IMG/VR virus record: IMGVR_UViG_3300021197_001787
Location: 130,232-194,231 of that record
Direction: 5' to 3' (one strand)
DNA length: 64,000 nucleotides
From: a virus
Each line of letters starts with the position of its first letter. Positions within the stretch are counted from its first letter, which is position 1. The notes below the pieces were generated by a model, which worked only from the letters and a program-made list of their open reading frames with translations, made no database searches and had not been told where the DNA came from. The translations under genes were made by a program, and so were the position numbers. Positions 1 through 64,000 of the stretch are shown one piece after another.

Positions 1-160
1 ACCATGATTGTACCATATCTTTATCTTTCTTGTCAAATTGTTTTTGACAAGCGCCACACTGTCGCGGTAGCTTTCCAAACTGGGAAATTTTTTGCGCGAG
101 GTTTTCGGTGGCCTCTTGTCCCATATGTTTGTTCATGGCGCGCCGCTGTTTGCGATTCAT
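1..160 (-). CDS. hypothetical protein, partial (runs off window start)
   Basis: Not in ORF track; ATG at 160 overlaps methyltransferase stop (ATGA); reads MNRKQRRAMNKHMGQE...QCGACQKQFDKKDKDMVQSW, open to position 1. Confidence 0.7.
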   Translation of the reverse strand, partial: MNRKQRRAMNKHMGQEATENLAQKISQFGKLPRQCGACQKQFDKKDKDMVQSW

Positions 161-645
161 CGGTTCATAGCTCCAAATATCTGTTGCCTGTAAGCGCCGT
201 CAAATACAACTACTGCTGACGGGAATGGTGCTGAGTTTTCGGAATCTCCAAACTTAAGTCGGCCTTTGACAAAGTATACTTCGTCGGCTTTCATGACGTA
301 TTGGTGCCAATACTTTGTATCGGTGCGGGCTGGAATTAACATAACCACGCGGGTGCCCTCACTGCGAGCCTCGTCATAAGCCTTCTTGATCCAGTTCTCA
401 ATCCCACGGCCATAGGGCGGGTTAATAAAGCAAGTAAACCCTTCCCAGCTTTTTGAAAGACCATCCTCGGCCTCTGTAAAAAAGTTTGCGCATTTAGTGT
501 TACTAGGATCTGCGCAGGGATCTAAATCAAATGGGCCGAAACGCCAATCTAGCTTTTTAAAAAATTCTACTGGGGTTGCCCAGTTTCCCGTCTTAGACGA
601 GAACATTGTTAGCTGCGTATTCTTATTCATTTTCCTCACCGCCAC
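157..645 (-). CDS. phage DNA N6-adenine methyltransferase (Dam-like)
   Basis: NWATP, FDLDPCA and NPPY motifs. Confidence 0.9.
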   Translation of the reverse strand: MAVRKMNKNTQLTMFSSKTGNWATPVEFFKKLDWRFGPFDLDPCADPSNTKCANFFTEAEDGLSKSWEGFTCFINPPYGRGIENWIKKAYDEARSEGTRVVMLIPARTDTKYWHQYVMKADEVYFVKGRLKFGDSENSAPFPSAVVVFDGAYRQQIFGAMNR

Positions 646-877
646 TAATCATTTCAAAGTTTTCAACTACTTCTTCAATGTTGTACTTTTGCTTGAAAAG
701 GCGATATGCCTTTACTGCTGCACGAATCTCATCCGTATTGAGCCAGTTGTTTTCTCGGAACTCAGTGCGCAGTTCGCGCTTTTGTTCCTGATAGGGTTCG
801 ATGCATTCTTCAATAGCCGCCAGTGAGCGAATGTACTCCTTGACGTATTGTTTCTTTTGGTCTTGTGTTGTAGCCAT
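623..877 (-). CDS. small helical DNA-binding-like protein (T4 DsbA/GapR-like)
   Basis: 84 aa, helical, strong SD (AAGGAGG), own sigma70-like promoter; family call from overall resemblance only. Confidence 0.5.
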   Translation of the reverse strand: MATTQDQKKQYVKEYIRSLAAIEECIEPYQEQKRELRTEFRENNWLNTDEIRAAVKAYRLFKQKYNIEEVVENFEMISGGEENE

Positions 878-900
878 TATAGCCTCCTTGTTTCTCTATT

Positions 901-929
901 AATATAGCAAGGAAGGGCTTGACTGTCAA
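901..929 (-). promoter_or_regulatory. sigma70-like promoter
   Basis: TTGACA (929-924) N17 TATATT (906-901). Confidence 0.75.
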
Positions 930-933
930 GTAC

Positions 934-1632
934 TTATTCGACGTGAACTTTAAAAACTTGGTATATAAAATTTTTCATCAGTTTTTGCTTTTCATCTTCA
1001 GTTTCACATTCCGCGTATTTGTAATTGTAGGTCATCTTTTCCTGTTGTATGCTAGAATCCAATTCTTGAATTTTAATCTTCATCCATCTGTTTTGTTGTT
1101 TGTAATTCTTCGGTGTTCTCACACCAAACCTGTCAGAAAGTTCAAGAAGAAAATAGTAACGTTCTTCTTTTAATGCCGCTTGGGCTTCTTTAAACAACTC
1201 AAGCCGATCGGCTTTTTCGTCGTCAGTCAATCCTTGTGACCGGTCAGGGTGTAAATACAGGGCAATCTTTTTAAACAATTTTGCAAAAGACTCATATAAT
1301 TCACGGCCGTCTTTCTCTATCACTTCGTCTGCGTATGCAGGCTCTGGTGTATTGTGATATAAAACCAAGGCGCCGTCGTCGTCAATCTCGCTTTCAGGTA
1401 GTTGCAGAACCTCAGCGTTTTCGTGCTCTTCTATCTTGATTGTTTGCGCTGCCAATAAGTTTCTATTTAAATCAGCAAGATCAACCTGCTTTTGTTCACA
1501 AAAATCTTCAAGGTACATTTGAAATTCTTGAGCATGTGAAGAATTTATATCTTCAATAAACTCAAGTTCGCTATGTTTAAACTTTAACTCATTTAAAGTT
1601 CTTTTCCATCTTAATAGATTCGATGCGCGCAC
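934..1632 (-). CDS. J-domain (DnaJ-like) protein
   Basis: LFKKIALYLHPDR...LELFKEAQAA: HPD motif between two helices; GTG start. Confidence 0.7.
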   Translation of the reverse strand: MRASNLLRWKRTLNELKFKHSELEFIEDINSSHAQEFQMYLEDFCEQKQVDLADLNRNLLAAQTIKIEEHENAEVLQLPESEIDDDGALVLYHNTPEPAYADEVIEKDGRELYESFAKLFKKIALYLHPDRSQGLTDDEKADRLELFKEAQAALKEERYYFLLELSDRFGVRTPKNYKQQNRWMKIKIQELDSSIQQEKMTYNYKYAECETEDEKQKLMKNFIYQVFKVHVE

Positions 1633-1672
1633 GCTATATCCCCCGATAACTTAATTAGTCAGGGGCGACGAC

Positions 1673-2278
1673 CTATTTGAAATTAAATTTTATTTCTGTG
1701 GTTATTCTCATTTCTGGTACGTGCAATTTATTGGCTAGTTTGTGCTTCTTGCACTCGTCTGCTTCTAAAAACCAATCGGCATGACCCTTATCGTGAACGA
1801 TATCAAGAAAATAGTCTTTGTGGTGGCCACAATTTTCTGCCATCATGGTGTATATTTTTTGATTTAAGCGATCAGTTTCTTCGGCAGATGCTTTGATCTC
1901 TTCAACCTTGCCCCAGCCCATTGAACTTACATCATGAATCATCACAGTAGCATCAGGATCCATATATCTATGTCCCTCGGCGCCGAAACTGAAGAGTATC
2001 GCACCGCAAGACATAGCCTTGCCTTGTACTATCGTAGCTACAGGGATTTTTGAATGCTTGATATCGGAAATCATGGACATTAGGCTGTAAACCTGACCCC
2101 CATAACTGTCAATGATAACTGGCACGATGGGTTGCCCAGTATTCTGTGCTTTTCTTATCAGTGCAGAAAAACTCTTCGCGGATGACTCATCAAATTTGCT
2201 AACCCTTATAATGATCGGCAGATCATCAATTAGTTTGGGTTCCTTTAGCATTGGGCTGAATGTTTTTATAAGGTTCAT
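1673..2278 (-). CDS. clpP: ClpP-family protease subunit
   Basis: IDSYGG, AMSCGA (catalytic Ser), MIHD (His), HADWFL. Confidence 0.88.
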   Translation of the reverse strand: MNLIKTFSPMLKEPKLIDDLPIIIRVSKFDESSAKSFSALIRKAQNTGQPIVPVIIDSYGGQVYSLMSMISDIKHSKIPVATIVQGKAMSCGAILFSFGAEGHRYMDPDATVMIHDVSSMGWGKVEEIKASAEETDRLNQKIYTMMAENCGHHKDYFLDIVHDKGHADWFLEADECKKHKLANKLHVPEMRITTEIKFNFK

Positions 2279-2285
2279 AACATAA

Positions 2286-5200
2286 TTATCCTAATAGTTT
2301 AAATGTCTTCCAAAGAGCGTAGGTGGAGAACCCCCATTGCTCATCGTATTTAAGCTTGGCCATGTACGGCCTATTGATAAATATCTTGTCTTTCTCCGGA
2401 CGCACTCCCCAGCATCTAATTTTTTCAGTTTCGTTGTTAGAATCAATAACTTCAACAATCCAATAGTTCTTGCCATTCTTGGTTTTCTTGGCGACGATCT
2501 TACGAGGAATAAACCAGCAAACACACAAGTCGGGATCAAATTCTGATATTGGCGGAATGTACTTCTCACGGAGTCTGTTGATAGTATCGGTACTAATGAC
2601 TAGGTTCATTGGAAACACGCCAGTCAACTCTGTTTTAAAATGAATAATCTCCTCCTCTGTAAAGTCGCCTTCCTTGCGGTAAGCGTCAATGTTTTCATTA
2701 AACTTCTTCTTGTTCTTCGGCCGGTCAACGACCGCTGCAGACCAAAAGTGTTTACGACCTGTAAAGCGGTCATCAACCAACCCGTCCATAGCGCCGGCGC
2801 GGCACAAAGCATCTAATGCTTTCTTGTTAAGTTTGGAATATGTTATTTCTTCGCGGAATAATAGATCTTCAATATCATAGAAAGGTCGATGGTCCAATAT
2901 CTGTTCAAGAGCAGAATCACCGAAGCCTTTAATAGAGGTGAGCGGCTGGATGAGGGTCTTGTTGTCCTCTGCTATCTCCCAAACACGGCCCGATTTGTTA
3001 AGGTCAACCGGTGCGATATTATAGCCAAGTGACTTGGCAATGTTAATTGCTTTTTCTTTTCGTGTTTCTGGTTCCTTGTCCAAGAAGGCGGCTGTCCACT
3101 CGGCTTCGTAGTAGTTCAAAAGCCATGCACACTGATAAGAGATTACACTGTAAGACACAGCATGGGACTTGTTGAAGCCGTATCCGGAGAAGTACTCAAA
3201 CTTGTCCCAAAGCGCTTGGGCCTCGTCTCGATCAATATCTTTAGCTACACATCCCTTAATAAACTTATCATGCAACTTACCTTTAACAGAACCTTTTCCT
3301 GTTCCCTTCTTTGTTAGCACCTTGCGAAGCATGTTGCCCTCATCGAGCGTCAAGCCACCAAGCTTGTGGGCAAGCAGGGCGATTTGCTCTTGAAAGATCA
3401 GGAACCCAAAGGTCTCTTCAGTGATCTCGCGAGCTTCGTCAGAAAGGTACTTGATATAGTGCGGGTGACTCTTGGCCTCCACATAGTCAGCGTCAACGCC
3501 AGCGGACAATGGGCCAGGACGGAAGATAGAAGTAACCGCTGACACATCAATAATATTGCGAGGCTTAACCCTCGTACAGAATCCTTGAGCACCGCTTTCA
3601 GTGAACTGGAAGACTCCAGCCCACTTGCCGGCATGAAAAATATTCTCGTACACATTCTGGTCTTCAAGATCGATGATGTCAGGATGCAAATATTTATTAT
3701 AGTAATCTCGTACCTGCGTGAAGGTAGGTTCTTCTACTCCATAATGACGACGAAGAATATGTTGAATACAAACCTCCATCATCTTAAGAGTCGCCAAGCC
3801 TAATAAATCAAACTTAATGAACCCCATCGGCTCCAAGTGTCGCACGTTTTGACCTTCTGACCATGGTGTTTGCCTCACTCCACCTGAATTAATAAGGGGC
3901 ATGCTCTTGTCTAAGTCTTCTGCAATCACAACACCGCCGGCGTGGCGCGAGCACGACCGAACTTGTCCGACAAGACCCTGAACGTGGGATCTTACCGCCG
4001 GATATGTATTTAAAAAGTTTTGCAGTGAAGGAGAAAACTCCATCACTTCCTGCCAAGTTGGGGCGTAGATACCAGCTTTAATACCATGCTTTTGCTTTGC
4101 AAGAGGTGTGGCCTCTTTAATCATGATATTCGTAACGTTGTTTACCTCTGTAAAAGGGATGTCATACAATTTTGAAATATCCTTAACGAGAGAACGAAGT
4201 TGCAAAGTATTCCAATTGGAGATAGGCGCGACCACATTCTCTCCCCACATCTCTACCAAACGCTCCTTCAGAATCATCGGGTCTGATACATCATAGTCAA
4301 TATCAGGATAATCGGTGGCGTCAGAACGCAAGAAGCGAGAGAACAGAAGACCGTGCTTAATTGGATCAATCTGTGTGATGCCAAGCGCATAGGCCACCAA
4401 GGAGCCTGCAGCAGAGCCGCGGCCCGGGCCGGCCAACATCATGTCATTCGTGACATCCACAATAGCTTTCATCGTGAGAAAGTACTTGGAAAAACCACGG
4501 TCATCGATAACGTTCAACTCTGCGCGTAGTCGATCAGTATATTCCTTGTTGGTGTGCAAGCCGTAAGTCTTAAGACCTTCTAATGCGTAGTTAACCAAGG
4601 CTTGCGTGGCAGTAAAGCCGGCCGGCACAACGAATTCGGGAAGGCGCACTGTATTGTCAGGAAGAAACGACTCAATTCTTTCATGGGCAATTCTGTGTGT
4701 TTCTTCAATACTTTTCAAGACTACATCATCATCATATTCAAACCCCGTGGATTCTGAATACTCTTTGTAGCTTTCCCAGATTTGATCACCGTTCTTGGGA
4801 TACAGCTCATAACCTATTTCCGTGACGTCATCGGGAAGAAACGAATCTGAATCTTCAGCCCACTTCGGCTTCCCTTTGCCAAGCCAACCCAAACGCTTGT
4901 AGAGTTCCCTATCTTTCCAAGCATCAGGGCCGGGGTAGTGGCTGTCTGCGGTGGTGATCAACCCAACGCCATTCTCTTGTGCCGTCTGAATAACGTACTG
5001 ATTCAATTCATGTTGCTCTTTAATATTGTTCCATTGAATCTCAGCGTACCAGCGGTCACCAAAAATATCTAACATGTTTTCAGTAGTCTCTCTCATCGCC
5101 TCTAGGACGGCTTCTTCACCCTCGTCCCGGTTCTCCCAGTAGTTACCAGCATAAACGCCGCCTAAGCATGCTGACGCGGCGATAATACCCTCATTATACT

Positions 5201-5720
5201 TCTTTAAGAGAGCATAGTCAATGCGCGGGTATCGGTAAAAGTTTTCAGGCTGATAAGACTCTGAGATGAGCTTGAAGAGGTTGTTGAGTCCCGTCTGGTT
5301 TTGTACCAACAGAACCAGATGACGGCGCCGGCGTAGAATATCTTGAGTCTTCTTGCTATTGCCTTCGTCCTCAACTGTCGCACCCGATTGGGCATCTTTC
5401 TTAATACTCTTGGCGCGTTTCTTATCGGCCATGCCTTGGTCATAGGCTTCTCGCCACTCAGCAATAGACGGTGTGAAGTAAGCCTCGCACCCAAAGATAG
5501 GCTTGAACTCTTTGCCTTCTGCTTGCATCTTCTTGGCATGCAAAACCTGATACGCTAGGCCATTCATATTACCATGGTCGGTGAGAGCTAAAGCATCTGA
5601 ACCGTTTTGATAAGCAAAATCCATATGATCTTGTGGAAAGCCGATAGCATCAAAAATTGAGCCGGCTACTGAGTGGGCATGGAGCCCTACGAATTTAATG
5701 TTGGAATCTTTTCGATTCAT
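2286..5720 (-). CDS. dnaE: DNA polymerase III alpha subunit (family C)
   Basis: PHP motifs HAHS, TDHG, GCEAY, TADSH; GRGSAAGSLVAYALGIT; PDIDYD; RHAGGVVI; KFDLLGL; GFNKSH. Confidence 0.97.
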   Translation of the reverse strand: MNRKDSNIKFVGLHAHSVAGSIFDAIGFPQDHMDFAYQNGSDALALTDHGNMNGLAYQVLHAKKMQAEGKEFKPIFGCEAYFTPSIAEWREAYDQGMADKKRAKSIKKDAQSGATVEDEGNSKKTQDILRRRRHLVLLVQNQTGLNNLFKLISESYQPENFYRYPRIDYALLKKYNEGIIAASACLGGVYAGNYWENRDEGEEAVLEAMRETTENMLDIFGDRWYAEIQWNNIKEQHELNQYVIQTAQENGVGLITTADSHYPGPDAWKDRELYKRLGWLGKGKPKWAEDSDSFLPDDVTEIGYELYPKNGDQIWESYKEYSESTGFEYDDDVVLKSIEETHRIAHERIESFLPDNTVRLPEFVVPAGFTATQALVNYALEGLKTYGLHTNKEYTDRLRAELNVIDDRGFSKYFLTMKAIVDVTNDMMLAGPGRGSAAGSLVAYALGITQIDPIKHGLLFSRFLRSDATDYPDIDYDVSDPMILKERLVEMWGENVVAPISNWNTLQLRSLVKDISKLYDIPFTEVNNVTNIMIKEATPLAKQKHGIKAGIYAPTWQEVMEFSPSLQNFLNTYPAVRSHVQGLVGQVRSCSRHAGGVVIAEDLDKSMPLINSGGVRQTPWSEGQNVRHLEPMGFIKFDLLGLATLKMMEVCIQHILRRHYGVEEPTFTQVRDYYNKYLHPDIIDLEDQNVYENIFHAGKWAGVFQFTESGAQGFCTRVKPRNIIDVSAVTSIFRPGPLSAGVDADYVEAKSHPHYIKYLSDEAREITEETFGFLIFQEQIALLAHKLGGLTLDEGNMLRKVLTKKGTGKGSVKGKLHDKFIKGCVAKDIDRDEAQALWDKFEYFSGYGFNKSHAVSYSVISYQCAWLLNYYEAEWTAAFLDKEPETRKEKAINIAKSLGYNIAPVDLNKSGRVWEIAEDNKTLIQPLTSIKGFGDSALEQILDHRPFYDIEDLLFREEITYSKLNKKALDALCRAGAMDGLVDDRFTGRKHFWSAAVVDRPKNKKKFNENIDAYRKEGDFTEEEIIHFKTELTGVFPMNLVISTDTINRLREKYIPPISEFDPDLCVCWFIPRKIVAKKTKNGKNYWIVEVIDSNNETEKIRCWGVRPEKDKIFINRPYMAKLKYDEQWGFSTYALWKTFKLLG

Positions 5721-6604
5721 TTTAATACCTCCTGAGTATTACATAGTATAGTGTGTTTGTGTGGTGCTGTCAAGTTATCTGAAGGTCTTTGTATAAAATT
5801 GTCACTCGCCATAAATTGCCTGTATCCGTCCCAATCACCAGCATCCCAAAACCAGTCTAATTCATGAACTTTTGAGTTGGCTTCCTCAACTTGTGAAAAG
5901 ACAGTCTTTATATCAAAACTTCTTGCTGACCACCTTTCATTAATTGGCAATTTTTTGGATGGATATTTTTCGTGATCTTTGGTATTATAATAAGTTTTTG
6001 TTGTCTCAGAATTCACATGCCTTCTGCATTGTTTAAAGTCCTCACCAAACATGGTGAATGGTAAGTATTTGTTATCCTTCACTGTCTGCCCCTCATGGGA
6101 CAAAAAGAAGTTGTTCTCATGATGCATTATATCGGACCTCATTGAACGCAATGAGTATATATTAAAAGCAGAATGGGGGAAGGAGACATAGTATTTTTCT
6201 GGCACTATCCACTTTGACAATCTTGATGCGACATACCATGCAGAGTGCATACCATAGAGGGCTGACCAGCCATATGAATCGCGGCGATCTCTATCTTTCG
6301 GGTGGACAGGGACATAGTAAATTGGAATCTCTTTTCTTTTATCTTTATAGAATTTTTCTTTGCGATAATAATACACCGGATCATAAGTCCATTCTCCAAT
6401 CGTCTTCCTGATGATTGGTGCCATGTCATCGTTAGCCACAATCCATATAGTCTGGCAGCCAGCGATGGCGCACTCAAATACCGACTTTTGTATCATAGAG
6501 AACCCTTGATCTAACGGTAATAGGCACCACGGATACTTGACATCAAACGTGTCCTCAAAATTCGCGAGAGGAATAATCCCTGCCATGTGTATGTGTTTGC
6601 TCAT
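5717..6604 (-). CDS. nucleotidyltransferase-fold protein (divergent)
   Basis: GIIPLA...LLPL...SMIQKSVFECAIAGCQTIWIV follows the sugar-nucleotidyltransferase N-terminal pattern but lacks GxGTR. Confidence 0.55.
   Translation of the reverse strand: MSKHIHMAGIIPLANFEDTFDVKYPWCLLPLDQGFSMIQKSVFECAIAGCQTIWIVANDDMAPIIRKTIGEWTYDPVYYYRKEKFYKDKRKEIPIYYVPVHPKDRDRRDSYGWSALYGMHSAWYVASRLSKWIVPEKYYVSFPHSAFNIYSLRSMRSDIMHHENNFFLSHEGQTVKDNKYLPFTMFGEDFKQCRRHVNSETTKTYYNTKDHEKYPSKKLPINERWSARSFDIKTVFSQVEEANSKVHELDWFWDAGDWDGYRQFMASDNFIQRPSDNLTAPHKHTILCNTQEVLK
5745..5773 (-). promoter_or_regulatory. sigma70-like promoter for dnaE, inside upstream CDS
   Basis: TTGACA (5773-5768) N17 TATACT (5750-5745); SD AGGAGG follows. 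Confidence 0.75.
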
Positions 6605-7452
6605 AGGTGTTTTAAATATTTCTTATATAATCTTGATTTTTCAGAAATTTGAGAAATCATCTCTTTTTGACTCGGAATCTCAAGTTCTATATTGTGTTGG
6701 TCCACACAAAAGGTCAGTGCAAAGAGTTCTTTAGTTCGGTTGATTGTTGAAGTTTTAAACTTGTAATGCTTTGGACGACCTTTGTGATCGTAACCATTAA
6801 GCAGGCCTCGCATTCCCCTGCCTTCCATTTCTTTAATAACTTTAAAGCGCGCCATTGTTTCAGAAAGGTCAAACTCTTCAAGCTTGTCGCCATCGATGAA
6901 GGAGACTGCGCATGCATCCTTTACTTTGGTGTTGCCACATATCCTATCGGAAGAATAAAACCATATTTCTTTAACAAACTTATCTTCTGTTTCAATAAAA
7001 TCAATTTCATGCTTGCCGCCACTATTAAAAGCTATCCAATCATAACAAACGTATTTTTTGTTCTTTGGCTTTTGTGTGAAGTCATACAATTTATCAAAAT
7101 AAACATCACAAATTTTAGAATATTCGTTAAAACAGTGAAAAGAGTTAACATAATGTCGTATGCTGGTGCAAAGACCCGCTAGCGGAGCCAAACCATCTAA
7201 TGAAAGCAGAAAAAGCATTCTCTCCCAGACTAAATCTTTTGGCATGCCAGTAATTTGATCCCCTTCAAAAGTACTTAAGACATTTTTTTGTCTGGGTAGT
7301 TTTAGACTATCCAACTCCGCTTCTGGTGCCATGTAATCAAATCTAAACGGCCGTTGAGGCTGGTCAAAAAAAATAGGGTAATGGTTGATAAAAGCAAATA
7401 GAACTGCGTCAAAACTGCTACCCAAGACAACATCGCGATAACTTGTTATCAA
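6601..7452 (-). CDS. hypothetical protein, possible degenerate Rossmann start
   Basis: DVVLGSSFDAVLFA resembles a beta-alpha dinucleotide-binding start; overlaps both neighbours. Confidence 0.45.
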   Translation of the reverse strand: MITSYRDVVLGSSFDAVLFAFINHYPIFFDQPQRPFRFDYMAPEAELDSLKLPRQKNVLSTFEGDQITGMPKDLVWERMLFLLSLDGLAPLAGLCTSIRHYVNSFHCFNEYSKICDVYFDKLYDFTQKPKNKKYVCYDWIAFNSGGKHEIDFIETEDKFVKEIWFYSSDRICGNTKVKDACAVSFIDGDKLEEFDLSETMARFKVIKEMEGRGMRGLLNGYDHKGRPKHYKFKTSTINRTKELFALTFCVDQHNIELEIPSQKEMISQISEKSRLYKKYLKHL

Positions 7453-8642
7453 TCTTCCCTTCTAAGTCCAAGTGTCATTAGTGCAGCCATAAAGACAACA
7501 TACAAGCTGCCGCGGCTCCTTAGCACGCTGTTGCACCCCGCGGGTTCCTTCGGACTCGGACTTCCTGTGTTTTCAGCAAACTCAAATGAGTCTCCGGTAT
7601 CTGTATTTTCTTCGTGTTCCAAGCCCGTGTCTTCCACTTCTGGAGGTTCTCCGGAGTCTGTGATAACTTGCTCTTCTTCGTCATCAGGCTCATCAGCAGG
7701 GATGAAGAATGGCTGCGAGATCACCAAATCGCTCAAAGTCACGCCTAGCTCATGGTGGAAGGGGTCATACCACCCGGTATCAAAGTTGCCCACAAAGTTT
7801 AACTCATCGATCCTGAAGGGCATTCCTTCCTCAACTTGAACACTCAAAAAGTATTCGTGATAGGCTGATTGTGTTTCTCTGGCGCCAAGGTTTAAGTACA
7901 TATCCCACGCCATTAGATCAGCGCGGCCGTCAACAAACACATCCCACTCGTAAAGTGTGACTTCATATTGCGTCTGTACAGAATATTCTGACGAATGGTA
8001 ACCCTTTACTTGGAGGTTACCGGCAGCTTGCATCTCAGTGCCTTCTTCCTCGATCTTATATTCTCCGTGAGCCATCACAGCGCCCTCAGAATCAGAGCCA
8101 ATGCCATATGCGTTCTGAAATGTTACTTGTCCATAAGCATCAATGCCATATGATTCAAACGGAACAGACCAATCCCAGCGGAAAGCACCTTGTTCGCGCT
8201 CCACATCGGTCATAGCCTCCACACTTAGAACGGGATGTTCACCCCAATCACTCCACTCGTCTGCCCATAGCTTACACTGCGCTCCTCTTGCCCAATCCCA
8301 GGGTGCGTAGTAGCAGTCATGTCCCGGTGTAACCCGTGTTTTGATGACGGCAACATAAAAATCTGTACCCCTATCAATCGACGATTGGAACCAGAAAAAT
8401 TCCACAATGGCATCAATGGTGTTATCATAAACATCCGAGTTCCCAACGTAAAGCGTATTCCCTTCAAAAAAGGCGTACGGAAATCGGCCCTCACTGCCAG
8501 CGATGTCAGTAGCGGTTTCAAACGATACGTCCCAGTCTCCTTCTAAAATAGATGCGCCTGAATAAGACGTCTCGCTAGCGCTCAAGTCACTAGCATTTGC
8601 TGGGCCCATGAGGCACAGCGATAGCAATAAGTTTGTAAACAT
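7449..8642 (-). CDS. exported protein with GC-transmembrane-RR (MYXO-CTERM-like) tail
   Basis: Signal peptide MFTNLLLSLCLMGPANA; acidic DTG linker; tail AGCNSVLRSRGSLYVVFMAALMTLGLRRED. Confidence 0.7.
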   Translation of the reverse strand: MFTNLLLSLCLMGPANASDLSASETSYSGASILEGDWDVSFETATDIAGSEGRFPYAFFEGNTLYVGNSDVYDNTIDAIVEFFWFQSSIDRGTDFYVAVIKTRVTPGHDCYYAPWDWARGAQCKLWADEWSDWGEHPVLSVEAMTDVEREQGAFRWDWSVPFESYGIDAYGQVTFQNAYGIGSDSEGAVMAHGEYKIEEEGTEMQAAGNLQVKGYHSSEYSVQTQYEVTLYEWDVFVDGRADLMAWDMYLNLGARETQSAYHEYFLSVQVEEGMPFRIDELNFVGNFDTGWYDPFHHELGVTLSDLVISQPFFIPADEPDDEEEQVITDSGEPPEVEDTGLEHEENTDTGDSFEFAENTGSPSPKEPAGCNSVLRSRGSLYVVFMAALMTLGLRRED

Positions 8643-8667
8643 GTTTCTCCTAGATTATGTTTAAAGT

Positions 8668-8696
8668 ATTATAACTTAGATAGCACAAGTTGTCAA
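8668..8696 (-). promoter_or_regulatory. consensus sigma70 promoter
   Basis: TTGACA (8696-8691) N17 TATAAT (8673-8668). Confidence 0.85.
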
Positions 8697-9604
8697 CTAC
8701 CTTGTTCTTCCTTTATTTCATCAAGCAGTGTTTTAAGATCTAACCCGGCGCAGTCGATCTTCCTCTTGCTAACATGATAATGACTAACAAAACCTTTAAA
8801 CTTGCCGTATGCCACCCGTTGCTCATAGTAATTTGATGTCTTACCGAACTGATTAAGGGGAGTCTCGTAGGGTATACCTGTAGACTCGTGGACCGCTTTC
8901 CAAAGAGCCTTGAGTGCTTCTAACTGTTTGGGATAAAACCCCATAAATGGGCCTAGCTCGTTACCATTGATATATGCCTTTTCAATTATTGGCCGTTCTC
9001 CAAAGCCATTCTTAATATACCAGTCTTGGTATTTTGGATAATAAGCGTTTGAGATCTCAACACCGATGGAGGGTCTGTTGGTTCTTTCAGAGCCGGCATG
9101 CCAGCCAGCATGTTGCATGTCCATAGTTTGATATATGGTCCCGTCATTATCAATAAGGAAATGCACAGAAATTCCTCTTTTGTCTAAAATCCTCTGACAA
9201 GATTTAGAGCTGAGGCATACATCCCAGTGGTTAACAAAATATCTAATTTTGCGCTTTGGGCGGCCGGTATAATCGTAGTAAGTCCCGCGTTTTGATTTTA
9301 AACCATTAGGCTCTGACCACAGCACAACTTTTTCCCAATCAATGTGTGTAAAGTTGCCATTAAAAACAATGTAATTTGAATACTGGCATTTATCCGGAAT
9401 ATGATCATCGATATTTTCTTGCCTATTTGTCCATAGGCGCCTGAAGGTGGCCGGGCCGCATAGCCCATCGGGCGATAATCCAAGTTTACGCTGAAATAGC
9501 TTTATTGCGCGAGTTAACTTGTCATCAAAAAACTTTTCCCCGAACCACGACGGCTCCCAACCCAACTTGGCCGCCGAGGCCTCATTGTAAAAATTCTTAT
9601 CCAT
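8693..9604 (-). CDS. endolysin: peptidoglycan-binding domain plus Amidase_2
   Basis: AIKLFQRKLGLSPDGLCGPAT (PG-binding); VNHWD, HFLIDNDGTIYQ, WHAG, SIGVEI, VSHYHV, KIDC. Confidence 0.9.
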   Translation of the reverse strand: MDKNFYNEASAAKLGWEPSWFGEKFFDDKLTRAIKLFQRKLGLSPDGLCGPATFRRLWTNRQENIDDHIPDKCQYSNYIVFNGNFTHIDWEKVVLWSEPNGLKSKRGTYYDYTGRPKRKIRYFVNHWDVCLSSKSCQRILDKRGISVHFLIDNDGTIYQTMDMQHAGWHAGSERTNRPSIGVEISNAYYPKYQDWYIKNGFGERPIIEKAYINGNELGPFMGFYPKQLEALKALWKAVHESTGIPYETPLNQFGKTSNYYEQRVAYGKFKGFVSHYHVSKRKIDCAGLDLKTLLDEIKEEQGS

Positions 9605-9616
9605 GTATATAATTTC

Positions 9617-9895
9617 CTATTTTCGTACAATACCGACAATATAATTATCTTGTACAACAGAATAAGTCAAGTTATTCACAGTTATTTCTTCAATCATAGA
9701 ATTATCAACAATAATAGAATCTGTTTGTTTTAAATCAAACCTTACATCTTCGGCCCATGAGATCACAGCAGTTTCTACATATCTTTCTTCAATAGCTTTA
9801 TAGTCATCGGGCAATAGGATGCCCATGGGCGTCTCGGTATCTGATTTTTGTGCTCTGTTCTCTACAAGAACATATCTGTTGACGGGTTTAAACAT
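9617..9895 (-). CDS. groES: GroES/Cpn10-like co-chaperonin
   Basis: FKPVNRYVLVE...TETPMGILLPD mobile loop; ends DNYIVGIV. Confidence 0.8.
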   Translation of the reverse strand: MFKPVNRYVLVENRAQKSDTETPMGILLPDDYKAIEERYVETAVISWAEDVRFDLKQTDSIIVDNSMIEEITVNNLTYSVVQDNYIVGIVRK

Positions 9896-10121
9896 GACTA
9901 ATCTCCTTTAGTAATAACTTTTCATGAATTTGATATTGGGCCTGCTCAAGAAAAAGGTTCGTTCTTGCCGAACAATTCTCACAAACCATTGATACGCAGA
10001 CGTTGCTACCGGCGGTGGCTTTGATATTTCCAGTCGGCTTCCACAGGCATTTGCTAGTATCTCTTAGTTTACAATTAATAAGTAGTTCGCGCTTTTCCAG
10101 TAAGTGATTAAAATTCTTCAA
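9888..10121 (-). CDS. small Cys-rich hypothetical protein
   Basis: Probable TTG start at 10121 just after nrdJ stop; CENC and further Cys. Confidence 0.55.
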   Translation of the reverse strand: MKNFNHLLEKRELLINCKLRDTSKCLWKPTGNIKATAGSNVCVSMVCENCSARTNLFLEQAQYQIHEKLLLKEISHV

Positions 10122-10129
10122 TTTTCCCC

Positions 10130-12094
10130 CTAAACCACACACGATTCGCCGTCACAAAACTTGGTACCGCTACCACTTTCTGTATCTAGCTTTATAATCG
10201 GGGTTATATTTGCGGAAAGCTGCTCATACGTTTCTTTACTGATTGGTTCGTATGGGGCTTGCTCATAGCCGGTTTCTTCGTATTTCAAAAACGATACCGC
10301 TTTTAATCTTGTCTCGTACATCTCTAGTGCACTCTTAATTTGTGCGGCCTCATCGGGCTTGAACGTTACCGTGATTGAAACTGAGTTGTCTGCCCAGTAA
10401 TGCTGATACTGTGCTGCGATTTCCAATTGTTCCCACATACTAACGTCCTTCTTTCCTTTAACAAAATACGGTTCCTTGACTGGGAACTCAACACATATTG
10501 TATTAGGCGTATACTTGTCTTCTTCAGTCTTATAACCTGCTTTACGCAAGGCGTCAACCATAGAGCTGTCTTTTGAAAATCTAATACGCCGGATGTAATA
10601 CTCATCTTCAGGAAAATGAACGCCGGGGGTACTACCGTTTAGTAGAGACACTGTTCCAGATGGTTTGATGCTCGTCATTCGCACAGACTTGGGGATGCAG
10701 AGCCAATTTGAGTACTCTTCGTCTAACTGTTTCACATGCTCATATGCATTGTCACACCAATTCAACATTTCGCGACGGCCGTGTTTATTGAATGCCTGTA
10801 CGACCCCAGACTGTGATAACCCAATGCGGCGGTTTTTCAACATTTTTGCATTGGTTTCGGGCCAGTGAGTATTTGACAGTGTTACAGTCTTACCATAAAG
10901 ATAAGCTATTTTAAGAGTTTTTAAATAGTCTTCATAAGTGTCGTGCTTGGCTGGAAAAGTCTCCACTAGGCAACACAGTTCAGCATCTTCAAGCTGCTGT
11001 TCGACACAAGGATTAAACCCCATAACATTCTTATCATCGTCTCTGGGCAAATCAGCCATACGGCCGCGGGTGCGAGCGTTATCTAACCAAATGTAGCCCG
11101 GTTCGCCGTTAATTTGACTCTGCTTGGCATGCCATGTGTAATCCATGCCTACAAGTGCATGAAATGAGTTATTAGAACCCCAACGGTGGTGATAAAGCTT
11201 TTCTTGATCATTTTTCATTTCAAGGTAATGCTTATCATCGTGGGCGCCCATGGCTAGTGCAGCGGATCGACGAACATTGCCCGATACCACGCAGCGACCA
11301 ATCAAGTTTTCCGTATCAACAATGTCTACAGAGGTAATCAATTGTCCAATTCTGGAATCATACAGCTCTTTTAAATTTTCATGCAACTCAATCAAAGGTT
11401 GCGGGCCAGATGAGGTGCCACCAAAACCCTTGATTGCTGCACCGAATGGACGCACTTGAGAATAATCAAATTTAGGTATTTGGTTTCCAAAAAAGTAACC
11501 ATTCAATAATACTCTTACCGATTCAACCCATCCTTCCCGAGAATCTTCAACAAAGTGGGTCTCGCCGCTGTATTGAGGTTCAGCGATCTTTACAGTGCCG
11601 GCTCCCAAAGTATCAAAACCAACGCCGATACCAACCATCAGCGCGTCCATGATCCATGCGAAAAGATAGCCCCCCTTTGTAGAGATCTCTTTAGTCGAAC
11701 GGAACGCACAATTAAACAAACCGGCAGCGGTTCTCTCTTCAATAAATTTAGTACCCATCATCCACAAACCACGGCCGGGTGGAGTCCATTTCAAATTGAA
11801 TAGGCGATCATATGCATCTTTTGCAGTTCGCTGGGCCTTGGCGTCATTCCATTCAAGGCCTAACATAAAAACATGCTGCTTTTGCATATTAAACATGCCC
11901 TCAATAACACGCCTGCAAGTGTGGTGCCACTCTTCTGTGCCAGTGGCAGCTGGGTCGAATTCATTGAGTCTTCTGGAATATGTTCTCTTAAAAGTAATAT
12001 ACCCAAGAGGGCCCCATGGGACTTGCTGCTCTTTGTATTGGTCAATAAATGTATCTGATAATTTGAATTTTCTAATGCTGTCGATAGTTCTCAT
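10130..12094 (-). CDS. nrdJ: class II (B12-dependent) ribonucleotide reductase, monomeric type
   Basis: PPGRGLW, FNPCVEQ, TSIKPSGTVSLL, C-terminal FCDGESC. Confidence 0.93.
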   Translation of the reverse strand: MRTIDSIRKFKLSDTFIDQYKEQQVPWGPLGYITFKRTYSRRLNEFDPAATGTEEWHHTCRRVIEGMFNMQKQHVFMLGLEWNDAKAQRTAKDAYDRLFNLKWTPPGRGLWMMGTKFIEERTAAGLFNCAFRSTKEISTKGGYLFAWIMDALMVGIGVGFDTLGAGTVKIAEPQYSGETHFVEDSREGWVESVRVLLNGYFFGNQIPKFDYSQVRPFGAAIKGFGGTSSGPQPLIELHENLKELYDSRIGQLITSVDIVDTENLIGRCVVSGNVRRSAALAMGAHDDKHYLEMKNDQEKLYHHRWGSNNSFHALVGMDYTWHAKQSQINGEPGYIWLDNARTRGRMADLPRDDDKNVMGFNPCVEQQLEDAELCCLVETFPAKHDTYEDYLKTLKIAYLYGKTVTLSNTHWPETNAKMLKNRRIGLSQSGVVQAFNKHGRREMLNWCDNAYEHVKQLDEEYSNWLCIPKSVRMTSIKPSGTVSLLNGSTPGVHFPEDEYYIRRIRFSKDSSMVDALRKAGYKTEEDKYTPNTICVEFPVKEPYFVKGKKDVSMWEQLEIAAQYQHYWADNSVSITVTFKPDEAAQIKSALEMYETRLKAVSFLKYEETGYEQAPYEPISKETYEQLSANITPIIKLDTESGSGTKFCDGESCVV

Positions 12095-12101
12095 GTTTTA
12101 G

Positions 12102-13484
12102 TTATTTCCTTTTTGTTTTAAACTTCTCATATCTATTTTGAAGGATTCCCCTCTGCTCTTTTGCTGTAACTGGCACTGGGTTCATCGGCAGTGTAGCGTT
12201 AGCGGTATTTACGGAAACCTTGGGTAGCATCTTAATGCATACATTTGAAGTATCCATGAATATATCATAAATAATACCGTCAGGTCCGTTTCTATTCTTT
12301 GCGATAAACATTTTTCCTTGATTTTTTTGTTTATCCTCAATGGTACGCGATATAGTGCAAATAAAATCTGCAACAAAACATTTATTAAATGCTTCTGAAA
12401 TCTGTTCCATTGTGATCACTTCCGCATTCAAACCAGAGCGATTAGTTTGTGAGGCGGTCCAGACTGGACATTCAAATTCTTGAGATATCGCTCTGAGTTC
12501 TTCATAAATAGATTCTAGCTCATTGCGCTTTTCTTTGCGAATAATCACAGGCTTAAGTAGATCGGCGTAGTCAACCACAATTAGCCCGGGCTTAATGCCT
12601 CTTTTAATTAATTTTGATAAATGGGTTTTAATGGTGTTCGTGGAGGCTGATTTTGTTGGGTATTCTTTGACGATTAACTTGCCTTCAATATCTTTTACCA
12701 CATCATAAATTTCATCTTTAAAATTCTTGAGGTCGGATAAGGGATAGCTGGTAATACAGCTATCATATCGTGATGCCACAACGGTGTCTTGAAGCTCTAA
12801 TGTGTAGTGTACCACCGTTTTTTTCTCTTTCAATGCTTGAGCGCCAAGATGAACAAGAATCATTGATTTGCCGGCGCCCGTGGGAGCGATAACAACACCA
12901 AGTTCACTTTTACCAAGACCACCACTACTAATATTGTCGATCTCTTTCCAACCTGTGGTTACCGGATTTCTGAACTTAGGCCTGAAGCGTTCTTCAAAGT
13001 CTGCTAAGTAATCATAACCAAAATTATTATCAGAACCCAACTTTAAGGCATCGTTGATTACCTTGGATATTTCGTCAAAAGAGCAGGCCTGCAGCAGGTT
13101 AACTGACTCAATCATAGCCTCTTTCAGCTTTTGCTTACGGCAAAATTCTAATGAAATTTCTTTGATATATTCTACATCAGTTACCTCATGTATATCAATC
13201 TTTTTGCAATAATCCATTAATTGATTATAAGCAACTTCATCATCATTAACGTATTCTGTTCTTAATATGGTTACCAACGCTTCGCGCGACGGGTGCTTAG
13301 AATACTTGTTTCTATACTTCAGTAATTTACTTACAAACATCTTGAGATATTCTAATTCAAGAAAATTAATGTCCAGTACTTCACTAATCTGATCAGCAAA
13401 CTCACGTTCTTCTAATATTAACTGAACGAGGCCTTCTTGGAAAGATTTACCATATCTACTAAAGTCTATTTTTTCTGCCTGCAT
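12102..13484 (-). CDS. DnaB/gp41-like replicative helicase
   Basis: APTGAGKS, YTLEL, IVVDYADL, WTASQTNR, KNRNGP. Confidence 0.93.
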   Translation of the reverse strand: MQAEKIDFSRYGKSFQEGLVQLILEEREFADQISEVLDINFLELEYLKMFVSKLLKYRNKYSKHPSREALVTILRTEYVNDDEVAYNQLMDYCKKIDIHEVTDVEYIKEISLEFCRKQKLKEAMIESVNLLQACSFDEISKVINDALKLGSDNNFGYDYLADFEERFRPKFRNPVTTGWKEIDNISSGGLGKSELGVVIAPTGAGKSMILVHLGAQALKEKKTVVHYTLELQDTVVASRYDSCITSYPLSDLKNFKDEIYDVVKDIEGKLIVKEYPTKSASTNTIKTHLSKLIKRGIKPGLIVVDYADLLKPVIIRKEKRNELESIYEELRAISQEFECPVWTASQTNRSGLNAEVITMEQISEAFNKCFVADFICTISRTIEDKQKNQGKMFIAKNRNGPDGIIYDIFMDTSNVCIKMLPKVSVNTANATLPMNPVPVTAKEQRGILQNRYEKFKTKRK

Positions 13485-13506
13485 GCGCCTCTCGTTCAGT
13501 GAAATA

Positions 13507-13534
13507 ACTATAACATCTACAAGCGTAAAGTCAA
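13507..13534 (-). promoter_or_regulatory. sigma70-like promoter with extended -10
   Basis: TTGACT (13534-13529) N16 TATAGT (13512-13507) preceded by TGT. Confidence 0.6.
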
Positions 13535-13550
13535 GTTAAAAGTTAGTTTA

Positions 13551-14549
13551 TTAGACTGCGACGTCAATACCTTCGTTCGCAATCTTGTTTAAGTGAGTCT
13601 TAAGTTCTTCCCAATTTAACTCACCAAATCCATCATCGATCATCATGCCCAATATTGAAGTTTTGTTAAAATTAAAATCAAAATTTTCTACTGATTCTTT
13701 GACAACGATCTTGGATTGAATTGACATCTGTGGCGAATATAACTGCATCATTTTGTAGTTGTGTTCAATTAGCTCTTTATTTTCTACAATATTGTTATAA
13801 ACTTTCAATTTGCTTTCTTCAAGTTGCTGTTCACAGTGGCCGATCACATCATCAATTGTGAATGTCTTTTCATCCGACAAGAAATTCAAACGCTTGGCAA
13901 CGGTACCAAAGCCAACACCCTTAACACCGGGCAAGTTATCAGAGGTGTCCCCGATGATAGCCCTCGCTAGAGCCATATTGGTAGGGTGTACTCCTGTTTG
14001 TTCAATGATCCTATTAGTGTTTAGAAATTCATCTTTTATAGGTCGCCAGAGGACTGTTTCTTCGTCACAAAGTTGCATGAAATCTTTATCATTGGAGACT
14101 ATAATTTTTTGCCAGCCGTCGTAATGCTTGAGACCACACACATGGGAGATCACATCATCTGCCTCTACCTGTTCTATCATTGTTTGGACAATCGGCATCT
14201 GGTTTAGATATTCAATCAAGCGGCTTTGCTGCCAAATCTTGTTTTGAATCTCTTCATCGGCCGTAAGATTGTGAAACGCTCTGTTGAGACGGATCGGCTT
14301 GCGGCCCGACTTATAGTTTTTGTCCATAGTCTTGCGCTTCCGCGAACCATCCGGGCCGTCCCACGCAATTATAATGTTGTCAGGCTTTGTAGTCCTAACC
14401 AATTTCTGCAGGATCTTGAGGGAGCCCTTAAGACCGCCTATTGGTTGGCCGTGGTGTGACAAACTTGGGTCTACAATATATGCTCTGATATACATGTTCA
14501 AGGCGTCAATAATCAACACTCTTTTATTTTCTTTATTCTTCATATTCAT
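13551..14549 (-). CDS. 5'-3' exonuclease / RNase H (FEN family)
   Basis: LIIDALN, VEADDVI, SNDKDFMQL, GDTSDNLPGVKGVG. Confidence 0.93.
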   Translation of the reverse strand: MNMKNKENKRVLIIDALNMYIRAYIVDPSLSHHGQPIGGLKGSLKILQKLVRTTKPDNIIIAWDGPDGSRKRKTMDKNYKSGRKPIRLNRAFHNLTADEEIQNKIWQQSRLIEYLNQMPIVQTMIEQVEADDVISHVCGLKHYDGWQKIIVSNDKDFMQLCDEETVLWRPIKDEFLNTNRIIEQTGVHPTNMALARAIIGDTSDNLPGVKGVGFGTVAKRLNFLSDEKTFTIDDVIGHCEQQLEESKLKVYNNIVENKELIEHNYKMMQLYSPQMSIQSKIVVKESVENFDFNFNKTSILGMMIDDGFGELNWEELKTHLNKIANEGIDVAV

Positions 14550-14838
14550 AATTAATTAACTCGTAAATGTTGCCCCAGGGATCTTTTTTATACACAGAGT
14601 GGGAGCCATCTCTATGTAGCTTAATGCTGCCTTCGACATTTTCAAAATTGTCAACCTCAAAAGCAAAATGTGCTGGATGCATTCCTTTTTTAACAAATGC
14701 CATTTTAATGTTCTCAAATTCTACAAAAGCCCATGTCTCATCTGCATACAACAACTCAGCGTCAAAATTAAATTCATACCATTTGGCTGCCAATGTGGGG
14801 TCATCCACAACTAGGGCTAAGTGGTCAATTCTAGTCAT
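14533..14838 (-). CDS. VOC/glyoxalase-family protein
   Basis: IDHLALVVDD, HFAFEVD, KDPWGNIYEL. Confidence 0.85.
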   Translation of the reverse strand: MTRIDHLALVVDDPTLAAKWYEFNFDAELLYADETWAFVEFENIKMAFVKKGMHPAHFAFEVDNFENVEGSIKLHRDGSHSVYKKDPWGNIYELINYEYEE

Positions 14839-15001
14839 CTTGTTGAACCAAGAGCTTTTCTAGTTCACTAATCTCTTTGTTAATTGAAGCATATTGCCGC
14901 AAGTTACCATTACGTTGACATAGCATGGCCTCTTTTTGCAGTTTACTGATTTTCTTTCTAATTTTGTTAAGTTTTATTTTGTTGATAAAATCTCTAATCA
15001 T
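14831..15001 (-). CDS. 56-aa helical protein (DUF6435-like)
   Basis: Not in ORF track; MIRDFINKIKLNKIRKKISKLQKEAMLCQRNGNLRQYASINKEISELEKLLVQQDD; overlaps both neighbours. Confidence 0.7.
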   Translation of the reverse strand: MIRDFINKIKLNKIRKKISKLQKEAMLCQRNGNLRQYASINKEISELEKLLVQQDD

Positions 15002-15933
15002 GCCACACTCCTCTTGTTTAGTATATCACGATACTGCAATAAAGCAAGCTCTTTATGCTTGGCTTCGATCATAATGTCGAAAGTATTGCCGTAATCTTCA
15101 AGCGTGTTGTATACAAGATCAGAGTGTGCTTGTGGTTTAATCTTCGGATTGTTGTGCTCAAGCGAACGAGATTCGGCATAATGCACAACCGGCTTGATAT
15201 CACCCCATGTGGACAGAGCAAGTTCAAGTGCCTCTTGTTCGGTCTGACCACCGGGATGTAACATGTGGTGGTGATAATCAAACACAATAGGGATGCCAAT
15301 GCGTTTGTACACACCTTCATACAGTTCTAGCGTAGAATACAGCGACTCTTTGTCATCATTCTCAACAGTCAAACGAGAGCGAACATTGTCCGGCAAGCGT
15401 TCAAAGTTGCGACAGAAGTTGTCAAGAGCGAACGGCTTGTCACCGTAGGCAGCACCGACATGAATATTGAGCTTGGCATACGGAGTGCGAGGCAACCCGA
15501 TAAGATCGAACAAGTCACCGTGAACCGACAAATCAGTCTTGGTGAGTTCGAACACACGCTCTTTAGGTGAGGCTAGCTTGTTAAACGGCCCAGGATGCGA
15601 TGTGAGCCGCATTCCATGCTTACGGGCAAAGTTACCCGCCTTGAGTGCCGCGGCGTGTATAGCGCCGAAATTAGGCATGTCTACGAGGTCATACTCGGAT
15701 GCCCATGGAATAATATCGGAAGAAAGCCGATAAAAGTAAATATCATTGGCGAGATTCCACTCAAGAATAGTGTGTAAATCGCGTAGATTTTGCAGAGCTA
15801 GCTCGGAAGCATACTCAATACCACGATCATGGAATGTTCGCTTGATCATAGTACGGTTGGTTGTGATACGCTGCGACTTTGGCAGCGAAGAAAAGCCTTG
15901 ATTGATACAGGCATAGCCTAGATAGTTTGACAC
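14998..15933 (-). CDS. uvdE: UV-damage endonuclease (UvdE/UvsE)
   Basis: LGYACIN, FYRLSSD, SHPGPF, NIHVG, LTVENDD, FDYHHH, MIEAKHKE. Confidence 0.93.
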   Translation of the reverse strand: MSNYLGYACINQGFSSLPKSQRITTNRTMIKRTFHDRGIEYASELALQNLRDLHTILEWNLANDIYFYRLSSDIIPWASEYDLVDMPNFGAIHAAALKAGNFARKHGMRLTSHPGPFNKLASPKERVFELTKTDLSVHGDLFDLIGLPRTPYAKLNIHVGAAYGDKPFALDNFCRNFERLPDNVRSRLTVENDDKESLYSTLELYEGVYKRIGIPIVFDYHHHMLHPGGQTEQEALELALSTWGDIKPVVHYAESRSLEHNNPKIKPQAHSDLVYNTLEDYGNTFDIMIEAKHKELALLQYRDILNKRSVA

Positions 15934-15956
15934 ATAACCCCCTTAGTTACATTAAT

Positions 15957-15985
15957 ATTATATCCCGCCGGGGGCCATGTGTCAA
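15957..15985 (-). promoter_or_regulatory. consensus sigma70 promoter
   Basis: TTGACA (15985-15980) N17 TATAAT (15962-15957). Confidence 0.85.
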
Positions 15986-15988
15986 GTA

Positions 15989-17116
15989 TTATTTAGTAGT
16001 TTCTTCTTCATCATAGAAGTCAGCAGCGGTACCTTGCCGCTTGTCAAACTTCTGAATCACTTCGCTCTCCATAAGCTCAAGTACCTTGGCTCTGAACTCA
16101 TCATCGGTCTTAACAAGCTCAGTCCACTTTGATGGCTGGAACTTCTTAGAATAATCTCCAGATGTCAACGTGTACCATGAACCTGCCGATTGCATGTAAT
16201 TTGAGCTTTTAATTGCGTCAAACCACGATTCTTCATCTTGGATTCCAATGTCTTGAGTTCCCCACAAGATCCTGAATGTGCAGTTCCTGCCTTCAGTCCC
16301 AAAACGAGACTTTTCAAGCTTCACCTTGACCTCGGAACCAATCTTGAACCCCTTATCGTCCAATACTGCTGCTGCCTTAGACTTACGACCGGTTAGCCAA
16401 ATCCTTAACGAGTACGAGTAGTGCATCGCCTTACCGCCGGGAGTGATATACGGGGTTGTCATTGCTATCTGCCGGGCCATGGGGCCATGGGGGATATTTG
16501 TCTTTAATTGATTAAGTACAATGAAAGTCGCCCTCTGATCGGCAATAGGAATGACCAGCTTAGACATACCTTTGGCCAAGATTCGCGCTTTAGTGGCCAC
16601 AGTAGACTGTGGATTAAAGTCACCCTCAACGTCAGAGACCGAAGGCGTAAACGCCAACGAATCCCAAATAAACACCAATTGGTCGTCTGCTGCACCAAGG
16701 AGTTCTTCAATGGTTTCCAAAACAAATTCAACTGAAGATGCTTGAATGTACATTAAGTTTTCCAAGTCACATCCTGCACGATTTAGAAAGTCGGGGTCAA
16801 TTGCTGACTCCGAGTCAAAATAAACCACAAGCTTGCCTTGTTTCTGGGCATTCGCTGCAATTTGAGCAGCCATATAAGATTTGCCAGTTGATTGAAGACC
16901 AGCAATCTCGGTAATTTTTCCAACGGGAACACCAGCTAGCTGACCCTTACAAATGATAGAGTCAAGCCATCTAGAGCCTGTTGGAATCCACTCCTTGACA
17001 GAAGTGGGATTGTCGGTGGTAAGATCGTGTGCCACCTCACGGCCGGCTTTTTTATTTACCAGCTTCATAAGATCATGCATAGATACACGACCTGCTTTAG
17101 TTTTGGCTTTTGCCAT
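15989..17116 (-). CDS. recA: RecA/UvsX recombinase
   Basis: IPTGSRWLD, GKITEIAGLQSTGKS, YFDSE, WDSLA, LNQLK, TPGGKA. Confidence 0.95.
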   Translation of the reverse strand: MAKAKTKAGRVSMHDLMKLVNKKAGREVAHDLTTDNPTSVKEWIPTGSRWLDSIICKGQLAGVPVGKITEIAGLQSTGKSYMAAQIAANAQKQGKLVVYFDSESAIDPDFLNRAGCDLENLMYIQASSVEFVLETIEELLGAADDQLVFIWDSLAFTPSVSDVEGDFNPQSTVATKARILAKGMSKLVIPIADQRATFIVLNQLKTNIPHGPMARQIAMTTPYITPGGKAMHYSYSLRIWLTGRKSKAAAVLDDKGFKIGSEVKVKLEKSRFGTEGRNCTFRILWGTQDIGIQDEESWFDAIKSSNYMQSAGSWYTLTSGDYSKKFQPSKWTELVKTDDEFRAKVLELMESEVIQKFDKRQGTAADFYDEEETTK

Positions 17117-18357
17117 TATTCCTCCTTGAGTTGTTTGCTCTGTTTGAAAAACTTATTTTTTTGGTCATTCCACGAATACGCATGATCAGAGTCGCCGCAG
17201 TCTCTAAGTGCCATTGGTAGCACAACTTTGTCGATAATCGGAAGGTCCCAATCAATAGTTTTTTCGTTTAGGTTCCACTTTGTAAATTTTTGAAGCATAG
17301 TCTTGATCTCTTCATTACGCGATTCAATCTTTCTTAGACTGGAGCTTCCCTCTACGATGAGGTGAACTTTCACGTTATCAACCTTAGAAGCGCCGGTGTG
17401 AAATGGCTCAGCCAACTCACGGAATATGTTTCTTTCAAAAGTCTTCCATCGTGTTTGAAGTTGGTGGATTTTCTTGTTGTTTGGATCTCTCATAGACCAG
17501 ACCTCGGGGTCCCAATCGTATTGAATAAAGTGCTTCTTAAAACATTTTTTCAAATCCGCATCGCTGTATTCTTTAATTGGTTGGCCATGTTCTTGAGAAA
17601 AAGCACTGTTATAGATGAGTGTTTGTTTAGATGCATCCCTAAAACTAAGAGGTTTGTTGGACAACATCCACTTGTCAAACCACGTACGTCTAAAACCCTC
17701 TTTATCATCTTCTTCGCGCTTAATATAAGCAGAGCGGATCTCGCGCTCATACTTAGTAACCGATGAGGTGCCCTTTAAGTCAACATTGGTAATCTCTTCC
17801 CAAGCATCGTGGACTTGTTTAGCAAGGTCTTCCATTGAGTCTGTATCTTTGTCTTGTTTTGTCTCTGTGTTGCCCATAGAGGCGATTTTCAAAAGAATGT
17901 TTTGTTGTATATCTTCTGAGGTGTTGCCTTGGCGAATTATTAGAGCCTTGCCAAAATAATTATTTTCACATTCTCTTTTTCCATAGCCGCGGTGATTACC
18001 GACGCCTATATAGAGGAATTGCCCTATCTCAACCATTACGCAAGCGTAGTCAAGCGTCTCACCGTCATCAAATCTTGTAGTATAATTTTCACGCTTCTCT
18101 TTATTAAGGCCGTTTCTGCGTGATTGGGCCTTTTTCTGAAGATTTGAACTAGGAGGTGCGAAGGGTGCATCCTTATAGTTAAACCGATTGTAAAACTCTG
18201 CTTCTAGATTGTGTTCGTCGACGAAGTCGGAGATTTCACGATAGCACGGATCTACTGAGTTAATCCCAGCAAAAGTTGTTTCAAATATGTCTTTTCCGAC
18301 ATGTGCGGTACCGAATTGAGTTTCAGTTGTTTCAAATAGTGTTCTTACACTTCCCAT
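17116..18357 (-). CDS. hypothetical protein, possible ParB/Srx-like N-terminus
   Basis: LYIGVGNHRGYG resembles ParB-like GxHR motif; stop overlaps recA ATG. Confidence 0.45.
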   Translation of the reverse strand: MGSVRTLFETTETQFGTAHVGKDIFETTFAGINSVDPCYREISDFVDEHNLEAEFYNRFNYKDAPFAPPSSNLQKKAQSRRNGLNKEKRENYTTRFDDGETLDYACVMVEIGQFLYIGVGNHRGYGKRECENNYFGKALIIRQGNTSEDIQQNILLKIASMGNTETKQDKDTDSMEDLAKQVHDAWEEITNVDLKGTSSVTKYEREIRSAYIKREEDDKEGFRRTWFDKWMLSNKPLSFRDASKQTLIYNSAFSQEHGQPIKEYSDADLKKCFKKHFIQYDWDPEVWSMRDPNNKKIHQLQTRWKTFERNIFRELAEPFHTGASKVDNVKVHLIVEGSSSLRKIESRNEEIKTMLQKFTKWNLNEKTIDWDLPIIDKVVLPMALRDCGDSDHAYSWNDQKNKFFKQSKQLKEE

Positions 18358-18382
18358 AGTTTCCTCTTATATAGTTTAAAAA

Positions 18383-18412
18383 TGGCACCCATTAACCGGG
18401 GTGCCAGCGGCT
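18383..18412 (-). promoter_or_regulatory. structured RNA element copy C (H-type pseudoknot or terminator)
   Basis: AGCCG-C-TGGCACCC-CGGTT-AAT-GGGTGCCA then TTTTT. Confidence 0.65.
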
Positions 18413-18417
18413 TTTTG

Positions 18418-18528
18418 TTACTCTGCTGCTGTATCTGCAGAGCTGGCGGTATCAGCCGCTGTGTCTTCATCCTTATCCCCACAACCCATGAATAGGGTCG
18501 CAGCAAGGACTGGTAGAACGAGTCTCAT
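18418..18528 (-). CDS. 36-aa small lipoprotein
   Basis: Not in ORF track; SD TAAGGAG; MRLVLPVLAATLFMG-CGDKDEDTAADTASSADTAAE, lipobox-like FMGC. Confidence 0.8.
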   Translation of the reverse strand: MRLVLPVLAATLFMGCGDKDEDTAADTASSADTAAE

Positions 18529-18547
18529 TTTCTCTCCTTAAAATAGC

Positions 18548-18576
18548 GGCAGACTTTTTACCGGTCTGCCAGCGGC
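18548..18576 (-). promoter_or_regulatory. structured RNA element copy B
   Basis: GCCG-CT-GGCAGAC-CGGT-AAAAA-GTCTGCC. Confidence 0.65.
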
Positions 18577-18585
18577 TGTTTGTCA

Positions 18586-18858
18586 CTACTCAGTTGTAGT
18601 TGTTTCGGTGGTAGTTGTTGTATCACCTGTCGTTTCAGTGGTTGTTCCACCTTCAGTAGTATCACCACTCGTTGTTTCGGTCGTGGTGGTGGAGGAAACT
18701 TCAATAGAATTTACAGTCTCCTCCATGGTGGTGTTGTCCGACACCGTTGTTGGCTCAAGAGTACATGTTCCGTATGCTGTGGCTACCACAAGGGCGCCTC
18801 CAACAAAACTAACTTGTACCTTCCATTTAGCCCATGCGGACTTCATCCAATCTAACAT
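18586..18858 (-). CDS. membrane-anchored Thr-rich protein
   Basis: SD AAGGAG; hydrophobic VSFVGGALVVATAYG then TTET/GDTT low-complexity tail. Confidence 0.8.
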   Translation of the reverse strand: MLDWMKSAWAKWKVQVSFVGGALVVATAYGTCTLEPTTVSDNTTMEETVNSIEVSSTTTTETTSGDTTEGGTTTETTGDTTTTTETTTTE

Positions 18859-18889
18859 AATATATCTCCTTGTATGTTATTGAAAAGGG

Positions 18890-18920
18890 GCGCCCTATTA
18901 TAACCGGGGCGCTAACGGTT
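18890..18920 (-). promoter_or_regulatory. structured RNA element copy A
   Basis: AACCG-TTA-GCGCCC-CGGTT-ATAATA-GGGCGC then CCCTTTT. Confidence 0.65.
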
Positions 18921-18923
18921 GAG

Positions 18924-19697
18924 TTAACCGGCCATTAGCTCATCAAAGGCCTTGTCAACATCGTTGGCTTCACTCTTTTTACCATATGATTCAGTTTGAC
19001 GTGAGCGGCCCTCAGCGGACTTATCACTAGACAACTGCTCATCTAAAATGGCATCAACTTGCTCAGGCGTTAAACGCTCAAATAAGCTGTCAAAATCGGG
19101 CATATTTTCTAGAAGCCCAGGGATTGCTTCAGCGTCACTCAAAAGGGGACTTGTGTTACGACGCATCTTCAAATTAGTTTGTGGATACGCGCCGGGACGA
19201 GTTGGCTTCGTATAAGTAAGAGTGATATCGGTTCCCTCAACAGAATCGGTGATATCACCATATTCTGGATCAAGAATATAACCCAAAAGCAACTCGTACG
19301 CAGTCTTGCCATAGCCATAGACCTTGACGCCTTCCTCTTCACGACCGCGAACCACAACCGGTGAGAAATAACGTTGACGCACAAAAAGTGATTTAGCCAA
19401 CTTCTTGCTCTCCTCATCGTTCTTCTCGGTGCCCTCACGCCACAAAGATGACGCGAAATCGCATACTGGGCAGCGTTCACCGAAGTTGCGCTTCGGACAA
19501 AGCACACCGCCCTTATGATCTCCCACATTATAGTGGAAGTACATTTCCTTCAACGGATCACCATCTGATGTTGGTACGATCCGAATATCTTGGTCACCTT
19601 CATCTGGCTTAAACCAGTGTGAAGTACCATTATCTCTAGTTCCCTCACCACGCAATGTGGCAAGCTTTTGTTTCATTAGTTCCATGTTAATAGACAT
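18924..19697 (-). CDS. ssb: gp32-like single-stranded DNA-binding protein
   Basis: Start moved to ATG 19697 (SD AAGGAG); WFKP, IRIVP, FHY, CPKRNFGERCPVC Zn site, YGDITD, acidic tail. Confidence 0.88.
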   Translation of the reverse strand: MSINMELMKQKLATLRGEGTRDNGTSHWFKPDEGDQDIRIVPTSDGDPLKEMYFHYNVGDHKGGVLCPKRNFGERCPVCDFASSLWREGTEKNDEESKKLAKSLFVRQRYFSPVVVRGREEEGVKVYGYGKTAYELLLGYILDPEYGDITDSVEGTDITLTYTKPTRPGAYPQTNLKMRRNTSPLLSDAEAIPGLLENMPDFDSLFERLTPEQVDAILDEQLSSDKSAEGRSRQTESYGKKSEANDVDKAFDELMAG

Positions 19698-19750
19698 TAC
19701 TTTTTTCTCCTTTTGTTTTGATAAAGTATACTGAGCTTTCCTCAGCATCT

Positions 19751-19779
19751 AATGTATTACTCTTGAGCTAGCTTGTCAA
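19751..19779 (-). promoter_or_regulatory. sigma70-like promoter for ssb
   Basis: TTGACA (19779-19774) N17 TACATT (19756-19751). Confidence 0.6.
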
Positions 19780-20620
19780 GAGTTTTTTGTTGTATTACGT
19801 TGGTATGGGCAACGCAAAACCCAAAGTCTGTTTCAAAGGGTGACTCATAGATTGCATAGGATACATTTTTAAATGCATTCCTAGGCTTATCTTTAAGATG
19901 CCCAATGATCTTTTTATGTAAATCTCCGTCCTTTTCCAGTTTTTCAGTTGATATGCAGATATAATAACATACATCGCGAGAGTTGTCAAGTTCATAATAC
20001 CAATTTTCTTTAAGATTGTATGGATCAATACGACCAAGCGCACGGATCCGCTGTATATCCGAAGTTGATTCTAAATTGCCGATAATCGGATTTGTATGAT
20101 CAAACAAATTCTTATAATGCACACAATAATAGATAGTTTTGTTAATTGTATCAAAATACTTTTTGATTGGCACAGAGCCAATAGATTGCTCTAATGTTGG
20201 ATTGCTAAATACAGTAAATGAATTAAACAGGCCTGAACGAGTGTACTCTTGTAAAATGCCAAAAATTGCTCTTTCTTGAAGCTTAGTGGTTCCGAGTAAT
20301 AAGTCAGTATCTGGCTCAATGTAATAAATATCCATTTTTTTGTTTCTCAAATACTGTAGGATCGCGAGTGTTGCATTCGCCGTGCGGCCAGAGCCACACA
20401 CAAATACTTGAACGTGATCGTTTATTGAAGAAAAGAATTTTGTAAGGTCAGGAATACTGCTTTCATAGTCTTCCAATTTTTCTTGATACTTAATTTTACG
20501 CTTGTATTTCGTATTACGAGTTACGTTATCAGAGAGAATATACGTATCGTATTCTTTATTATCTGTAAAGCAGTTGACCACGTTTTCGCCGGCTGTACCA
20601 ATACCAACCAAAGAAATCAT
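19757..20620 (-). CDS. divergent tubulin/FtsZ-fold protein
   Basis: MISLVGIGTAGENVVNCF (T1-like), FVCGSGRTAN (degenerate T4 loop), IYYIEPD, FSNPTLE...INKTI. Confidence 0.6.
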   Translation of the reverse strand: MISLVGIGTAGENVVNCFTDNKEYDTYILSDNVTRNTKYKRKIKYQEKLEDYESSIPDLTKFFSSINDHVQVFVCGSGRTANATLAILQYLRNKKMDIYYIEPDTDLLLGTTKLQERAIFGILQEYTRSGLFNSFTVFSNPTLEQSIGSVPIKKYFDTINKTIYYCVHYKNLFDHTNPIIGNLESTSDIQRIRALGRIDPYNLKENWYYELDNSRDVCYYICISTEKLEKDGDLHKKIIGHLKDKPRNAFKNVSYAIYESPFETDFGFCVAHTNVIQQKTLDKLAQE

Positions 20621-21801
20621 AACTGTAACTCCTTAAGTTCAAAATAGTTCTTGCCGGCGTTGATATTGCCGCGGAAGTGTCCAAGAACATTATTTTCAAA
20701 TATATTTTTAATTAATGGCACCAAATCACGCTCCTGATCATGTAAATCAATAACTATCTCGTCGTGGACAATGTGTGAAATAAACGACTTCTTATCATTT
20801 AAAAAATTGTCTATTTTAGTAGCGCGTTCCATGACCAAATCTGCAGTTGTACTCTGGATAAGATAATTGAAAGCTCTGCGTTCGTCAACCTTTATTTTTC
20901 GACCCATCGGGGTTGACACATAACCCTCGTTGTAATATTGTAACAAAATCTTATCTCTATTGTAGAGATCGCTCTTGATTGTTTCGGATTCCGGATTGTA
21001 CAACCAAGCAAAAAACTTTTCTTTTGATTCTTCGCGCGATACCACACCGCCAAATACATTTTTAGCGTTCCACTGGTGGATGTCCCAGTCAGGCTGCGGC
21101 TCATCCCCCAGCGCCAGTACTGTTCTCAATTCGGCGCCGTTATAGTCAAGGCTCAAGAACCAATCATTCTTTGGCTTAATTGTCTTACGATAAATCTTTT
21201 TCATAGTCAGTATTGGCAGCGAATTACTAAAAGTAGTAAGGCGACCAGTGACAGTGCCAAAAAGATTATAATCAACATGCTGTGGGCCGTTGATGAGGCG
21301 ATTAATCTGTGTTCTATCCCTTGTATTCGTCATCAATTCCCTGCAATCTTTGTTGTTAATTTCAAAATTATGATATTTAATTTTGTGAAGCAGTCTGTGT
21401 ACTTTGGCTAAATGTTCGTAATTACTAGGCTTTTCGTAATTTTCAAAAACAAATTTAGTTATTTGATTTTTTGTTTCGCAAAATTCAAGCAGAAAATCTT
21501 CTGGTACCAGATCATAGAAGCAAAGCTCTCTTAAGTCGATTCTAGCAATCCTAAAAGATTGTAAGTAAGCCTTAAACTTTGATTGGTTTGCTGAGAGCTG
21601 TGTTGATAATTCTTCCGGACAGACTTCTGCTAGATTTTGGCCGCCGGATCGTAACCAAGCGTATTCAACGTCATTGTTTGAAATCGCGCCAGAATGACGC
21701 CATGTTTTAGTCAGATCTGTCGGTAATGCATCAAAATGTAGCTTACCGTTTACGTAGATACCAACACATTCGGATTTATCGTCTAGGCTTTGAAAGTACA
21801 A
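20617..21801 (-). CDS. polA: short family A DNA polymerase
   Basis: GTVTGRL, motif A LDYNGAELR, motif B-like KEKFFAWLYN, FNYLIQST, motif C VHDE; TTG start. Confidence 0.85.
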   Translation of the reverse strand: MYFQSLDDKSECVGIYVNGKLHFDALPTDLTKTWRHSGAISNNDVEYAWLRSGGQNLAEVCPEELSTQLSANQSKFKAYLQSFRIARIDLRELCFYDLVPEDFLLEFCETKNQITKFVFENYEKPSNYEHLAKVHRLLHKIKYHNFEINNKDCRELMTNTRDRTQINRLINGPQHVDYNLFGTVTGRLTTFSNSLPILTMKKIYRKTIKPKNDWFLSLDYNGAELRTVLALGDEPQPDWDIHQWNAKNVFGGVVSREESKEKFFAWLYNPESETIKSDLYNRDKILLQYYNEGYVSTPMGRKIKVDERRAFNYLIQSTTADLVMERATKIDNFLNDKKSFISHIVHDEIVIDLHDQERDLVPLIKNIFENNVLGHFRGNINAGKNYFELKELQL

Positions 21802-23035
21802 CAGGTTCTCCAGTCTCTTTACGTCTTTTCATAATATAACTTAAAGAACCATTATAGTCAAATGGATGATTGATAATTCTTTCAAAAACGATAGACGCAC
21901 GAGAAGGTCCAATTGAATCATAGATTGAAAGGCAGTCTCTCATTATTCTTTTTTGTTCACTTTCGCTAAACTTTTTCGGCTCTTCATTCATTCTTATTTC
22001 AAATAAAAATTTTAATACTTTTTTGTCGTCAAATATGTTTGAAAGCTTCTCTTCGCTATAACTGTCTGGGATAACATAGGTTGTTTTTAAGCGACCATTG
22101 CATTTCTCAACGACCGGTATCTTGTCAAGTTTAACCAATTTATACAACCGATGCAAGTACATTCTAAATTTTTGATAGTAAATATAGTCGGCGCGCGTGT
22201 ACCCTATATTCAAAATACGGTCAGTAGTTGATAGTTTGTACGCGGCGCCATATTCTAACATTTCGGGAGACCCAATATCTGCCACAATCCGCCATGGTAT
22301 ATTCTTATCCACCATGAAGCCATAGCTTCTGCATGCATTTAAAAAGTACTTCCAATGCGGAGATGCAACAAAGTTTTCAATTTTTTGTTGATCGTTAAAA
22401 TAATCTAAGTCTGCTATTTCTATAGCCAAGCCGCTAGCATTAATGGGGCAATATTTACTTTTAACATAAGCCGAAAAGGTAAAAGGATACGAGGGTACTG
22501 TTTTCTGTAGTAAAAGCTTTAAATGGTGCATAAATTCTTGAAAGTTTCTAACGTGTATTTTGTTTTTAGAGAAGTGATTTTCTATTGCAGAGGTATATGT
22601 GTCTTGGTGTTCATTAAAAAGATCAATGGGGTTAACAAAAGATTTAAATACATTTAAAACACTCAAATAAGGGTGGCCAGGGTCTAATTTACCATCAGCA
22701 ACTGCTTTTTGAAATTGTTGTTTTAAATCTTGAAAGGCATCAACAACAAAGTTTACAGCACTTTGGGCAGGACCATCGATGCTGGTAGAATCTAATGGCA
22801 CTAGAGCCGCAGACGATGGGTTATCTAGAAAAATTGGAATAAAATTTCTAGTTACGCGTCCATATAAAAATTTCTCACCAAAATTAAAATCAACTAGGTT
22901 TTTATATTCAGGATCGGAGAAATCAACATTCTCAAAAGCTGTCGTGGAAGCAAAAATATCATAATTATATACCACTCTTTTGTTGAAAGTTAAAAAGGAG
23001 CCGTCGTCGTTATCAGTTATGTATAAATCTGCCAT
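21776..23035 (-). CDS. hypothetical protein
   Basis: 419-aa ORF with SD, between baseplate and polymerase genes; no motif recognised. Confidence 0.75.
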   Translation of the reverse strand: MADLYITDNDDGSFLTFNKRVVYNYDIFASTTAFENVDFSDPEYKNLVDFNFGEKFLYGRVTRNFIPIFLDNPSSAALVPLDSTSIDGPAQSAVNFVVDAFQDLKQQFQKAVADGKLDPGHPYLSVLNVFKSFVNPIDLFNEHQDTYTSAIENHFSKNKIHVRNFQEFMHHLKLLLQKTVPSYPFTFSAYVKSKYCPINASGLAIEIADLDYFNDQQKIENFVASPHWKYFLNACRSYGFMVDKNIPWRIVADIGSPEMLEYGAAYKLSTTDRILNIGYTRADYIYYQKFRMYLHRLYKLVKLDKIPVVEKCNGRLKTTYVIPDSYSEEKLSNIFDDKKVLKFLFEIRMNEEPKKFSESEQKRIMRDCLSIYDSIGPSRASIVFERIINHPFDYNGSLSYIMKRRKETGEPVVLSKPRR

Positions 23036-23044
23036 TTTATTTTC

Positions 23045-26000
23045 CTATGTTGGTATATCGTCAGGTGAAGGACCAGTAGCCTCAAAAGAAGCCCCTTCGT
23101 CTTTTAATTGCCCTGTAAGCGTATCAAAGTGATCTGAAATGTACACTTTACATTTTGCATTTGATTTTTGATTCGCCCCTTTGGAGGCTTGAGCCGACTT
23201 TTTAGTTTTACCTTTTTGGTCAATAGACGATACCCAGACTGCTGTAAGTCTCGTTTCTCCTACTCCCGGGGCAAAATCATGTTCTGCTTTAGTAATCATG
23301 TAGTAACCACCCACACCCAAATCAGTTAAATCAAATCTGTCTATGTCATAAGCGCCCATGCTCGGAGCAAAACCTTTAGGATCAACAAAGATATAGGCGC
23401 CTGGAAACGCTGTTATATTTGCATATGACGTGATATTGACATCATAAATTTCTCTCAACTGATGTAACCCATCGTAACCTTCTTGCTCAAAGCGCACCTC
23501 TTTTAGGCCCGGACTATCAGTTTTTTGCAACGAGATGTTTTTAACTATTCCTCTATCTTTACCCAACACATAATGAAATATTCCTCTGCTCTCGTCCTGT
23601 GACTGGATTCCTCTCATATATTCTAAAGGCTGAGTTCTTCCAGCATGGAAAATAAAATAATTCATTTCTTTGTTAGCGCCGGGGTTTGGTTTATCATAAT
23701 AAGCTTGCCCTTTAATATTCAAAATGGGCAGGCCCTTTACCGAGTTTAGGTTTAATCTGTTGAACTTATTCTTGCTGTTTTCTATTTTTCTTGTAATCTC
23801 GTCTCGTCTAGGCTGTTTCGGATATGAAGTTATTACCGATTCATAAAGTCTAACTTTTTGTTTAATTGAAAAAGGATAACATGAATCTTCATTAAGATAA
23901 TTTTTTACTAAATCGTTAAATAAGTCTTTTAAGAATTGTGTCAATGGGTAAATCGCCTGATTCTTTTTAAGTAATTTACTTGTTAACCACTCGGAGAAAT
24001 ATTTTACAGATACTGGAATATCTGCAAAATTCACGTAATAGGGCTTACTAGTTCCATGGTCAACGATTTCAAGAGGACCAAGAACTACTCTAAACTTTTT
24101 ATATTCACGTGCAGCTTTTTTTAAACTATCTATTTCTATTTTCTTTAAAGCTGGATCAATCCCAAGACTTTTATAGCTGTTTCCAGAAGCGCCGGCCAAA
24201 CCCTCGGCTGTTTTTGTTAGGCTATCGTCTAGGCTACCCAGAATAACATTGAGCATATCGCCAATAAAAAAGAAAGGAAGCTGAATACTATCCATATTGG
24301 CTAAAGTCATAGCTGCTGCTAATCCATCTTTTTTTTCTTTTGCTGCTTCCATCTGTGACTCCATAGAGGCTTGGAGATCTGCGTCTAAAGTGAGACTAAG
24401 CGCTTCACTGCCCTTTGTAACCTTGCCAGCCAAAGCGTAAGACGGTCCTTGGGCCAAGACTGCTTTCAAATCCTCGCGAGTGAAATTTAAAACGTGTATA
24501 TAGCCGGCTTTGAACATCTGTTTAAACAAAAAGGCATGCATTGCTTGCTTGTCTTTGTCTACTTCTGCAGCATCTTCAGTTTTAACATTATTAAGCATTT
24601 TTTTTGCTTCGGCTGACTCTGTGCAATTAACAGTTTCTTCTATTGTTTCAAATGCCAACTTTCTTGTTAACATTTTTATATTTGTAGGCACATGAGTAAA
24701 AATATTCATTTTTGATTTAGAATAATACTCTTCCACATAAGCAAAATACTCAATTGAAAAAGTCACGCGACCAAGATCGTCAAAGCCAAACTCATGAGTA
24801 ACAGGAGTCAAATTAACACTAACAAAGCTGTCATCTAAGGCTTTTTTCATGTTGCCCTTGATTGGCGAATTGTTGGCACCGTGGCTAGCCCAGCCAAAAA
24901 CTGCTTTTAATCTAAAATTTAAATCGTCATCTTCTTTAAAATTTTTAGCTTTAACACTTTTGCCAGTTTTTAATGCCAAGTCAATGTATCTAAATGTTGT
25001 ATCTTCTTTCGGGGTCTTGCCTTTGATTATTCTAGGCTTTAGCAATTCGTCAAAATCGGCTGCATGCAATTTTAAGACTGCTTTTATGCAGCGTTTCTGT
25101 GCAAACAAATCTTGGCCATCAAAAACGAGATTAAAAGAACTAATTCCAATTCCAAAGCCGCGTTTGTCTTTGTTCTTCAGCAAATCGGTAATGTCACCCC
25201 TATTCGCGTTTGAGTCAAATGGAATCTCAACCTCTTTAGTTGATCTTGTGCTGTTTGCATTCTGGATTCGATATAGACGAATTAAAGGTTGGAGCGACGA
25301 AATTTCTGCATTAGTTGCATTGAAAAAATCTTTTTGGTTGCTATATTGTGTTAATTTATTAATAAAGCCGAAAGATTGACCTTCTGCAATCAACGGAGCA
25401 TTTGCGACAAGACCTCCACCAGTGCCGCTCCTATACGGTAAGCGGCGCCTGATTTTAGGTTCGCCGTCATCGGTTGTATCTTTTGCAGTTGTATCATCTA
25501 AAGTTCTGCTATAATTTGCTAACGTTGCTATCTGTCCTAATAAAATACATTGTTCTTTGTATTCGATAACGGGTATTGCCATAACTTCGGCGCCAGTCAT
25601 CGCTATAATTCCTTCGCTGGCCGCGGCACGTTGTGCATCAGTGCCACCGTTGTGGCCGGCCATTGAGGCACCGGATAGATACCCACGTTTGGTATCTAAA
25701 TCCTGATTAAACTTCTCATCAAGCTTTGCTGCGCATTTATCAAGCTGGCTGCCTGGGGCGCCCATGGATTTTAACTTAGTGAGTTTACCAACCAGAATGC
25801 GGAGAGGTTCAACATTACCGCCGGCTTCCTTGATGTTTCTGCCGGCATTTTCTGCGGCCCTGCGCATAGCATCGGCATCTTCAATAGATCCTTTGTCTAG
25901 GCGTTTCCCGCCACCAGTTTCAACTACGGCGGCGCCGGTTGCGGCGCCTCTATAGCCCGAACGGTTACCACTTTGTGATCCGCGTTTCCAAGTCTGAGCC

Positions 26001-26470
26001 GCGTCAGCAAGAGTGGGAAGATTTCCCGGGTAGCCCGGGTTGTTTGCTATGTCCATTGTTATTGGAGCATTGCCGTTACCGGTTATGGGCTTGATGGCCT
26101 TAGTACCAATACGGGCGACCTCACGAGCAGGTCGGCGCGCCTCGTAGTCGGCGTCGGCTTCACCAGATAGAATACTTTGAAGAGATTTTTGTTCTTTATC
26201 GGTTATACTAACACTACCGAATATCTCAAAAGCATCATTGACCGTCAGACCCCCGCCTACGTCTTGTTCTCCAATGGCGTGTATCTCAGCAACCAAAGAA
26301 TTATACTTTCTAGCTTCTTTAGCAAAACACTCCGCTGATTCATAAATTGCATTGCAATTCTTGTTTAATAAAGCTGTATACTCTTTTTCAGAAGCTTCTA
26401 GGGCAGGGTTCCCACCCGAAGCACCTTCAGCTAAGGCGCCCCCTGAAGCACATTTTACTGCATCTGGCAT
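23045..26470 (-). CDS. large baseplate hub-like protein
   Basis: C-terminal FPGAYIFVDP...GVGGYYMITKAEHDF...ETRLTA typical of gp27/GpD-type hubs; position after LysM gene. Confidence 0.55.
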   Translation of the reverse strand: MPDAVKCASGGALAEGASGGNPALEASEKEYTALLNKNCNAIYESAECFAKEARKYNSLVAEIHAIGEQDVGGGLTVNDAFEIFGSVSITDKEQKSLQSILSGEADADYEARRPAREVARIGTKAIKPITGNGNAPITMDIANNPGYPGNLPTLADAAQTWKRGSQSGNRSGYRGAATGAAVVETGGGKRLDKGSIEDADAMRRAAENAGRNIKEAGGNVEPLRILVGKLTKLKSMGAPGSQLDKCAAKLDEKFNQDLDTKRGYLSGASMAGHNGGTDAQRAAASEGIIAMTGAEVMAIPVIEYKEQCILLGQIATLANYSRTLDDTTAKDTTDDGEPKIRRRLPYRSGTGGGLVANAPLIAEGQSFGFINKLTQYSNQKDFFNATNAEISSLQPLIRLYRIQNANSTRSTKEVEIPFDSNANRGDITDLLKNKDKRGFGIGISSFNLVFDGQDLFAQKRCIKAVLKLHAADFDELLKPRIIKGKTPKEDTTFRYIDLALKTGKSVKAKNFKEDDDLNFRLKAVFGWASHGANNSPIKGNMKKALDDSFVSVNLTPVTHEFGFDDLGRVTFSIEYFAYVEEYYSKSKMNIFTHVPTNIKMLTRKLAFETIEETVNCTESAEAKKMLNNVKTEDAAEVDKDKQAMHAFLFKQMFKAGYIHVLNFTREDLKAVLAQGPSYALAGKVTKGSEALSLTLDADLQASMESQMEAAKEKKDGLAAAMTLANMDSIQLPFFFIGDMLNVILGSLDDSLTKTAEGLAGASGNSYKSLGIDPALKKIEIDSLKKAAREYKKFRVVLGPLEIVDHGTSKPYYVNFADIPVSVKYFSEWLTSKLLKKNQAIYPLTQFLKDLFNDLVKNYLNEDSCYPFSIKQKVRLYESVITSYPKQPRRDEITRKIENSKNKFNRLNLNSVKGLPILNIKGQAYYDKPNPGANKEMNYFIFHAGRTQPLEYMRGIQSQDESRGIFHYVLGKDRGIVKNISLQKTDSPGLKEVRFEQEGYDGLHQLREIYDVNITSYANITAFPGAYIFVDPKGFAPSMGAYDIDRFDLTDLGVGGYYMITKAEHDFAPGVGETRLTAVWVSSIDQKGKTKKSAQASKGANQKSNAKCKVYISDHFDTLTGQLKDEGASFEATGPSPDDIPT

Positions 26471-26473
26471 ATC

Positions 26474-26806
26474 TTATAACCCCAACGCTGTCGACACTTG
26501 TTCCAAATCAATGGGAATGTCAAGCACATCTCCCTTGCGAATATGGGCTTCTGTCGGATATCCATTATACCATGCGATGATCCACCATAATTCAGGATTT
26601 CCATAGTACTTGTTGGCGAGATTATAGAATCTATCGCCATATTTCCATATATGGGTGTCTATCGCTAAAGAAGAGCGCTCCATCACACCCGGATGGTTTA
26701 AGACAGCGGTGGCGAAATGTTCAATAAATTTATCGCCGCGGGTGTGCTTGCCAGTTAAGTATTTCTTTCTATTAATGAAAGTTTGGTCTCTATCGTATCT
26801 TGACAT
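26474..26806 (-). CDS. LysM/gp53-like baseplate protein
   Basis: HIWKYGDRFYNLANKYYGNPELWWIIAWYNG...GDVLDIP. Confidence 0.8.
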   Translation of the reverse strand: MSRYDRDQTFINRKKYLTGKHTRGDKFIEHFATAVLNHPGVMERSSLAIDTHIWKYGDRFYNLANKYYGNPELWWIIAWYNGYPTEAHIRKGDVLDIPIDLEQVSTALGL

Positions 26807-26808
26807 TA

Positions 26809-27981
26809 CTAATCATTCTCTCCAATATCTGATAATTGATCAGCTAGGCCTGCGAGCGCCGAATCGCCGGCGGCGGTGCCATCCTGATCAGTATATCCTA
26901 CATCATTAATTGCCTGCCCCATTATAGCCGAAGCAACATAGTCTGCGTTTTCGCCTTTATACTTACCCGCCTCTAAACGCTTCATGTCTCTTCCCAAGCG
27001 GCCGTTGCCAATTCCAAACAAGCCTTTTGTGCCGAACATGCCACCGTATCTTGCTTCAGCATTAAGTCTTGCTTGTTCGACTTTTGCTCTGTCTTCTTCA
27101 GCTTGGGCTGCTTGGTTCCATGTTTTGCCATCAAATTCAGATTTCATGTTTCTTACATCAAACGTGCTGACGCCATATGGAAATGCTTCGCCCTCTCCCG
27201 GACTGAATTTCTGATTTTTATCCCAACCAAGGTGATGTTCGTGGATGGGCGTGAATCCAACGACGACTTCAATAACTTTTGGAAGAATAGTGTTCTGCAC
27301 AGTCTCGTTGGTGGACGCATCTAATTTTTCAAAGACACCGGCTTCGCGGTTTTCCAAATTGTGGTTAATTGTAAGGTTTGATATGAAGCCCAATTGGCCG
27401 TGCTGTGGTTCAGGGCCTACGGAGCTATATGACTGATAATATGTAGACTTTTCTTGCAAATTTCGGAAATTAGCTTGATCAGAAGTTCTTTTTATATTTC
27501 TGGTGTTCTGTAAAAGGTTCATGACTTTAAGCCTTACAAGCGGGCTTTGGGATATCGTCTGGGCTTCTTGAACCTTTGCGTAATTTGGATACAAGAATTG
27601 AACTAAACTTTGAACTTTACCAAGATTCTCAAATGCTTCGCTTTCACTTGCCGCCGGCACAACAAAACTTAAATTTATTACTCTTTCTGTTTGCACAAAA
27701 TTGTGAATTTTGTCAGCGCGACCAAAAACAGCTTCAGACTGCCAATTTGAGGTATATGATTCGTTATATGCGGTTATGAATGCTTTAAAGAAAACGCTTG
27801 TTTGTGAAGCCTCATGCATAAAGGAGAGATATAGTTTTTTATTATTTGCAAGGCCATCAGAGCCGTCTGCATACCATACATTATCTTTCCTGCCAACTCT
27901 ATTCTTTTTATATTTATGAGAATCAAAAATCTGATTGAAAAAATCAGCTGCTGAAGGTCCGGTTTTAGTTTCGTCTGCCAT
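26809..27981 (-). CDS. tail tube initiator-like baseplate protein (gp48/gp54-like)
   Basis: FKAFITAYNESYTSNWQSEAVFGRAD...TERVINLSF; follows tape measure. Confidence 0.65.
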   Translation of the reverse strand: MADETKTGPSAADFFNQIFDSHKYKKNRVGRKDNVWYADGSDGLANNKKLYLSFMHEASQTSVFFKAFITAYNESYTSNWQSEAVFGRADKIHNFVQTERVINLSFVVPAASESEAFENLGKVQSLVQFLYPNYAKVQEAQTISQSPLVRLKVMNLLQNTRNIKRTSDQANFRNLQEKSTYYQSYSSVGPEPQHGQLGFISNLTINHNLENREAGVFEKLDASTNETVQNTILPKVIEVVVGFTPIHEHHLGWDKNQKFSPGEGEAFPYGVSTFDVRNMKSEFDGKTWNQAAQAEEDRAKVEQARLNAEARYGGMFGTKGLFGIGNGRLGRDMKRLEAGKYKGENADYVASAIMGQAINDVGYTDQDGTAAGDSALAGLADQLSDIGEND

Positions 27982-27986
27982 TTAAT

Positions 27987-30491
27987 CTATGATCTCCCTG
28001 CGATTGCTTTAGTGGTGCGTTTATCTGAAAATTTCTTCACGTACCTTTCAAGATGCTCGCCTCCGATGCTGACGTTGATTTCAGCGGATTCAGGCCCACT
28101 ACTAACATAGGTGTTGTTTGAAGAATTGCTAGCAATATTTGTGTTTGCGGCTGTCGGGGCTGCTGTTCTATTAAAGGTAGCCTCGCTTAAACCAGCGGCT
28201 GTTTCCATAGACTTATTCATCACGTCGTTATTGCCGACTGATGCCTGTATTTGTAGCGCTTCGCCGGTATTAGCCATAGCACTCCCAAGAGCAAGCGCTT
28301 TTGTTCTAGAAACTCCGTCAATGGCTTCAGCAATTTTTTCAATATTGGCTGCAGCGCTGGGATCTGTTAAAGCGTTAAAAAAGGCAACGGCAGCCTCTAC
28401 GATGGTCTTAAATATGTCGCCTATATATGTAATTACGGCTTCAAACTTTTTAAACGGGATCATCAGTGCATCAAAGGCCTGCTCCAACATGCCACCAGTA
28501 AACATATCAAAGAAGCTTGGAGAATTCTTTTTGCTAAAAGCTTTCATGAGAGCGGCGACACCGGCGACAAGACCCACGATTGCAGCTGCGGTGCCAGAAA
28601 TAGGCAATGTAACCGCTATAAGCCCTACAGCGAGGCCGCCAAGAACGCCTTTTAAAACATTGATGATGTCTTCGCTTGCTTCCATAGACCCAGTTAATTC
28701 CCCCAGCATGCTTACGAATTCGTCAATTCTGAAAGCTTCATACAAGTATACAAACATATCCGCTAAGCCTTCAATGGCGAAACTAAGGCCTTCAAAAACT
28801 ATTGAAAGCAATGACGTATCGTCTTTACCAAGCTTAATCATATCGAAAAGGCTAATCAAAGCAATAACCATCCCTGGAATTCCACCGAATGCCACCAGCA
28901 TAACTCCACCCAATATTTTGAATGCAGTTGCATTTTTAGTAACAACATCCATCATGCTTCGGAGCATATCTATTAGTGGAGTAACAATTGGTATCATCTG
29001 TGCAAACAAAGAATTTAGCTGTTCTTGGAATGAAGCAAGGGTTTTAGCTCTGGCTGCTTGTTTTTCAAAATCTGCGGTCGTCTTTTTTGTTTCTTCCGAA
29101 ACAGAATCCATATTTCCGCTTAATACTAATGCTAAATCACCAACACTCTCAAGACCCATTGCATCTTTGTAGAAATTTTTCTGATAGTAGGACATTTCAT
29201 CAAATGATAGTCCTGTATCCAGAATAGAATCTCGGATCATCTCAAATCTAGCTGTTGGATCAGTTTCCATCATAAGATCCATAGCATTTACAAAGTTGCC
29301 GCCAAGTGCTGCGTTTAGTTTACCAGCTTGGCGGGCGGCGCCCTCAAACGTGTCGAATTGATTGACGATGTTTAACAACTTGCTTACTTCAAGACCAGTA
29401 ACCTTGGAGGCCGCGGCTAGATCTCTAAACGCTTCGTCGCCGGCTTCACCTAATTTGGCCATTGCATCGCCGGCTTCTAGAAACTGCGCAGACAACTTCT
29501 CAGGCGACACTCCAAGTTCCTCGGCAAATCCAGATAAATCCAACATAGCCTGTCCGGCTTCATCGGCACTCATGCCCAAGGCTTTAGTTGAAAGCTGAAC
29601 ACCTTGAGCAAAAGTTTCATTTGATATACCAAGTTTATCCAGTACTGCGCCGGTTTCTATCAAACTTTCTCTAGTCAACCGGTCTTGATATGAAAAATCA
29701 GTAAAATTGTTAAACAATGACGTAGCAGAAGCGCCCATATCTTCCGCTGTGGCCGTGAATATACGGCCTTCCTCATAAGTATTGGAGATTGACCGCGCAA
29801 AGTCTTTAGAGGCACCTGTAGCCTTCATAAAGGCATTCTCAGTATCGCCCAGCTCCAACGCCAGTTTTGCGATAGATGTTGCGAATTCCATTGCAAATTG
29901 TGGCGCGCCGGCTTTTATAAATCCTGCGACTCCTCCATTAACATCTTTAAACTTGTCAGCCATGCTTTTTAAGTTTTTGGCATTTAGTAAACTACCAATT
30001 TCCGGAGCAGTTCCGGAAAACAATGTGCCAAAGCTGCCGGCAAGGTCATCAACTGCTTTTTGATGTTTTTCAAGTGCTTTTCTCTGTTTTTCTAGCTGTT
30101 TTATCTTTTTTACCATTTCTTCAATGGCGCGCTTGCCGGCTTCAGTACTCGCGTCTTCGGATTGGGTTAAAAGCTTTAACTTTTCTATTTCAATGTCAAT
30201 TAGTTCACTTTTAGCTTCAGTTTTTTTAGAACTTTCAGCCATTGTCTCCAATGACCGCCTCACTGCCGCTTCTTGAGCGTCTAAAGCTACCATAGTTCTT
30301 TGGCGGGCGTCAATCTCCCTCTGTGCTGCAGCGACGACGCGCTGTTCCGACACATCAGATGCTTGATTTTGAGCAGCGAGTAATTCAAGCTGCGAATTGG
30401 TAAGATCTTGCAACTTTTCATTTAAGCTATCAACAGCACCACCTTGGGCTGCCAATGCATCTATAAGTTGTTGCAGTTGTTCTGGGGTCAT
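27987..30491 (-). CDS. tape measure protein
   Basis: 834 aa helical Ala/Gly-rich with hydrophobic segments; follows chaperone genes. Confidence 0.8.
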   Translation of the reverse strand: MTPEQLQQLIDALAAQGGAVDSLNEKLQDLTNSQLELLAAQNQASDVSEQRVVAAAQREIDARQRTMVALDAQEAAVRRSLETMAESSKKTEAKSELIDIEIEKLKLLTQSEDASTEAGKRAIEEMVKKIKQLEKQRKALEKHQKAVDDLAGSFGTLFSGTAPEIGSLLNAKNLKSMADKFKDVNGGVAGFIKAGAPQFAMEFATSIAKLALELGDTENAFMKATGASKDFARSISNTYEEGRIFTATAEDMGASATSLFNNFTDFSYQDRLTRESLIETGAVLDKLGISNETFAQGVQLSTKALGMSADEAGQAMLDLSGFAEELGVSPEKLSAQFLEAGDAMAKLGEAGDEAFRDLAAASKVTGLEVSKLLNIVNQFDTFEGAARQAGKLNAALGGNFVNAMDLMMETDPTARFEMIRDSILDTGLSFDEMSYYQKNFYKDAMGLESVGDLALVLSGNMDSVSEETKKTTADFEKQAARAKTLASFQEQLNSLFAQMIPIVTPLIDMLRSMMDVVTKNATAFKILGGVMLVAFGGIPGMVIALISLFDMIKLGKDDTSLLSIVFEGLSFAIEGLADMFVYLYEAFRIDEFVSMLGELTGSMEASEDIINVLKGVLGGLAVGLIAVTLPISGTAAAIVGLVAGVAALMKAFSKKNSPSFFDMFTGGMLEQAFDALMIPFKKFEAVITYIGDIFKTIVEAAVAFFNALTDPSAAANIEKIAEAIDGVSRTKALALGSAMANTGEALQIQASVGNNDVMNKSMETAAGLSEATFNRTAAPTAANTNIASNSSNNTYVSSGPESAEINVSIGGEHLERYVKKFSDKRTTKAIAGRS

Positions 30492-30512
30492 AAATCTTAC
30501 CTCTTACTAAAC

Positions 30513-30520
30513 TAAATAGT
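30513..30520 (-). promoter_or_regulatory. ACTATTTA late-promoter-like motif
   Basis: Intergenic, 22 nt upstream of tape measure ATG. Confidence 0.6.
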
Positions 30521-30545
30521 TTTATACTAAAAAAGCTGTTTAAGG

Positions 30546-30803
30546 TTATTTCTGCGAGCCGGGGGGCGCAAATTGAGGTGGCAAACTTGGAGCATTGTCT
30601 GGTGTTAGTGTATGTGTATTGGAGTTACCAGAGCTACTTCTGCCTTTCGAAGCATTTTCAATAGCTTCTTTTTCCATCTCTAATTGTCTGATTAAGCGCT
30701 GTGTGAACCACGAACGCAAACCAATGGGTAGGTTATACGCTTCACTAAATGACCAGCCTCCTGAATATTTCAGGAAAAAGAACTGCTCATAAATGCTTTC
30801 CAT
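30546..30803 (-). CDS. tail assembly chaperone downstream ORF (gpT-like)
   Basis: MESIYEQFFFLKYSGGWSFSEAYNLPIGLRSWF; frame open upstream across U7 run at 30822-30828. Confidence 0.7.
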   Translation of the reverse strand: MESIYEQFFFLKYSGGWSFSEAYNLPIGLRSWFTQRLIRQLEMEKEAIENASKGRSSSGNSNTHTLTPDNAPSLPPQFAPPGSQK

Positions 30804-30807
30804 ATAC

Positions 30808-31659
30808 TCATCGGTCAGGCCAAAAAAAGTCCGCGGAGAGCGGCACCTCCATGTCCTGCTCATAATCGCAGTTGCTGCATTCAAAGTGCTGAGACAGGTC
30901 AACGTTTGGTGCCGTAAGTTTGTAAGCAAGCCTTAAGTGGCGTGAATCTGTAGATGGCATATTTTGCACAAGATAATTAATTGAATCAATGCTATCGTCT
31001 CCGTTAACAGCTAATATTAAGCTAGATAACTGACGTGTTACGCCGCGGTCTTGACGTTGTTTTTTGTCAATTTCTACTCCAGAACTAATCTTTTTCTCGT
31101 CGTAACCTCTGAGTAACCCAAATGTAACAACCACGTTAGTTCTCGGAAGAGTGACATCAAAAGTTCCATTGCCATTATCAGTTACATTCATCTTGTTTTC
31201 ATCATCACCGCAATAAACATGCGCTTCATTCAAATCAAACGAATAACTTTGGTTTGTGCCACATTGTGGGCAAGTAACTTTTGTTGTATAGTCATTGCCG
31301 TAGCCGGAAACTCGTGTGGCAATAATAATTGCGTTTCTATCTCCTATGAAAAGTGAATCTGGGTCAATCGCCTTATTCACAATTAAACTACCGATAACCC
31401 TATCAAGGGCAACTCCCTTTTTAAGCAAAGTTCGCGATGTGAGCATATCTTCCTCTTTCGCAGTCATTTGTTTAATTTCAATAGAAGATTCACCACAAAG
31501 CGGGTGCCCTTCTGGGTAATATCTACCCTCGGTTGGTAATTCCACAAATTCCGTTGGAATTACAAATGAGAAACCTCCCGTGCCTTCGTTCATTGCCTGA
31601 ACGGGCGGGGAAGTATCTTGTTGTTGAACGCCTCCTAAGCGATCTTGATTTCTAGACAA
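30808..31659 (-). CDS. tail assembly chaperone / gp26-like protein
   Basis: TEFVELPTEGRYY, MTAKEEDML, GDRNAII, CPQC and CSNC Zn pairs, ends FFWPDR. Confidence 0.8.
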   Translation of the reverse strand: MSRNQDRLGGVQQQDTSPPVQAMNEGTGGFSFVIPTEFVELPTEGRYYPEGHPLCGESSIEIKQMTAKEEDMLTSRTLLKKGVALDRVIGSLIVNKAIDPDSLFIGDRNAIIIATRVSGYGNDYTTKVTCPQCGTNQSYSFDLNEAHVYCGDDENKMNVTDNGNGTFDVTLPRTNVVVTFGLLRGYDEKKISSGVEIDKKQRQDRGVTRQLSSLILAVNGDDSIDSINYLVQNMPSTDSRHLRLAYKLTAPNVDLSQHFECSNCDYEQDMEVPLSADFFWPDR

Positions 31660-31688
31660 TGTACACCTCTCGTTTTATTAAATTGTCA

Positions 31689-32273
31689 TCATGTGTTAAA
31701 GAAGCTGGTACCGCCACCTGCTACTGCGACTGAAGGATTGGCGGTTTCAACGCGGGCCCAATCGTACATAAGCTCAACAGTAGTGGTAGTAAGCTCGTCG
31801 TCACCATATGAAAGTGAACCAAGTTGAACGTCTTTAACAAATGCGTTCCAAAGTGTCCAAGTTTCAAGCGGCTTGCCATCAGAATCAATCTGTGTGATAA
31901 TGACGGTACCGAGAGCACCAGCGGCCTTAGCTTTAGAAATAGAGCCAAGGGAAGTTGCGTTAGCAGGGGGAGAATAGCCAGAAAGCCTAACAATGTCGGA
32001 GAACGTTGCAGTGACATCGGGACTAACAGGGTCAACCATCTCAATTGAAATAGTATTCCAAGTAACGGCGCCCGGGTAATAGAACTTGTGGTTCAAGTAG
32101 GCGTGTTCTACGTTTTCAACAGTAAAGCTGGGCTTCGCTGCAGTCTTGGCGTACCATGCAATGGCACCACCTTGTTCAGCTTGAATTCCTTGGAATTCTA
32201 CTGTAAATCTGAAATTTCTCTTTGGATCTTTGAGGGTTACGTCCTCGCCGAAGTTTGTTGACCAGAATGGCAT
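31689..32273 (-). CDS. tail tube protein (gp19-like)
   Basis: DPKRNFRFTVEF, YYPGAVTWNTISI, LSYGDDEL...LMYDWA. Confidence 0.9.
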   Translation of the reverse strand: MPFWSTNFGEDVTLKDPKRNFRFTVEFQGIQAEQGGAIAWYAKTAAKPSFTVENVEHAYLNHKFYYPGAVTWNTISIEMVDPVSPDVTATFSDIVRLSGYSPPANATSLGSISKAKAAGALGTVIITQIDSDGKPLETWTLWNAFVKDVQLGSLSYGDDELTTTTVELMYDWARVETANPSVAVAGGGTSFFNT

Positions 32274-32299
32274 TGTTTAAGTTCTCCTGTTTATAACAA

Positions 32300-32307
32300 T
32301 AAATAGT
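32300..32307 (-). promoter_or_regulatory. ACTATTTA late-promoter-like motif
   Basis: Intergenic before tube gene, next to GGGGAAA/TTTCCCC hairpin (32310-32327). Confidence 0.6.
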
Positions 32308-32334
32308 AGGGGGAAATATTTTTCCCCTTATGGT

Positions 32335-35298
32335 TTAGTCATCAAATGATGCGCCAGTGTTGAGGATTACGAAGTCAATTGCAATGAATTCGATAGCTCT
32401 AGCGGGCTTAATCATAATCTTAGCATACATAATGTTTTGATCAATAAGATCAGGTGTCGTAGTAGACTCATCAAGGATAAGTCGGTAATCTGTGATACCA
32501 AATCTAGTCTTAACATTTGCAAGGAAGGGCTCTACGAGACCCTTGAAGCGGTTCCAAGTTGCCTGCACATTTTGCTCAAAGAGAATTTGTGTGGACAAGA
32601 TAGAGATCTGCTTCTTCAAGTAGATTACCAAGCGACGGACATTAACTCTGTCGAGTGCCGATTGGCGCTCTTGGAGTGTTTTCTGGCCGAACAACACGAT
32701 ACCAGAGCTTGGGAAAGAAGCAATTGGGTTAATGTTGTACTCGTACAGTGTGTCGCGACTCTTAGATGTTAATCTTTCGCTGACGTTAACAACTGGGATT
32801 CCAGCCGCTCCGTCTGTGAGGCCACCACGGTTGAATCCTGCTGGTGCAAACCATACATCAGTTTTGGCCTCGGAACTTCCAAGGACACCAAGGATGGCGA
32901 CTGTGGGCGGGATCCACACAAGTTGACCAGTATTCTCATCGCGGGTCTGGACCCATGGGTAGAAGGTTGTTCCGTATGAGGAGTCAATTCTTCTATCTTT
33001 AAGTGTCAGAGCTGCTTGATCTGGGTTTGTGCCAATTCTACTAGATTTATCAGAGTAGTATTGCTCGTGTGGTGGGATGTAAACATCGGGAAGGTCGATA
33101 AGTGCCATGGCATCGGCGCGCTCCTCACAGATGTCAATCATATGCTCTGTCAACGACGCTTGTGTAAGGCCTGGGGCAGTAAGCAAATTCATATCAATCA
33201 TCTCAGGATCAGTCACAGTATCAACTGCGCGGCGCCATGTGTGATACACATAGTTAGTATCTTCTGTAGAAGTAGGAGACATGAACGCGTTATAAAGCGG
33301 ATCTGGTCTTGTAATGTCAAACCCGTCAGCACCACCCCAGAATGGGACAGTGAATCGGTTATAGCCTGCATCAAGAATATCAGTGTAAGATGCGCTAGTG
33401 ACCGAAGCCTCTGCTTTACGTGAACCGGAGTTATAGTAATATACAGAACCAGATGTCTCAATATCATCTAATGAGAAGATATAAGACCATGCGTTGATAC
33501 CTTTAGTAAGGAACGCACCGGTTGTCGGATCGTCGGGGAAGTTTGCATATGGTAATCTGTGGAAGTCTGCAACACTTGCGTCGGGTCTTGTAGAATCCGG
33601 ACTGCGAGTAGTGCTGAATCCAAAGTATGCGTTAGTGGGGTCTCTCAAACCGCCATCGGAAGCCGAAACTCTGATAGATGAGCTTGGGAACAATAGCGAA
33701 CCACTCAAACAATTTACGGTTGGGTCATCCGGCAGGCTTAAGCCAGAGACGTCCAACACTGAACCGGAAAATAGAGGAGTATTCGATGCTTTGATACCAT
33801 CAAATACACCGTTCCTGTCACCACCAATGAATTGTCTTCCATCTAAGACGAAAGAGGTATTAATAGCTCCGATCTCCGAACCGGTAATTCCTGTAACACT
33901 GGCTGGCCTAGGAGGACCATAGTAACCAAACGGTACAAGTGTTGCGTCGGTTGCGCCGGCTTCGACATCTCCGTCAAGCTCAACATAAAAGTACTTAGAC
34001 TTGTTTGGGTAATCGCCATAAGTTTTAAGCATCTTATTAGTTGCGTCCCACTGCACAAATTGAGTACCAATCTTGCGGCCGATATAGCTGGGAGATTTTG
34101 GATCTAAACTGCAGTTGTCAAATCTTTCTAGAACAACAACTTTATTATCAGTGTCTCTAATATCACGAACAACAACCGAGAAGGTGCCATAAGGATTTGA
34201 AGTGGTGGAAGATTGACGAATTTTTTCAATTGAAACTTTTGCATTTTTATGCAACCACTCGCCATGGCCGCGACCAACAAGACGGAATAACTTTTGAGCG
34301 TTTTGCGGTTCATAAGAAGCAGCCGTGCCCTGATCTTGAGCAATAAACCAACCAGCAACTGCTTCGCGTGAAGCCTGTGCTTTCATATTGGCAGGGTTGT
34401 AATCATTGTCTAATATACCACCTGAAGCAAGCGGTAACAAGACACCGAACATATTTTGCAGATTTTGCATGTTTTTTCTACGCAGTGCTTGTTCATAGGA
34501 CTCACCAAGCCAGTAATCTTTTCTAGCGCTAGCGGGGTAGAAAGTAGTTGTATTGTTACTAGCAACTTGAGGATTAGTATTAAATCTCTTGCGAAGGAAT
34601 GTTTCTTGTGTGTCATCGAAACCAAATTTAATTGTTTCAGACTGCTGAGTACCAGAAACAAAAATATTGAATAGTCCATTACTGTCTGACTGAATAACTT
34701 TACCAACACCCTTAGCACCGGCGTCCGCTTTGCTACCACCGGGGCCAACAATATTACCACTTAAGAAGATCTTACCTTTATTAAGGTAAAAAGTAGCAGC
34801 GTGGGTACCTTCGCCAATGTTTGCACTTGAGCCAGAACGGAATAAGAAAAGACCGAAAGCTCCACCATTGCTTGTCAAAGCAGTAGTTGACGCGGCCAGT
34901 CCGCTTCCACTAACTGGTTTACCCGATGTGGACCAGCCTGCTGCAGCATCACCACCAACAGATTTACCCGTGGTAGTTTGCTGACCCAGAAGACGAATGA
35001 AAGTCAGAGGGGCCACATTCGAACGAAGGAAAGCTTTAGCTGCATAGGTTCCGTACATCGGCGATTGGTAGTTACCATCGCGGTAAACGTCCCCACCTCC
35101 TGAACCAGCAACAGTATCGCCGAACTCTGTTACGAAATCCGAATACGAACTAACTTTTACCGGTGTCATCGCAAGGCCTCTGCGTGAGCGCCCAATTACG
35201 ACCGGTCCAATGGCATCTGCACTCTTGGGAATAAAGGAGTTATCAATCTCGTTGATAAACACCCCCGGAGATACAAATTTAAAACTTTTCACTGACAT
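32335..35298 (-). CDS. tail sheath protein (gp18-like)
   Basis: FVSPGVFINEID, WFAPAGFNRG, GQKTLQ...SALDRVNVRRL. Confidence 0.95.
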   Translation of the reverse strand: MSVKSFKFVSPGVFINEIDNSFIPKSADAIGPVVIGRSRRGLAMTPVKVSSYSDFVTEFGDTVAGSGGGDVYRDGNYQSPMYGTYAAKAFLRSNVAPLTFIRLLGQQTTTGKSVGGDAAAGWSTSGKPVSGSGLAASTTALTSNGGAFGLFLFRSGSSANIGEGTHAATFYLNKGKIFLSGNIVGPGGSKADAGAKGVGKVIQSDSNGLFNIFVSGTQQSETIKFGFDDTQETFLRKRFNTNPQVASNNTTTFYPASARKDYWLGESYEQALRRKNMQNLQNMFGVLLPLASGGILDNDYNPANMKAQASREAVAGWFIAQDQGTAASYEPQNAQKLFRLVGRGHGEWLHKNAKVSIEKIRQSSTTSNPYGTFSVVVRDIRDTDNKVVVLERFDNCSLDPKSPSYIGRKIGTQFVQWDATNKMLKTYGDYPNKSKYFYVELDGDVEAGATDATLVPFGYYGPPRPASVTGITGSEIGAINTSFVLDGRQFIGGDRNGVFDGIKASNTPLFSGSVLDVSGLSLPDDPTVNCLSGSLLFPSSSIRVSASDGGLRDPTNAYFGFSTTRSPDSTRPDASVADFHRLPYANFPDDPTTGAFLTKGINAWSYIFSLDDIETSGSVYYYNSGSRKAEASVTSASYTDILDAGYNRFTVPFWGGADGFDITRPDPLYNAFMSPTSTEDTNYVYHTWRRAVDTVTDPEMIDMNLLTAPGLTQASLTEHMIDICEERADAMALIDLPDVYIPPHEQYYSDKSSRIGTNPDQAALTLKDRRIDSSYGTTFYPWVQTRDENTGQLVWIPPTVAILGVLGSSEAKTDVWFAPAGFNRGGLTDGAAGIPVVNVSERLTSKSRDTLYEYNINPIASFPSSGIVLFGQKTLQERQSALDRVNVRRLVIYLKKQISILSTQILFEQNVQATWNRFKGLVEPFLANVKTRFGITDYRLILDESTTTPDLIDQNIMYAKIMIKPARAIEFIAIDFVILNTGASFDD

Positions 35299-35349
35299 TA
35301 TGTGTCCCTCTCTTTGGTTTAATGTTCTTTATGCTTGCGCAATCAAAGA

Positions 35350-35357
35350 TAAATAGT
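35350..35357 (-). promoter_or_regulatory. ACTATTTA late-promoter-like motif
   Basis: Intergenic before sheath gene. Confidence 0.6.
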
Positions 35358-35390
35358 ATTTTTAATCCCAAAGACACTTCAGGAAGTGTT

Positions 35391-36266
35391 TTATGAGCCA
35401 AAAAAGTCTTCGGTGCCCGGCAGAGGCTCGGATTCACGGGGGTATGTAAGCTCTACAATACTCTCTTCTACGGCTACAATTGGGCGATCATCGTTTTCGC
35501 CTTCTCCCATTAAGTAACCAAGCACTCTGATATTTATTTCGGATGAGAACATTCTCATCTCTTCTTCAAGATTAGACACATTATTATTATGTGCAAAGCT
35601 CTGATCTATAAAAGCTTCATAAGAGTGGCCATTTCTTTTCATAGTAAAAGCGTTAATTTGGCCAGTTCTAGTTATAAAAGGCGCCATCATCTCATTCATC
35701 TGTTGTTGGTATTCACATTTAATAACAATCTTGTATTCTACATTAACGTATACAGGGATTGGTATGGAAAGCGTCTGGATTACAACTTTTTTATTAATTC
35801 GTGGCGAGTATTGTTGTCTTTTTCCTACCGAGATGTTTCTGGAGGCCTGTACGACAGCAAAATTTCTAGTTTTATCTTGTTTAATCTTCTTTGCCAATAT
35901 CATTCTACCAACACGGCCATTTCTATCTTTAGAATATAGATGCGCTTGATAAGACCCTTTTCGCGCGGGGTCTTTCGTGATATTTGTTCTTTCAATACTT
36001 ATTATGGGAAGTTTTAAGGCGCCGGCATCGTCTCGCAACTCTTTTTCGTTCTTGATCTGGAATGAACGCTCGGGTGTTTGCCACAAAACTGGCACTTTTA
36101 CGAAACCCTCGTTAGTGGTGGCACTGAGTGACAGGTCTTCCTTGAGCCACGAGACCAAAGAATAGTCAATATTCTCAATATCCGACACTAACATGCCGAT
36201 TTCCTTTAATGACAGGCTTTTTGTGTCTACTGGCAGTTGTGCAAAGTCAAAATTATCAGGAAGCAT
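35391..36266 (-). CDS. tail terminator / sheath stabiliser (gp15-like)
   Basis: Start moved to ATG 36266; LPIISIER, IPIPVYVNVEY, YQQQMNEM; position. Confidence 0.7.
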   Translation of the reverse strand: MLPDNFDFAQLPVDTKSLSLKEIGMLVSDIENIDYSLVSWLKEDLSLSATTNEGFVKVPVLWQTPERSFQIKNEKELRDDAGALKLPIISIERTNITKDPARKGSYQAHLYSKDRNGRVGRMILAKKIKQDKTRNFAVVQASRNISVGKRQQYSPRINKKVVIQTLSIPIPVYVNVEYKIVIKCEYQQQMNEMMAPFITRTGQINAFTMKRNGHSYEAFIDQSFAHNNNVSNLEEEMRMFSSEINIRVLGYLMGEGENDDRPIVAVEESIVELTYPRESEPLPGTEDFFGS

Positions 36267-36750
36267 CAAATAAACCCTTTCTTGCTCTTCTACAACGAGC
36301 AGCAATCTCAAACTCTTTACCAGCTTGGCCGAATAAGAGCTTTGGCTCTGCTAAAGTAACAATTTCATAGTAATAATCGCCGTACAAAACAAAGTCCCCT
36401 TCTCTTACATAGAGGTCTTGGTCTTCTTCAAGGCGTCTTTTATGAAAATGTACCATGATTTCCCAGGATTTGTCAATTCCAGCACTTTCCATGTAGTCAG
36501 TGGAATAATCAGTGAATTCAATTAAAGCGTAAACGCGTATAGGAGGCAGATAGGTTTTTTTAATCGCCTCACCATAGAGTTCGTTAAACTTTGTAGCTCG
36601 AAGATCAATCGAGTAATATAAGATCTGTTGACCTATGACCTTCTCAACAAGCTCATCATTAACTTGTTTAACAAGATCTCGCTCTTTCTTACCTAAAAAG
36701 AGAGGCGGAGGTGGTGCCGCGGGCTTTGACCATTTGCTATCGTCTGACAT
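36256..36750 (-). CDS. neck protein (gp14-like)
   Basis: ELYGEA, REGDFVLYGDYYYEI; position. Confidence 0.75.
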   Translation of the reverse strand: MSDDSKWSKPAAPPPPLFLGKKERDLVKQVNDELVEKVIGQQILYYSIDLRATKFNELYGEAIKKTYLPPIRVYALIEFTDYSTDYMESAGIDKSWEIMVHFHKRRLEEDQDLYVREGDFVLYGDYYYEIVTLAEPKLLFGQAGKEFEIAARCRRARKGLFDAS

Positions 36751-36760
36751 CTACTCTCTC

Positions 36761-38038
36761 CTATCCTACAAAAATGGGCAATGGCGAACGCCTTAAGGTT
36801 TCCTCTGCAGCGGTGCTCTTTTCTTGGTCTTTCTTGGCCAATTCTGGGTATTCTACTTCTTTGAGGAGTTCTGTCAGCTTGTCGCGGAGATTCTGTTGTT
36901 CTTCTTTTGCTTGACTAAGCAATTCAGAGTGGTTTAATGTAACGCTGTCACCCGGAATTGGCAATGTTTGGAACTTGCCACGGATCTGCCCTAACATCTC
37001 TTTAGAAAGAGCAAGTGCATATTTTCTAATCCATTGCTTGCCAATGGCATTAATGTTTTCGTAAGGTATATTATCAAAGGGTAGCGTATTTAGGTTGTTA
37101 ATACCTTCAATACCCGTGTCAGTATCGCCCTCTTCTTCAAAGATATTTGATTTAATCCTAAATCTAAACCAAATACGATCAAGGTAGCCAGCAAAGTTAT
37201 CAGCTCCGCGAGGGGCCGGATATAATCTCAATTTGTTGTTGATAAGCTCATAAGAGTAGTGCGAGGTTCTTGTGTAAAGCGAGTCTTCATACATAATTGC
37301 TTGCAACTTGTTCTGCCACGTTGGTATAACTTCAAAAGTTGAATCATCGGCATATTGACCATAAGTTGAATAATTACCCACCACGCCAACACCGCCATAA
37401 TACCCATAGAATCTCCACATTGCAATTGGCGAACGATAAAAGACTTTATCAATAATAATTCGTTTATCTGTAACTTTACCAGCATAATCAATGGCGTCAC
37501 CATTATCATTGACACCAGAAGCTGAAGAACTAGAAATAATTGTTTGTAAATCGTAGTCTTGTTGATTTTTTGTAGTTGTGAAGGATGCCGAGTAGATACT
37601 TGTAGTACCACCAACTCCTGCCATCGTAGACATTCCGTCCGCTATCTTGTTTGTATAGTTAGCCTCAAACCTAGGAAATCTTAAGCTAGCGCTAAGCGGC
37701 CCCGACGTAAGATTGCCTTTGTGGTTAAAGGTACCAGTAACATTACCAAGAGCATCTGATAATACATTCTTACCTTGGTGCAGATTGAAAATGTACGAAT
37801 ATTCCAAAACCGCTTCTTCGTACGCCGCATAAACATTGGCGGGGGTAAGCTCAATATCAACGACATCGCCGCCTAATTTTTTATAAACATAGGCAACTTG
37901 GTCAGAAGCGCCACTTAAAAATGCAACTGAACCCGTGTAAATTCCAAATGGTAACGAGTTGGAAACAGAGCCGGCCGAACCGGTTGATGTCAGTACTATA
38001 GCACTTGTTTCTGATTTTGGGCTTAGGTTTCTTGGCAC
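36761..38038 (-). CDS. neck/adaptor protein (gp13-like)
   Basis: LGGDVVDIELT, WIRKYALALSKEMLGQIRGKF, GDSVTLN. Confidence 0.8.
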   Translation of the reverse strand: MPRNLSPKSETSAIVLTSTGSAGSVSNSLPFGIYTGSVAFLSGASDQVAYVYKKLGGDVVDIELTPANVYAAYEEAVLEYSYIFNLHQGKNVLSDALGNVTGTFNHKGNLTSGPLSASLRFPRFEANYTNKIADGMSTMAGVGGTTSIYSASFTTTKNQQDYDLQTIISSSSASGVNDNGDAIDYAGKVTDKRIIIDKVFYRSPIAMWRFYGYYGGVGVVGNYSTYGQYADDSTFEVIPTWQNKLQAIMYEDSLYTRTSHYSYELINNKLRLYPAPRGADNFAGYLDRIWFRFRIKSNIFEEEGDTDTGIEGINNLNTLPFDNIPYENINAIGKQWIRKYALALSKEMLGQIRGKFQTLPIPGDSVTLNHSELLSQAKEEQQNLRDKLTELLKEVEYPELAKKDQEKSTAAEETLRRSPLPIFVG

Positions 38039-38058
38039 GCACAGACCCTCCTACTAGG

Positions 38059-38066
38059 TAAATAGT
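38059..38066 (-). promoter_or_regulatory. ACTATTTA late-promoter-like motif
   Basis: Intergenic before neck gene. Confidence 0.6.
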
Positions 38067-38102
38067 TGATCATAACCAAAGATAAACACTTATATAAGAT
38101 AT

Positions 38103-38432
38103 TTACGAAGTCTTCTTAGTTGTTTTCTTTTTTGCAGTCTTACTTGGCGCTGCAGCTTTTTTTACTGGCGCCTTTTTCGCGGGTGTGGCTTTCAAAGTCG
38201 GGGCCGCGGCGACTTTTGGCTTTTCAACTGTTTTTGGTGCTACTTTCGGAGCTGGTTCTTCTGAAACCTTAGCAGTTTCTACAACTGGCTTGTTAACTGT
38301 TGGAGTATCCTCAACCTTGGCTTTAACTGTTTCAGCTATTGGAGTTTTTGTGATTTCCTCTTCTGCTTTGACAATTGCTTCGCGACGAGCTTTAGCTCTA
38401 TTTTTAAACATCAATCTTTTACGTGGGTTCAT
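38103..38432 (-). CDS. Lys/Ala/Pro-rich basic protein
   Basis: Tail KATPAKKAPVKKAAAPSKTAKKKTTKK; SD and own motif at 38464-38471. Confidence 0.75.
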   Translation of the reverse strand: MNPRKRLMFKNRAKARREAIVKAEEEITKTPIAETVKAKVEDTPTVNKPVVETAKVSEEPAPKVAPKTVEKPKVAAAPTLKATPAKKAPVKKAAAPSKTAKKKTTKKTS

Positions 38433-38463
38433 AACATTTCCTTTTCTTTAAAACCTGTGCTAA

Positions 38464-38471
38464 TAAATAGT
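38464..38471 (-). promoter_or_regulatory. ACTATTTA late-promoter-like motif
   Basis: Intergenic. Confidence 0.6.
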
Positions 38472-38538
38472 CAGGAATTACCAAAAAAGAAAATCTGGAA
38501 AAATAGGCGCCGAAATTTTTTGGCGGATCAGCGTTTTT

Positions 38539-38575
38539 AAAAAACAAAACCCCCCTACCAAAAGATAGGGGGGTT
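38539..38575 (-). terminator. intrinsic terminator
   Basis: 10-bp stem AACCCCCCTA/TAGGGGGGTT then TTGTTTTTT. Confidence 0.8.
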
Positions 38576-38598
38576 GAAAGCATATAAGCTGATGTGGA

Positions 38599-39219
38599 TT
38601 AGTATCCCCACAACTCAATCAAGTACTTACCTGTACCGTAAGTACCGGCGTCATTACCGCCGGACGAAACAAGATACAGATACGCATTTGCAGCAGGAAC
38701 CGTAGACATGCCAGCAACATTGAAGTTGTTAGCACTCAGTGTGCCGATCCAATTCTGACCTGCTTCCAGGAGCGAAACGCCGCCTGTAAGCGAAGCCGCG
38801 GCTGAGCCGGCAGCGGACGTAGCGGCCGTACCACTGAAAAAATCAATGTCTGGCTCGCCAGTTGTTGGCGTCTCAAGACAAGTAACACGACCAGCCATGA
38901 TAGTGCCGTTAACAGCAGCAGTGATTTGGCCAAAATGTGCATTGGCATCCGTTCCGTTACCAATAAGCTTATCAGCGGATCCCGCGGACTCCAAGCCAGC
39001 TAAGTCAATCACAATTTGTGTGTGAAAAACATTTCCAACTTTAACAACTGAATGTCGTACGGCCGTGGACACTGTAGTGATACCACTTCCTGCTTCCATT
39101 TGCGCAGTTGTGTTAATACCACCTACATCAATAGTTGTAGCTGTAGACAACTTCAATTCTCTTTTTAAATTTTCTATTAGAGCTTGGATTCTCGCCAAGC
39201 CTATTCTTTTACTTCCCAT
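38599..39219 (-). CDS. putative capsid decoration protein
   Basis: Gly/Ala/Thr-rich beta-type sequence directly after major capsid; SD GGAGG. Confidence 0.55.
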   Translation of the reverse strand: MGSKRIGLARIQALIENLKRELKLSTATTIDVGGINTTAQMEAGSGITTVSTAVRHSVVKVGNVFHTQIVIDLAGLESAGSADKLIGNGTDANAHFGQITAAVNGTIMAGRVTCLETPTTGEPDIDFFSGTAATSAAGSAAASLTGGVSLLEAGQNWIGTLSANNFNVAGMSTVPAANAYLYLVSSGGNDAGTYGTGKYLIELWGY

Positions 39220-39296
39220 GTTTAAAACCCTCCATTTATAATCATGTCAAAAACATTATGGTAAACCTTTCGGTTCGCCTATAAGTAGTCTCAACA

Positions 39297-39331
39297 TAAA
39301 AGAAGGCCCCCACCTTTCTCAAGGTGGGGGC
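39297..39331 (-). terminator. intrinsic terminator after major capsid gene
   Basis: 11-bp stem GCCCCCACCTT/AAGGTGGGGGC then CTTCTTTT. Confidence 0.8.
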
Positions 39332-39387
39332 ATTCTGTGTTGTGTTACTCTTGGTTTTACACCAGATATAAGCTAAAAGCTTATATA

Positions 39388-41307
39388 TCAGCCTCCAGAC
39401 TCACCCAACAATCCGCGACAAATCACGAGTCCGTACATATCTGGACGAACCATCTTCTTCGCATAACGAGTCATCACGCCCTTGCGAGGCACGAAGTCTT
39501 CTGGTCCGAAGATTGTAGGTGTGGTTTGCAGTGGCACGTATGGTGCGTACACGTATCCGCTTTCAAGGAAAGAAGATCCGCGACGGCCGACGAGGACCAC
39601 GTTGCGGAGGAAGTAAGGATCAACGATAACGTCGAACTTCTTGCTCAGCGAACCAACATTAACAGCACCAATCGTACCAGTCTCTGCATCAGCGGTAACA
39701 TTGGCACGGAATCCAGCAGTGAACTCAAGGATGTTAGCAACTTCAGGTCCTACGACTACGAAGTTAGCTCCACCACGCAGAGTCTTGCGATGGATTTGTG
39801 CAGAGACATCGTTGATAGTTTCAACAAGGGTCTCGTACCACTCAGATACAGTACCAGTGAAATCAGGAGCAGCAGAGCTAGCGCCGACTTCAACACCGTT
39901 GGTCTTGTCTAAGAAAAGACCGGGTGAGCGCGACCAGTAATAGGTTGCAGCGGTTGCACCATTCACAAGGTCAGCAACGATCTCGCGATCAATCTCAAGA
40001 GCAATTTGCTCAGAGAGAATGCTGGTCAACTCAACCTCTGCATCAAGGTTGTGGTAGGCGTTAAGGTCTTGACCTAACTCCGGAGTCCACTTAGCCTTGA
40101 GCTTCTTCGTTTGAGCGGTAACAGCAATGCTGTCGACCTTAATGTCGATCTCAGGAATGTCTGCTTGACCTTCAAGTCCCCAAACAGTCTGACCTTGAAT
40201 AGAGCCGATTGCGTTATCGCCGTTGGCAAAGTCATCAGTTTGTGGGAACTCCCAAGTACAAGAGGCAGTCATAGCAAAACCAGCTAATTGAGCACCACCA
40301 GCATCAGTACCAGAGCCGACACCGAGAGTGGTTCTAATTTCATCAGGTCTCGATGCTGCAATAACACCGGGTGCCGATGCGGTTGTACCAACGAATGTCA
40401 GAAGCATCATGTCAGCCGCGGTTGTAGAGTCCAAGGCAAGTCCAAGCTGATCAGCAATTCCAGCTGGAACAGGACGAGTCAAACGACGCACCAAACGAGC
40501 ACCGGGACCAACAAGACGAAGGCCGCCACCTGCAACCATGAGTTCAGCATTAACACCAGCCGTCGCCGACGATGTAATTGCAGACAAGTTTTCTTGATCA
40601 AGCTGATCAAGAGCAGATGCCGAAATAGCAATAACACTGTACGCATGGGTAGCGAGTGCTCTCGTTGTTTTAGTAAGAGCCAGAAGGTCTGGATCGTACT
40701 CAATGAGCTTACGGTCAAGGTTAGTCATGCTATCATGGATAGCAGCACCAGTAACGAAAACAGCCGCGACGGACGCGTCCGAGCCACTTGGAGAACCATA
40801 CGAGTAGCCGCGTGCTGATGCACGAGGACCGCTAAGGTCACCACCACGGACGTCAACCAAGTCAACACCACCGGTGATTTGAGCACCAACTCGATCAGTA
40901 CCGTAGATGGATTGTCCAGCAACGTTACCAAGCTTACCAGCTTGAGTGGAATCTCCACCAAGATCTCCCGAGAAAGTAAAGTCCAGGAAGAAAATGAGTC
41001 CGCTTGGGAGGCTCATAGGTTGTACAGAAACAAGATCGTTTGCGATCAAGCCTGCGAAAACACGACGAACAATGGGGAATGCGACAGCAGCAAAGCCCTG
41101 TACATCACCTGCGTTCATAGCGGTTGCTTCACGAAGAAGCTCCTTAGCTTGGTTCTCAAGAAGACGAGCCATGCCATTACGGCTTTTGTCGTCCTCAAGT
41201 CCTTCTAAGAGTCCGGTCTTTTCCCACTTTGACAGTAGGGCGTGACCTTCAGCACGCATATCACGATTAACCATACCTTCGGTTAATCTTTCAATAATAC
41301 CAGCCAT
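39388..41307 (-). CDS. major capsid protein (gp23-like)
   Basis: LVSVQPMSLPSGLIFFL, KKLKAKWTPELGQDL, EIDREI, YAPYVPL, GVMTRYA. Confidence 0.96.
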   Translation of the reverse strand: MAGIIERLTEGMVNRDMRAEGHALLSKWEKTGLLEGLEDDKSRNGMARLLENQAKELLREATAMNAGDVQGFAAVAFPIVRRVFAGLIANDLVSVQPMSLPSGLIFFLDFTFSGDLGGDSTQAGKLGNVAGQSIYGTDRVGAQITGGVDLVDVRGGDLSGPRASARGYSYGSPSGSDASVAAVFVTGAAIHDSMTNLDRKLIEYDPDLLALTKTTRALATHAYSVIAISASALDQLDQENLSAITSSATAGVNAELMVAGGGLRLVGPGARLVRRLTRPVPAGIADQLGLALDSTTAADMMLLTFVGTTASAPGVIAASRPDEIRTTLGVGSGTDAGGAQLAGFAMTASCTWEFPQTDDFANGDNAIGSIQGQTVWGLEGQADIPEIDIKVDSIAVTAQTKKLKAKWTPELGQDLNAYHNLDAEVELTSILSEQIALEIDREIVADLVNGATAATYYWSRSPGLFLDKTNGVEVGASSAAPDFTGTVSEWYETLVETINDVSAQIHRKTLRGGANFVVVGPEVANILEFTAGFRANVTADAETGTIGAVNVGSLSKKFDVIVDPYFLRNVVLVGRRGSSFLESGYVYAPYVPLQTTPTIFGPEDFVPRKGVMTRYAKKMVRPDMYGLVICRGLLGESGG

Positions 41308-41328
41308 TTTTAATATCTCCTTATAATT

Positions 41329-42708
41329 TTAATTAATACCTGCTAGTTTCTTCATTCTATCAGCAATAGGGTCGGCTTTTTTAGCCTCACTATAGTTGCT
41401 AGCACGAAGAATGGAAGAACGACGGTTGATAGTTTCGCTCAGTGATTGCGGACCACGTTTAGGTGTGGACTCCACTGTGCTTTGAAGTGTTTCAAATATT
41501 GTCTTTGCTTCCGGAACAGAACCAGCTTTAGAAATCGCTTCGGCAACTTTTTGTTTTTGCCGCTCATTTAGGGAGGTATTTCTCAACACACGGTTCGTGT
41601 ATAACAAACGAGCATTAGAAAGATTAACGTCAGTGACGCTTTCTTTTAATTGCTCAACTACGTTTTCGTAGTTTTGAAGTTTCTCTTTGAGTTGGTTATT
41701 TTCAAAAACCAATTCTTCTTGAGCTTGTTTCAAATCTTCTAACTCAGTCTGGGGATCGGTGTCCGTTCTATCGGCCATTCCACGACCCAAGTGAGTCTTT
41801 TGTTCTAATCCTGTAGATCTACGCGATGCGAGTTCTTTTTCCATCTCGTATTTTTTGTCTTCGGCGCGCCGGCCGGCCCAACCTGAAAGGTCAGCACCCA
41901 TGTCTACAGTAAGCCTTTCCATGACGGCATCAACGAGAGCGTCTGCATCTAATTCTTCTTGCATATCGTCGTCGTCTTCTTTTCTATTACCAGCACAATG
42001 GCTCTCGTCTAATTCGTCTTGTACATCGTCGGGCAAGAAATCGCCCTTGTTTAATTTATCTGGTGGAGCAGTTTTTGCGGCCGTTTCTTTTTCTTCAGGT
42101 GTCTTAGGTTCATCGTCAGCTTCATCAAGTGAAATCTTTTCCATAATAGCATCAACAAGAGAGTCCATGTCGAATTCTTCATCTAATTCTTTCTCCGCTT
42201 CAGTGTTGGCTTGGAGTGTGGCTGCTTCTTCGCCGGCCGGATCTCCTTTCTCATCAGTTACGCCGGCTGAATAATCAACCTCGGCGCCTTTGTCCGCTTC
42301 ATCACCACTATCATCCTCGGTGAGTTCAATTTCTTCGTCCTCTTCAAGGGTATCTTCGTCTAACTCTTCTTCTAATCTCTGGAGTGTCTCGGCCAATTCG
42401 TCAAAGTTAATTTTAATCTTGGTCTCTTGGCCTTCGTCGTCACAAGCACAAAGCTCTTCACCCTCTGCAGCACCCAGTGGTACGTCCTCAGCAGCATCGC
42501 CACCAGCGGCAGGCGCAGGAGCAGCGCCCATTGGGTCCATGCCAGCAGCGGGTGCACCAAGGCCTAATTCATCTTGCTCAAGAATTTTGTTTAAGGTTTC
42601 TTTGACCTCGGTTGAATATTTATCAACAATTGTAGCCTCGGCATTTTTCAAGGCTGCCTCCTTAAGTGCCTTAGCATCGACGAATGCTTGCTCAAGTAAA
42701 GATGACAT
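41329..42708 (-). CDS. prohead core scaffold protein (gp22-like)
   Basis: Highly acidic coiled coil; LSNARLLYTN; ends RMKKLAGIN; precedes capsid gene. Confidence 0.8.
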   Translation of the reverse strand: MSSLLEQAFVDAKALKEAALKNAEATIVDKYSTEVKETLNKILEQDELGLGAPAAGMDPMGAAPAPAAGGDAAEDVPLGAAEGEELCACDDEGQETKIKINFDELAETLQRLEEELDEDTLEEDEEIELTEDDSGDEADKGAEVDYSAGVTDEKGDPAGEEAATLQANTEAEKELDEEFDMDSLVDAIMEKISLDEADDEPKTPEEKETAAKTAPPDKLNKGDFLPDDVQDELDESHCAGNRKEDDDDMQEELDADALVDAVMERLTVDMGADLSGWAGRRAEDKKYEMEKELASRRSTGLEQKTHLGRGMADRTDTDPQTELEDLKQAQEELVFENNQLKEKLQNYENVVEQLKESVTDVNLSNARLLYTNRVLRNTSLNERQKQKVAEAISKAGSVPEAKTIFETLQSTVESTPKRGPQSLSETINRRSSILRASNYSEAKKADPIADRMKKLAGIN

Positions 42709-42739
42709 GTAATAACTCCTATAAAACAGTATTTCACTG

Positions 42740-42747
42740 TAAATAGT
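42740..42747 (-). promoter_or_regulatory. ACTATTTA late-promoter-like motif
   Basis: Intergenic before scaffold-capsid genes. Confidence 0.6.
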
Positions 42748-42783
42748 GTGCTATGTTTGCAAAAACCATTTTTAATAACTTTA

Positions 42784-45096
42784 TCAGGATGCGTTATAGT
42801 AGTCCAGTATTGCCCATTGGTATCCAGCAGGGCCGTTATAGCCCATGACTGTCATAGAATCGCCTGTTTCTAAAACTTTATTTGCGGCTTGATCAATAAG
42901 CTGATTTGAAGGACCGGAGCCAGTGACAGTGATGTTAGCAGAGCCAACACATTTGACTGTTATTGTTACGCCATTTAACGTATCGGATAATAATGGTAAG
43001 TAAGCATTATGAGGCGACGTTAAATTATAGATCGCTACTCTGTCTGTCGCTCCGGAGATGTAGGTATCAGCAGAAGTTGTTTTTACAACGTAGTTGTGCT
43101 GTATGGCGCCGCTGAGATATGCACCTCTGGCGACAAATAGGTCTCCGACACCAGTTAGTGAGAGTGCAGGGTTAGTACTATCGCTTTTGACACTTATTAG
43201 AGTTTCGGCGTCAGAACCACTGACGTTCAATATACCGCCCAAATGAGCACCACCAACAAGCACTTGACCGGAGCCTGTTACGCCGAAACAAGTCCTCATT
43301 CCATCCGACTCAGCCGCCTGCATAAAGGCTAGCACTTTGTTACTTGTGTCTGAAGGTCTTATAAATAACATTCCATCTTGTGGGCCGGTACCTCCCTTGT
43401 CTCCAATCGCTAATCGCGGGGATGAGCCTGTGATGTGTACTCCACCTGAACCCGTAATCTCGCCAGATACAGATGCATCACCAACTACAGTCAGTGTGTG
43501 TGTCGGTACGTCAATATTAATACCAACTTTATCACCGGAGCCATCAACCATAAGCATATGAGTATTGTTGTTACTTTCTACACGAAAATCAATGAGAGAA
43601 TCAGAGCCTTGGTTCACAACAACTTCTGGCACAGCCCCATCAATTCTGAATCCTTCTTTCATCGTGCCAGCATCATTTGTTTTAAACACGATGTGTTTGT
43701 TCGTACTATTATTCTGTATCAAAATATTATCAGAACTATTAACTCCAAATTCTGCTAAATCTTCACCAGCGCTGCTACTAAAATGTAAAGTTGGAGTTGT
43801 TTCTTGAATTGTTAAGTTACCAGAAAGATGCAATTTACTATTTGGTGCTGAACCTGTTATACCTATACCAACATTGCCAGAATTATTAATTACCATGTGT
43901 TGTACGGGTGCGGAGGTTCCCGTCAAAGTTGTCCAGAATGACATCCGCGTTGGATACGATTCATTGTTCCACTCTGAACCATCTGCTTCAACTCTAATCC
44001 GAGAAGAGATATTTAAAACGCTCTCGGCAGCAGACCCCACAAAAACCAGATCTCCAATATCATCACCATCAATATAAAATGCTGATGATGTCCGGTGAAG
44101 ACCCAAGATGGCGCCGCCGGTATTGTTTCCAACTTGAAGCTGAACACCGGGTTCACTGACGTTAATACCAACTTTACCAAAGCTTGCACCACCGGGCAAA
44201 ACGGAAAGTGTTGGAACGTGGGCTGAGCCACTTACTCTTATAGATGATGAAACTGAAAGTAACGAACCATCAAAAGTAAGATTAGCTTCGCCATTCACCG
44301 TTGTCGAGTTAACAGAGGTAATAATTCTATTGTTACCGTTATTCGTGTAGGATGTAATCGCAGGAGATGAGATACTGTCAGTGATCGCTGTTTTGATTTG
44401 ACTGTATGTCAAATTCTTAATCGAATCGCTATCACTGGAATCTGCTATGATGAACTCATCGTTATTTGATGGGCCGCCGCCTTTGTTTGAAGTTTTAGAT
44501 GCGTCTACTTGTAAGGTTAAGCCTGTAAAAGCTAAGCCACCGTTTGAAGCTGTCAGAACACGGACACCCTCAGTGTCAACAGTAATACCTTGGCCACCAG
44601 TGACTTGCAATTCAGATCCATGACCAAGGCCAGCTGGATCAATGCTGCTGGATATACCAAGGCCCAAGACAATATTTGATGCTGACAATCTGTTGGCCAT
44701 TCCGTCGTAATTTGTAGCGGCAAGATGATCTGGATTTAGTAAAATACCAGTAATGCCAAGTGCTGAGCCGGAAAAAGTAGAGCCTGTTATCGGGCCGCTT
44801 ACAATAAAACTAGTTATGCTAGCAGCGTTGGTAATAGTCACGCCCGCCTCGGCTGTGAGCGTTCCATCGCCATCGGAAGTTATAACTCGGTCGGCGCCGT
44901 CGCCAGCAATCAAAGATTTTAGTGCTCTGACTTCGCCCTCGGCAGTGGTATCCCAAAACGCACTAGCAGACACCGTGCTGCTAAATGTCTTTACCCCGCC
45001 AACTGTCTGGTTTCTCCAGATATCAACCAAACTCTCAACAGAACCTGTTGATGAATTTGAAAATTCTACTCTTCCTTTAATAATATTATAAGCCAT
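42784..45096 (-). CDS. fibre-like virion protein
   Basis: Gly/Ser/Thr-rich, GEANLTFDG and KVGIN fibre repeats, shared C-terminal domain. Confidence 0.7.
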   Translation of the reverse strand: MAYNIIKGRVEFSNSSTGSVESLVDIWRNQTVGGVKTFSSTVSASAFWDTTAEGEVRALKSLIAGDGADRVITSDGDGTLTAEAGVTITNAASITSFIVSGPITGSTFSGSALGITGILLNPDHLAATNYDGMANRLSASNIVLGLGISSSIDPAGLGHGSELQVTGGQGITVDTEGVRVLTASNGGLAFTGLTLQVDASKTSNKGGGPSNNDEFIIADSSDSDSIKNLTYSQIKTAITDSISSPAITSYTNNGNNRIITSVNSTTVNGEANLTFDGSLLSVSSSIRVSGSAHVPTLSVLPGGASFGKVGINVSEPGVQLQVGNNTGGAILGLHRTSSAFYIDGDDIGDLVFVGSAAESVLNISSRIRVEADGSEWNNESYPTRMSFWTTLTGTSAPVQHMVINNSGNVGIGITGSAPNSKLHLSGNLTIQETTPTLHFSSSAGEDLAEFGVNSSDNILIQNNSTNKHIVFKTNDAGTMKEGFRIDGAVPEVVVNQGSDSLIDFRVESNNNTHMLMVDGSGDKVGINIDVPTHTLTVVGDASVSGEITGSGGVHITGSSPRLAIGDKGGTGPQDGMLFIRPSDTSNKVLAFMQAAESDGMRTCFGVTGSGQVLVGGAHLGGILNVSGSDAETLISVKSDSTNPALSLTGVGDLFVARGAYLSGAIQHNYVVKTTSADTYISGATDRVAIYNLTSPHNAYLPLLSDTLNGVTITVKCVGSANITVTGSGPSNQLIDQAANKVLETGDSMTVMGYNGPAGYQWAILDYYNAS

Positions 45097-45115
45097 TCTT
45101 TTTCCTTCCTCGTAT

Positions 45116-45123
45116 TAAATAGT
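45116..45123 (-). promoter_or_regulatory. ACTATTTA late-promoter-like motif
   Basis: Intergenic, right after terminator. Confidence 0.6.
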
Positions 45124-45126
45124 ACG

Positions 45127-45160
45127 AAAAAAAGGATGCCCCCCACAAGGAGGGACATCC
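45127..45160 (-). terminator. intrinsic terminator
   Basis: GGATG..CCC/GGG..CATCC stem followed by T7. Confidence 0.7.
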
Positions 45161-45190
45161 AGAAAAGAAATTGTATAAAACAATATCGGC

Positions 45191-46642
45191 CTAGTAGATA
45201 GTCCACTTAGCATCAGAGTTAGTATAGATCAATGATACAGCACCGAATTCAGATTCGACGCGCGCTTCAGAGAATCCATCAATCTGATCGCCATTACTGA
45301 CAGATGAACTAATCTTGACAAAGTTAGTTGAACTAACACCGCCAGCAGTCTTGATGATAACAACATCTCCAGCAGAGCCGGTTGGAAGCAAGAAGCTACA
45401 AGAGCCTGTTGCATCGTTTACCATGAAGTTAATACCAGTAGCAAGCGTAGCATTACCGTAGTTGGCTAATGGAATGTGAGTGGCAGACATACTATCACCA
45501 CCGGTGGTATCAACAGAAAGAACACCAGCAGTAGCAGTAATACCTGTACCAGCCAATACATCAGCATAGACTTTGAAGTCTGTTGTCTTCATTTCACCCG
45601 AATCAATATCGAAGAAAGCAAGACGTGACTTGTTGGCAGCTACATTAGCAGTAGTTATAGCTTCTTCAGAGAAAGCAGCACCTGAGACGTGTACAGGCCC
45701 AGTCATAAGCACTTGAGCGTCAGAGACAACCAAGCGGCTATTACCGAGAGTAACTGTACCACCTAATTCAAGGTTACCAGAGCCAGTAAGGTTACCAAGA
45801 AAAGCACCGATTGAGGCGCGATCCATAGTCATTTCATCAAAAGTGGAAATTGCAGACGATGAAAGGACACCTTCAACGGAAACAGAAGTTTTACCGTTAC
45901 CAAGAGTTACAACACCCAAGGCTTGAAGTGTTCCAGAACCAGAAATGTTGGTAAAAGTACCAGCAGCTGCAGTATTTCCACCGATTGTGGTACCATCAAC
46001 AGTACCGCCGTTGATATCAGCAGTCTGAGCGATGATAGCATCAGATGTCACACTGTAAAGAGTAGAGATACCTGAACCAGAAATTACACCGGCAGTAGAA
46101 ATAGTAGTTTTGTTCTCAGGTCCGAAGCGGGAAACACCAGCAACGTCAAGAGTACTAGAACCAGAAAGTGTAGTGCCTTTGACACCACCAGCAACGGTCA
46201 GTACTTGATCAGTTAACGTTAAAAGATCAGCATCTGCGCCAATACCAATAACACCTGTAGTGTCATCACCAACTTTAAGCACACCACCGAAAGAGGCGGC
46301 GCCGGAACCCGAAACAGCACCGTTAACTTTAAATGAGTTAGCGGCAAGTTGAATAAGGTCAACATCGCCTTCGACACCAATTTTACCTGAACTATCAAGT
46401 AAAAGGTCAAGTGCCGATACAGCCAATGAAGCTGAAAGATCTCCAGCAACAGAGACTTTGTTAGACGTAAGTGTCATAAGGTCAGCGTCAGCGCTGGTAC
46501 CGATAACGCCTGCAGCGTCAAGAATAAGTTCTTTACCCGAAAGTCTTCCTGAACCTGAAATTGTGGATTCACCAATTAACGATTCTTCAAAAGTTGTTGA
46601 ACCGCTTAATTTGGTAGTTCCAAATTGAAATTTATAAGCCAT
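45191..46642 (-). CDS. fibre-like virion protein
   Basis: SGS-rich internal repeats (IGxxADADLxTLT twice), shared C-terminal IDG domain. Confidence 0.7.
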   Translation of the reverse strand: MAYKFQFGTTKLSGSTTFEESLIGESTISGSGRLSGKELILDAAGVIGTSADADLMTLTSNKVSVAGDLSASLAVSALDLLLDSSGKIGVEGDVDLIQLAANSFKVNGAVSGSGAASFGGVLKVGDDTTGVIGIGADADLLTLTDQVLTVAGGVKGTTLSGSSTLDVAGVSRFGPENKTTISTAGVISGSGISTLYSVTSDAIIAQTADINGGTVDGTTIGGNTAAAGTFTNISGSGTLQALGVVTLGNGKTSVSVEGVLSSSAISTFDEMTMDRASIGAFLGNLTGSGNLELGGTVTLGNSRLVVSDAQVLMTGPVHVSGAAFSEEAITTANVAANKSRLAFFDIDSGEMKTTDFKVYADVLAGTGITATAGVLSVDTTGGDSMSATHIPLANYGNATLATGINFMVNDATGSCSFLLPTGSAGDVVIIKTAGGVSSTNFVKISSSVSNGDQIDGFSEARVESEFGAVSLIYTNSDAKWTIY

Positions 46643-46752
46643 TTATAAAACCCTCCATATAATTTAGTTTTTATAAGATAATAAGCAGCCATAGTTATGA
46701 CATAGATCATAAACACAAGTCACCCATCGCTTATAAATAGGGCCATTAATGG

Positions 46753-47550
46753 CTAGTAAACATAGTACCTGTTGATGCCATTGCAATAAAGCGAGAAAGA
46801 AGCGTAAGCGGACTCTAATACTAACGAATTTTCGCCGTCAATAGTTTGTGATCCAGAGGCCAAAATTGTTATATTATTGGTGCCGGCATTGCCTCCCTCG
46901 TCCTTTACAATATAGGTGTGGCCATCTGTTAGCACAGCCGCATCTGGCAATCTTAACTCAACTGCGGCGGCTGTAGAATCCATTCCAATGTAATAATCGT
47001 CCACTGATGCGGTTATGGTGGCGGCTGAGGTCTTGTGGTGAAGTACAACAGCGCCTGATATATGTAAACGTCCACCAACAAAACCTGAAGCAGAAACGTT
47101 TAAACTAGCAGACATTGCGCCGCTTAACGCCATAGCATGGTCAGGGGCAGTATTACCTCCGATTGCTATACTACTTGTGGTAAAAGCGGTATCAGCAGCT
47201 AGCTCAGTGAATATGCCTCCGCCGGAGCCGCCGCCGCCAGTACCGGGAACATTTGTCAGGAACCTGCCATCACCAATAAAAAACGAAGATGAGATCCCCA
47301 CACTCGCTGATAGCTCACCAGTTACTGTTAATGTATTTGTGCCGCCATTGAATGTAAGATTTGACTCACCAGTAAGTCTATATGCGTCAGAACCTATGGT
47401 TGTTAAATTATATTGATCTGGGTTAGATGTAATCTTTAAGACATGTTCTAATTCTTTACCATCGCCTACAAATGCACTAGATGAGACTTGCCCATCCGCT
47501 AGTAATTGTCCGGGAAGTAATACGTTTCCCGATAAGACATTGTATCCCAT
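46753..47550 (-). CDS. fibre-like virion protein
   Basis: GESNLTFNG, C-terminal VKDEGG...QTIDG domain. Confidence 0.7.
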   Translation of the reverse strand: MGYNVLSGNVLLPGQLLADGQVSSSAFVGDGKELEHVLKITSNPDQYNLTTIGSDAYRLTGESNLTFNGGTNTLTVTGELSASVGISSSFFIGDGRFLTNVPGTGGGGSGGGIFTELAADTAFTTSSIAIGGNTAPDHAMALSGAMSASLNVSASGFVGGRLHISGAVVLHHKTSAATITASVDDYYIGMDSTAAAVELRLPDAAVLTDGHTYIVKDEGGNAGTNNITILASGSQTIDGENSLVLESAYASFSLYCNGINRYYVY

Positions 47551-47586
47551 CTATATCAGCCCTCTAATATAACTATACAATTATAA

Positions 47587-48315
47587 TTAGAAGACAAACC
47601 AGTTAGAGCCATTAGAATAAACAGATATTGCAGTCATAGTCCCTGTCAATTCGTAATACTGCTCACCATCAATTGTTTCTCCATCGGATCCAGACAGAAC
47701 AATTGAAGCAGGAACTCCGTCAATTGGCATCCGCTCACCTGTGAATTCATCTTTAATTACCAATACCGAACCGGTCATGGCAATTCCGCTAGATCCAGAA
47801 GCAGAATGTAACCTGATTTCAACTGGGCATTGCCCTTTTACGCCTATAATGTGATTACGGTGAGAAGATGAAGAGTAAGTTATCACGCCGGCGGCGCCCG
47901 ATATAGTAGCGTATCCGTACTTGACGCCATGTGGCATATTGATTTGTCTATTTTCTGAATCTACATGGAATGTAACCATGTTTGTTCGGCCAACTGCAAG
48001 ACTACCTGTTCTAACATGTTGATCATCATTCGTATTACCGAACCTTGTTGAGCCGCTTGCTTCAATTCTGGTTATATCTTCAAAGTGGTAACTACTTGCG
48101 GAGATTGCTCCAGAGATAAAAAATGTTCCGGTTAAGATGAGACTGCTTGTTGTGCCACCTGCGCCGGGAACTGACCCGTCGTAGTTGTACATGAAATAGT
48201 TTGAACCGGAAATTGAATTATTTCCGGTCAAAAACATAACTGAGCCGGTCACGCCGGCTACATTTACGTCTGACGTTTCGTCACAATTTACATATGCCCA
48301 TCCAAATCTTGACAT
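47587..48315 (-). CDS. fibre-like virion protein
   Basis: GSTRFGNTNDDQHVRTGS, C-terminal VIKDE...ETIDG domain. Confidence 0.7.
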   Translation of the reverse strand: MSRFGWAYVNCDETSDVNVAGVTGSVMFLTGNNSISGSNYFMYNYDGSVPGAGGTTSSLILTGTFFISGAISASSYHFEDITRIEASGSTRFGNTNDDQHVRTGSLAVGRTNMVTFHVDSENRQINMPHGVKYGYATISGAAGVITYSSSSHRNHIIGVKGQCPVEIRLHSASGSSGIAMTGSVLVIKDEFTGERMPIDGVPASIVLSGSDGETIDGEQYYELTGTMTAISVYSNGSNWFVF

Positions 48316-48318
48316 ATA

Positions 48319-48786
48319 TTAGCCGACTCCGTTAAATGAACCTGACCAGCTAATGTTATTACCGGGTTCTAAGTGCCACTGATCTTTAGAGCCTGTTGGG
48401 GGGTTGACTTGGCTTGTGTCAATACTTGTAAGACCAGCAACAACAGAAATTGGAGAAGCACTGGGAGTAAGTGTGATATTATCACCGCCCTTAACATAAA
48501 GCCTGCTTACTTTTATTTCCAAACGCTCCGAAGTTGAACCGGAATGCACGATAAAAAAGTTCTGATTATCTTCAATAAAAGCATTTGGGCCAAAACCAAC
48601 CTTTACTGAGCCTGAGCCATCATTAATAACCTGAACCCATCTTGTAACATAAGGGAAGTTGATAACACACTGATCGAAAGTGGCGTCAATTCCTCCCGAT
48701 GCAAAGGGACGTCCGCTAGTTTGAAAAGCAGGAACATGGTTCACTCCTACTCGCATTTTCCACGATGGGTCTGACCAATTTGACAT
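48319..48786 (-). CDS. hypothetical virion protein
   Basis: SD and ACTATTTA motif at 48818-48825; beta-rich. Confidence 0.65.
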   Translation of the reverse strand: MSNWSDPSWKMRVGVNHVPAFQTSGRPFASGGIDATFDQCVINFPYVTRWVQVINDGSGSVKVGFGPNAFIEDNQNFFIVHSGSTSERLEIKVSRLYVKGGDNITLTPSASPISVVAGLTSIDTSQVNPPTGSKDQWHLEPGNNISWSGSFNGVG

Positions 48787-48817
48787 CTTAATTCTCCTAA
48801 AATTATATCATTCGTAG

Positions 48818-48825
48818 TAAATAGT
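48818..48825 (-). promoter_or_regulatory. ACTATTTA late-promoter-like motif
   Basis: Intergenic, between bS21 stop and next gene. Confidence 0.6.
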
Positions 48826-48827
48826 AT

Positions 48828-49067
48828 CTAATTCTTTCTTCTACTACGTTTTTCTAACAGTCTTTTTTGTTTAAGTTCCTGTCGTTTTCTCTCTCGGTCT
48901 GCTCTTGCTCTTTTCTCGCGCTTTAATTCAGAAGGTTTTTTGTATCTTTGTTTCTCTTTGTATTGTTCAACAATTCTTTCTTTTTTACATTTCTTAATAA
49001 AACGTCTTATCATTTTTTCGTGGTTACCACGACACTCTTTCGAGTTAACTACTACATTACTACCCAT
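48828..49067 (-). CDS. rpsU: ribosomal protein bS21 homologue
   Basis: Start moved to ATG 49067 (79 aa); EKMIRRFIKKCKKERIVEQYKEKQRYKKPSELKREK matches bS21 RRF...Y.KPS pattern. Confidence 0.85.
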   Translation of the reverse strand: MGSNVVVNSKECRGNHEKMIRRFIKKCKKERIVEQYKEKQRYKKPSELKREKRARADRERKRQELKQKRLLEKRSRRKN

Positions 49068-49068
49068 T

Positions 49069-49497
49069 TCATTTCCTGTTAATTTGTTTCCAGACTTGAG
49101 AAGCGCCGCCCATGAGGGAAGAGATATCAACTCCGGAGCTACTCGGATCACCTAAGTCAACTGAGCCAGCGGCCGATTCACGTTGAGTGGGGGCCGGTGT
49201 TGTCCCTTCAAATAAGTCAACTCCGTTGTAAGCGTCAGTGCTCACAGCTTCTAGTAACTTCTTTCTATGCTCTTGGAGCTTCAAACGACCTTCTTCTTGA
49301 CTTCGCTTCATATGTAAGTCTTCATTAAATAGGCGCTCTTCTTGTTTTTTGCTCTCAATAACAACGTTACCTTGTGTTTGCATACCTCTGGCGACTTCTG
49401 AAACAACGTTAGACAATACGCCCTCTTCTATTAGGACTTCGTGAATACATTCTTTCACCAAAGGTTTGATTAATTTTTTTAAGTCAGCTTTTTTCAT
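49069..49497 (-). CDS. hypothetical head-associated protein
   Basis: N-terminus MKKADLKKLIKPLVKECIHEVLIEE. Confidence 0.7.
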   Translation of the reverse strand: MKKADLKKLIKPLVKECIHEVLIEEGVLSNVVSEVARGMQTQGNVVIESKKQEERLFNEDLHMKRSQEEGRLKLQEHRKKLLEAVSTDAYNGVDLFEGTTPAPTQRESAAGSVDLGDPSSSGVDISSLMGGASQVWKQINRK

Positions 49498-51458
49498 AAT
49501 ATCCTCTTATTAATTCCTGCTAAAGTTTGCCAGCGATCAAGCGTTTCTGCTAATTCCGAAGGATCCATTCCCGGCTCGGGAAGGTCTGTTGGGTCTAGGG
49601 CGGCCCCTTTTGGTGGCGGGATCGCTCTTCTTAGACTTTCAACTGATTGGTTTAATTCATCAGCCGCGGTGCCAATGCCATCAGGAATGCCCGGAATCGA
49701 CGAAAGCGTTGCTACACCGCCTAAAACAGTATCAATCCAGAAATCACCATCATCTTGTCTCTTATAAATGGCGGCGGAGATCCACTCTTCTGGTACATTT
49801 TCTATTAATTCTTTTGTAGCGGAGCCGGCCTTTGCCAAATCTTTAGCAGCCTTCGCAGATTTCATTGTTGTAATGGCAGACCTTGCGTTCTTAGCAGAAC
49901 CAAAGGTCTTAATGAGCAGGCGGCCGCCCTTGAAGCTGGCAGGTCCAACTTTTGCTGCTATTTTAGCGCCGATTGGGCCGAGTTTTCCTAGTTTTGATGC
50001 TTTCCCAACAACTGGTGCCAGCGCTACAATATCCAACAATGCAGCGGACATTTTGCCACGGGCCAAATTGAAGACAAGACTGCCGAGAGTGGCTACGCTG
50101 GGGATCAAAGTTGCCTCAAAGGCTGGAATTACGCCGGCGGCAGAAACTGTGTTTAGGGCCGCTTCAATTCCTAATTCAACTCTGCCAAGAGTACTGAGTT
50201 CTTCTTTTTCTTCAGTATCTTCGCCGGGCTCTGAGGCACCTTCTTCATCTTCGGGTTGCGGGTCATCGCCGGTACGGGCCGGCTGTGGGTCACCATCTAC
50301 AGGCGCTGAAGCCTCTGGGGGGAGTTCCTCCGGTGGCAGAGCTTGGCCATAATCTGGACCTTTGCTAAATTTAACTGTGTTAAGCTTGGCCCATTTATTA
50401 AGGACTTTTTCTAAGTTCTTTTGAACTTTGGGGTCTAACCCGAATGAATCTAATAAATCATTTAATTTCTCAGTAGTTTCAGGTGAGAAGGTTCTTGGAT
50501 CGCGGTCGGGGCCACCAAGCGCCTCCAGTACTATGTCATCTTCTTCTGTAGCCTTTAGAAGCAATTGTAATAATTGTGTTAGCTGCTCATCAGGTATTAA
50601 GCCGGGCTTTTCAGGATCTGGTTTTAAAAGATTTATTAATGAATCAGGGTATTCCCTGCTGTTGATGCCGGCTATAATCTTATCTTGGTCATCCGGTTCA
50701 TCGGACGCAGCCTTTGAAGCATCGGCTTGGGCTTTTCTTGCCGCTACCTCGTCAGGCGAAAGTTTTCTTCTGTCCGGGTCTGCTTCTGGCTCGGCTTTAG
50801 CCGGCTCTGGGCTTGGTTCAGGATCAAAATCCGACGAATCTGGCAAGTTCTTAAGACCAGGAATATCATCAAGAGAGATTTGATTTAGCTCATCATCACT
50901 AAGAGTTTGATCCCCATCTGTGTCGTAGGGTTTAAGGAAGTCAAGATCATTCTTAAGACTGTGAAAAAGATTTGGAAACTTATTGGTAAGCCACGATAAG
51001 GTTAACTCTTGCCCTATCAATTTTTCAGCGCTCATTAGCACTATCTTTCCAAATGCGTCTCCTAAAGCTTTATCAATTTCTGTTGGGTTGGGTACCGACT
51101 GATGGGGGGCATACCAGCCCAATGCATCTTTGGTATCAACGTCTTCGTCCATGGGGTTAAATGGGGTACCATCTGATTTCTCAAATACATAGTACATCTG
51201 ATCGTCACCTTTACCATACGTACCGACGTTGCGCACTGATTTTACAAACCATATCAACTTCCCCGCGTCTCCATCATTAAGCATTTGTTGCGCAAAGGAC
51301 GCGGCATGATCTCTCACAATTCTAGCCAAGTTTGCGGGAATCTTATTTAAAGGGTCAGCTTTGGTGTCTGCTGCGGTCTGTCCCGGCTTAAAATCATAGC
51401 TAGGAGCTTCGCTTAAGTGACGTTGCCAGCCTTCATATATAACCTTGTAACTACTCAC
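49494..51458 (-). CDS. large acidic internal-head-like protein
   Basis: Leader KVIYEGWQRHLSE; EF-hand-like DTDGDQTLSDDE; hydrophobic ALLDIVALAPVVGK; tail RWQTLAGIN. Confidence 0.6.
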   Translation of the reverse strand: MSSYKVIYEGWQRHLSEAPSYDFKPGQTAADTKADPLNKIPANLARIVRDHAASFAQQMLNDGDAGKLIWFVKSVRNVGTYGKGDDQMYYVFEKSDGTPFNPMDEDVDTKDALGWYAPHQSVPNPTEIDKALGDAFGKIVLMSAEKLIGQELTLSWLTNKFPNLFHSLKNDLDFLKPYDTDGDQTLSDDELNQISLDDIPGLKNLPDSSDFDPEPSPEPAKAEPEADPDRRKLSPDEVAARKAQADASKAASDEPDDQDKIIAGINSREYPDSLINLLKPDPEKPGLIPDEQLTQLLQLLLKATEEDDIVLEALGGPDRDPRTFSPETTEKLNDLLDSFGLDPKVQKNLEKVLNKWAKLNTVKFSKGPDYGQALPPEELPPEASAPVDGDPQPARTGDDPQPEDEEGASEPGEDTEEKEELSTLGRVELGIEAALNTVSAAGVIPAFEATLIPSVATLGSLVFNLARGKMSAALLDIVALAPVVGKASKLGKLGPIGAKIAAKVGPASFKGGRLLIKTFGSAKNARSAITTMKSAKAAKDLAKAGSATKELIENVPEEWISAAIYKRQDDGDFWIDTVLGGVATLSSIPGIPDGIGTAADELNQSVESLRRAIPPPKGAALDPTDLPEPGMDPSELAETLDRWQTLAGINKRIL

Positions 51459-52056
51459 AATCCAAAACCTCGTTTAACAATCTGTTAATACGGTCGGCTT
51501 TGGTGAATACTTGGTTGTTGTAGTCTTTAGCTTCCTTCATCATGAAAGCGTTCGGGGTTGAAGGCTCGGAAACAAAGTCAAAGCATATTAATTGAAAATC
51601 TTCTTGGACAACGGTTGTATCGTTTGATTCTGAAACAGAACCCATGCCGCGGCTGGATATGCCCAGCTTAACATCAGAATGTACCAAAGACTTTAGGATC
51701 TGGCCAGAAGGGGTGTCGAGCACTTTTACCTTGCCCATAACAGTTTTATCTTGCATCCATATTTTTGTAACCATGTGAGAAGCATTTCTTAGATTGATTA
51801 CAGAATCGTCTGGGTGGTCGAGTTCTCCAAGGGCGCGGTTTTCTTCTACAAGTTTTTGATAGTTCTTGACTTCGCGCATCAAAACATTGTACGGGTACAT
51901 CCTGCGATTGCCGTTTACGACGTCGGCTTCTTGCAGTTTTCCGGTCAGCATGCAGCCGCCCTCTGCAACAAACCTCTTTTCGTCTTCGGTTAGAAGGTCT
52001 TGGCAAACTCCGCCGTCGCAGAGTTCATAAAATTCTCTAAGTAGTTTCTTACCCAT
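51451..52056 (-). CDS. prohead maturation protease (gp21-like)
   Basis: NGNRRMYP, ALGELDHP, ASHMVT, LGISSRGMGS, FDFVSEPST. Confidence 0.95.
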   Translation of the reverse strand: MGKKLLREFYELCDGGVCQDLLTEDEKRFVAEGGCMLTGKLQEADVVNGNRRMYPYNVLMREVKNYQKLVEENRALGELDHPDDSVINLRNASHMVTKIWMQDKTVMGKVKVLDTPSGQILKSLVHSDVKLGISSRGMGSVSESNDTTVVQEDFQLICFDFVSEPSTPNAFMMKEAKDYNNQVFTKADRINRLLNEVLDCE

Positions 52057-52058
52057 AG

Positions 52059-52148
52059 CTAAGAACCTTTACAGCAGTGTCTAACTGGCTGAAGCATCCA
52101 CTTGTTTGTCCAAGTGGCAAGTGTGTTTGTCTGTGTGTTTGTGCTCAT
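52059..52148 (-). CDS. possible 29-aa overlapping ORF
   Basis: MSTNTQTNTLATWTNKWMLQPVRHCCKGS; stop 2 nt before protease ATG. Confidence 0.35.
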   Translation of the reverse strand: MSTNTQTNTLATWTNKWMLQPVRHCCKGS

Positions 52149-52431
52149 GTTTTACTCCGTTGTCTCCAAATATCATGTTCATTACATACGATGTGCCAGA
52201 CGATAACCATCCAAGAATAAAAAAGTTAGCGACTGTGACATCATAGCTAAATAGTTCAGTGAAAGGTGAAAGCAGCATTAAAAACCACCCAACATGAAAA
52301 CCCATGCACATAGGACATTTAAACAATTGACCTAAGCGGCCTTTTACTGGGCGTAAGCCATCAAAAACTTTGCCATATACAAGGATTTGTGTTAATCCAT
52401 ATGCACATAATATAAATGTAGGTAATTCCAT
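52081..52431 (-). CDS. small membrane protein with CPMC motif (DUF1360-like)
   Basis: Hydrophobic segments around LFKCPMCMGFHVGW. Confidence 0.7.
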   Translation of the reverse strand: MELPTFILCAYGLTQILVYGKVFDGLRPVKGRLGQLFKCPMCMGFHVGWFLMLLSPFTELFSYDVTVANFFILGWLSSGTSYVMNMIFGDNGVKHEHKHTDKHTCHLDKQVDASAS

Positions 52432-52432
52432 C

Positions 52433-53020
52433 TCAACTCCTCACATCAGGTTCATCGGAATCAGGGTGGGCGCCGGTGGCCTGCTGCATTTTTAATTCTA
52501 AATCTTTATTTAAGTCTGGAAGCGGGTCATCTGGGTTTGAAGATTGTGCAAGAGCAAAGATACTGCGTGCCCATTTTCGCAACAACTCTTTATCAATCAA
52601 ATTTTCATATTCATCTTCTATATTTAGCTGATCGTAGCCCGGAAGGTTAGTGGTTAACGAATCATCCATCCCCATCACATCATCAACTATAAAAGCACCA
52701 ATTTGTCCACCGCGGGCTTTTGCTTGATCTGCTAACCATTGTGTTGCGTCTTCAGCACCTTGTTCCAGTTTGTTCTGTAATTCATCTGGGATCCAATCTA
52801 AAATATCTTCGGCTCCCTTTATAGCATCTCCAATAAGCTTAACCTTTCCTAACGCCAGCTTAACTCCAAATTTTGCTAATGTCTTACCAAAGCGCGGCCA
52901 CTTGCTGGCAGCTTGAGCCATTATAATATTCTGAGACAGCTCGCCCCATGTTTTTGGGTTTTCAACATCTTCGTTAATATACCTGTCCCAGCGTTCAATT
53001 ATAACTTTCATTTCAGACAT
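52433..53020 (-). CDS. acidic internal-head-like protein
   Basis: Leader MKVIIERWDRYINE. Confidence 0.65.
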   Translation of the reverse strand: MSEMKVIIERWDRYINEDVENPKTWGELSQNIIMAQAASKWPRFGKTLAKFGVKLALGKVKLIGDAIKGAEDILDWIPDELQNKLEQGAEDATQWLADQAKARGGQIGAFIVDDVMGMDDSLTTNLPGYDQLNIEDEYENLIDKELLRKWARSIFALAQSSNPDDPLPDLNKDLELKMQQATGAHPDSDEPDVRS

Positions 53021-53031
53021 TAAAATTTTCC

Positions 53032-53610
53032 TTAAATTGTATACATATAAGAATAAGAATATGGGTCTCTAACATAGCCCGGACGTATTGAGCCTTGTTG
53101 CGCTTGCTGTGGGACTTCGCCAATCTCTGTAGAGTCAGCTTTATCTGGGTCAACCAGCTCCGAGTCTGTTGCGGATATTACAGCCTCCATACTTTCAAAG
53201 TATGGGCGCTCATCTTCAATAAATTTACTAATATTAACTAAAGCAAATTTAGCAGCGTTAATGCGATCATCATAAGGAGTTTCCATTGAACCTTCCAAGG
53301 CGCCATAGTAAGAACCGCCTTGGATTGATTCAGCTATTACAATGCCCTTTTGACGAAGGTATGTAAAAAATCTATTTTGGGCGCCGTATACCAAATCGTT
53401 CATAGTTTCTTTTGGGAATGCAGTAATTTTGTTATTTTTAGAAGACATAACAATATCGATGTCAGCATGGTCAAAGATCATTAAATCGCCACTTAGACTT
53501 TTTCTTATGTTAAGCTCTAAAGTAATTGAAGGTGTAGGTTTGCGGGCAGCGGTGCCCACTTTAATCTGTATTGGCTCATCCGATGGTATGAGATTAATCT
53601 TAACCGACAT
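53032..53610 (-). CDS. hypothetical protein
   Basis: 192-aa ORF in head operon. Confidence 0.7.
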   Translation of the reverse strand: MSVKINLIPSDEPIQIKVGTAARKPTPSITLELNIRKSLSGDLMIFDHADIDIVMSSKNNKITAFPKETMNDLVYGAQNRFFTYLRQKGIVIAESIQGGSYYGALEGSMETPYDDRINAAKFALVNISKFIEDERPYFESMEAVISATDSELVDPDKADSTEIGEVPQQAQQGSIRPGYVRDPYSYSYMYTI

Positions 53611-54424
53611 CTTCGTAGATTTCCTTTACAAGTTGTTGTGTTTTCAACACAGTCATGATGACATTCTCGCTAATTGTTTCTTTCGAAAAATCTTTTAGGC
53701 GCTGCACAATTTGATTGGTTTTCTCAAGCATGGCAGAATCATCTTTTATTTCATCTACTTTGCTTGCTTCATCTAATTTATTCTTTAGGCGGGCTATTTC
53801 ATCGTTTAAGTATATTTTTAATTCTATTGAGTTGTCAGTAAAAGAAGAAATATAATGAGTCAATAACGTTTTTTGTTCATCTAACAGGCCATTTTCATAC
53901 TTTTCATTAAATTTATTAACAAATGATTTATAAACAACGTTGTCTACTTTTCTGTTATCGGTTTCTTCTGGTTCGCTCCCAGACATGTTATCAATTATTT
54001 TATTCTCAAGAATAACTCTTTCTTTCGGGGAAGTAGTATTAAACATTTTACTAATTGTAGCTAGAGCTTTATAGTTTGGAACAAAATTATTAAACACAGA
54101 AGGTGAGATATTCTTGTTAACATCATTAATAACTTCGGTTTGTTGTGCGAATAGTGCGTCAGGGTCAATCATTCTTTTAGATAACGAAGCTTCTTTTATA
54201 ATTTTTTCACTAATCTCGTTATCTAGACCTTGATTTTCGTATAGCGAGCGATAGCATTCTAAGTCTCTTTTAAGAAGAGAATCGGCACTAAAGTGTTCTC
54301 TAATGAGATCCACAACCTTTTTGCTCCTTTCGTTTTCATTTTTTAGGACAGCAACTGTGGCTTCCTTTATCAATGCCTCGTAAACAAACGCGGTGTTGCG
54401 TTTTTTGTTATGTTTAGCTTTCAT
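53600..54424 (-). CDS. hypothetical protein adjacent to portal
   Basis: MKAKHNKKRNTAFVYEAL; helical. Confidence 0.75.
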   Translation of the reverse strand: MKAKHNKKRNTAFVYEALIKEATVAVLKNENERSKKVVDLIREHFSADSLLKRDLECYRSLYENQGLDNEISEKIIKEASLSKRMIDPDALFAQQTEVINDVNKNISPSVFNNFVPNYKALATISKMFNTTSPKERVILENKIIDNMSGSEPEETDNRKVDNVVYKSFVNKFNEKYENGLLDEQKTLLTHYISSFTDNSIELKIYLNDEIARLKNKLDEASKVDEIKDDSAMLEKTNQIVQRLKDFSKETISENVIMTVLKTQQLVKEIYEDVG

Positions 54425-56420
54425 CTTTTTGCTCCGTTAATGTATCTTTTTTCTTTTCTAAATCTTCAAGAAGACTTGTTATTGAATTGTTAACTTGTAG
54501 AAGTTTTTGTTCTTCGTCTTGCTCTCTCAATGAATAAATAGGCTCGTTATCTTGATAAACACTTTCAGTAATGCCGCGACCAAGCGATCTTAACTCTGAA
54601 GCACCTAAATTATTAGTGCGATAAGTGTTTGTTTCTGGTGTCGCGATACTTGTGTAATTTCTTGTGCGTGCGCCAGCAGGGCGAGAATCAGTTTTTACCG
54701 GATGGTAGACTTTTCCTCTTGAGCCAGGTGTAAGCCTGGGTGCGTTTCTGGTCCCGGGAGGAGCAGCCAGCAACGAAGAATCATCAGCCTTGTCCGCGTC
54801 AGCAGCAGGTGCAGCAGCATCACCGCCAAGGTCAAGACCACCGGGTTCGCCACCGGGTGCAGCGGGTGGAGTATCAGCACCCAAGTCTAAACCGCCTCCG
54901 GGTGTGCTTGCGCCCCCGCCAAGGTCAAGGCCACTACCTCCACCAGCGGCGCCGGCTTGAGCTTCAGCAACAGCTTGAAGAGCAGCATCCTGTTTACGAT
55001 CATAGAACATCTCCCTCTGGCAACGTATAAATTCTTCGTGAGACATATTGAAAATATTTTCGGTAACCCAACGGCGAGAAAAGTACCCTTCGGTTGCGGT
55101 GCCGGCAATATCAAACTTAGCTTTCCAGTGTTCAATTTCTTGAAGCTCAGCAATTTTGGATGGATTGTTCAAGGAAAGTTTGAAATTAATAAGATCGTCG
55201 CCGCGGAAACCAAGGGTATAAAGATGAATAATGCCGATCTTCTCAAGCTCATGTATAACAGTTCTTTGCAATCTTTGAACAGTTCGTGCAAAGCGAATAT
55301 CTTTTTGAGCTAATGTAGTTTTATCTTCGGTGGCGCCTTCTCCCATAGAGAGATACGACTGCGGTACTTTTAATGCTGAGAATAATTTATCTCTTAAATA
55401 TTTGATGTCATCAATTTCGGTAGTATTTGTGCCGCCGGCTATATTTTGAATGTCGGTGGCAGAACCAGCACGCACAGGAATATAATAATCTTCTTCAATT
55501 GATAAAGGATTATAGCGAAGGTCTACACGACCGGTATCTTTGTTGACAATAGAGTGGCGTTTAAGTTGTGATACGATCTTTTGCATATATCCTTCAACAT
55601 CTTGGGGTGGAATTGCTCCGACGTCAATTTTGAATACACGACGTTCAGAAGAGCGTACAACACGATAAGCCATCATTGCGTCTTCCATAAGGGTCAGCTG
55701 TCTCCAGATGCGTCTAGCTGGCTCTAACACCGAGGTACCGTATGGAGAATATTTATCATTACCTAAAATACGGAAATGAGCGACCTGCCAGTTTTCAAAA
55801 GTCATGCCGGCAGAGTTCCATTGATATTGAACGTAGTTAGGGTTTGTCGCGTCTAAACCTTCAAGTCTCTCTACATCTTGCAGAGGTAATGGTAATGTGG
55901 ATTGAACACCCATCTTATCATCTATATCGAGATAAAGCATAAAGTCACCATACTTGCACATCGTGCGACACCAACCAAAAAGGTTGTATTCTATATTTAA
56001 GACATTATGATATAACAAATCAAGGACTGCTTTGATTTCTTCATTAGAACACTTAATGTTCAACATTGGACGCAAAGCCGAAAATGTCGTCATTTCATCC
56101 GCATAAATGTCAAGCGATGACGCAATCTCTGGCATATATTCCATTTGGTCAAAATCAATGTAACGCTCACCACGCCGTTGATTTCCAATAGCATTTGCCG
56201 CGATAGTATCTAAAGGGTTGTAAGTTTGTTTCTTAAACTGTTGACCCGAGGCAGATTTGAATCTAGATGAAAATTTATCTAAATGTTGTCTACGAATTTT
56301 ACGACCTGACTGCGAACGATAGTTTACAATCGGTCCTGAAAAAAGACGTGTTAATCTTTTAAATAATTCTGATTCTTGATTTACTGGGTTTTTACCGTTT
56401 CTTGGGTTTCTTGGGGCCAT
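54414..56420 (-). CDS. portal protein (gp20-like)
   Basis: EIASSLDIYADE, EDAMMAYRVVRSSERRVFKIDVG, EEDYYIP, DDIKYLRDKLFSALKVP. Confidence 0.95.
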   Translation of the reverse strand: MAPRNPRNGKNPVNQESELFKRLTRLFSGPIVNYRSQSGRKIRRQHLDKFSSRFKSASGQQFKKQTYNPLDTIAANAIGNQRRGERYIDFDQMEYMPEIASSLDIYADEMTTFSALRPMLNIKCSNEEIKAVLDLLYHNVLNIEYNLFGWCRTMCKYGDFMLYLDIDDKMGVQSTLPLPLQDVERLEGLDATNPNYVQYQWNSAGMTFENWQVAHFRILGNDKYSPYGTSVLEPARRIWRQLTLMEDAMMAYRVVRSSERRVFKIDVGAIPPQDVEGYMQKIVSQLKRHSIVNKDTGRVDLRYNPLSIEEDYYIPVRAGSATDIQNIAGGTNTTEIDDIKYLRDKLFSALKVPQSYLSMGEGATEDKTTLAQKDIRFARTVQRLQRTVIHELEKIGIIHLYTLGFRGDDLINFKLSLNNPSKIAELQEIEHWKAKFDIAGTATEGYFSRRWVTENIFNMSHEEFIRCQREMFYDRKQDAALQAVAEAQAGAAGGGSGLDLGGGASTPGGGLDLGADTPPAAPGGEPGGLDLGGDAAAPAADADKADDSSLLAAPPGTRNAPRLTPGSRGKVYHPVKTDSRPAGARTRNYTSIATPETNTYRTNNLGASELRSLGRGITESVYQDNEPIYSLREQDEEQKLLQVNNSITSLLEDLEKKKDTLTEQKDES

Positions 56421-56428
56421 TTATTTTC

Positions 56429-58012
56429 TCACTTTATAATCCACATATATTCTTTGTAAAGATTCTCTGCATCGGACATTTTATCCATTATGCCATCTTC
56501 TTTATAACCAATTTGTCCTTTTATTTTTGTGTCAAAACTGGTTCTAGAAGTTATTATAGCATCTACGAAAGCCTTCTTGTAGTTCAAATCTCTTTGATTT
56601 GTCTGCAATGCTGTGTCTCTGACCCAACAAGCAATCGCAAGCGCCATAACTAAATCATCATTGTATCCTTTTAATGCTTGGGGTTTTCCATTTGTCCAAA
56701 TAAATGTTCTCAATTCATTTGCCAAACGAGACGAATATGTAGTAATTAGTTTGTTTCTTATAAACTCTTCTAATTTAGCAACAACCAGTGGACGTGTTTT
56801 TGATGAAGTGGTGAATCCAGGGACAGCAGAACTTCTGTGTTCGGCCATATGTTGTTCAATATATTCATGGGTAGACTTTACAGAATAATAAATATTTGGG
56901 TAAGCATAGTCAATAAGCTTATCTAGAACTGTGTATCCAATACTATTATTTTCTATCACTACCATAGCATTTCCATACTCTCTTCCAATTTGGTTCAACA
57001 TGTTGGCATACAGGTCAGGGGTTGGCTTGCCTTGATATTCGCCTATTATCTGCATAGTTTCTAATTTAATAATGTGAAATGTTGAATAGTCAGCCCCATC
57101 TCCGCGTGCAACGTCGGCAGTCAACAGATAACTACACGATGGGTCATGCTCTTCCCAAATCCAAAAATTTCTATCAAAAGCAGTACGATATTTAGGCTCA
57201 GTAACGTTGCCACCAATCCACTCTAAAGCGTCAGGGCCAATTACAGTCTCGCCTGAAGTGTTGAAGTTGCATTCCAGTTCTTGAGCTATTTGGCGACGAG
57301 ACATATTTCGGGTTTCTTTTTTAAACCATTCTTCATTTCGTTCAGGGTGGACATCCCACATCAAGGTCGTTAATTTAAAATTATTTTCTTTTGTTTCGGC
57401 GCCAATGCAAGTTTTATGAAACCAGTTGCCGACACCATTGGGTGTAGAAATAGCGATGCATCGCCCACCAGTTGACAGCGTAGGGTACAGACCAGTCCAT
57501 AAATCCTCAAGCCCATCAATATGAGCAGCCTCGTCAAGGACCAACAGCGACAAGGCTTCTGAGCGGCCGGCGTCACCGGAGGTCGAAGCAGCTTTAATTG
57601 TTGAGCCGTTAGAAAGCTCAAACGAGGTGCGGTTATCAGTAGAGATAGATGCAATCCTAATCCAGTCTGGTAGGTTTTTCATTATGCTCTTGACCTTGCG
57701 GACAAGGTTTCCGGCAGTTTCAAACTTTGTAGCCATGACAAGAATAGACTTGTCGCGGTGGAACAGCATCATCCACACAATGTAGCCAGCAGTTAAGGTT
57801 GATATACCAAGTTGGCGGCCTTTGTTAATTACGTTAAAGCGGTAATCATTAAAATCATCTAGCAATAAATCTTGATAATCAAAAGTATTAAAAAGGATTA
57901 GCCCGTGCATCGGGTGTGATATACGGGCATAAGTTTTAAGGAAATAGGAGGGGTCTTTACCACATTTAACTACTTCTTTTAATATCTCTTTCTTTGTTAA
58001 TTTGAAGCTCAT
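56429..58012 (-). CDS. terminase large subunit (gp17-like)
   Basis: KGRQLGIST, LLVLDEAA, ISTPNG, TADVARGDGADYS, NDDLVMALAI. Confidence 0.96.
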   Translation of the reverse strand: MSFKLTKKEILKEVVKCGKDPSYFLKTYARISHPMHGLILFNTFDYQDLLLDDFNDYRFNVINKGRQLGISTLTAGYIVWMMLFHRDKSILVMATKFETAGNLVRKVKSIMKNLPDWIRIASISTDNRTSFELSNGSTIKAASTSGDAGRSEALSLLVLDEAAHIDGLEDLWTGLYPTLSTGGRCIAISTPNGVGNWFHKTCIGAETKENNFKLTTLMWDVHPERNEEWFKKETRNMSRRQIAQELECNFNTSGETVIGPDALEWIGGNVTEPKYRTAFDRNFWIWEEHDPSCSYLLTADVARGDGADYSTFHIIKLETMQIIGEYQGKPTPDLYANMLNQIGREYGNAMVVIENNSIGYTVLDKLIDYAYPNIYYSVKSTHEYIEQHMAEHRSSAVPGFTTSSKTRPLVVAKLEEFIRNKLITTYSSRLANELRTFIWTNGKPQALKGYNDDLVMALAIACWVRDTALQTNQRDLNYKKAFVDAIITSRTSFDTKIKGQIGYKEDGIMDKMSDAENLYKEYMWIIK

Positions 58013-58770
58013 ACATCTTTTAAGTTTTCGTTAGCTCGGCCAAGAGAATCTCCCGTGTCTAAACCATCTAAAATATTAGCGACATTATCAAGAGCGCTTT
58101 GTAATTCTGGATGGTGTTTGACTGCATCTTCAAGGGCGTGATATGTCGTCATTAACTTTTCATAATCGCTGGGGGCTTCTTTGGCTGGGGGTGTCTCCCC
58201 TTTCATTACGTCGTAAGATGCTTCAAAATCTTGGTAATCATCAAACACTTCTTTAATCATAGCTTTGACTTCTTCAAATCCTATTCTGCGACGTGGCGGC
58301 TCAACAGAGCCTGGAGCCAACTGCTCTAAAACATTGGTGAATAAATCCACCATTTCTGCTTCGGACATGCCTTGAACAAGTCCAATAACTTGCTCACGTA
58401 CATCTATTTCTTGATTACCTGAAGATCCGAATGAGGCCTCATCCTCCACATCATACGCCCCTTCTTCGTCAGGCACGTCATTGTACTGAGGCATATCATC
58501 CGTAGGAAGAGGCATTGTTTCAGCAGAACGATCAACCTTGGAATCATATGCTGGTGTTTGCTTTCCGCGCTTGTAACTACCAGGACCATATTCACGTTCA
58601 AGCCACTCTGGCTTGGGGCCCTCTTTCTTAATCCAAGCTACAAACTCATCAGCCTTTTCTTGAGTCATAGCTTCGTCAAGATTAAATTCTTTAGCATATT
58701 CTTCTAAAGCTTCTTCTTTGGCGTATTCTTCTAGAATGATCTGCTTAAGTCGTGATTCAGTAATCTGCAC
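58009..58770 (-). CDS. acidic internal-head-like protein
   Basis: Start moved to GTG 58770; leader QITESRLKQIILEE. Confidence 0.65.
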   Translation of the reverse strand: MQITESRLKQIILEEYAKEEALEEYAKEFNLDEAMTQEKADEFVAWIKKEGPKPEWLEREYGPGSYKRGKQTPAYDSKVDRSAETMPLPTDDMPQYNDVPDEEGAYDVEDEASFGSSGNQEIDVREQVIGLVQGMSEAEMVDLFTNVLEQLAPGSVEPPRRRIGFEEVKAMIKEVFDDYQDFEASYDVMKGETPPAKEAPSDYEKLMTTYHALEDAVKHHPELQSALDNVANILDGLDTGDSLGRANENLKDV

Positions 58771-58771
58771 T

Positions 58772-59320
58772 TTACGATTCCTTTTTTCTAGAATCGTTAT
58801 CTGGACGTTTGCCGCCTTTACCGTTCCAACCACCTTGGTCAAGGAACTTTTTAAAGCTGTCTTCTAATCGGTCTTCAGAAGGTACATTATGTGTCATGTC
58901 TTCAGATAGACCACCAATCTTGTAGTGCATTGCTGCAGTTACCCAGCTTCTAACTCTAGAGCTGTTTTCAACACGAACATCTATCTCGCCCTGCTTTGTG
59001 AGTGTGACACCAGAGCCAGTAATCTTTTTATATTCTTTCTTCAAAAACTTAACGACATCGGCAATTCTCTGCTCTACTTCTTGTTCAAAACCATTAGCAT
59101 ATACTTCGCGTAACTGTACTTCTGAATGATATCCGAGACACATCATATTACCATTAAAGTTAATATTAAATCCATCCATGACTCTCTTGTCGATTAAAGG
59201 ACGACCTTCTTCGCGTTGAAGCCCAACCTTCACGGCTTCTCCATTTTCGTCTAATGCTCCATCATAGCCATTAGCTGCGGCCTGCGATAAGCCTTGTATA
59301 ATTTCGTAAACTGTTGCCAT
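58772..59320 (-). CDS. hypothetical protein
   Basis: 182-aa ORF coupled to neighbours. Confidence 0.7.
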   Translation of the reverse strand: MATVYEIIQGLSQAAANGYDGALDENGEAVKVGLQREEGRPLIDKRVMDGFNINFNGNMMCLGYHSEVQLREVYANGFEQEVEQRIADVVKFLKKEYKKITGSGVTLTKQGEIDVRVENSSRVRSWVTAAMHYKIGGLSEDMTHNVPSEDRLEDSFKKFLDQGGWNGKGGKRPDNDSRKKES

Positions 59321-59925
59321 TACTGGTCTCCTTTCGTTTTCTTGTACTGTAAATAGTGTTTAACTGAAGAAAGGTAATCAGATGCTTTAGTGATTTTAGC
59401 TTGCACCCAAGCGTCTAATTCTTCCCCGTCTTGAATCATTTGTTCCAATTCTGATGCATATTCTGCTGTCCGGTATAATTGAGACTTGGCCATCTGTGAT
59501 TCATCTTGGTCATAACCACTACTCATTTGTGGGGATGGTTGTGCGGCTGGGAGTTGCGGGTCGCCACAGCCCTCAGTCTGCACTTGTGGTTTGGCCGCGG
59601 CCACTGCCGCTGACTTTAATGTAGTACCAGCGCCTTGCCCGGTCATCCTTGTTCTATTTTTCTTGACGTCCAGGCCGGCCGGTTCAGACTTTAACCTAGT
59701 TTGTAAAATATTGAAAACTTTTTGAATAATAGGGCGTTTCGTATTAAGATCAAGACCTGGCTGCGCAGCTAAATCGAGCATGAACTGATTAATTTGAGTA
59801 GCAATACCTTGCTCTGCTGAGTTGACATCACCTTTTTCAGTGGGCGGTGGGGTTTCTGTGGCTTGTTGATTCTCATCCAAAGCCTCCAGTATTGCTTGTC
59901 TTATATCATTTTTGGTTATCTTCAT
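59320..59925 (-). CDS. internal-head-like protein
   Basis: Leader MKITKNDIRQAILEAL; C-terminal MAKSQLY...WVQAKITKASDYL. Confidence 0.65.
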   Translation of the reverse strand: MKITKNDIRQAILEALDENQQATETPPPTEKGDVNSAEQGIATQINQFMLDLAAQPGLDLNTKRPIIQKVFNILQTRLKSEPAGLDVKKNRTRMTGQGAGTTLKSAAVAAAKPQVQTEGCGDPQLPAAQPSPQMSSGYDQDESQMAKSQLYRTAEYASELEQMIQDGEELDAWVQAKITKASDYLSSVKHYLQYKKTKGDQ

Positions 59926-60295
59926 TTGGGCGCCATCCTTTTAGCCATCTGTCTTCTCTTTGCTGTACATATTTGTAGTAGCATTTCTCGCAACATTCGA
60001 ATTTTACTAAACAAACATTGTCCATAGATTTTTTGGGGAATTCTCCACAAACAGGACAAGATTGAATAGATTCTCTATTAAGTAGTTTTTTTGATACCTT
60101 TATGCCATTTATATCTATTTTCTCGCTAGACTCTTCATTGCGTTTAGTTTTTTGGTATAGAGCTTTCATTTGCTCAAGATATTCTTTTTCTTTGTTCTCG
60201 TCCCAATTTGCCTTTGGATTTTGAATTGTTTCTTCGCCATACTTTTCAGCAATTGCTTTTTCTACAGCGGCTAGCTGATCATAATTTTTACTCAT
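59906..60295 (-). CDS. Zn-finger hypothetical protein
   Basis: CPVC...CCEKC. Confidence 0.7.
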   Translation of the reverse strand: MSKNYDQLAAVEKAIAEKYGEETIQNPKANWDENKEKEYLEQMKALYQKTKRNEESSEKIDINGIKVSKKLLNRESIQSCPVCGEFPKKSMDNVCLVKFECCEKCYYKYVQQREDRWLKGWRPNEDNQK

Positions 60296-60707
60296 TTATT
60301 GCTCTATACGCGCCATAAGAGGCTGCAGTGCCAATGAGGATCCCACCAGCAAAATACAACCATTTGTAACGGGGCGAAGTTTTTTTTAGTGAATTAGACA
60401 AAGCTTTAATTTCCATATCTTTCTGTATTATAAACAAATCGTATTCATCTGTTAAGGCTTTATGTTCTATTCCTAGATTTTCTAGCTTAAACTCGTACTC
60501 TTCCTTTTGAATCTTTAATTGATAGTCAGTTTTTATATCGCACGAATATTTGTATATGTCAAAGTCAGCTAGCATTTTTGCCATGGCTTTCTCATCAAAA
60601 AGCACACCAGCAAATGGGGCGGGCGCTTTGTACTCTAAAATGGTAAACTTTGCTGGCTCCGCAGCATTGGCCGTGAGACTAAACATTAAGAGTAATTTAA
60701 GGAGCAT
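60288..60707 (-). CDS. exported protein with C-terminal hydrophobic anchor (lysis-accessory candidate)
   Basis: Start moved to ATG 60707; signal MLLKLLLMFSLTANA, coiled coil, WLYFAGGILIGTAASYGAY. Confidence 0.55.
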   Translation of the reverse strand: MLLKLLLMFSLTANAAEPAKFTILEYKAPAPFAGVLFDEKAMAKMLADFDIYKYSCDIKTDYQLKIQKEEYEFKLENLGIEHKALTDEYDLFIIQKDMEIKALSNSLKKTSPRYKWLYFAGGILIGTAASYGAYRAINE

Positions 60708-61080
60708 ACTGGATACCAAACCTATTTTCTATGTCTATAATCAATTGTTCTCTATCTTGGTTGAACTTGTTTCTATACTCACCTTTCTTATCTTCTCTCA
60801 ATTGCTCAATCATTTCAAGAGCATTTTCGTAGTCCTCTTCAATGGCGGCAATGGATTCCATGTGCTCTTCCATTAGTTTCTGCTTCTTACGTATCTCTTG
60901 CTTATGAATTTCTTTCAAACCTTCAATTTGTGCTTCGTGAGAGTCCGACTGTATCTCATATGCCTGCTGCATTAAATGATGATCATATTTGCTTTTCATT
61001 GCTATAACGGCAGAAAGCAACACGATCAGTATTGCCTTCCAGTTTTTGAGCGCAAATTCAAGTATTGCAGCCTTAGTCAT
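60697..61080 (-). CDS. i-spanin-like protein
   Basis: Start moved to ATG 61080; single N-terminal TM then coiled coil. Confidence 0.5.
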   Translation of the reverse strand: MTKAAILEFALKNWKAILIVLLSAVIAMKSKYDHHLMQQAYEIQSDSHEAQIEGLKEIHKQEIRKKQKLMEEHMESIAAIEEDYENALEMIEQLREDKKGEYRNKFNQDREQLIIDIENRFGIQYAP

Positions 61081-61273
61081 TATAACCTCGCAATCTAGCA
61101 ATGCCATCAATAACTGTCTGGCCCCCAATATAGATTGCGGAGATGATTACCCAATCTTCACTGGTCACGTGTCCAGCAAGAGTGAGTCCTGTAGCTGTTA
61201 GCCATACCATTAATTTACGTGAAGTCAGTTTTGACAACCATGAATCCATAAATGCTTGTGCTTTTGCCATCAT
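61073..61273 (-). CDS. holin-like membrane protein
   Basis: 66 aa, dual MM start, SRKL then two hydrophobic segments, basic tail. Confidence 0.6.
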   Translation of the reverse strand: MMAKAQAFMDSWLSKLTSRKLMVWLTATGLTLAGHVTSEDWVIISAIYIGGQTVIDGIARLRGYND

Positions 61274-61286
61274 TGTTACCTCTCTT

Positions 61287-61583
61287 TTAATTAAGTTTTG
61301 CCAGCTTAGAAGCTAAGCTAGGAGTTTCTTTCTTGAACTGAGCTATGCAGCCTTTGATACTTTCTACATCTGCTGGGCCATCATACCAATCTACAAAAAC
61401 AGCAGCCATATCATATCGTACAATCCACTTCCTAGCTATACCAGCATCTTCACAAAGTTTTGTGAATATATCTGCAACTGCTTCAGGATCTGTTTCTTCC
61501 TCGACGTCGACCAGAGTGGATTCAATTTCTGCTGTAGCTGTTTTTTTCACCAGACCGGTCCATAGTCTTTTTAATAAATTCAT
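61287..61583 (-). CDS. hypothetical protein (after last repeat)
   Basis: SD AAGGA right after repeat copy 5. Confidence 0.7.
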   Translation of the reverse strand: MNLLKRLWTGLVKKTATAEIESTLVDVEEETDPEAVADIFTKLCEDAGIARKWIVRYDMAAVFVDWYDGPADVESIKGCIAQFKKETPSLASKLAKLN

Positions 61584-61618
61584 TATATTATTCCTTTTAA
61601 GTTGCTAATCCATTCATA

Positions 61619-61918
61619 CTATAATTTTTTCAAATCTGCAATTTCTTGATGTAAATTCATTACACCTTTAAAACTGCCGGGGTCAGCGTAAAGTGCTGCT
61701 GTAATAAGTGCCCAAGCCATACTGCCGACATCTTCTCCAAATACGTCCATTACCGTTTGGCGGGATGCATCCATAGCCATTTCATATGATTGTTGATCAT
61801 CTGCCCGTTCTGGGCTTTTCTCAAGATACGAATCTTCAATTTCTTCTTTAATAATATCTGTCTTCTCGTCCATAAAATAACGAGGATCAAATCTTCTTGT
61901 GTTTTTTCTTCTAGCCAT
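61619..61918 (-). CDS. cassette gene, hypothetical
   Basis: MARRKNTRRFDPRYFMDEK...IIKEE; between repeats. Confidence 0.75.
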   Translation of the reverse strand: MARRKNTRRFDPRYFMDEKTDIIKEEIEDSYLEKSPERADDQQSYEMAMDASRQTVMDVFGEDVGSMAWALITAALYADPGSFKGVMNLHQEIADLKKL

Positions 61919-61951
61919 TATAAATCTCCTATGTTGCTAATCCATTCATAC

Positions 61952-62305
61952 TTAAAATCTTTCCTGTCCGGGATCCGAGTCAGTAGCTAACATCTTTGTC
62001 AGCGCTGACATTATCTCTTGTTGCTGATCGGGAGGAAGCTGTAACATTTCACGCATAGATTTCATTATTGATCTTGCATCTTTGTTGTCGACCCTTCTGA
62101 GTCTTTCGATAAAATCTTCCATTACTCGGCTGATGGTGTCACTTGTTTCTTGATCCAAGGTGTCCCAGTCTAGCCCACCTTTATGGAAGGTGCCGCGGCG
62201 GGGCATTGCTGCATCGGCTTTGGATTGAGGGTGTGATTCTCCACCGTAGTAGTCTCTAAGCTCTTCTTTGATAATTTGTTTAAGCTGTTGTTTTGTAATT
62301 TTCAT
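61952..62305 (-). CDS. cassette gene with KITKQQLKQIIKEE leader
   Basis: SD supplied by repeat. Confidence 0.8.
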   Translation of the reverse strand: MKITKQQLKQIIKEELRDYYGGESHPQSKADAAMPRRGTFHKGGLDWDTLDQETSDTISRVMEDFIERLRRVDNKDARSIMKSMREMLQLPPDQQQEIMSALTKMLATDSDPGQERF

Positions 62306-62336
62306 AATAATCTCCTATGTTGCTAATCCATTCATA

Positions 62337-62696
62337 TTAGTATTTGTCTCTAATTGTTTTGTCTACTTTGGCGCGGAGGTAATCATCCCACCGATTAATT
62401 GCAGCAAGAAATGCATCATCGTCATTGCCTGCTGGCAATTCAATATATTTGCCATCTGGACTGTTGTAAGAGATTACATATTTTGGCCATTCGCCAATTA
62501 GTTTTATATTAGCTCTTTTTTTGTCGTCTTCGTCGAATTCGAATACCTTTTTATATTCTGATATTCCGAAATCACCCACTAATTCTACTAATTCATCTTG
62601 TTCCTCAACGGGGATATACCCCCGTGTTTTCTCTGCCTCTAAAGTATCGACGCCTTCAGTTATGTGCTTTCGCCAATTTTCAAATAGTTTGTTCAT
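62337..62696 (-). CDS. cassette gene with NKLFENWRKH leader
   Basis: Start moved to ATG 62696, which abuts the repeat (ATGA overlap). Confidence 0.75.
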   Translation of the reverse strand: MNKLFENWRKHITEGVDTLEAEKTRGYIPVEEQDELVELVGDFGISEYKKVFEFDEDDKKRANIKLIGEWPKYVISYNSPDGKYIELPAGNDDDAFLAAINRWDDYLRAKVDKTIRDKY

Positions 62697-62715
62697 GTTG
62701 CTAATCCATTCATGC

Positions 62716-62949
62716 TTATAATTCGTTCTCAAAGTCAATAACCGCTTCTTCAGCAGTTTGTAAAAGTCCTAAAAGCTTTTTATCTTTTATGTATCTGTTG
62801 CGTATGTAATCTGCAAGAGCTTCTATTGCGGCGGTGTGTGGATCTGCTACGGAACTTGTGGAACCTCCCGGCACCCCTAATCCATATTGACCTACCTCTG
62901 TTAACTCTTCTTTGATAATCTGTTTAAGTTGTTGCTTTGTAATCTTCAT
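62716..62949 (-). CDS. cassette gene with KITKQQLKQIIKEE leader
   Basis: Second ATG (62949) is 6 nt from AGGAG. Confidence 0.8.
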   Translation of the reverse strand: MKITKQQLKQIIKEELTEVGQYGLGVPGGSTSSVADPHTAAIEALADYIRNRYIKDKKLLGLLQTAEEAVIDFENEL

Positions 62950-62958
62950 CATAATCTC

Positions 62959-64000
62959 CTATGTTGCTAATCCATTCATACTTAGTATCGCAATCAAGCC
63001 GGGCACATTCTTTCTGACATAAACGCCAGAGAAAAGTGTCTCGCATCGACCGCCGACATAAGCGATTGCCGACTCAATATTTTTGCTGACCTTGGGATCT
63101 GCCACCATCTCTTCTGACACAACCAACACTAACGAACCTGCGGCTGCCTTCCCCTTCGGCGGGGGGCACGCTGACCTATTCATGCAGTTATGGAGAATCA
63201 CCGATCCAAGCTTAGCTGTATTTGGATCCTTTATCATAGTTGAGCCTAAGAAGGCACGACCGTCATTGCCCAAACATGTTTCCAAATCCTTGCTGTCAAA
63301 AGATTGGATCGGTGAATCCTCGGTGGAGAGCTTTAACACTTGGGCAAGTGACTTAGCAAAAGTTGTGTTGGCGACTGGGTACATGCCAAGCATGCCGATT
63401 CTGCCGCGCAGTAAGCGTGTAGCTCGTTCGTTATCTAAAACGATATGTGGGTGCTTGGCAACATCATTTGCCAGCGTCAACGCATTACGAGCGATTGTGG
63501 GGTTGAGGTTTTCTTGTGCTGTCGGCCAAGAGACTATATAAATGACTTTGCCAGTCGACTGCACAGAGCGCATGTAACGCTCAAAGACAGGGTGCAGAGC
63601 GGTAACACTACTACCGGTACCACCGCCACCGCCAGCAAGGACGAATAGCCAATCAACTTTACCGAGCTTGATACGCAGGGCATCTTCAACAATCGCGCCA
63701 TTTTGACTTAAAACCTCTTTTCCATAGTCTACGTTTTTTCCAATCCCGTCTGAATCGGGGATGAGGACAACGTGATCCTCTTCTACATTCTTGGGGATGT
63801 CTTTACCTGTTGAATTTACGAGTAGCGTCTTATTGAATCCAAGCTCAATAAACGCATTCGCCATTTTATTGCCTCCACCGCCGACACCGACAAAACCAAC
63901 ATTGATAGATGAGGGTGCTGTGTTCTCGGGGAGTAAATCTTCATCAGAGTATTCCATCTGTAATCCGAAGTCCTCAACCATACCGAAGTCTTCTGCATCC
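62959..64000 (-). CDS. tubulin/FtsZ-family GTPase (PhuZ/TubZ-like), 5' partial
   Basis: FVGVGGGGNKMA, signature AGGGGGTGSS, LDNE, T7-like FDSKD; frame open to 64000 (DAEDFGMVEDFG). Confidence 0.9.
   Translation of the reverse strand, partial: DAEDFGMVEDFGLQMEYSDEDLLPENTAPSSINVGFVGVGGGGNKMANAFIELGFNKTLLVNSTGKDIPKNVEEDHVVLIPDSDGIGKNVDYGKEVLSQNGAIVEDALRIKLGKVDWLFVLAGGGGGTGSSVTALHPVFERYMRSVQSTGKVIYIVSWPTAQENLNPTIARNALTLANDVAKHPHIVLDNERATRLLRGRIGMLGMYPVANTTFAKSLAQVLKLSTEDSPIQSFDSKDLETCLGNDGRAFLGSTMIKDPNTAKLGSVILHNCMNRSACPPPKGKAAAGSLVLVVSEEMVADPKVSKNIESAIAYVGGRCETLFSGVYVRKNVPGLIAILSMNGLAT

Follow-up and report, generated by a model that had tools for sequence, protein, structure and literature searches.

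Conserved H-type pseudoknots at successive gene ends behind a gp32-family SSB gene of an uncultured marine phage: candidate 3'-end modules and cassette joints

Pseudoknots adjoining a gp32-family gene are known from the T-even phages. In the operator of T4 gene 32, a pseudoknot of about 28 nt precedes a stretch of unstructured RNA that exceeds 40 nt, carries several UUAAA/UAAA sequences and includes the gene 32 RBS (PMC535899). A second described system are the promoter-early stem-loops (PeSLs) of T4-type phages, in which a terminator is combined with an early promoter (PMC2839356, PMC4122927). Intrinsic terminators and attenuators, for example T7 T-phi, are a third; they carry a G+C-rich stem and a U-run just past the stop codon. 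Here, we compare with these systems three elements that lie behind the SSB gene of an uncultured marine phage.

The window, i.e. the whole 64-kb stretch of DNA that was analysed (64,000 nt), is the end of a virus record of 194,231 bp (one contig, 40.5% G+C, complete by CheckV). Among cultured phages no relative was found by DNA similarity, and the best SSB match is 31% identical. Compared with T4-type phages the phage is not T4-like; it has a family A polymerase and SPO1-like SSB relatives. All genes near the elements are located on the minus strand (Table 1). Since a search of the SSB protein against PDB sequences gave no match, its putative Zn site rests on a Cys-x9-Cys-x2-Cys pattern with an upstream His, plus the Pfam match. 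The 90-aa small ORF behind the SSB gene is hydrophobic in its N-terminal part and rich in Thr and Glu in its tail; homologues occupy the same position in most relatives and are missing from others. It is followed by a lipoprotein-like ORF of 36 aa. Homologues sharing its N-terminus occur in many relatives, in some of them directly 3' of the SSB element. The 413-aa gene behind the last element had no family match in Pfam or PHROG, and no relative of it was found. The UvsX/RecA-like recombinase gene is the conserved right-hand anchor of this variable interval and follows the last element in many relatives.

Table 1. Coordinates of the elements, neighbouring genes and SSB control signals in the window
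Feature	Position	Strand	Details
Element A	18920-18890	-	S1a 18920-18916; L1 18915-18913; S2a 18912-18907; S1b 18906-18902; L3 18901-18896; S2b 18895-18890
Element B	18576-18548	-	S1a 18576-18573; L1 18572-18571; S2a 18570-18564; S1b 18563-18560; L3 18559-18555; S2b 18554-18548
Element C	18412-18383	-	S1a 18412-18408; L1 18407-18406; S2a 18405-18399; S1b 18398-18394; L3 18393-18391; S2b 18390-18384; possible eighth S2 pair 18406/18383
gp32-family SSB gene	18924..19697 (longest ORF 18924-19748)	-	Pfam gp32 E = 1.5e-16; PHROG SSB E = 1.7e-27
90-aa small ORF, cassette 1 (between A and B)	18586..18858	-	ORF list
36-aa lipoprotein-like ORF, cassette 2 (between B and C)	18418..18528	-	ORF list
413-aa gene behind element C	17116..18357	-	Stop overlaps UvsX/RecA start
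UvsX/RecA-like recombinase gene	15989..17116	-	Pfam RecA E = 2.6e-35; PHROG UvsX-like E = 1.2e-61
SSB control region	19728..19783	-	Sigma70-like promoter, inverted repeat, 5' hairpin, then A-rich leader
SSB sigma70-like promoter	-35 19779-19774; -10 19756-19751	-	
Inverted repeat over SSB -35	19783-19777 with 19765-19759	-	Compensating
8-bp hairpin, 5' end of SSB mRNA	19748-19728	-	Covarying

A sequence-only reading of this DNA had described the layout S1a-L1-S2a-S1b-L3-S2b after three consecutive stop codons, and this layout was found at all three places on the minus strand. Element A, after the SSB stop, has an S1 of four supported pairs (a fifth is possible), an L1 of 3 nt, an S2 of 6 bp and an L3 of 6 nt. 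Element B, after the 90-aa ORF, has an S1 of 4 bp, an L1 of 2 nt, an S2 of 7 bp and an L3 of 5 nt, all A. For element C, after the 36-aa ORF, S1 comprises 4-5 bp, S2 7-8 bp and L3 3-4 nt. The elements are 29-31 nt in size, and the stop codons (18924, 18586 and 18418) are located 3-9 nt 5' of them. From the end of the element to the next ATG we measured 31, 19 and 25 nt (ATGs 18858, 18528 and 18357), in agreement with the 19-31 nt given before. Downstream of element A, CCC is followed by four U. An R-C dinucleotide follows element B, and after it a U-rich run extends up to the RBS of the 36-aa gene. Element C is joined by five U without a gap and scores as a canonical terminator in a terminator scan. 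The number of bases between the S2 stem and the U-run is 3 for A, 2 for B and 0 for C. No promoter adjoining A, B or C was found by a promoter scan. By a crude energy estimate, calculated from stacking energies and a fixed pseudoknot penalty with the value used in pknotsRG/pKiss, the knot lies 1-2.5 kcal/mol below the S2 hairpin alone. S2 could also be extended in a way that competes with S1.

The likeness to the gene 32 operator is considerable. In T4, T2 and RB69, too, an H-type knot of about 28 nt has a very short L1 and an S2 of about 7 bp (PMC535899, PMC3014915), a gp32-family gene adjoins, and an A/U-rich stretch with the RBS comes next. On these grounds the elements had been read as SSB-sensing translational operators: the SSB would nucleate on the pseudoknot, spread over the A/U-rich RBS and repress the gene that follows, as in the autoregulation of T4 gene 32. 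The T4-like geometry of the knot, the A/U-rich stretch with its SD and a start codon 19-31 nt away all fit this proposal. However, the T4 knot is located 5' of gene 32 and controls gene 32, whereas the elements described here are located 3' of the SSB gene. Moreover, the spacers of 19-31 nt contain at most one UUAAA (one behind C, none behind A or B), while T4 requires more than 40 nt and several repeats. The leader of the SSB gene is itself a different structure. This control region is conserved across relatives, with double compensatory changes in 7 of the 15 predicted pairs, five of these seven being in the 5' hairpin, and an A-rich unstructured leader extends from there to the SD (19710-19707) and the start at 19697. 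The upstream ATG at 19748 falls within the 5' hairpin, alignments with relatives begin at residues 11-18, and GGAG is found 9 nt 5' of the ATG at 19697, which makes 19697 the most likely true start of the SSB and a protein of 257 aa probable. If the SSB regulates its own synthesis, its own leader is the place to look. The region 19728-19783 is thus the real candidate for T4-like autoregulation or for mRNA stabilization.

The generic layout occurs at chance level. A loose scan for it yielded about 750 hits in the 194-kb genome compared to about 600 in shuffled sequences, and the layout alone is therefore no evidence. When a CCG...CGG core and a G+C-rich S2 were required, three good copies were obtained in 194 kb, namely A, B and C, and all of them sit within 540 nt behind the SSB gene. 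A covariance model, as suggested in the sequence-only reading, was seeded from 21 copies of other contigs only, and S2 was the sole structure supplied. This model detected C at E = 1.6e-9, B at 1.8e-7 and A at 0.004, and the rest of the genome was without a match. Searches against Rfam 15, pseudoknot riboswitches included, gave no overlap with A, B or C at E up to 10, and in ten other loci nothing reached the Rfam gathering score. No paper on the core sequence was found in the literature searched; the IMG/VR catalogue of candidate structured RNAs (PMC10690425) possibly includes the hairpin.

For the SSB clade, pairs were counted in 84 distinct copies aligned with the model. Six of the seven S2 pairs covary, so that the earlier observation of changing S2 sequences with pairing kept extends well beyond the window. 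At the fourth pair of S1 we counted GU in 50 copies, GC in 15, AU and CG in four each, UA and UG in one each and no pairing in seven. As S1 had been left out of the model, this count was not fitted to the model. In other phages this pair is mostly C-G, and U-A, G-U, G-C and A-U occur as well. With both sets pooled, 149 of 177 distinct copies pair at the fourth position, compared to 80 ± 6 with shuffled partners (maximum 105 in 5000 shuffles); slid controls gave 59 and 94. The pooled set holds 61 G·U and five A·C, and this excess of G·U over A·C indicates that the sense strand is the one that folds. The three core pairs of S1 (CCG/CGG) are invariant, also in a position-based set of SSB relatives, and this invariance is in part imposed by the search pattern. 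In the absence of variation, covariation offers no proof that these three pairs form; the core may serve as a recognition sequence, either in addition to a helix or in place of one. An S1 of five pairs had been proposed for A and C. Four of these pairs hold up, while the fifth pairs at chance level across the family. The conservation of S1 in homologues thus consists of an invariant core and a covarying fourth pair. L3 is 57-67% A across the family and mostly ends in AAA, AUA or AAU, in line with the A/U-rich loop noticed in the window. The R-C after S2b is conserved, and the C-U linker is invariant while S2 varies freely. Together, an H-type pseudoknot with a short S1, an S2 of about 7 bp and a very short L1 is backed by covariation in about 180 distinct homologues, and by this comparative evidence the three elements of the window are confirmed as real, conserved pseudoknots.

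A search with the SSB protein identified 80 loci in viral contigs (75-100% identity). An element of the same layout is present 3' of the SSB stop in every one of these loci that reaches past the stop. By motif scan the 80 loci contain 156 copies, and every one is located on the SSB strand and downstream of the SSB, at offsets from +3 to about +2800 from its stop; none was found upstream. The elements are, furthermore, not confined to this clade. The 22-base core of element B, composed of 15 and 7 bases with a variable loop between them, was found exactly in at least 119 viral-contig stretches and in 55 bacterial-genome stretches from several phyla; by an unsystematic look at their flanks, some of the bacterial matches appear prophage-like. 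Among the matches listed were 117 new viral loci, 69 of which have no homologue of the window's SSB within about 5 kb. These loci range from 46 to 68% in G+C content, and no gp32-type SSB was found within ±5 kb of the core in those unrelated contigs. The elements are therefore members of a large family for which neither Rfam 15 nor the literature searched has an entry.

In unrelated phages the module separates the major head and the tail tubular genes, follows a minor tail gene, or lies 5' of DNA polymerase, helicase and primase genes. This distribution bears directly on the operator proposal. The gene 32 operator adjoins gene 32, while the elements described here also occur where no gp32 gene was found nearby, and the recurrence of the same core behind capsid genes and before polymerase, helicase and primase genes speaks against a function linked to a gp32-type protein. 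Promoters or tRNA genes follow some of the copies, and sister lineages have plain terminators instead. In favour of the proposal, the element stands directly between SSB and UvsX in the simplest relatives, and it also follows the gene of an unrelated SSB family (L093), with a RecE-like exonuclease gene next. Taken together with the position 3' of the SSB gene and the different SSB leader, these findings speak against SSB-sensing operators, which we regard as improbable. The alternatives that had been mentioned alongside, a terminator family or the boundaries of inserted cassettes, fit the evidence better.

The surroundings of the element are those of a gene end. A G+C-rich hairpin lies directly 3' of the stop codon on the coding strand. 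A U-run, defined as at least five T in 8 nt and at most 12 nt from S2b, follows 60 of 83 distinct copies of the SSB clade and 50 of 94 copies elsewhere, compared to 0-6 in control windows. It is missing altogether in about one third of the copies from other phages. Instead of an RBS, some relatives have a TTGACA promoter or a tRNA gene after the U-run; the hexamer TTGAC(A/T) is present within 45 nt in 6 of 83 distinct copies and at none of the window's elements. In T7-like contigs the module is found between the major head and tail tubular genes. This site corresponds to that of T-phi in T7, which lies behind the capsid gene.

Further support comes from a sister SSB clade (45% identity, 80 loci) with 64 distinct post-stop sequences. 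A related but distinct pseudoknot with compensatory S1 changes is present in 50 of these. Plain hairpins with UUCG or GNRA tetraloops take its place in 11, six of them with a clear U-run; two of the remaining sequences have no hairpin and one has a long-loop hairpin without S1. The presence of tetraloop terminators at the same site indicates that knot and ordinary terminator are interchangeable there. The pseudoknot of the sister clade (L259-L338, at most 100 nt past the SSB stop) has an L1 of 5 nt and a different S2, and a single unpaired base separates its stems.

Elements and intrinsic terminators have in common the G+C-rich stem just past a stop codon, in most copies with a U-run behind it at a varying distance, the position after SSB and capsid genes, and the interchangeability with tetraloop terminators. 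They differ in that the loop of the elements is 8-14 nt long and pairs with upstream bases, in the R-C before the U-run, in the lack of a U-run in one third of the copies in other phages, and in the arrangement of three elements in series before an essential recombinase gene. The conserved R-C that intervenes between stem and U-run in A, in B and in the majority of relatives speaks against a terminator, as does the pseudoknot itself, which a terminator would not obviously need.

Weighing these findings, we consider it on balance probable that the elements are leaky, pseudoknot-locked terminator or 3'-end modules, which also serve as recombination joints of gene cassettes in the manner of PeSLs. 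Each element would be the 3'-end module of the preceding gene. The loop of the S2 hairpin, 8-11 nt in length (8-14 across families), would be tied to the upstream CCG by S1 to form a compact H-type pseudoknot, and a U-rich run would usually come next. Most likely, such a module would act as a leaky intrinsic terminator or attenuator and at the same time as a barrier to 3' exonucleases, and its effect would be to separate the abundant SSB message from what lies downstream. The conserved structure, its position, the U-run, the breakpoint within element C (see below) and the occurrence of plain terminators at the equivalent position are observations, whereas termination, stabilization and the reason for a pseudoknotted loop are what we infer.

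A promoter scan revealed no good promoter from the SSB promoter (19779) to 15985, past UvsX. As UvsX is thus located behind three elements, these would have to be leaky, antiterminated or mainly stabilizers. At 15957-15985 on the minus strand there is a perfect TTGACA-17-TATAAT promoter, which begins 4 nt past the UvsX stop. Between this stop and the promoter no terminator-like hairpin is present.

A pure boundary of RNA processing and stability has no difficulty with three terminators before UvsX. Here, the knot would block 3' exonucleases after endonuclease cuts in the A/U-rich spacer, RNA polymerase would not be stopped, and each cistron would obtain its own half-life. The copies elsewhere without a U-run, about one third, agree with this, a compact A-rich L3 suits a triplex-stabilized knot, and the module is found in very different phages with presumably different hosts. 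However, the U-run is strongly enriched and sister lineages have canonical terminators in this place, and we judge a boundary without any effect on RNA polymerase to be rather unlikely.

The short distance to the next gene could also point to translation. Pseudoknots can bind ribosomal protein S1 and serve standby translation (PMC7708055), and the knot together with a pyrimidine-rich tract might recruit S1 and the 30S subunit before the RBS. In both data sets the next start codon lies a median of 24-25 nt past S2b, and some downstream genes are without a visible SD (L107 group). Yet compact phage genomes give short distances anyway, and a standby site is impossible for those copies that precede a promoter, a tRNA gene or a spacer of 60-130 nt. 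An enhancer of this kind therefore appears very improbable.

Invariance of the CCG/CGG core, the C-U linker and the R-C, with an S2 that is free to change, could reflect a binding site. The knot would then be a regulated switch, bound by a conserved factor or a small ligand (an antiterminator, a nuclease or a riboswitch-like sensor). Phage contigs of 46-68% G+C retain the 22-base core, as do bacteria of several phyla, and the competition between the extended S2 and S1 offers an alternative state. Against such a switch stand the lack of any Rfam match, pseudoknot riboswitches included, at E up to 10, the lack of a common neighbour gene that might encode a partner, and the contribution of the search pattern to the invariance of the core. 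We regard it as quite improbable. A broader proposal, which we put forward only tentatively, is that of an autonomous, horizontally spreading RNA module of a new class. Its invariant core (CCG/CGG, C-U linker, R-C) would be read by a conserved factor, which might be RNA polymerase, ribosomal protein S1 or a nuclease, and the module would serve many unrelated phages for operon punctuation as well as cassette exchange.

The second part of the preferred reading, the cassette joint, is based on the plasticity of the SSB-UvsX interval. This interval is hyperplastic: the simplest relatives consist of SSB, element and UvsX, others have up to six inserted genes (0-6 by relative), and the small inserts each end in a copy. 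In two contigs with a 100% identical SSB (L001 and L003), homology to the window stops at 18392 within element C and returns at about 17137, before UvsX. Element C is thus the left breakpoint of a gene replacement. In place of the 413-aa gene, these two contigs carry unrelated genes of 404 or 425 aa, an extra element and a 345-aa gene.

Repeated at the end of each small gene between SSB and UvsX, the module would provide a short homology for cassette exchange, and with its length of about 30 nt it would allow gain, loss and replacement of cassettes. In this respect the elements resemble the PeSLs, which likewise are short, conserved, terminator-like stem-loops, recur at the edges of the small accessory genes of hyperplastic regions and are found at breakpoints of insertion, deletion and replacement between close relatives. 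The differences are threefold. An early promoter is part of the PeSL, whereas promoters are seldom found beside the elements; the hairpin loop of the elements is locked in a pseudoknot; and their 22-base core is common to unrelated phage groups.

Replication or recombination genes often adjoin the element, and DNA tolerates G·T pairs as RNA tolerates G·U. A structure in single-stranded DNA, such as a priming or loading signal on SSB-coated DNA, was considered for this reason. The element is, however, found only between genes and only on the coding strand, it has the U/T-run at its 3' side and a position between stop codon and RBS, sister lineages have terminators at the same site, and it is also located between capsid and tail genes. 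A function in single-stranded DNA is accordingly the least probable of the readings, with a very small chance of being correct. A stimulator of read-through or frameshifting was ruled out by the distance from stop codon to element, which ranges from 2 to 42 nt. An integron attC site, a CRISPR repeat, a tRNA-like or RNase P mimic and an operator in double-stranded DNA were likewise rejected, since the compensatory changes and the excess of G·U point to a fold of the sense strand and no defining sequence feature of any of these was seen.

If the module is a working terminator or 3'-end insulator, it would be a compact, portable and host-independent gene-boundary signal common to very different phages. 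It would then aid operon annotation in uncultured phages, explain the movement of accessory genes between them, and offer a simple test case for a pseudoknot in termination or RNA protection. The analysis also corrects the attractive analogy to T4 gene 32 and points to the SSB leader as the candidate operator.

Some groups of copies have conserved sequence beyond the element. In eight podovirus-like contigs (L096, L111, L116, L120, L123, L141, L165 and L192) a conserved ATCTG-containing motif was observed 20-35 nt after the element. It follows the U-run, and the element of these contigs separates the major head and the tail tubular genes. We take this motif to recall the sequence-specific (class II) pause/termination signal of T7 RNA polymerase. 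In loci from Victivallis and other Lentisphaerae (L200, L207, L215, L227, L232 and L241) a conserved flank of about 26 nt precedes the element; this may mark the 3' end of either a prophage gene or a longer conserved RNA. The Bradyrhizobium loci (L205, L208, L214, L219 and others) have a short-looped core within a longer conserved G+C-rich sequence that occurs in many species. These matches look like one inherited locus, which may be unrelated to the phage module.

Follow-up and report, generated by a model that had tools for sequence, protein, structure and literature searches.

The 64,000-nucleotide window analysed here belongs to the genome of an uncultured marine T4-like phage of 194,231 bp (~194 kb). 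At its right end lies a gene for a tubulin/FtsZ-family GTPase, which is followed in transcription order by a series of small genes (gA to gE) separated by copies of a short repeat and then by the conserved gene gF (Table 1). The tubulin gene scores 34.4 bits against Pfam family PF00091 (cut-off 33), its sequence contains the GTPase G-box GGGGGTGS (a GGGTGS-type signature), and its best relatives of solved structure are FtsZ proteins (E 8e-11), with TubZ reaching only 0.01; these matches place it nearer to FtsZ than to either PhuZ or TubZ. No cultured relative of the phage was found, as the tubulin gene product has no match among 50,697 phage records and the closest TerL in phage records, that of Flavobacterium phage immuto, is only 47% identical. 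A gp23-type capsid protein is encoded (PF07068, 241 bits), and the group to which the phage belongs is widespread, uncultured, marine and T4-like.

Table 1 Features of the cassette array, its borders and associated genes in the window.
Feature	Position	Strand	Remarks
Tubulin/FtsZ-family GTPase gene	62959..64000	-	PF00091; ORF runs past the window end and is open across the G000 contig junction; 379 aa in total
Repeat copy 1 (source copy)	62959..62988	-	..I-L-S-M-N-G-L-A-T + TAG; out-of-frame TAA within CTAAGT
Cassette gA, 78 aa	62716..62952	-	Class-1 leader MKITKQQLKQIIKEEL; no Pfam or PHROG match
Repeat copy 2	62693..62718	-	gA stop TAA 2 nt before repeat ATG; repeat TGA overlaps gB start (ATGA)
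Cassette gB, 119 aa	62337..62696	-	Class-2 leader MNKLFENWRKHITE
Repeat copy 3	62315..62339	-	Stop TAG, then SD GGAG
Cassette gC, 117 aa	61952..62305	-	Class-1 leader; homologues in metagenomes only
Repeat copy 4	61929..61954	-	Stop TAG, then SD GGAG; near-absent at the gC-gD junction of L054 and L066
Cassette gD, 99 aa	61619..61918	-	Class-3 leader MARRKNTRRFDPRYF
Repeat copy 5	61597..61621	-	ACT-TAA, then SD AAGG; right breakpoint of the cassette swap relative to L007
gE, 98 aa	61287..61583	-	Class-4 N-terminus MNLLKRLW; family semi-conserved at the distal end of many arrays
gF, conserved 66-aa membrane protein	61073..61273	-	Right anchor of the hypervariable region; in 80/80 relatives, 48-100% identity
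T4-type prohead core serine protease (gp21-like)	51451..52056	-	PF03420, 102 bits; phrog_207, 3e-55
Head-module protein	52433..53020	-	N-terminus MSEM-KVIIERWDRYINE resembles class-2 cassette leader
654-aa protein directly after the protease gene	49494..51458	-	Class-2-like N-terminus (..YKVIYEGWQRHLSE)
UvsX/RecA-type recombinase	15989..17116	-	PF00154, 123 bits; phrog_97, 1e-61

All repeats represent nested pieces of the tubulin gene's 3' end. The initial annotation had described five identical copies of a 17-mer (ATGAATGGATTAGCAAC), and an exact search recovers all of them, on the minus strand at 61601, 61933, 62319, 62697 and 62963, with spacings of 332, 386, 378 and 266 nt; the chance expectation is 0.01 copies, and none of 100 shuffles contained five or more. 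A search of the whole 194,231-bp record revealed no sixth copy, all five lying at one locus, while the closest match elsewhere has three mismatches (G000 114805). With sub-motifs not enriched either, the repeat is not scattered genome-wide, and a role as a generic promoter or operator is ruled out. The full repeat is longer than first described, comprising about 28 nt (ATACTAAGT, the 17-mer, AT and a stop codon), and corresponds to the final codons of the tubulin gene together with its stop. Copy 1 is indeed the end of the tubulin-family ORF, and all five window copies encode MNGLAT followed by an in-frame stop, for which the three reported codons are used (TAG three times, TGA and TAA).

Every copy has the same orientation and lies within the 5' region of the downstream gene. 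At all four internal window copies the repeat starts 1-2 nt past the stop of a small gene, as had been noted (spacers TAA+GC, TAA+T, TAA+GT and TAG+T), and is directly followed by the Shine-Dalgarno sequence (SD) or ATG of the next; the upstream stop codon is furnished by the left edge of the repeat. Internal copies, those of relatives included, match the tubulin tail up to a sharp right edge at the T of the stop codon, and have a ragged left edge at which the match fades between positions -15 and -7, the left ends clustering mostly 7-15 nt before the repeat ATG. Two internal copies contain longer pieces of tubulin (L015 at 3927 and L083 at 7720), and the internal copy of L083 is foreign to that genome's own divergent tubulin tail.

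We compared the region between the tubulin gene and gF in 80 related viral contigs, among which its length ranges from 13 bp to 5.2 kb (13-5180 bp). The 80 loci hold 75 distinct array versions made up of ~97 ORF families, almost all without a Pfam match, in keeping with the recombination-shaped, expandable cassette array originally proposed; on the left, the tubulin gene is a conserved border to this hyperplastic region of small orphan genes. Internal repeat copies number one to five in 36 of the 75 arrays and zero in the other 39, ~70% of array junctions have no repeat, and even among close relatives copy number varies between 0 and 5, with many cassettes having no copy. Relatives with other tubulin C-termini (MNGLKQ, MNGLDT, MNGIQKGK) yielded no repeats of their own tails, implying that tail copying is not general at the locus; relatives with other tails also have multi-cassette arrays devoid of any repeat.

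Since general breakpoint counts were dominated by the ends of the tubulin and gF homology, we analysed breakpoints at the level of cassettes. As anticipated by the initial annotation, gain and loss of cassettes map to the repeat in several genome pairs. The same cassette block stands behind the tubulin copy in one genome and behind an internal copy in another (L029/L063, 950 nt; L041/L043; L021/L022; L043/L050; L050/L053; L043/L056), and the homology of such shared blocks begins between 9 nt before and 3 nt after the repeat ATG. The window phage and L007, 96-97% identical in their flanks, differ by a cassette swap whose right end is copy 5, and the 3' end of gC with its repeat leads into three different cassettes (in the window phage, L018 and L022). 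Leaders and microhomologies are further crossover points: L064 contains a new junction between the leader sequence ACCAAGT and the tubulin-tail sequence ACTAAGT, and in L054 and L066 gC and gD are joined with almost no repeat between them. Most right-hand borders of variable blocks fall away from the repeat, which, together with the repeat-free arrays, indicates that the repeat is one shuffling route among others.

The farther a copy lies from the tubulin gene, the more mismatches it has (rho 0.30, p 0.017, contig relatedness being ignored), a trend that is positive in 9 of 10 arrays, so that decay is more advanced in distal than in proximal copies; the median internal copy lies at 0.37 of array length. 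Within a genome, tubulin and internal copies tend to have the same GCA/GCG variant (odds ratio 14, p 0.003, relatedness again ignored), and the identity of repeats within genomes fits recent copying or homogenisation. The repeat core is 92-93% identical between homologous pairs whose neighbouring cassette bodies are 77-85% identical, and synonymous diversity is 0.18 in the last 10 tubulin codons versus ~0.44 for the whole gene, values that could reflect a function of the sequence rather than homogenisation. The earlier suggestion that an invariant core betrays a constraint on DNA or RNA was not borne out, as the tubulin copy varies synonymously between genomes, with the MNGLAT peptide kept.

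No regulatory signal coincides with the repeat. A scan of positions 58500-64000 for sigma-70-like promoters returned 10 sites, compared with 12.9 expected, none of them at any copy, and no intrinsic terminator was detected at any copy in the same interval. RNA folds of the five copies with their flanks contain no stable stem-loop (z -1.3 to +1.6), and no inverted repeat or attC-type hairpin. The T4 late box TATAAATA has only five occurrences on the coding strand. As for enzymes that might act on the repeat, a tyrosine integrase (PF00589) is absent from the whole genome, no GIY-YIG nuclease was found in the genome, and the sole HNH gene is distant from the array, at G000 72 kb; on these grounds a site-specific recombinase or homing nuclease was rejected.

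We consider it probable that the repeats are recombination footprints, and short handles by which cassettes are shuffled, and not a promoter or RNA signal. An internal copy would originate when a block made up of tubulin tail, stop, start region and cassette, once situated behind the tubulin gene, is joined behind another cassette via a few bases of microhomology around TAA/AAGT, whereby the upstream gene would borrow the out-of-frame TAA of CTAAGT as its stop codon. The resulting 17-28-nt copies could then offer portable homology to UvsX-type recombination machinery, such that unequal exchange between copies, in one genome or between co-infecting relatives, would add, delete and swap cassettes, with conserved leaders offering similar homology. 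The UvsX/RecA-type recombinase encoded in the window is the likely engine of this short-homology exchange. Arrays would grow mainly at their tubulin-proximal end, and the MNGLAT mini-ORF with its varied stops would be a by-product. Against this reading stand the high conservation of the core and the low synonymous diversity of the last tubulin codons, the many block borders and arrays that do without the repeat, and the left ends of the repeats, which are tighter than random illegitimate joining would produce.

Much of the anatomy would also suit an expression module, in which ribosomes restart at the repeat ATG, read MNGLAT and stop at the next SD or ATG, forming a translation relay, or in which the 3' half of the repeat is a translation enhancer. 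The upstream stop just precedes the repeat ATG, the stop of the repeat reaches into the start or SD of the next gene, an in-frame stop is kept in 52 of 53 internal copies across relatives and a start in 43, cassette bodies are less conserved than the core, and the best conserved part is the 3' half, which adjoins the downstream start. However, conservation within the core is lowest at the ATG (0.87-0.91), which 10 of the 53 copies have lost, the gC-gD pair of L054 and L066 has almost no repeat, most junctions have none, and the stop as well as the right-hand junction types shared by internal and tubulin copies (ATGA overlap, TAG+GGAG, TAA+AAGG) are inherited from the tubulin context. We regard an expression module as unlikely. 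The initial annotation had called the repeat both a crossover site and a translational-coupling module, and it is the crossover half that is supported, given the cassette changes that map to the repeat in several pairs; a required coupling is at odds with the lost starts, the L054/L066 junction and the repeat-free junctions. We give still less weight to the 17-mer being a binding or cleavage site in RNA or DNA, whether for a translational repressor, for RNase processing of a polycistronic transcript or as a locus-specific operator. Although the exact identity of copies within the genome, their conservation above flanking sequence and their position on one strand in the 5' region of the downstream gene would be expected of such a site, its copies have neither predicted RNA structure nor a sigma-70-like promoter or terminator, range from 0 to 5 among close relatives and are missing from many cassettes, decay when distal, and have no candidate partner that we could find.

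An integron-like system, in which a dedicated recombinase would use the repeat as attachment site for precise insertion and excision, appears very improbable. The polarity of the array, with the youngest-looking copies beside the fixed gene, and the way in which the repeat flanks cassettes and moves with them between genomes are reminiscent of such a system, but no tyrosine integrase is encoded in the genome, neither an inverted repeat nor a hairpin exists within the repeat, its left boundary is ragged where a fixed one would be expected, and many junctions do without it. We attach practically no credence to the array being a product of faulty assembly or a coincidence in a single metagenomic contig: assemblers can be misled by short repeats, and the record was assembled from a metagenome, but a repeat of 17-30 nt is judged too short to have this effect, chance predicts a hundredth of a copy, the repeat occurs in 118 independent viral contigs (1-4 exact copies in each), and identical arrays recur in five contig pairs, each from different samples.

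The recombination reading has precedents. T4-like phages shuffle modules by way of their PeSL (promoter-early stem-loop) cassettes (Arbiol et al. 2010, PMC2839356; Comeau et al. 2014, PMC4122927); these consist of a sigma-70-like early promoter and a stem-loop terminator, and are present in ~50 copies per genome over many regions (PMC2839356, PMC4122927). Like a PeSL, the tubulin-tail repeat is a short sequence that, within a hyperplastic part of a T4-type genome, runs from the stop of an orphan gene to the SD and start of the next; close relatives differ by indels and replacements that map to it, here for some events only, and it would be portable homology for modular shuffling. Unlike a PeSL, it has no promoter and no stem-loop, derives from the coding 3' end of a single conserved gene, occurs at one locus only, where internal copies number 0-5, and gives the upstream gene a stop codon. 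By analogy with PeSLs, the best reading is that UvsX-type and microhomology recombination may use the repeat as portable homology. In T4, microhomologies of 6-10 bp are sites of recombination (Srikant, Guegler and Laub 2022, bioRxiv 10.1101/2022.04.14.488369), and the tandem amplifications and deletions bounded by them resemble the present array in leaving one copy of the homology between units and in the fast evolution of accessory genes; those events are laboratory duplications of one segment, whereas here different genes lie between the repeats, in a pattern fixed in natural populations. With integron arrays (attI/attC, IntI) the locus has in common polarity, promoterless small cassettes beside a fixed element and a repeat per cassette, but the phage genome has no tyrosine integrase, its repeat is ragged at the edges with no attC-like hairpin, and many cassettes are repeat-free.

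The enclosed genes had been described as unrelated apart from their leaders, and this is what we find, with the similarity of gA and gC limited to ~22 residues. Four leader classes cover 154 of 266 distinct array ORFs. As read from their sequences, both main leaders, MKITKxQLKQIIKE and MKKLFENWRKHLNE, close with [LI]xE at residue 14, and Glu occupies this position in 73 of 76 class-1 and 22 of 33 class-2 leaders against a background of 0.011 per residue. [LI]xE is the cleavage motif of the T4 prohead protease. A class-2-like leader also heads proteins encoded beside the prohead protease gene, and such an N-terminus is found at the protease locus in ~40 of 80 relatives of that locus; a radical-SAM partner for the leaders is absent. 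None of the five window cassettes has a significant match in Pfam or PHROG. Among the 145 longest cassette proteins of relatives, Pfam recognised only PGDYG (two proteins), DnaJ (one protein) and three marginal families, and searches for homologues led only to unnamed metagenome proteins and, in the ESM Atlas, to unnamed viral clusters, all with scores < 0.9. The T4-type prohead protease and gp23-type capsid, the [LI]xE leaders and the class-2 leader beside the protease gene make it plausible that the cassettes encode packaged or injected cargo.

T-even internal-protein (ip) loci and their capsid targeting sequence were reportedly the subject of work by Repoila et al. in 1994. The array resembles these loci in its hypervariable, small and unrelated genes with a common N-terminal leader, in a leader end that reads as [LI]xE, and in a genome with a gp23-type capsid and a gp21-type protease. 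It differs in the leaders themselves, the two main ones standing against MKTYQEFIAE in T4, and in having at least four leader classes; moreover, the T4 ip genes are not known to be separated by copies of a neighbouring gene's 3' end. Ip1-3 inhibit distinct GmrSD enzymes (PMC12373910). A bolder version of the proposal, which we put forward only tentatively and think doubtful as a whole, is that of a recombinase-free, polar, integron-like array, in which units would enter beside the tubulin gene, each bringing a tubulin tail that gives the previous gene its stop and the next its start context, and whose cargo would be a very large pool of interchangeable head-packaged proteins with 14-residue leaders as capsid-targeting signals, cut at Glu14 by the prohead protease and injected as counter-defence factors. 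If true, the locus would be an internal-protein hotspot of abundant uncultured marine T4-like phages.

Our results suggest that the coding tail of a conserved gene can be reused as a portable junction, which ends one orphan gene, introduces the next and provides a handle for recombination, and the tubulin-tail junction thereby extends the PeSL idea past regulatory repeats. The locus is a rich accessory-gene hotspot, with its ~97 ORF families in 80 contigs and a handful of Pfam matches among the longest proteins. Should the leaders prove to be capsid-targeting signals, the array would be a catalogue of candidate injected proteins, and metagenomes could be searched for such cargo with the leaders as probes.

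This phage, a distant myovirus of the T4 type, encodes a gp23-type capsid protein, a gp21-type prohead protease, portal, large terminase, tail sheath and tape-measure proteins, and a UvsX-like recombinase; comparison of its tubulin and TerL with phage records returned no close cultured relative. The "tubulin" is a genuine member of the superfamily, nearer to FtsZ than to TubZ. Once the record ends are joined, its ORF gains 39 N-terminal residues and runs unbroken over 379 aa, so the linear record behaves as a circle. The cassette array lies between this gene and gF, a conserved gene for a 66-aa membrane protein, with the terminase a few genes downstream. Beyond the window, and immediately upstream of the tubulin gene, two further genes have the leader MKITKSQLKQ, with bodies that are different in the related contig L007. 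The hyperplastic region thus extends to both sides of the tubulin gene, which forms an island within it. The conserved genes that follow the array encode small proteins, either membrane proteins or Cys-rich ones: one TM segment is predicted for gF, and a TM segment together with a coiled coil for gG; gH weakly matches a superinfection-exclusion gp17-like protein (E 0.0015-0.007), and gI is Cys-rich. Genes gF-gI may form a lysis or exclusion cluster immediately before the terminase.

The 17-mer ATGAATGGATTAGCAAC occurs five times, against 0.01 copies expected in shuffled sequence. One copy is the terminus of the tubulin-family ORF (..ILSMNGLAT-stop), while the other four start 1-2 nt past a stop codon and lead into the following gene's SD or ATG; the in-frame stops of the five copies are TAG (three copies), TGA and TAA. 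On the reading strand, each of these details is as the initial annotation had described it. The gene products enclosed by the repeats resemble each other only in their N-terminal leaders. Aligning the five copies, and also 53 distinct internal copies from relatives, defined a full unit of ~28 nt, composed of ATACTAAGT, the 17-mer, AT and the remainder of the stop codon, with a sharp right edge at the tubulin stop and a left edge that tapers off between -15 and -7. In most cases the stop of the upstream cassette is the TAA within CTAAGT, a triplet that does not lie in the tubulin reading frame, and a few internal copies retain longer tubulin pieces. Internal and tubulin copies are followed by the same downstream sequence classes (ATGA overlap, TAG+GGAG, TAA+AAGG). 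Given this anatomy and these common classes, each internal repeat with its cassette looks like a former direct neighbour behind a tubulin gene.

Positions of the tubulin gene, repeat copies and leader-bearing genes in the phage and its relatives
Feature	Sequence	Position	Strand
Tubulin N-terminal extension	window; whole record	63982-64000; 1-98	
MKITKSQLKQ-leader genes (two)	whole record	110-792	minus
17-mer, tubulin 3' end	window	62963-62979	minus
17-mer, internal copies	window	61601, 61933, 62319, 62697	minus
Cassettes gC; gD	window	61952-62305; 61619-61918	minus
Conserved post-array genes	window	59906-61273	minus
Genes upstream of terminase	window	58009-58842; 59320-59925	minus
Head-module proteins beside protease	window	52433-53020; 49494-51458	minus
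Major capsid protein	window	39388-41307	minus
Upstream repeat copy	L064	5860-5876	
Upstream repeat copy	L015	550-566	
Tubulin C-terminus and tail piece	L083	7024-7044, 7702-7736	

To compare the locus, we selected relatives by similarity of their tubulin, taking the best 80 (89-100% identity) of at least 176 tubulin-encoding viral contigs; the 17-mer itself is present in 118 viral contigs. Across the 80 loci, the tubulin-to-gF interval ranges from 13 to 5180 bp, and 75 distinct array versions occur. They hold ~97 ORF families, a figure based on crude ORF calling (minimum 25 aa, ATG as the sole start codon) and including a family, F0, inflated through leader similarity. Internal copies are absent from 39 arrays, single in 24 and number 2-5 in 12, and ~30% of gene junctions carry a copy. 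Five contig pairs, each drawn from different samples, have identical arrays, evidence against an artefact of assembly.

Several of the breakpoints in these relatives fall at the repeat. A block swapped between our phage and L007, whose flanks are 96-97% identical, ends on the right at copy 5, the copy farthest from the tubulin gene. In at least six genome pairs, one block lies behind the tubulin copy in one genome and behind an internal copy in the other, with homology setting in between 9 nt before and 3 nt after the repeat ATG. Three different cassettes, in three genomes, come after the 3' end of gC and a repeat, and in L054 and L066 the neighbouring cassettes gC and gD are joined with nearly all of the repeat missing between them. 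The tubulin C-terminus of contig L083 is divergent (..TMTGLSDG), yet its array holds a 35-nt piece of canonical tubulin tail, which is direct evidence that a block of tail and cassette was imported from another phage. Most copies sit towards the tubulin end of the array, and their decay grows with distance from the tubulin gene (rho 0.30, p 0.017; 9 of 10 arrays positive; shared contig ancestry ignored). Within a genome, the tubulin copy and the internal copies share a GCA/GCG polymorphism. L064 has a copy upstream of the tubulin gene, ~25 nt before its start, where a 7-nt microhomology (ACCAAGT in the leader, ACTAAGT in the tubulin tail) links the copy to a truncated MKITK leader. L015 also has a repeat copy upstream of the tubulin gene.

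Scatter across the genome, which the initial annotation had named as the mark of a generic promoter or operator, was not found: the 17-mer has no further copies in the 194,231-bp record, which the window closes at its end, and is confined to the array locus, and we reject that role. A site scan detected no sigma-70 promoter or terminator at the copies, and a structured RNA was also rejected, as was an integron, given a genome without a tyrosine integrase and ragged repeat boundaries. Nor is the MNGLAT mini-ORF required: no other part of the core is as poorly conserved as its ATG, which 10 of 53 copies have lost. The earlier interpretation is partly right: it stands for a shuffled cassette array with breakpoints at the repeat, and falls for the repeat as a required translational-coupling module and for a DNA or RNA constraint deduced from missing synonymous change, since between genomes the tubulin copy varies synonymously (GCG, TTG, GGG/GGT, AAC) with MNGLAT kept. 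The repeat core is better conserved than the cassette bodies, and synonymous diversity falls in the last tubulin codons; homogenisation through frequent exchange explains both, although they are also compatible with the sequence having a function of its own.

Among the array ORFs, most begin with one of at least four N-terminal classes: MKITKxQLKQIIKEE, MKKLFENWRKHLNE, MARRKN..DPRYF and MNWLKxLW. Leaders of the first two classes have 14 residues and end in [LI]xE, the T4 prohead-protease motif. A class-2-like peptide (K-V-I-x-E-x-W-x-R-x-[LI]-x-E) heads two head-module proteins flanking the protease gene, and on the upstream neighbour the pattern recurs at ~40 of 80 related protease loci. T-even internal proteins, which inhibit GmrSD enzymes, have a packaging leader in common (PMC12373910), and with this precedent the leader ends and the class-2 pattern beside the protease make it plausible that cassette proteins are packaged cargo. 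The full reading, in which they would be both packaged and injected, we regard as rather doubtful. For almost all of the 145 longest cassette proteins, a Pfam scan suggested no function.

Some cassette proteins of L007-L086 combine an MA(I/R)RKN..DPRYFMDEKT leader with I(I/V)KEEL and a gC-type body (RDYY..), so IIKEE looks like a joint common to leader classes. The major capsid protein (639 aa) has its gp23 domain only at residues 377-625, behind a long N-terminal extension with several [LI]xE motifs. Shortly before the terminase, two conserved genes have class-1-like peptides, ..ITESRLKQIILEE (an internal start is possible) and MKITKNDIRQAILE.

We consider it probable, with some reserve, that microhomology joining makes the internal copies of the tubulin tail and that UvsX-type homologous recombination between copies, and also between leaders, would then expand, contract and reshuffle the array, mostly at its proximal end. 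Both steps are well precedented, as T4-like phages recombine at 6-10-bp microhomologies (bioRxiv 10.1101/2022.04.14.488369) and undergo modular shuffling mediated by PeSL (PMC2839356, PMC4122927). The array resembles PeSL systems, with repeat-mediated shuffling in a T4-type phage's hyperplastic region, but has an unusual trait: its repeat is derived from the end of a conserved gene's coding sequence.
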